30,664 nucleotides of DNA from the IMG/VR virus record IMGVR_UViG_2802429251_000007, positions 1-30,664 of that record; one strand, 5' to 3'. The DNA comes from a virus (lineage: Duplodnaviria; Heunggongvirae; Uroviricota; Caudoviricetes). Each line of letters starts with the position of its first letter. Position 1 is the first letter of the stretch. Position numbers and translations under genes: made by a program. Below the pieces are notes generated by a model. It saw only the letters and a program-made list of their open reading frames with translations. It made no database searches and was not told the DNA's origin. This document shows positions 1-30,664 of the stretch, piece by piece.

Positions 1-6628: not shown

Positions 6629-7006
6629 ATGTCGGGTAAATTCAGATTCAGTCGTCGCAGTGAAAAAAATCTGGAGGGCGTTAAACCACAGCTGGTTGCT
6701 GTCGTTCGCCGTGCGCTGGAGCTGACGGAGGTTGATTTCGGTATTACGGAAGGGCTGCGCACGAAAGAACGCCAGAAACAGCTGGTCGCGGAAGGGAAAA
6801 GCCAGACCATGAACAGCCGCCACCTGACCGGTGATGCGGTGGATGTTGTTGCCTACATTGGCAGCCAGGTGTCATGGGACTGGCCTCTGTACGAGAAAAT
6901 CGCGCAGGCATTTAAGCAGGCTGCCGCAGAGCTGGGAACTGCCATCGAATGGGGCGGGGACTGGAAAACACTGAAAGACGGACCTCACTTTCAGTTGAAA
7001 CGCTGA
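6629..7006 (+). CDS. endolysin, peptidase M15 family (L-alanyl-D-glutamate endopeptidase type)
   Basis: ATG 6629 lies 5 nt after GGAGG. The motifs ...GLRTKERQKQLVAEGKSQTMNSRHLTGDAVDV...GGDW...DGPHFQL fit the zinc D,D/L,D-peptidase (VanY/T5 endolysin-like) signature H..D...H. Confidence 0.85.
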   Translation: MSGKFRFSRRSEKNLEGVKPQLVAVVRRALELTEVDFGITEGLRTKERQKQLVAEGKSQTMNSRHLTGDAVDVVAYIGSQVSWDWPLYEKIAQAFKQAAAELGTAIEWGGDWKTLKDGPHFQLKR

Positions 7007-7020
7007 TAACCAGGTGTGTT

Positions 7021-7203
7021 ATGAGCCGAAAACACTGGACACACAGAATGCCGCGAACGGCGGCGAAATGGGCACTGGTAGCGATACTGGTGCCTTTTTT
7101 ATTGGTGGGGTGCGTCAGCCTGGATAAGGCGCGCCAACTTTTAGATACAGCTTCTCAGGTCTGCAAAATTGTCGACAGTGTTCGGCAGTGTATGCAGAAC
7201 TGA
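7021..7203 (+). CDS. small lysis-cassette lipoprotein (60 aa; o-spanin-position gene)
   Basis: MSRKHWTHRMPRTAAKWALVAILVPFLLVG|C carries the lipobox LVGC. The mature part is about 30 aa with three Cys. The gene lies directly after the endolysin. Confidence 0.7.
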   Translation: MSRKHWTHRMPRTAAKWALVAILVPFLLVGCVSLDKARQLLDTASQVCKIVDSVRQCMQN

Positions 7204-7299
7204 TCGCCCGTAAGAGCAGAATATTTCGCTGAAAAATGAAAGGGCGCCATTGTCTAGGAGGCATGAAATTCTGTTATCTAATCTGGTTGATATATGAAT

Positions 7300-7323
7300 G
7301 TGGGGGATGCTCTTCTCCCCCAC
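7300..7323. terminator. hairpin downstream of the minus-strand KTSC gene (possible terminator)
   Basis: Perfect 8-bp stem GTGGGGGA / TCCCCCAC with an 8-nt loop, 7 nt beyond the KTSC stop. There is no clean U-run on either strand. Confidence 0.35.
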
Positions 7324-7329
7324 TGAAGG

Positions 7330-7542
7330 TTAGCCTACCTTACGGTATGGATACACATTTTTAATGAATTGGTGAAAATACTGGCCTTTTGAACTGGCAT
7401 TCATAAGACCCTGATAGATCCTGGATGGAACACCAGAGTATTGATAGATACCTCCATTGTGAAAGGCTATTTCCAGTGTGAGAGTTGCTGAATCATACCC
7501 AACTGACTGGAGATTTGATGATGAAACATAATTACGAATCAA
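7330..7542 (-). CDS. KTSC domain-containing protein (70 aa)
   Basis: (M)IRNYVSSSNLQSVGYDSATLTLEIAFHNGGIYQYSGVPSRIYQGLMNASSKGQYFHQFIKNVY matches the KTSC consensus end to end. TTG start with SD GAGGA (7554-7550) 7 nt upstream. The gene is AT-rich and antisense to the late operon. Confidence 0.8.
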   Translation of the reverse strand: MIRNYVSSSNLQSVGYDSATLTLEIAFHNGGIYQYSGVPSRIYQGLMNASSKGQYFHQFIKNVYPYRKVG

Positions 7543-7697
7543 AACAATATCCTCATATTGTGGGGAAAAGTCCCAATGAAATTATTGATATATTTCGGCG
7601 TTATAACTTTGTCGATGATCATGGTCATCGTCTTGAAATGTGCCAGGACTTCATTGACTTAGTTAATGCGAAATCACAACAACATCAGGATGGTTAG
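7518..7697 (+). CDS. hypothetical small protein (59 aa, MMKHNYESKQYPHIVGKSPNEIIDIFRRYNFVDDHGHRLEMCQDFIDLVNAKSQQHQDG)
   Basis: Tandem ATGs at 7518 and 7521 follow GGAGA (7509-7513). AT-rich like the KTSC gene. Its first 25 nt overlap the 5' end of the KTSC gene on the other strand. Family not recognised. Confidence 0.5.
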   Translation: MMKHNYESKQYPHIVGKSPNEIIDIFRRYNFVDDHGHRLEMCQDFIDLVNAKSQQHQDG

Positions 7698-7754
7698 GCA
7701 TTACAGCAGCTCTTCTGTGAGGGGCTGCGATAATGTCACTAAGAGGAAAAATTC

Positions 7755-8504
7755 ATGGCAAAACCGGACTGGGAGGCCATCGAATCGGCATACCGGGCCG
7801 GAGTCCTTAGCCTCCGTGATATAGGCGAGAAATACGGCGTAACAGAAGGGGCTATCAGGAAGAGGGCTAAAAAGCTTGGTTGGGTACGCAGTGGCGGTAC
7901 GCAGGTTTGCAAAAATGGTACGCAAAAAAGAAAAGTGCGTACCAGCAGAAAGCCTGCCATTACTGACCTTACACAAAAAGGTACGCAACCAAAAACAGAA
8001 CCTACACCGGATACGAAACCGATACGCGGAATGCGTACCGATCCCCCGACTAACCCATTCCAACCCGGTAACCAGCAGGCATTAAAACACGGTGGTTATG
8101 CCCGTCGCCTTCTGCTCAAAGATGAGGTGATAGAGGATGCTAAAGCGTTGACGCTCGAGGACGAATTATTTCGCCTTCGTGCTAACAACCTTGTCGCTGC
8201 AGAGAATATTGGTCGGTGGTTGGTGTCGCTGGAAGATGCTAATGGGGACCAGGAAAGGAAGATGCTGATGGAAAATATCAGCGCCGCCGAGAAAGCAATG
8301 ATGCGCAATACAGTTCGTATTGAGTCCATCGTTGGCACGCTTGCGACGGTAGGAAAAATATTTGCTGATACAGCCTACCGCAAGGCCGCCACTGATAAGG
8401 TGTCTCTGGAGGCTGATCGTCTTCGCCGTGATGCAGGTATTGATGATGGCAATGGAGAGCGTGACCTCAATGACTTCTACTCTGACATCCAAACCGACGC
8501 TTAA
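7755..8504 (+). CDS. terminase small subunit
   Basis: ATG follows AAGAGGA. N-terminal HTH-like segment (LSLRDIGEKYGVTEGAIRKRAKKLGW), a basic low-complexity linker and a coiled C-terminal part. It sits immediately upstream of, and overlaps, the large terminase. Confidence 0.8.
   Translation: MAKPDWEAIESAYRAGVLSLRDIGEKYGVTEGAIRKRAKKLGWVRSGGTQVCKNGTQKRKVRTSRKPAITDLTQKGTQPKTEPTPDTKPIRGMRTDPPTNPFQPGNQQALKHGGYARRLLLKDEVIEDAKALTLEDELFRLRANNLVAAENIGRWLVSLEDANGDQERKMLMENISAAEKAMMRNTVRIESIVGTLATVGKIFADTAYRKAATDKVSLEADRLRRDAGIDDGNGERDLNDFYSDIQTDA
7883..8039. repeat. array of six exact 8-mers GGTACGCA (four direct, two inverted) inside terS; candidate pac/TerS-binding sites
   Basis: Direct copies at 7883, 7896, 7917 and 7980. 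Inverted copies (TGCGTACC) at 7936 and 8032. Degenerate GATACG(A/C) copies at 8010 and 8021. Confidence 0.5.
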
Positions 8505-9873
8505 TCCGGCTTTACGTAGTTTCTGGACTACGCGGGCACGTAACAAAGTGCTTTATGGTGGCCGGTCATCGTCAAAATCATGGGATGCCGCTGGCATTGC
8601 CATATTTCTGTCGAATAAATACACCCTGCGTTTTTGTTGTGCCCGTCAGATCCAGAATAAAATCGAAGAGTCGGTGTATACCCTGCTCAAAATTCAGATA
8701 GACAGGTTTGGCCTGCGGCACCGTTTCCGGATTCTGAACAACAAAATCATTAACCGGGTTACTGGCTCGGAATTTGTTTTTTATGGATTATGGCGCAACA
8801 TCGAAGAAATTAAGTCACTGGAGGGGATCGACGTGTTGTGGCTGGAAGAAGCCCACGCACTGACTGAATACCAGTGGAAAATTCTGGAGCCAACGATCCG
8901 TAAAGAGGGTTCGGAATGCTGGTTCATATTCAACCCCGGACTTGTTACTGATTTCGTCTGGCGTAACTTCGTTGTTGATCCGCCTGAAGGCACTCTCATC
9001 CGCAAAATTAACTATGACGAAAATCCGTTTCTGTCTGACACCATGCTTAAGGTTATCGACGCGGCGCGACGCCGTGATCCGGATGGTTTTAAACATGTGT
9101 ATGAGGGCGTTCCGGAGTCTGATGATGATGCGGCAATCATCAAACTGTCCTGGATAGAAGCCGCAGTGGATGCGCACAAAACGTTAAATTTCGAACCCAG
9201 TGGAAGAAAGCGTATTGGCTTTGACGTGGCTGACAGTGGTACAGATAAGTGCGCTAACGTTTACCGTCACGGATCCGTTGTTTTCTGGGCCGACGAATGG
9301 AAGGCCAAAGAAGATGAATTACTGAAGAGCTGCCAGCGTACTTATCAGGCGGCGCTGGAGCGTGAAGCAGATATTGTTTACGACTCTATCGGTGTTGGTG
9401 CTTCTGCCGGTGCTAAATTCTCTGAAATTAACGCTGACCGGAAGAGCGAGAATGCATACGCGCGACGTGTGAATTACCAGAGGTTTAACGCCGGCGCTGG
9501 TGTGCATGAACCAGATGACGAATACAACGGCATCCCCAACAAAGACTTTTTCGCAAATCTTAAGGCTCAGGCATGGTGGCTGGTGGCTGACCGTTTCAGA
9601 AATACGTTTAACGCCATTAACAACGGAGAACAGTATCCTGTGGATGAGCTGATCAGCATAGATTCTCGTTGTCCGTTGCTTGAAAAGCTGAAACTGGAAC
9701 TGACAACACCTCATCGTGATTTCGACCGTAACGGACGTGTGATGGTCGAAAGTAAAAAAGACCTCGCAAAACGCGAGATACCGTCACCAAACGTTGCTGA
9801 CGCATTCATTATGGCCTTCGCGCCAATTGATACATCGCTGGATATCTGGGAACAGCTGGGGAGACAGGCCTGA
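8470..9873 (+). CDS. terminase large subunit (PBSX/Terminase_3-like, headful type)
   Basis: Walker A-like VLYGGRSSSKSWDAAG, then ...WLEEAH... and a C-terminal nuclease-like region. The start is taken at ATG 8470 (GGAGAG upstream), with ATG 8452 as an alternative. The ORF-track start at 8362 lies deep inside terS. Confidence 0.9.
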   Translation: MTSTLTSKPTLNPALRSFWTTRARNKVLYGGRSSSKSWDAAGIAIFLSNKYTLRFCCARQIQNKIEESVYTLLKIQIDRFGLRHRFRILNNKIINRVTGSEFVFYGLWRNIEEIKSLEGIDVLWLEEAHALTEYQWKILEPTIRKEGSECWFIFNPGLVTDFVWRNFVVDPPEGTLIRKINYDENPFLSDTMLKVIDAARRRDPDGFKHVYEGVPESDDDAAIIKLSWIEAAVDAHKTLNFEPSGRKRIGFDVADSGTDKCANVYRHGSVVFWADEWKAKEDELLKSCQRTYQAALEREADIVYDSIGVGASAGAKFSEINADRKSENAYARRVNYQRFNAGAGVHEPDDEYNGIPNKDFFANLKAQAWWLVADRFRNTFNAINNGEQYPVDELISIDSRCPLLEKLKLELTTPHRDFDRNGRVMVESKKDLAKREIPSPNVADAFIMAFAPIDTSLDIWEQLGRQA

Positions 9874-11342
9874 TGGCACGAAACAAACAAGCCCTGCGGC
9901 GAACTGCGCAGGCCACAGCTGATGGTTATGAGAATTTTATTGCCCGCGTAGGGATGCAGACACCTAACCAGCACTCAGCATCCACCTACCGGGCTAATTT
10001 TACCAGTCGTAACCGCATGCTGGTGGAATGGTCCTATCGTTCATCCTGGATCATCGGCGAAGCAGTCGATGCTATCCCGGATGATATGACCCGCAAAGGC
10101 ATTCGCATCACTTCGGAAATTGATGCAAAAGATCGCGGCATTCTCGAATCACAACTTGATGAGTTGCAAATCTGGGATGCGCTGAATGACGTGCTGAAAT
10201 GGTCTCGTCTCTATGGCGGTGCGGTTGGCTTCATCATGATCGAGGGGCAGGCACCAATGACCCCGCTGCGGCTCGAAACCATTGGAGAAGGCAAGTTTAA
10301 GGGCATTCTCCCGCTCGACCGCTGGATGATTAACCCGGTGCTGACCCGCCGCATTAAAGAGATGGGGCCGGATCTCGGCAAACCTGAGTTTTACGATGTG
10401 GTGACCACTGCAACGGGCATCCCGGCCTGGCGCATCCATCACAGCCGCCTGATTCGCTTCGATGGCGTCACGCTGCCATTCCAGCAGAAGATGACCGAGA
10501 ACGAATGGGGAATGTCGGTTGTAGAGCGAATCTGGGATCGGCTTACTGCGTTCGACAGCGCCACTGTCGGCGCGGCTCAGCTGGTCTACAAAGCGCATCT
10601 GCGCACCTACAGCGTGGAGAAGCTGCGCGAGATTATCGCGCTTGGTGGCCCAGCTTTCGAAGCGTTGCTGAAGAACATCGACCTGATCCGCCAGTTCCAG
10701 AGCAATGAAGGCATGACGCTCATGGACTCGCGGGATAAGTTTGAAACGCATCAGTACAGCTTCAGTGGTCTGGATGACATCCTATCGCAGTTTGCAGAAC
10801 AGATTAGTGGCGCTGTTGGTATTCCACTGGTGCGGTTGTTCGGACAGTCCCCGAAAGGATTTTCTACCGGTGATGCAGATCTTGCCAACTATTACGACCG
10901 GGTGAGCTCATTGCAGGAGCGCCGCTTACGGATGCCGATGCGCCGGATACTGGACATTATGCACCGCTCGGAACTCGGTAAGCCGCTGCCGGACGATTTC
11001 ACGTTTGAGTTTAACCCGCTCTGGCAAATGTCTGATGTCGATCGCTCAACGGTGGCGTTAAACACTACCAACGCAATCAGTACGGCGCTGGGTGATGGTC
11101 TGATGACACTGAAAGCCGCTATGACCGATTTGCGCGAAAATTCTGACGTAACCGGCATCGGGGCATCCATTACCGACGAGGACATAGAGAATGCCGAAGA
11201 CGAAGCGCCGCCAGGCATCGGCGAACTTGGCGACAAACCGCCAGAGTCGCCAGGCGGAGATCCGATATCGAACGAGCCTACGGCAGATAGCGCGGGCGGT
11301 CGGGGATATCGTAAATGGGCGCTACGATGGTTCAAACGATAG
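9873..11342 (+). CDS. portal protein (DUF1073-type)
   Basis: The ATG overlaps the terL stop (TGATG). 489 aa with an acidic C-terminus. The gene follows the terminase, and the sequence resembles the DUF1073 portal family as I recall it. Confidence 0.85.
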   Translation: MARNKQALRRTAQATADGYENFIARVGMQTPNQHSASTYRANFTSRNRMLVEWSYRSSWIIGEAVDAIPDDMTRKGIRITSEIDAKDRGILESQLDELQIWDALNDVLKWSRLYGGAVGFIMIEGQAPMTPLRLETIGEGKFKGILPLDRWMINPVLTRRIKEMGPDLGKPEFYDVVTTATGIPAWRIHHSRLIRFDGVTLPFQQKMTENEWGMSVVERIWDRLTAFDSATVGAAQLVYKAHLRTYSVEKLREIIALGGPAFEALLKNIDLIRQFQSNEGMTLMDSRDKFETHQYSFSGLDDILSQFAEQISGAVGIPLVRLFGQSPKGFSTGDADLANYYDRVSSLQERRLRMPMRRILDIMHRSELGKPLPDDFTFEFNPLWQMSDVDRSTVALNTTNAISTALGDGLMTLKAAMTDLRENSDVTGIGASITDEDIENAEDEAPPGIGELGDKPPESPGGDPISNEPTADSAGGRGYRKWALRWFKR

Positions 11343-11964
11343 CGTAACCGAAATAATGGATGCGCTGGAGCGCTACAGCGAAATCATCACCCCCTGGGCG
11401 ACGAAGGTAGCTGAGAACTTTACCGCAGACATAGCGCGCCAGAATGAAAAGCAGTGGCGTCAACACAGCCGGAACATCAGCGCAGAGCTGCGCAACATGG
11501 TCGACCGCGCCCCGGTAGGCCAGGTGATGAAATCCATCGTCGCCGAGCAAATTAAGTACATCAAGTCACTGCCTCTTGAGGCCGCCGATCGGGTGTATGA
11601 CATTCAGAACAAGGCCATCGAGGCCGTTGTGTCTGGTGGCCGCGCTGAGCCATTCGCGAAAGAGATAGCTGCGTCCGGTGACGTGTCACGCTCACGAGCG
11701 AACCTTATCGCCCGTACTGAACTTGGACGTGCAACCGGCGCGCTGGATCAGGCGCGTGCGCTGTCAATCGGCTCGAATGGTTATATCTGGCGTACAGCCG
11801 AAGATGGCGACGTCCGGCATTCTCATCGGGAGATGGAAGGTAAGTTTGTCGAATGGGGCAAACCTCCAACGCTTGATGGCATGACCGGTCACGCTGGCGA
11901 GCTCCCGAATTGTCGCTGTTATAAAGAAATCGTTTTTCCCACCTCCCATTCTTATCCCGCCTGA
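11191..11964 (+). CDS. head morphogenesis protein (Mu F / SPP1 gp7 family)
   Basis: The C-terminal ...IARTELGRA...WRTAEDGDVRHSHREMEGKFV...ELPNCRCY is the MuF-domain signature. ATG 11191 gives a 152-nt out-of-frame overlap with the portal gene; the alternative start at ATG 11356 lacks an SD. Confidence 0.8.
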   Translation: MPKTKRRQASANLATNRQSRQAEIRYRTSLRQIARAVGDIVNGRYDGSNDSVTEIMDALERYSEIITPWATKVAENFTADIARQNEKQWRQHSRNISAELRNMVDRAPVGQVMKSIVAEQIKYIKSLPLEAADRVYDIQNKAIEAVVSGGRAEPFAKEIAASGDVSRSRANLIARTELGRATGALDQARALSIGSNGYIWRTAEDGDVRHSHREMEGKFVEWGKPPTLDGMTGHAGELPNCRCYKEIVFPTSHSYPA

Positions 11965-11978
11965 ATCGCAGGTAACAC

Positions 11979-13199
11979 ATGAAATATTTTTTCAATACCC
12001 GGCTGGGGGAAACCCGCTATCAGCTGGCTGACGGCTCGTTGCTGTGCAAAGACGTGCCGATAGGACGAACAGGTAAGCAGCTCTATGGTGCTGATGACCT
12101 GCCAAAACTGAAACCCGATAAGTTCGGTGAAATAGTCGTCACGCGTTCTCCTGAGCAGGTATTCCATCCCGCCACGCTTGCCTCATTCGAAGGAATGAGT
12201 ATCACGGTGTTGCATCCCGAGGATGAAAACGGGGATGTGCGGCTGGTAAATCCCGAGAACTGGAAAGAGCTTGCTGTCGGGCATCTTCAGAATGTGCGGC
12301 GCGGGACCGGTGACCAGTCTGATTTGATGCTGGCTGACCTTATCGTCAAAGACGAAAGCGCCATTCAGCTTATCGAAGATGGCCTGCGCGAAGTGTCGTG
12401 TGGCTATGACGCGGAGTACGAGCAGACCGAGCCAGGTAAAGCCGAGCAGGTCGATATTACCGGAAACCATGTGGCTCTTGTCCCCAAAGGCAGAGCCGGA
12501 AATCGTTGTGCAATTGGAGACAGAGACACAATGGCAAATCAAAAGAAAAACTGGTGGAACCGCATGCGTGCAGCCATCAAGACAGGAGATGCCGACACCA
12601 TGAACGAACTGGTGGAGTCGGCTCCCGCATCGGTTACAGGAGATGAGGGGGATTTGCCGCAGGGCGTTAATCTCAACATCAACCTGTCCCCGCAGCAACC
12701 GCTACCGGACAAAGCACCAGAGATGGGCGGAGGTCCAACCGGCGACAGTGATGATGACCTCAAAACATTACTGAAAGCCCTGCTGGCTAAGCTGGAAGGA
12801 AATGCGACGGGCGATAACGACAATAAGCCTGACGATAATCCGACCGGTGACGGCGAGGACGATGAAGAGGAAACCACGATTACTGGTGACTCAGCCTGGC
12901 GTGCCGAAGTTATCGTTCCGGGTATCGATCTGAGCCGTAAGATGAAACCGACCGCGTTCAAACGTGAGGTTCTGGCTTCTGCTGACAAAACGCTGGTTCG
13001 CCAGATAGTCGGTGATGCGGATATCCGCAAATTACCGAAACAATCGGTCAACATGGCGTTTAATGCCGTGTCTGAGATTGCCAAAGGGCGAAACACCCGC
13101 GCCACCACCGGCGATGCACAGCGCCCAAACATGGGCATGACCAGTATCGCTTCCCTGAACAAACAAAACGCTGAATTCTGGGCAAACCGTAAAGGGTAA
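11979..13199 (+). CDS. DUF2213-like prohead scaffold/protease-like protein
   Basis: 406 aa between the MuF-like and capsid genes. It has a conserved-looking N-terminal domain, then an acidic low-complexity middle (GDNDNKPDDNPTGDGEDDEEE) typical of scaffolds. Confidence 0.65.
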   Translation: MKYFFNTRLGETRYQLADGSLLCKDVPIGRTGKQLYGADDLPKLKPDKFGEIVVTRSPEQVFHPATLASFEGMSITVLHPEDENGDVRLVNPENWKELAVGHLQNVRRGTGDQSDLMLADLIVKDESAIQLIEDGLREVSCGYDAEYEQTEPGKAEQVDITGNHVALVPKGRAGNRCAIGDRDTMANQKKNWWNRMRAAIKTGDADTMNELVESAPASVTGDEGDLPQGVNLNINLSPQQPLPDKAPEMGGGPTGDSDDDLKTLLKALLAKLEGNATGDNDNKPDDNPTGDGEDDEEETTITGDSAWRAEVIVPGIDLSRKMKPTAFKREVLASADKTLVRQIVGDADIRKLPKQSVNMAFNAVSEIAKGRNTRATTGDAQRPNMGMTSIASLNKQNAEFWANRKG

Positions 13200-13202
13200 A
13201 AA

Positions 13203-13709
13203 ATGAATAATGTATTTCTGTACCGGATGCCTGTTGGCATTGCCGGGGCCGTCTCTCGCCCGCAGGACTTAACCGTCGAACCGGTGGTCCTTAAATCCGA
13301 TAACGCCTTCGCTGCCTATGGCCTGGCTGGTAAATACGATGATGACGGTTTTTTCGTGCCGCTGGCAGATGGTGATACCGCAGACAAAGTGAAGGGGATC
13401 TACGTGCGCCCTTATCCGACCACTTCGCAGCCGGACATGGTTCGCCAGGTGGGGACTGGCAAGAACTTCCCGGGCGACGCCATGAAGCGTGGCTACGTGA
13501 CCGTTAATCTCGGTTCTGATTTTGATGCCAGCACCATCAAAAAAGGCGACCCGGTATACGTTGTCGTCTCCACTGATGAATCCATCAAAGTGCCGCTGGG
13601 TGGATTCATGGCCACGTCAGTCAGTGGCAAAAACGTGGTGCTGACCAACGCTGAATTCACAGGTGCCGGTGATGCTGACGGCAATGCAGAAATTTCCTGG
13701 AAGATTTAA
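13203..13709 (+). CDS. putative head decoration/cement protein
   Basis: 168 aa directly upstream of the major capsid gene, SD AAGGG. It resembles the cement/decoration proteins that accompany this capsid type, but the assignment is mostly positional. Confidence 0.45.
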   Translation: MNNVFLYRMPVGIAGAVSRPQDLTVEPVVLKSDNAFAAYGLAGKYDDDGFFVPLADGDTADKVKGIYVRPYPTTSQPDMVRQVGTGKNFPGDAMKRGYVTVNLGSDFDASTIKKGDPVYVVVSTDESIKVPLGGFMATSVSGKNVVLTNAEFTGAGDADGNAEISWKI

Positions 13710-13720
13710 GGAACAGACGA

Positions 13721-14662
13721 ATGATTACTTTTGATCAGGCAACCGTTGACAGCTCTGGTGCCTTTCTCATCGGGGAGCTGGAGCGACTCGACCAGACGCT
13801 GAACCTGCCACTGGTGGGGTACACCTGGACCCGCGATATTCAGTTGCGTGAAGATGTCTCCATTGCAGATGACAGTTCCAGCTGGACGAATACCAGCTTC
13901 GCCGCTGCGGGTACTGGTGCAAATCCGAATGGCAAAAACTGGGTAGGCAAAGACTCAACCGCTATTGCTGGCGTGAACGTGGATATCGGCAAATCCGGTA
14001 ACCCGCTGAACCTGTGGGGGATGGAACTTGGCTGGACGGTCATAGAATTGCAGGCTGCTCAGCAGGTCGGCCGCCCGATTGATACGCAGAAGTATGACGG
14101 TATGCAACTGAAATGGCAGATGGATAACGATGAACAGGTATATGTTGGCGATTCCGCATTAAACCTGAAAGGCCTTGTTACCCTGAACGGTGTTCCTGTC
14201 AACAACGCTGCCAAAACGTGGGCAACCTCAACACCGGACGAAATCCGCGCAAGCATTAACCAGGTGCTGTCTGATGCGTGGGCCGCTTCTGGTTACTCTG
14301 TGGTTCCGCGTGATTTGCTGATCCCACCTGAGCAGTTTGCTCTGTTGTCCAGCATCATCGTTTCATCTGCGGGTAACCAGTCCCTGTTGACGTACCTTCA
14401 GACCAACACCATCAGCTATCACCAGAACGGTGTTCCGCTGAATATCCGCGCGGTTAAATGGCTGAAAGGCCGTGGTGTGGGGAATAAGGATCGCATGGTT
14501 GCGTACACCAACGATAAAAAATACGTCCGCTACCCGCTGGTTCCGCTTCAGAGCGTGCCGGTGCAGTATCGCGGTCTGTATCAGATCGTCACTTACTACG
14601 GCAAGCTGGGTGCAGTCGAGCCAGTGTACAAAGAAACCATTTCGTACGTTGATGGCATTTAA
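13721..14662 (+). CDS. major capsid protein (DUF2184-type)
   Basis: 313 aa, SD AAGGA. The position and the sequence (MITFDQATVDSSGAFLIGELERLD...) fit the DUF2184 capsid family from memory. A strong hairpin follows the gene. Confidence 0.8.
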   Translation: MITFDQATVDSSGAFLIGELERLDQTLNLPLVGYTWTRDIQLREDVSIADDSSSWTNTSFAAAGTGANPNGKNWVGKDSTAIAGVNVDIGKSGNPLNLWGMELGWTVIELQAAQQVGRPIDTQKYDGMQLKWQMDNDEQVYVGDSALNLKGLVTLNGVPVNNAAKTWATSTPDEIRASINQVLSDAWAASGYSVVPRDLLIPPEQFALLSSIIVSSAGNQSLLTYLQTNTISYHQNGVPLNIRAVKWLKGRGVGNKDRMVAYTNDKKYVRYPLVPLQSVPVQYRGLYQIVTYYGKLGAVEPVYKETISYVDGI

Positions 14663-14669
14663 CAGCCAC

Positions 14670-14690
14670 ATGGCCCCCTGGCGGGGCCAT
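14670..14690 (+). other. GC-rich stem-loop after the capsid gene (8-bp stem ATGGCCCC/GGGGCCAT, loop CTGGC)
   Basis: Seen directly in the sequence. There is no U-run, so it is more likely an mRNA-stabilising or partial-termination element than a full terminator. Confidence 0.4.
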
Positions 14691-14703
14691 TAAGGATGAC
14701 CAG

Positions 14704-14925
14704 ATGGCAAAAAATAATGCAGTAATACACGTACATACCCCGTTTGTGCTCACGCTTCCCGACGGTTCACGGCGCGAGTTTGTTAAAGGCCGTCATGCAG
14801 TGGAGGAAGACGTTGCCACGCACTGGTTCACTCGTGCGCACGCGGAAGTATCCGTTGGCAAAGACACTGACGCGCGTAACGAGGTAAAAAATGCCAAAGA
14901 ATCAAAGTCTGCCAGCGGTAAGTGA
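14704..14925 (+). CDS. hypothetical small head-region protein (73 aa)
   Basis: ORF in operon orientation between the capsid and connector genes. It overlaps the next gene by 35 nt. Family not recognised. Confidence 0.45.
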
Positions 14926-15298
14926 TTTTCGCCGCGACTTCCCGCAGTTTGCTGACCCTGCCAAATATCCCGAAGCGCAAATCCAGTTTCGTCTGAATCT
15001 GGCCGATGAACTGCTGAGCGAAAACGTCACCGGAAAAAAGTTGTTTCCGTACTTTGCCGAGTTGTTCGTGGCTCACTACATGACGCTATGGGCGGCAGAT
15101 AGTCGGGCAATGCTGGTTGGCGGCCCGGGCGGTTCAACCAATGGTGTTCAATCCTCAAAGTCTGTTGACAAGGTAAGCGTCAGTTATGACACCAGCGCGA
15201 CGCTGAATCCTGATGCAGGTTTCTGGAATAACACCCGACATGGCGCTGAATTTTATCAGTTGATCACGATGTTCGGTGCAGGTGGTCGCCAGCTATGA
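14891..15298 (+). CDS. head-tail connector protein (DUF4054-like)
   Basis: ATG follows GAGGTAAAAA. 135 aa. The position and the motif FPQFADP...[11 protein letters not shown] resemble DUF4054 proteins from memory. Confidence 0.6.
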
Positions 15299-15849
15299 GC
15301 TTCAAAAGCGGTGTAACAACGAGGGTGGATAACGCTCAGGCCATTCTGGATGCGCTCAGGTCGCTAACCAAAAAGGATGTGCTGGTCGGCATCCCTTCGG
15401 AAGACAGCGGGCGGGATGATGTTCCGTTTGGTAATGCGGGCATCGGTTACCTCAACGAATACGGCTCACCAGAGCAGAATATCCCGCCACGACCTCACCT
15501 GGTCCCCGGCGTTAAATCGGCAGAAGAGCAGACGGTGCCGCAGCTCAAAGCCGCGGCGCAGGCTGCACTTGATGGTAATGCTGCGGGAGCAGAAAGTGCA
15601 CTCAACCGTGCCGGAACGCTGGCCGCTAATGGCGTCAGGCGTTACATGACCATTACCGGCTTTACGCCGCTTGCTGACAGTACTGTTGAAGCCCGGGCTC
15701 GTCGGGGGCGCAAGGGGGCAACACTGGAACTTGCCCGGCGTGCTGCTGGCGAATCTCCGGGAACCGATCTGGCGAAACCATTAATTGACACCGGGCAATA
15801 TCGCAGAGCCATTACCCATGTTGTGAGGGATAAAGATGCCGACTCTTGA
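15295..15849 (+). CDS. head-tail joining protein (HK97 gp10-like?)
   Basis: 184 aa, with ATGA coupling to the upstream gene. The assignment is positional. Confidence 0.5.
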
Positions 15850-16225
15850 TGTAACAGATGTGCTTTTTGACCCCGATTTTTGCGACTTCAATTTGTGGGT
15901 AACACGCCGAGTGCAAACGGTGGATGAGGACGGGATCGGCAGCGACAGTGAAGTTAAAAAGCAGTTTGCCGGAGTCGTAACTGTTGATCGCTCTCTGGAA
16001 AACCGCCGTATGCAGGCAGGGCAGGTAATCAGTGGTGCAATTCTGATTGTGACGACTGAGCGACTGACGCAGGGACAGACTGGCCGTGATTCCGATATCG
16101 TGACGTATCAGGGCCGTGATTACCGTGTGACCTTCGTCGACCCGTATACAGCTTATGGTGCCGGATTCGTTCAGGCGCATTGTGAGTTGCTGCCGTTTGA
16201 TGGGGGAATTCCGGTTGAGCAATAA
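15836..16225 (+). CDS. head-tail/neck protein, hypothetical (129 aa)
   Basis: ATG follows GAGGGA. The gene overlaps both neighbours in operon fashion. Confidence 0.5.
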   Translation: MPTLDVTDVLFDPDFCDFNLWVTRRVQTVDEDGIGSDSEVKKQFAGVVTVDRSLENRRMQAGQVISGAILIVTTERLTQGQTGRDSDIVTYQGRDYRVTFVDPYTAYGAGFVQAHCELLPFDGGIPVEQ

Positions 16226-16763
16226 CACCAGCACAGAGCGCGGATGGCTGATACCAACCAGTGGCGATCCGGATTATGACGAAGCGCTCGACAGGCTGTT
16301 AAGCCAGTGGATGCGTAACGTTTCCGGTCTGTCTGCCGGGATGGTTCGTCCGCGCTGGCAGAAAGAGCAACCGCCACTGCTACCAGCTGAAACGAACTGG
16401 TGTGCGTTTGGGGTTATCGGATGGTCAGGTGATGACAGCCCGGCATTCACCAGACAGACCGATGATGGCTCTCAGCTCTGGCGGCATGAAACGATTGAGT
16501 GTATGGCTTCGTTTTATGGTCCGGCGGGGATGGTGTATGCGTCCCGGTTTCGTGACGGTATATCTGTACCGCAGAACAACGCAGCACTGAATGCGCTGGG
16601 GCTGTCTCTTGGCGATTACACAGGTCTGACTCCCTTCCCTGAACTTATTAATCAGCAATGGGTCCGCCGCTACGATATGACGGTGCGTCTGCGCCGGAAG
16701 GTTGTGCGCGAGTACGGTATTAAATCGCTGGTGGAAGCACCAGTCATCTTTTTCGGAGATTAA
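16200..16763 (+). CDS. putative neck/tail-terminator protein
   Basis: ORF immediately upstream of the sheath gene. The start is uncertain: ATG 16200, or TTG 16215 following GGGGGA. Confidence 0.5.
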   Translation: MGEFRLSNNTSTERGWLIPTSGDPDYDEALDRLLSQWMRNVSGLSAGMVRPRWQKEQPPLLPAETNWCAFGVIGWSGDDSPAFTRQTDDGSQLWRHETIECMASFYGPAGMVYASRFRDGISVPQNNAALNALGLSLGDYTGLTPFPELINQQWVRRYDMTVRLRRKVVREYGIKSLVEAPVIFFGD

Positions 16764-16766
16764 GCT

Positions 16767-17912
16767 ATGGCACAGGGCTTGCCTGTATCAAACGTTGTTA
16801 ATGTTGATGTGATCATGTCGCCGCGTGCAGCATCAGGGCGAAATTTTGGTGCATTACTCATTCTCGGCCCGTCCACAATCATTCCGGTAAGTGAGCGCAT
16901 TCGCCGTTATTCTGCCGCGGAAGATATTGGAAAAGATTTTGGCGTGGAATCACCAGAATATAAGGCTGCGCAGGTGTTTTTCTCACAATCACCGAAACCT
17001 CAGGAGGTTTTTGTTGGTCGTTGGGTGAAAACGAAGGGAGACAGCGAACAGGCCACGCCTGAGACGCTGGAGCAGGCTGTGAATGCCATGCTCGATTATA
17101 CTTCATGGTATGGGCTGGGGATTGCAGACGATGAAGATATTCCGGATGCAGACTGGCTGAAAGTGGCTGCGGCGATCGAATCCTCTTCTGTAAGCCGTAT
17201 TCTGGCGATTACGACAAGCGATGAGAAATGCCTGCAGACTGCATCCAGCGATGATTTGGCATCAAAACTGAAAACCGCCGGATATTCACGCAGTTTTATT
17301 CAGTATTCATCGGGTAATAAATACGTTGCGTTATCTGCATTTGGCCGGGCATTCACGGTTAATTTCAATGGCAGTAATACCGCGATTACGCTCAAGTTTA
17401 AGCAGGAGCCGGGTGTCGGGTATGAAACACTGACAGTCAGCCAGGCATCGGCACTTGATGCAAAAAACTGCAATGTGTTCGTGTACTACCAGAATGATAC
17501 GGCTATCCTCCAGCAGGGAGTGATGGCTAACGGCGATTTCTTTGATGAACGCCACGGCCTGGACTGGTTACAGAATTATGTGCAGACCAACCTCTATAAC
17601 CTGCTTTATACCAGTACCACGAAAGTTCCCCAGACTGAAGCCGGTATTACCCGACTGTTATCAAATGTTGAAAAATCACTGGATCAGGCCGTTCAGAATG
17701 GACTGATTGCTCCGGGCGTATGGAACGGGGGCGACCTTGGTCAGTTGTCATCAGGTGACACACTGCCCAAAGGTTATTACGTATACGCTCAGCCGCTGGA
17801 TGAACAGGCTCAATCAGAACGTGAAGCCCGTAAGGCTCCGGTGATTCAGGCTGCAATAAAACTTGCAGGCGCGGTTCATTACGCTGACGTACAGATTAAC
17901 GTTGTTCGCTAA
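16767..17912 (+). CDS. contractile tail sheath protein (DUF3383-type)
   Basis: 381 aa, SD GGAGA. It is followed by a tube-sized gene, a chaperone and the tape measure. The sequence fits the DUF3383 sheath family from memory. Confidence 0.75.
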
Positions 17913-17922
17913 GGGGAAGTGA

Positions 17923-18363
17923 ATGTCTACCTATTCTTTTATGGATGTCACTGCGACGCTGACCGGGCCGACCGGTTCGATTGACCTCGGGTACGGTTCG
18001 GCAAGTTCTGAAGAGGGGATTGTGGTTGCGATGGGCGGTCCTAAAAACACCATGACCATCGGTGCTGATGGCGAAGTGATGCACAGTCTCCATGCAGATA
18101 AAAGCGGGACGATTACCGTTAACCTTCTGAAGACATCACCGACAAATAAAAAATTGTCGCTGGCGTATAACGCACAGAGCCAGTCTTCTGCCACATGGGG
18201 GAATAACGTTATCGTGATCCGCAACAAGGTCAGCGGCGACATCATCACGGCACGCAGTGTTGCGTTCCAGAAACAACCGGATAACGCCAACGCTAAAACC
18301 GGTAATACGATGCCGTGGGTATTTGACTGCGGCAAGATTGACCAGGTTCTCGGGGAGTTTTAA
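17923..18363 (+). CDS. tail tube protein (DUF3277-type)
   Basis: 146 aa directly after the sheath gene, with a strong SD. It fits the DUF3277 family from memory. Confidence 0.75.
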   Translation: MSTYSFMDVTATLTGPTGSIDLGYGSASSEEGIVVAMGGPKNTMTIGADGEVMHSLHADKSGTITVNLLKTSPTNKKLSLAYNAQSQSSATWGNNVIVIRNKVSGDIITARSVAFQKQPDNANAKTGNTMPWVFDCGKIDQVLGEF

Positions 18364-18366
18364 TAC

Positions 18367-18819
18367 ATGGAATTCGAAATCAAAGGCGTGAAATATCGCG
18401 TGGCAAAACTCAGCGTTTTTGACCAGCTGAAAGTGACCCGCAAACTTCTGCCGGTGCTGGCAGGAATGATGTCAGATTTCGGGAGCATTCGCTCCCGTTT
18501 GCCTGCTGATGGCAAAATCGACACCGTGAAATTCGAGCAGTTAAAACCGGTGTTTGAAACCATGCTCCCGCGTATCGCTGAGGAACTGTCTTCCCTGACC
18601 GAAGATGACACCGATGCGATTATTCATCCCTGTCTTGCGGTGGTGTCGCGGCGTCATATGGACGGATGGGTGCCGGTATTTACCCGGGGCGAACTGATGT
18701 TTGATGATATTGACCTGCTGGTCATGCTTCATCTGGTGGCGCGGGTGGTCGCCGATTCGCTGGGAAATTTTTTGCCTACACCCCTTACCAGCACGACGCA
18801 GAGCCTGCAACAGGGCTGA
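18367..18819 (+). CDS. tail assembly chaperone (short form)
   Basis: 150 aa between the tube and tape measure genes. It contains a slippery run near its 3' end. Confidence 0.7.
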   Translation: MEFEIKGVKYRVAKLSVFDQLKVTRKLLPVLAGMMSDFGSIRSRLPADGKIDTVKFEQLKPVFETMLPRIAEELSSLTEDDTDAIIHPCLAVVSRRHMDGWVPVFTRGELMFDDIDLLVMLHLVARVVADSLGNFLPTPLTSTTQSLQQG

Positions 18820-19007
18820 CGTTTAACAGCCTGCCGGACGGGCTGTCCTACCTTCTCAATCCGGTTGACGCCGGGTTAATTCCTTATACAGCACTTAAAG
18901 ATGGCTCTGTCGATTTGTACGACATTGCTCTCTTGAATGACCATCTGGCGGTAAAAGCGGATAACCAGCGGCGCATTGAGAAATGGAGAGAGGATAATGA
19001 ACGCTGA
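18367..19007 (+). CDS. tail assembly chaperone, frameshift-extended form (about 213 aa; join 18367..18771 with 18771..19007)
   Basis: Analogue of lambda G/GT. The extension ...FAYTPYQHDAEPATGLTFNSLPDGLSYLLNPVDAGLIPYTALKDGSVDLYDIALLNDHLAVKADNQRRIEKWREDNER has no start codon of its own and ends just inside the tape measure gene. Confidence 0.55.
18762..18773 (+). promoter_or_regulatory. -1 programmed frameshift slippery run GGGAAATTTTTT (heptamers G_GGA_AAT and A_AAT_TTT)
   Basis: In the chaperone frame the codons read CTG GGA AAT TTT TTG. Both overlapping heptamers fit X_XXY_YYZ. The -1 frame is open from 18714 to the TGA at 19005-19007. Confidence 0.55.
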
Positions 19008-20985
19008 AACTATTAAAGATTTCCTCGTCTCGCTTGGCTTCAGTGTGGATGATGCAGGAGCGAAAAAGTTCGGTTCTGTCCTCGCCGGTACAACGGCAAA
19101 TGTCATCAAAATGGGGCTGGCCGTTGAAGGAGCCGCGCTGTCCGTGGTGGCCTTCACGGCTAAGATCGCCTCCGGTCTGGATAATCTTTACTGGGCGTCA
19201 CAGCGCACCGGCGCGACAGTCCAGGGAATTCAGTCTATTGGCTATGCGGTTTCGCAGGTTGGCGGCAGCGTGGACGCTGCGCGATCTTCTCTGGAAAACC
19301 TCTCCCGGTTTATTCGTAATAATCCCGGGGCGGAGGGATTTCTGAATCGCCTGGGCGTACAGACCCGTGATGCCAGCGGTAACATGCGTGACATGGCCGC
19401 TATCTTTACGGGCGTTGGACAGAAACTCAGCAGCATGCCGTATTACCGGGCTAACCAGTATGCGCAGATGCTGGGCATTGACGAAAATACCCTTATGGCG
19501 ATGCGCCGGGGTGTGGGTGGCTTCTCCGGGCAGTACAGCGCAATGGCGAAAGCTATCGGCTTCAATGCTGACGAGGCGGCCAGAAGCTCCAACAAATTTA
19601 TGACCTCCTTGCGTGAGTTTAGCGCGATGGCAGGCATGGCCCGTGACAAAATCGGCTCTAATCTTGCGGGTGGGCTTGCAGGTTCGCTGGACACCCTGCG
19701 CCGCCATATCCTGGACAACTTCCCTCGTATCGAGCAGACCCTGACGAAAGCCATAAAAGGCATTCTGGCGCTCGGGGATATTATCGGGCGGCTGTTCTTC
19801 AGACTGATTGAGGGGACATCAGGCCTTATCACCTGGTGGCAATCGCTGGATAAGCAAACGCGGGAGTTGATCTCGCTGTTTGGCGCACTGACGATTGCGC
19901 TGCGCATTCTGAACAGTACGTTCTGGATGTCGCCGGTTGGCCTCATTACCGCGCTGGCGGCGGGGATTGCCCTCCTGTGGGAGGACTATCAGACCTGGAA
20001 GGAAGGCGGCGACAGCCTGATTGACTGGGGCAAGTGGAAACCGGAGGTCGATGCCGCGCTGAAGATGGTTCGTGACCTTAAAACGACCGTTAACGATCTG
20101 GCGAAAGCGCTGGCGAAACTACTCAATATTGACCCCAAATCATGGTCCCTGAAGTGGGATTTCAGCAACTTCATCGACCAGATGGGCGAATTCAGCAAAA
20201 TGCTGAACATGATCGCCGACCTGCTCAACGCTATCAAAGATGGACGCTGGGCTGATGCCGTCAGCATCGGCAAACAGATACTTAATCAGGGCAGCGAAAA
20301 TCCGTCAGCGATGCCGATGGTTACAGACAGCGCTAACAGTACTGCCGACTGGATTAAAGAGCACTGGGGATTCGATCCCCGCAGTGTGGGCCGGACGGTA
20401 CGCGGCTGGTTTGGTGATGATGAGCCGGAACAACATGCACAGGCTACGAAACGAGGAGAACGGAATAACAATCCGGGAAACCTTAATTTTGCTGGTCAGG
20501 CGGGGGCTTCTCTTGAACACCCGGGCGGGCGATTTGCCAGATTTGAAACTGCCTTTGATGGATTACGGGCTCTTGCTCGTCAGTTAATGTTGTACGCCGG
20601 GCGAGGAATAAACAGTGTGGAAAAAATTATCTCTACCTGGGCACCTGCCTCTGATAATAACAACACAACTGCGTATATCAGGGCTGTATCGCAACGACTG
20701 GGAGTGGATCCCCGGGCTGCCCTGAATATGAGCGATCCGAAAACCATGTCAGCATTGATGAGCAGCATTATCCAGCATGAAAATGGAAGAAATATCTATT
20801 CTCGAGAGCTGATTAATAAGGCTGCCGTGGCGGGAATTAGTGGCAAAATGACAGAGGTTAACCAGCAAAATACCTACCACATTTACGGTGGCGGAGATCC
20901 GCACGCTGTCGGTAATGAGGTTGCACGTCGGCAACAGTCTGCAAATGCTCAGGTTATGCGAAGTAATCAGGTGAGGGTGGGTTAG
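18997..20985 (+). CDS. tail tape measure protein
   Basis: 662 aa, ATG 18997 follows GGAGAGAGG. It has long helical and hydrophobic segments and a conserved-looking C-terminal module (RNNNPGNLNF...ISTWAP...NNTTAYI). Confidence 0.85.
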   Translation: MNAETIKDFLVSLGFSVDDAGAKKFGSVLAGTTANVIKMGLAVEGAALSVVAFTAKIASGLDNLYWASQRTGATVQGIQSIGYAVSQVGGSVDAARSSLENLSRFIRNNPGAEGFLNRLGVQTRDASGNMRDMAAIFTGVGQKLSSMPYYRANQYAQMLGIDENTLMAMRRGVGGFSGQYSAMAKAIGFNADEAARSSNKFMTSLREFSAMAGMARDKIGSNLAGGLAGSLDTLRRHILDNFPRIEQTLTKAIKGILALGDIIGRLFFRLIEGTSGLITWWQSLDKQTRELISLFGALTIALRILNSTFWMSPVGLITALAAGIALLWEDYQTWKEGGDSLIDWGKWKPEVDAALKMVRDLKTTVNDLAKALAKLLNIDPKSWSLKWDFSNFIDQMGEFSKMLNMIADLLNAIKDGRWADAVSIGKQILNQGSENPSAMPMVTDSANSTADWIKEHWGFDPRSVGRTVRGWFGDDEPEQHAQATKRGERNNNPGNLNFAGQAGASLEHPGGRFARFETAFDGLRALARQLMLYAGRGINSVEKIISTWAPASDNNNTTAYIRAVSQRLGVDPRAALNMSDPKTMSALMSSIIQHENGRNIYSRELINKAAVAGISGKMTEVNQQNTYHIYGGGDPHAVGNEVARRQQSANAQVMRSNQVRVG

Positions 20986-21572
20986 TGGATATTCTCTCTA
21001 CACTTTTTCATCAGCAGAGCAGAAAAATAGGAATGATTGTTCCCAGTGTTGTTATTTCAGAGAAGCATACAGATATGCTTGAAATAACCGAGCATCCGGT
21101 AGAGGTTGGGGCTGCTGTCGCTGATCATGCCTATAAAAAACCGTCAGAAGTGGTGATGGAGGTTGGTTTCGCCGGTGGCGGCACATTGCTGGATTTTGCC
21201 AGTAACCTGACGGCTACCAGCCTGCTCGGCCTGAGTCCTCAGCAGACGTATCAGGAGCTACTGGATTTGCAGGAAAGCCGTATCCCCTTCGATGTGGTAA
21301 CCGGTAAACGGCTGTACAGCAACATGTTGATCCGGGCGCTGGAAGTGACGACGGACAAGACAACCGAAAATGTCCTGTCCGCCGTCCTTACCCTGAGGGA
21401 GGTCCTTATCTCCCGGACACAGCAGATTACCGTCGCGGATAAAACCAACATGAAGGAAGGGGCCAGCACGTCGGCGGTACAGAATAGCGGCAACAAAACC
21501 ACAAAGCCTCCAGATACTTCACTGCTGAAAAGCATTACGGGTAACGTGGCGTCATTACTGGGGGGCGGCTAA
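20985..21572 (+). CDS. tail/baseplate assembly protein (Dit-like?), 195 aa
   Basis: The GTG overlaps the tape measure stop (TAGTG). It is the first gene after the tape measure. The call is positional with weak family recall. Confidence 0.5.
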   Translation: MDILSTLFHQQSRKIGMIVPSVVISEKHTDMLEITEHPVEVGAAVADHAYKKPSEVVMEVGFAGGGTLLDFASNLTATSLLGLSPQQTYQELLDLQESRIPFDVVTGKRLYSNMLIRALEVTTDKTTENVLSAVLTLREVLISRTQQITVADKTNMKEGASTSAVQNSGNKTTKPPDTSLLKSITGNVASLLGGG

Positions 21573-21874
21573 TGACAATTCAGGAAATTCCGCTGACAGC
21601 GGACAATCAGCAGTTCAGCATCGTCCTGGGTGGTGTCACCTGGCGGATTAGCATCATATGGCGCGATCTGTACTGGATTATGGACCTGCAGAACGACAGA
21701 GGGGAGCCGGTAATCTCCGGTATTCCTCTCGTCACTGGTGCTGACCTGCTGGCGCAGTACGCCTGTATGGGGCTTGGTTTTAAGCTGGTGGTGGTCTGTG
21801 ATGACAACACACAGGATTACCCCACAAAAACTGACCTGGGCGGTCGCAGCCATTTACTGGTATCAACGGAGTAA
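21572..21874 (+). CDS. small baseplate (plug-like) protein, 100 aa
   Basis: The ATG overlaps the upstream stop (TAATG). Operon position in the baseplate module. Confidence 0.45.
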   Translation: MTIQEIPLTADNQQFSIVLGGVTWRISIIWRDLYWIMDLQNDRGEPVISGIPLVTGADLLAQYACMGLGFKLVVVCDDNTQDYPTKTDLGGRSHLLVSTE

Positions 21875-21876
21875 GC

Positions 21877-22941
21877 ATGTCACAGAACTGGATGAGACAT
21901 TTCGAGCTGCAGCTTGTGGACGGGAACGGTCAGGGAATTGAGCTAAGTGATTTCAAAGTCACCTTTACGATCGACTGGTTCAACATCAGCAGCGCGTCCC
22001 GGGTAGGGACTATCAAAATTTATAACCTCTCGGCAGATACTGTGAACCGAATCACTGGGAAGGAATTTTCGAAAGTGCGGCTGATTGCCGGTTACGACGG
22101 TATCGCGCCGGAGGTGGCGGCAAGCGACGTCGGGACCGTGCGCGAAGTCGACGCGGCGGACGTGGGCCAGACAGATGGCCGCAACTACGGACTGATTTTC
22201 AGCGGTGAAATTCGCTACTCGGTCACAGGAAAAGACAGTCCGGTTGATACCTACGTCCTGATTCAGGCAGCAGATACTGATCTGGCATTTGCCACCAGTA
22301 TAACCTCACAGACGCTGGCTGCCGGTTACACGGTCGCAGATGTGAACCGTGCGCTGATGAAAGACTTTGAGGCCAAAGGCGCGACCGAAGGACTGACGCC
22401 TGAAATGCCTGCTACCGTATACCCTCGAGGGCGGGTGCTGTTCGGCATGACACGGCATCTTATGGATAACGTGGCCGGACAATGTGGCGCAACATGGCAA
22501 TTTGTGGACGGTCAGCGCCAGATGGTGGCGAATAACGAGTATGTTCACGACGCGATTGTGCTCAACAGCGCCACCGGGCTTATCGGCATGCCGCAGCAGA
22601 CTATCGGCAACGGTGTAAACGTCCGCGCTCTTATTAATCCGAACATCCGGGTTAACGGGCTTATTCAGCTGGATCAGGCTTCCGTGTACCGCACCGCGCT
22701 GTCGAACAATGATATTGCGATGGCTGGTGGGCAGATCACCGACCAGAACACGGACGGAAATATCACGCTAAGCGGCACCACATCGCAGCCTGCCAGCATC
22801 GCAACGGATGGCGTTTATATTGTGCGCGGGATTATGTACACTGGCGACACAAGGGGCCAGGCGTGGTACATGGATATGATGTGCTTTGCTCGAGGTGCTA
22901 GTGATATTCCTAGCCAGTCAGCGATGAATCGAGGTGCATAA
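21877..22941 (+). CDS. baseplate hub-like protein, 354 aa
   Basis: A large protein located between the tape measure module and the spike. The call is positional with weak family recall. Confidence 0.55.
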   Translation: MSQNWMRHFELQLVDGNGQGIELSDFKVTFTIDWFNISSASRVGTIKIYNLSADTVNRITGKEFSKVRLIAGYDGIAPEVAASDVGTVREVDAADVGQTDGRNYGLIFSGEIRYSVTGKDSPVDTYVLIQAADTDLAFATSITSQTLAAGYTVADVNRALMKDFEAKGATEGLTPEMPATVYPRGRVLFGMTRHLMDNVAGQCGATWQFVDGQRQMVANNEYVHDAIVLNSATGLIGMPQQTIGNGVNVRALINPNIRVNGLIQLDQASVYRTALSNNDIAMAGGQITDQNTDGNITLSGTTSQPASIATDGVYIVRGIMYTGDTRGQAWYMDMMCFARGASDIPSQSAMNRGA

Positions 22942-22943
22942 TA

Positions 22944-23669
22944 GTGAGCAGGCTTGCGATAACCACAATCGTATTTTCTCTTTTTTTAACTTCATGTAGT
23001 TGGGATCCTAATGGTGCTAAAGCGCAGGGAAAATGGCTATCCCAAAAAAATGAAGAAAAACAAGCGTACGATAAGCAAGTTGAGGAGAGCCAGAAAAGCA
23101 GGCTTCAAATACAGCGCGAAGAAAAGTCTCAATTTGAAGTTTCACATCCAGAGGTTATCGTTGCTGGTGTTGGGAACGAGCTTAAAAGTAAGGGTGCAGA
23201 ATCTTTGCGAGATGCGTACAACAGCATTCCATTCGTAACTCGTTATCCGGGAACCACGGACCCTAACAAAGTTTATACCTATGTCGGTGACTACAAATTA
23301 AATTTGCAACTGGTTAACACATCTGTGCTTTCTCAGATCTCAGATTGCAAACGCATTTCAGCGTATGCCGATGTTGATATTAATCGTACTTGCTTCAATC
23401 AAATTGGAAATGATTTGAGTTTGTTTGCATCTGTAATTAAAGACAAAAATATTACTGGAATTGCAAAAAAAGCAGCTCTACGAGATTCAACTTACGGAAC
23501 TAAAATTGATTTTGGTCATGCTGCGCGTTTAGCAAAAATGCATGCCACTTTATGCCAAAAGCAGGGCGGTAAAGGATTTGTCAAAATGTCGACTGTAGCT
23601 GTGCCTTGCGGCTCTTCAGGCGATGTAATTAACTATCGAAGCGCCGGTAAGATGGGGCTTATAAACTGA
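22944..23669 (+). CDS. lipoprotein of unknown function (241 aa), moron inside the baseplate operon
   Basis: GTG start 7 nt after GAGGTG. Signal peptide with lipobox LTS|C (MSRLAITTIVFSLFLTSC) and Ser at +2. Visibly AT-richer than both neighbours. It is followed by its own strong terminator. Confidence 0.75.
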   Translation: MSRLAITTIVFSLFLTSCSWDPNGAKAQGKWLSQKNEEKQAYDKQVEESQKSRLQIQREEKSQFEVSHPEVIVAGVGNELKSKGAESLRDAYNSIPFVTRYPGTTDPNKVYTYVGDYKLNLQLVNTSVLSQISDCKRISAYADVDINRTCFNQIGNDLSLFASVIKDKNITGIAKKAALRDSTYGTKIDFGHAARLAKMHATLCQKQGGKGFVKMSTVAVPCGSSGDVINYRSAGKMGLIN

Positions 23670-23690
23670 AAAGATCAAATTAGTCACATA

Positions 23691-23716
23691 AAACCCGCCG
23701 GATGGCGGGTTTTTTG
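23691..23716 (+). terminator. strong rho-independent terminator after the lipoprotein moron
   Basis: Stem ACCCGCC (23693-23699) / GGCGGGT (23704-23710), loop GGAT, flanked by AAA upstream and a T6 run downstream. Confidence 0.85.
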
Positions 23717-23734
23717 CTTTCTGGAGCCTACTAA

Positions 23735-24487
23735 ATGGCAGTATCTGACCAGACCCGCAGCGGCGACCTTGCCGAAACATTTAAATCTGAACGGGAAACA
23801 ACAAAGAACCAGATCCGTGTCGCCTTGCCAGGCATTGTTCAGTCATTCGCTCCTGATGCGGTGACGGCGGTTGTACAGCCTGCTATCCGTTACGTTGAAA
23901 TTGATAACGACGGCAACCGCATTACCAAAAATTACCCATTGCTGGTGGATGTGCCAGTGGTATTCCCGCGTGGCGGAGGCTGTACGCTAACGTTTCCAGT
24001 TAAAGCCGGTGATGAATGCCTGGTGATTTTTGCCGATCGTTGTATTGATTTCTGGTGGCAGAGTGGCGGGATACAGGAGCCGGTCGATGACCGGGTGCAT
24101 GATTTATCGGATGCTTTCTGTATCGTCGGGCCGCAGTCTCAGGCGCAGAAAATAAGCGGAATAAGCACCAGTGGCGCGCAGCTGCGTAGTGACGACGGCA
24201 GCACCTATTTTGAGCTTAATCCTGATACCAGGAAAATTAAAATTGTCGCTCCGGGTGGTCTTGATGTGGTTGCCCCTCTGGCTGATTTTTCTGAGAAAGT
24301 AACCATTCATGGCCTGTTAACCTGGATGGGGGGCATGGTGGGGTCTGTTGTTTCTGGTGTGGCTTCAAAAATCACTGGTGCTGTTGAGTTTTTGGGTAGC
24401 GTGAAGGCTAACGGCAAGCTAATCGATGATACGCACACTCATGGTGGTGTTCAGCGCGGTGGAAGCAATACCGACGGAGTAAACTGA
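23735..24487 (+). CDS. central spike protein (gp138 / phage spike family)
   Basis: The motifs ...ALPGIVQSF...VQPAI...PLLVDVPVVFPRGGG..LTFPVKAGDECLVIFADRCID.W... and the C-terminal DDTHTHGG (HxH apex motif) are typical of gp138/gpV-type membrane-piercing spikes. Confidence 0.75.
   Translation: MAVSDQTRSGDLAETFKSERETTKNQIRVALPGIVQSFAPDAVTAVVQPAIRYVEIDNDGNRITKNYPLLVDVPVVFPRGGGCTLTFPVKAGDECLVIFADRCIDFWWQSGGIQEPVDDRVHDLSDAFCIVGPQSQAQKISGISTSGAQLRSDDGSTYFELNPDTRKIKIVAPGGLDVVAPLADFSEKVTIHGLLTWMGGMVGSVVSGVASKITGAVEFLGSVKANGKLIDDTHTHGGVQRGGSNTDGVN

Positions 24488-30664: not shown

What the first reader, a model, noticed from the sequence alone, without database searches (positions are those of the whole stretch)
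7883..8039. Six exact copies of GGTACGCA in 157 bp inside terS: candidate pac / small-terminase recognition array
GGTACGCA occurs at 7883, 7896, 7917 and 7980. Its reverse complement TGCGTACC occurs at 7936 and 8032. Degenerate GATACG copies lie at 8010 and 8021.

With equal base frequencies a given 8-mer is expected about once in this whole window on both strands (2 x 30664 / 65536). I saw only one other copy, by chance inside IS1 (3880-3887).

The copies fall in different contexts. The first is in a different reading frame (tGG GTA CGC Agt, giving W-V-R). The inverted ones encode VRT and MRT instead of GTQ. The conservation is therefore at the DNA level, not the protein level.

The array lies in the low-complexity linker-coding part of terS. 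TerL is of the headful (Terminase_3-like) type. Pac sites embedded in the small-terminase gene are established for P22, Sf6 and SPP1-type phages, and multi-repeat pac sites for P1.
Basis: partly seen in the sequence, partly recalled or inferred. Interest (0 to 1): 0.55.

Follow-up and report, generated by a model that had tools for sequence, protein, structure and literature searches.

The report
Packaging-signal repeats inside small terminase gene
A cluster of short DNA repeats inside a prophage's small-terminase gene is very probably the site that this same protein reads to start packing phage DNA, and related phages show the repeat sequence changing in step with the protein's DNA-reading helix.

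Summary
GGTACGCA occurs 7 times in the window (0.74 expected). Six copies lie in 157 bp inside terS (7755-8504), in the DNA coding the disordered linker after an N-terminal helix-turn-helix (HTH).

The repeats are selected as DNA, not as peptide:
- They are read in three codings (GTQ, VR, and reversed RT).
- Recoding the same protein with synonymous codons gives 0.5 copies, and none of 20000 trials reaches 6.
- Across 82 distinct relatives, third-codon positions inside the motif are 97% conserved, against 82% in the rest of the linker.

The decisive evidence is comparative. Every TerS collected by protein similarity whose recognition helix reads (S/T)EGAIRKRAK carries 3-10 GTACGC cores just downstream, in three unrelated C-terminal families. 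When the first helix residues change, all copies change together, including inverted copies that encode other amino acids: EG gives GTACGC, DT GTTCGC, HT GGTTTC, HG GTATCC, HQ GTTGCC.

The HTH is homologous to that of P1 PacA. P1's proven pac hexamers sit at the same place in pacA. TerL resembles a PDB chain I recall as the headful terminase of Sf6.

Verdict: a TerS recognition array, most likely the pac site. It is a new member of a known kind. Binding, the cut position and packaging from this site are not shown.

The parts
7755..8504 (+). terS, small terminase subunit, 249 aa
   Evidence: phrog_370 'terminase small subunit', E 3.4e-95 over residues 1-248. Annotated as terS in Klebsiella phages GZ7 and ST405-OXA48phi1.2. 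It lies directly upstream of, and overlaps, terL.
7770..7877 (+). Coding region of the N-terminal three-helix HTH (helices at aa 6-15, 20-27 and 31-41). The proposed recognition helix EGAIRKRAKKL is at 7845-7877.
   Evidence: AlphaFold2 model mb5e52b3bc768, pLDDT 78-88 over residues 1-40. Weak Pfam HTH hits at aa 17-41. hhalign against the class-B TerS HTH profile gives probability 96%. The first residues of helix 3 co-vary with the repeat sequence.
7883..8039 (.). Whole repeat array, the candidate pac recognition site. A left cluster spans 7883-7943 and a right cluster spans 7968-8039.
7883..7890 (+). Copy 1, GGTACGCA, read as (W)-V-R
   Evidence: A core is present at this offset (nt 129 of terS) in nearly all 80 relatives.
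7896..7903 (+). Copy 2, GGTACGCA, read as G-T-Q
7904..7911 (+). Decayed copy GGTTTGCA (two substitutions). Relatives have GGTACGCA here.
   Evidence: Alignment A1.
7917..7924 (+). Copy 3, GGTACGCA, read as G-T-Q
7936..7943 (-). Copy 4, inverted (TGCGTACC on the + strand), read as V-R-T. With copy 3 it forms an 8-bp inverted repeat separated by 11 nt.
7949..7959 (.). AAAGCCTGCCA, an invariant spacer segment between the two clusters. Whether it belongs to the site is unknown. The idea that the cut falls nearby is only by analogy with P1.
   Evidence: Invariant in all 12 sequences of A1. High column identity in 82 sequences. No function was tested.
7968..7975 (+). Decayed copy CTTACACA. Relatives have CGTACGCA or CGCACGCA here.
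   Evidence: Alignment A1.
7980..7987 (+). Copy 5, GGTACGCA, read as G-T-Q
8032..8039 (-). Copy 6, inverted, read as M-R-T
   Evidence: The core is kept in class-A relatives even when the preceding codon changes (V/M/S). It is lost in phage Chronis, whose C-terminal part comes from a RothC-like terS.
8470..9873 (+). terL, large terminase (Terminase_3 / PBSX family)
   Evidence: Pfam PF04466, E 4.5e-38. PDB 4IDH 'Gene 2 protein', E 8e-79. The start was placed by matching the RefSeq CDS in L009.

Best explanation
The array is the set of binding sites for the HTH domain of the TerS protein encoded by the same gene, and it most likely serves as the pac site of this headful-packaging prophage.

Shown:
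- TerS has an N-terminal three-helix HTH, a roughly 45-residue disordered linker and a long helical C-terminal domain.
- The DNA coding the linker holds 6 exact and 2 decayed copies of GGTACGCA, on both strands.
- These copies are conserved as DNA.
- Their sequence tracks the first residues of the HTH's third helix across many lineages.

Inferred:
- TerS assembles into a ring. This is general knowledge of small terminases and was not tested here.
- The flexibly tethered HTH domains each read one repeat. Neighbouring direct copies lie 12-13 bp apart, so the DNA would be wrapped or bent over several subunits.
- The inverted copies (7936, 8032) close each cluster.
- The C-terminal domain recruits TerL, which makes the first cut near the array. 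By analogy with P1 the cut would fall between the two clusters, around 7945-7967. By analogy with Sf6 it could be imprecise.
- DNA is then packed by the headful from this point.

For: 1. Excess and clustering: 7 copies against 0.74 expected, 6 of them in 157 bp.

2. The constraint is not protein-level. With the TerS protein fixed and codons resampled, the mean is 0.5 copies and 0 of 20000 trials reach 6. Permuting synonymous codons within the gene gives the same result. The motif is read in three codings.

3. Purifying selection on the DNA. In 82 distinct relatives, column identity is 0.953 in the motif against 0.872 in the non-motif linker. At third codon positions it is 0.967 against 0.816.

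4. All 80 IMG/VR relatives keep 5-10 GTACGC cores at nt 129-302 of terS, with almost none in about 1800 nt of flank. Copy number changes by 12-bp units, giving proteins of 249, 253-254, 258, 262 and 266 aa.

5. The same HTH joined to unrelated C-terminal domains carries the same motif. This holds for Klebsiella ST11-VIM1phi8.1 and Edwardsiella GF-2 (200 aa) and for Erwinia EhrS_59 (172 aa). There it encodes V-R-K or V-R-T instead of G-T-Q.

6. The converse also holds. Phages Chronis and RothC have identical C-terminal TerS sequence from TKPIRG onward, but different HTH domains and different repeats (GTACGC against TGCGAA).

7. Concerted change. In two families the array is usually 3 direct plus 1 inverted copy at fixed offsets; in two HT-class members the fourth copy is direct. 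All four copies switch together with the helix: EG gives GTACGC, DT GTTCGC, HT GGTTTC, HG GTATCC, HQ GTTGCC, HV GTTACC or GTTAAC, HA GTAACC. Some switches are purely synonymous (Val GTA to GTT; Val-Ser GTTTCC to GTATCC). The inverted copy encodes different residues. The helix-by-motif count matrix is almost diagonal.

8. Experimental anchor. P1 PacA's N-terminal HTH matches the class-B TerS HTH profile (hhalign probability 95%, E 4e-8), and that profile matches the window HTH (96%). P1's TGATCA/G hexamers lie at nt 194-233 and 324-380 of pacA, flanking the annotated pac cleavage at nt 276-285.

9. TerL is a Terminase_3 protein close to PDB 4IDH.
Against: - There are no experimental data for this phage or any close relative: no virion end mapping and no binding assay. 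The records of relatives do not reveal termini.
- The HTH and the array are adjacent, so part of the co-variation could be inheritance as one block. The concerted change of all copies and the recurrence of the same pairs in different TerS families argue against this, but do not amount to a formal phylogenetic test.
- Part of the class-A set was collected by searching for the motif itself, which is circular. Searches use only loci found by protein.
- The reverse inference is weak. Triple GGTACGCA arrays lie downstream of the HTH in 92 of 120 viral-contig loci by the strict pattern (about 97 with variant helices). Among bacterial genome loci, mostly from high-GC genomes, the figure is only 5 of 120.
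- For GGTTTCC arrays only 5 of 120 are in terS.
- The window's array is a reduced version with two decayed copies, and an IS1 upstream may have disabled the prophage.
- TerS binding could serve something other than packaging initiation.
Confidence: 0.78

Rival explanations
1. TerS does bind the repeats through its HTH, but the purpose is not packaging initiation. It could be autoregulation of terS/terL expression, or a loading site used only after another signal elsewhere defines pac.
For: All the comparative evidence speaks to recognition by the HTH, not to what follows. The sites lie inside the protein's own gene, which would suit feedback control.
Against: The only characterised homologue with this layout, P1 PacA with its pac site, uses the repeats for pac cleavage (annotated in the record). 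DNA recognition for packaging is the established role of TerS. No second candidate site was seen.
Confidence: 0.1
2. The inverted copies form an RNA or single-stranded-DNA hairpin that acts in translation or transcription of terS-terL. The apparent concerted change would then be compensatory pairing.
For: GGTACGCA-11 nt-TGCGTACC at 7917-7943 makes a perfect 8-bp stem. The RNA spanning 7870-8050 folds at -57.5 kcal/mol, z = -4.3 against shuffles. In several families a direct and an inverted copy change together, which preserves pairing.
Against: - A hairpin needs two arms, yet arrays hold 4-10 copies, mostly direct.
- Members with GGTTTC (L179, L180) have four direct copies and no inverted one.
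- The loop length differs between families: 11 nt in the window, about 9 and about 22 nt in the other two.
- A hairpin does not explain the link to HTH residues.
- No Rfam family matches, and no terminator-like site coincides with the array's 8-mer copies.
Confidence: 0.05
3. The repeats are a by-product of replication slippage in a low-complexity, lysine-rich linker (G-T-Q and V-R-K peptide repeats) and have no DNA-level function.
For: Twelve-bp unit gains and losses are frequent. The region codes a disordered, repetitive peptide. Collagen-like G-T-Q repeats elsewhere also produce GGTACGCA runs.
Against: - Slippage cannot make inverted copies or copies in another reading frame.
- Synonymous positions inside the motif are the most conserved in the gene.
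- The same 6-8-mer appears in unrelated peptide contexts downstream of the same HTH.
- Synonymous codon choice switches in all copies at once between classes.
Confidence: 0.03
4. The repeats are sites for some other DNA-binding factor (a host protein, a phage regulator or a methyltransferase) rather than for TerS.
For: No binding assay exists. GGTACGCA arrays also occur without a TerS HTH nearby, in L349 and L434 and in many bacterial loci.
Against: The only feature found to change with the repeat sequence is the HTH encoded 60-100 bp upstream in the same gene. This holds across hosts from Escherichia, Klebsiella, Edwardsiella and Erwinia to Aeromonas.
Confidence: 0.04

Closest known systems
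Bacteriophage P1 pac site and PacA
   Same: - The short motif is repeated many times in two clusters inside the 5' part of the recognition-subunit gene, immediately after the DNA that codes an N-terminal HTH.
- P1 has 4 copies at nt 194-233 and 3-4 copies at nt 324-380 of pacA.
- P1's cut lies between its clusters (annotated in the record).
- The PacA HTH is homologous to the class-B TerS HTH profile, which in turn matches the window HTH.
- Packaging is by the headful.
   Different: - The motif differs: TGATCA/G in P1, GGTACGCA here.
- P1's motif contains GATC and is regulated by Dam methylation (from my knowledge). This one has no GATC.
- P1 has an annotated IHF site between its clusters. None was identified here.
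- PacA is 397 aa, and no similarity was detected beyond the HTH.
- The large subunits belong to different families, going by their names only (PacB against Terminase_3); they were not compared here.
Lambda-like cosB (R3, R2, R1 sites read by the gpNu1 winged HTH), with the lambda / 21 / N15 packaging specificities
   Same: Several copies of a TerS HTH site lie next to terS, one in opposite orientation. Packaging specificity is set by matching changes in the recognition helix and the R sequences (PMC4669245).
   Different: Those are cos phages with precise nicking at cosN. Their sites lie upstream of the gene rather than inside the coding sequence. The HTH family and the TerL family are different.
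P22 and Sf6 pac sites in the small-terminase gene
   Same: The pac site is embedded in terS and packaging is by the headful. TerL here is strongly similar to PDB 4IDH 'Gene 2 protein', which I recall as Sf6 gp2.
   Different: P22 pac is a single asymmetric 22-bp sequence (PMC9611059). Its TerS lacks a classical N-terminal HTH. No repeat array is described for either phage.
SPP1 / SF6 pacL-pacC-pacR
   Same: TerS contacts multiple points on both sides of the cut (PMC9611059). The HTH domains are displayed on a ring (PMC4737164, title and abstract).
   Different: Recognition there is reported as largely independent of sequence. Here the strict identity of the motif copies and their co-variation imply base-specific reading. 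The TerS family is also different (Terminase_2).
Stx phage 933W small terminase (same superfamily, about 30% identity)
   Same: The full-length architecture is the same (tblastn covers 96% of the query). It has its own repeat, CGATCATGA x4 at a 12-nt period, in the linker-coding DNA.
   Different: It belongs to a different HTH class (..NYNTARTRIK) and has a different, GATC-containing motif. As far as I could find, its pac site has not been described.

Membership tests
Phage small terminase subunit (TerS) with an N-terminal HTH | Sequence membership in a curated TerS family | tested here: met
   phrog_370, E 3.4e-95 over the full length. No Pfam family passes its threshold. No sequence relative has a solved structure.
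Phage small terminase subunit (TerS) with an N-terminal HTH | Position immediately upstream of terL in a head-gene module | tested here: met
   terS 7755-8504, terL 8470-9873, portal 9873-11342, MuF 11191-11964, major capsid 13721-14662.
Phage small terminase subunit (TerS) with an N-terminal HTH | DNA-binding domain plus oligomerisation domain, forming a ring oligomer | tested here: inconclusive
   The AF2 monomer shows a three-helix N-terminal domain, a disordered linker and long C-terminal helices. The oligomeric state was not modelled. Foldseek against the PDB gave no significant match.
pac site of a headful-packaging phage | Located in or next to the terminase genes | tested here: met
   Inside terS, at nt 129-285 of the gene.
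pac site of a headful-packaging phage | The large terminase is of a headful type | tested here: met
   Pfam Terminase_3. E 8e-79 to PDB 4IDH/4IEE 'Gene 2 protein'. That this chain is Sf6 gp2 rests on my memory.
pac site of a headful-packaging phage | Specific recognition by the cognate TerS | tested here: inconclusive
   There is no binding assay. The comparative proxy is strongly positive: the repeat sequence co-varies with the recognition helix, and all copies change in concert.
pac site of a headful-packaging phage | The packaging series starts there (pac fragment, read-start peak, circular permutation) | not testable with these tools
   No virion sequencing data are available. The ends of deposited relatives' records are conventional or arbitrary.
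P1-type multi-repeat pac | Many copies of a short motif in two clusters within the 5' part of the recognition-subunit gene | tested here: met
   The left cluster spans 7883-7943 (3 exact direct copies, 1 decayed copy and 1 inverted copy). The right cluster spans 7968-8039 (1 decayed copy, 1 direct copy and 1 inverted copy).
P1-type multi-repeat pac | The recognition subunit is homologous to PacA | tested here: inconclusive
   Only the HTH is related, and only through an intermediate profile. Direct BLASTP of PacA against 933W TerS gives E 5e-4. The remainder of PacA is not similar.
P1-type multi-repeat pac | The motif contains GATC, so cleavage is controlled by Dam methylation | tested here: not met
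   GGTACGCA has no GATC. The 933W-class relative does have GATC in its repeat.
P1-type multi-repeat pac | An IHF site and the cleavage point lie between the clusters | not tested
   An invariant AAAGCCTGCCA lies between the clusters. No IHF search or cut mapping was done.

The most novel reading that the evidence does not exclude
The HTH plus the repeat array in the linker-coding DNA is a portable packaging-specificity cassette. It is shared by a very large TerS superfamily (1340 clusters at 50% identity with E <= 0.001) that includes P1 PacA and the Stx-phage terminases.

Its specificity follows a readable code. The first two residues of the recognition helix and the residue five positions on set the central bases of a GGT-NNN-C(A) site. 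Arg at that third position goes with CG, Asn with TC, AC or AA, and Ser with GC.

If this is right, pac sites, and therefore the starting points of lateral transduction from E. coli and Klebsiella prophages, could be predicted from sequence alone. Base-specific DNA reading by a pac-type TerS, which reviews call unclear and controversial (PMC9611059), would gain a natural mutational series to test.
Probability: 0.6. Interest if true: 0.8.

Novelty: new member of a known kind. Interest (0 to 1): 0.62.

Why it matters
Pac sites have been defined experimentally for only a handful of phages. A 2022 review says that how pac-type small terminases bind DNA is still unclear and controversial, and that binding in vitro has mostly been weak and sequence-independent (PMC9611059).

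This family offers an unusually explicit case. The sites are exact, numerous and adjacent to their reader. Nature has already made the specificity swaps: at least eight helix/motif pairs, some differing only by synonymous changes in the DNA.

That yields direct predictions for gel-shift assays, for helix-swap genetics and for structures of a TerS-DNA complex.

In practice it would allow pac sites to be called in thousands of enterobacterial prophages. It would also predict which neighbouring host genes they mobilise by lateral transduction, and it would flag satellites that copy a helper's signal.

For this window specifically, the result explains an odd codon pattern in an unannotated 'hypothetical protein' gene.

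Tried and rejected
- Full-text search for the 8-mer returned only primers and unrelated hits.
- Literature searches for a prior description of repeat arrays in terS co-varying with the HTH found none. They did return the P1, lambda/21/N15, P22 and SPP1 precedents and two reviews. The library is incomplete, so absence of a prior description is not proven.
- TerS has no sequence relative in the PDB. Foldseek of the AF2 model against the PDB gave nothing significant, because long helices dominate the model.
- ES18, whose pac site is stated to be unknown (PMC11260489), has a TerS of another family with no repeat array. The pattern does not extend to it.
- The record ends of relatives (RCIP0034/0098, Mulock, PDP110P2) were considered as possible mapped termini. 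The source paper does not mention PhageTerm or termini, so they carry no information.
- The Mecenats66 and Pseudomonas syringae phage papers were not relevant to this family.
- Reverse, DNA-only searches were less specific than hoped. GGTTTCC arrays fall in terS in 5 of 120 loci. GGTACGCA arrays in bacterial genomes do so in 5 of 120.
- No Rfam match. No promoter or terminator signal above chance.
Full report
**Observation.** An exact search finds GGTACGCA seven times in the 30.6-kb window, against 0.74 expected from dinucleotide-preserving shuffles. None of 100 shuffles reached 7. Six copies lie within 7883-8039. Four are on the + strand (7883, 7896, 7917, 7980) and two on the - strand (7936, 8032). 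The seventh (3880) is inside an IS1 element whose left inverted repeat starts at 3675. Alignment with relatives adds two decayed copies, GGTTTGCA at 7904 and CTTACACA at 7968, where relatives carry GGTACGCA and CGTACGCA.

**Host gene.** The array sits in ORF 7755-8504 (249 aa). This ORF matches the PHROG small-terminase family phrog_370 over its full length (E 3e-95). It is followed by a Terminase_3 large terminase, a portal protein, a Mu-F-like protein and a major capsid protein. TerL (8470-9873) matches PDB 4IDH 'Gene 2 protein' at E 8e-79; from memory that chain is the large terminase of the headful phage Sf6.

An AlphaFold2 model built on a 26-sequence alignment shows three parts:
- three short N-terminal helices (6-15, 20-27, 31-41; pLDDT about 80-88), which is an HTH;
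- a segment with pLDDT below 50 from residue 48 to 91;
- long, confident helices from 108 to 226.

The array (codons 43-95) therefore coincides with the disordered linker.

**DNA-level or protein-level conservation.**
- The motif is translated as W-V-R, as G-T-Q and, in reverse, as V/M-R-T.
- With the protein held fixed and codons resampled from the usage of the neighbouring phage genes, the mean is 0.5 copies. None of 20000 samples reaches 6. Permuting the gene's own synonymous codons gives the same answer.
- Among 82 distinct homologous terS sequences, motif columns are 95.3% identical against 87.2% for the rest of the linker. At third codon positions the figures are 96.7% against 81.6%, and 79% in the C-terminal part.

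**Close relatives.** About 88%-identical terS genes occur in Klebsiella phages (GZ7, Mulock, Chronis, ST16-OXA48phi5.2 and others) and in E. coli prophages. All keep the array. Most have more copies than the window, up to ten GTACGC cores. They differ by 12-bp insertions or deletions of a TGGTACGCAAAR unit, which produces proteins of 249, 253-254, 258, 262 and 266 aa. In 80 IMG/VR loci found through the N-terminal 50 residues, every terS has 5-10 cores at nt 129-302, and the roughly 1800 nt of flanks almost never have one.

**Co-variation with the HTH.** This is the strongest evidence.

1. The same HTH (recognition helix (S/T)EGAIRKRAK) is fused to unrelated C-terminal domains in Klebsiella ST11-VIM1phi8.1 and Edwardsiella GF-2 (200 aa) and in Erwinia EhrS_59 (172 aa). 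Both groups carry GGTACGCA or GTACGCA as three direct copies plus one inverted copy, now encoding V-R-K, V-R-S or V-R-T.

2. Phages Chronis and RothC have identical TerS sequence from TKPIRG to the end. Chronis has the EGAIRKRAK HTH with GTACGC repeats. RothC has a different HTH (..GLNYSSAKRYIK) with TGCGAA / TGCGAATTCGCA repeats.

3. Within the GF-2-like and EhrS_59-like families the array keeps fixed offsets: 162, 177 and 189 direct with 217 inverted, or 162, 174 and 187 direct with 203 inverted. All four copies change together with the first residues of helix 3:

| Helix start | Repeat |
|---|---|
| EG | GTACGC |
| DT | GTTCGC |
| HT | GGTTTC |
| HG | GTATCC |
| HQ | GTTGCC |
| HV | GTTACC or GTTAAC |
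| HA | GTAACC |

Some of these switches are silent in the protein. V-R is coded GTA CGC in one class and GTT CGC in another, and V-S is coded GTT TCC or GTA TCC. The inverted copy encodes quite different residues (E-R-V, E-R-I, E-R-Q, V-E-T, V-V-T). The concerted change can therefore only be at the DNA level. A count matrix over 273 distinct sequences is almost diagonal. Part of its class-A rows came from a motif-based search and are circular; searches use only protein-derived loci.

4. More distant TerS of the same architecture carry their own repeats: 933W has CGATCATGA x4 at a 12-nt period, and Aeromonas phiARM81mr has CTGCGCAA x7.

**Link to an experimentally defined site.** P1 PacA begins with an HTH that matches the profile of the class-B TerS HTHs (hhalign probability 95%, E 4e-8). 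That profile matches the window's HTH at 96%. In the P1 record, the TGATCA/G hexamers lie at nt 194-233 and 324-380 of pacA. The annotated pac cleavage sites are at nt 276-285 and an IHF site is at nt 256-268. This is the layout seen here: an HTH-coding segment, then two clusters of a short repeat. The recognition-helix / R-site matching of lambda, 21 and N15 is a second precedent from cos phages (PMC4669245).

**Mechanism.**
- Shown: the architecture, the DNA-level selection, and the helix-motif correspondence.
- Inferred: TerS oligomers present several tethered HTH domains, each reading one copy. Direct copies lie 12-13 bp apart, consistent with DNA wrapped over neighbouring subunits. TerL is recruited and cuts nearby, and headful packaging proceeds from there.
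- The cut position is unknown. An invariant AAAGCCTGCCA (7949-7959) lies between the clusters.
- Embedding the sites in linker-coding DNA costs little, since the peptide is disordered, and it keeps site and reader linked. This fits the observed exchange of the HTH-plus-array unit between TerS families.

**Rivals.**
- An RNA hairpin is the most concrete rival. Copies 3 and 4 form an 8-bp stem, and the region folds with z = -4.3. It fails to explain the many direct copies, arrays with no inverted copy (L179, L180), the variable loop lengths, or the tie to the HTH.
- Slippage-generated peptide repeats are contradicted by the inverted and out-of-frame copies and by the synonymous-site conservation.
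- Binding by TerS for a purpose other than packaging cannot be excluded without experiments.

**Caveats.**
- The reverse inference is not general. Three GGTACGCA copies in close succession lie downstream of the EGAIRKRAK-type helix in 92 of 120 viral-contig loci by the strict pattern (about 97 with variant helices). The remainder are collagen-like G-T-Q repeats, A-Q-V-R-T repeats and GC-rich arrays.
- Among species-representative bacterial genomes, which are mostly high-GC, the figure is only 5 of 120.
- GGTTTCC arrays fall in terS in 5 of 120 loci, although all five have the HT helix.
- Two viral loci (L349, L434) have window-like arrays without the HTH.

**Novelty.** I found no description of this array or of the helix-motif correspondence in this family in the searchable literature. 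Reviews describe pac recognition as poorly understood. As an object it is a new member of a known kind: a pac-type TerS recognition site inside terS, closest to P1 pac. The family-wide specificity code is the more novel reading and remains to be tested.

Noticed in passing
window 3675-4442 (approx.): An IS1 element is inserted between the Q-like antiterminator gene (2579-3385) and the tRNA and lysis genes. Its left inverted repeat is exact at 3675-3697 and InsB is at 3924-4427. It may cut off late transcription and make the prophage non-inducible. It also contains the only GGTACGCA outside terS (3880).
   Followed up: partly
window 5355-5508: Two phage-borne tRNA genes, tRNA-Thr(UGU) and tRNA-Gly(UCC), lie upstream of the holin gene. 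The array forces repeated GGT-ACG-CAR (Gly-Thr-Gln) codons in terS. Any connection is untested.
   Followed up: no
L007 and L008, 555-1331 (E. coli KFu024 and FDAARGOS_433): RefSeq annotates only the C-terminal 162 codons of terS (843-1331), although the full 258-codon frame is open. The HTH and the array are therefore unannotated. The gene is called 'hypothetical protein' in every RefSeq E. coli record inspected and in most of the phage records.
   Followed up: yes
proteins P0125, P0136, P0145, P0156, P0160, P0165, P0188, P0205, P0211: Many database 'proteins' in this family are out-of-frame readings through the array (for example ..VRRYAKMVRKVVRK..). This suggests frequent frameshifts or sequencing errors at the A-runs between repeats.
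   Followed up: no
window 7949-7959: AAAGCCTGCCA, in the spacer between the two repeat clusters, is invariant across the 12 aligned relatives, including at its synonymous positions. It is a candidate auxiliary or cleavage element.
   Followed up: no
L013 ~642-690 (phage 933W terS): The Stx-phage small terminase has four CGATCATGA repeats at a 12-nt period, coding I-D-H-E repeats. They contain GATC, like P1's Dam-controlled pac hexamers, which hints that Stx-phage packaging could be sensitive to Dam.
   Followed up: partly
L349 (array at 5194, - strand) and L434 (array at 5166, + strand): These loci have window-like GGTACGCA arrays, including the inverted copy, but no TerS HTH upstream. In L434 the array is followed by an ORF that by eye shares a short AVKHG-type motif with the TerS C-terminal region, and then by another small ORF of unknown function. 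These could be remnants, or satellites that copy a helper's packaging signal.
   Followed up: partly
L340, L381 and 115 of 120 loci L581-L700: Tandem GGTACGCA arrays also occur in high-GC bacterial and viral contigs with no terminase context, for example upstream of an ORF that looks helicase-like by eye in L340. Their meaning is unknown.
   Followed up: no
window 7330-7542 (- strand) and 28414-28986 (- strand): Two genes lie on the opposite strand inside the otherwise rightward late operon. One is a KTSC-domain gene just upstream of terS. The other is a weak, below-threshold match to the hexapeptide-repeat transferase family, located after the tail-fibre assembly gene and likely a moron.
   Followed up: no
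L005 (Chronis) versus L012 (RothC): These two Klebsiella phages share an identical TerS C-terminal two-thirds but have different HTH-plus-repeat units. This is a natural exchange of the proposed specificity module, with the junction between about nt 240 and 290 of terS.
   Followed up: partly
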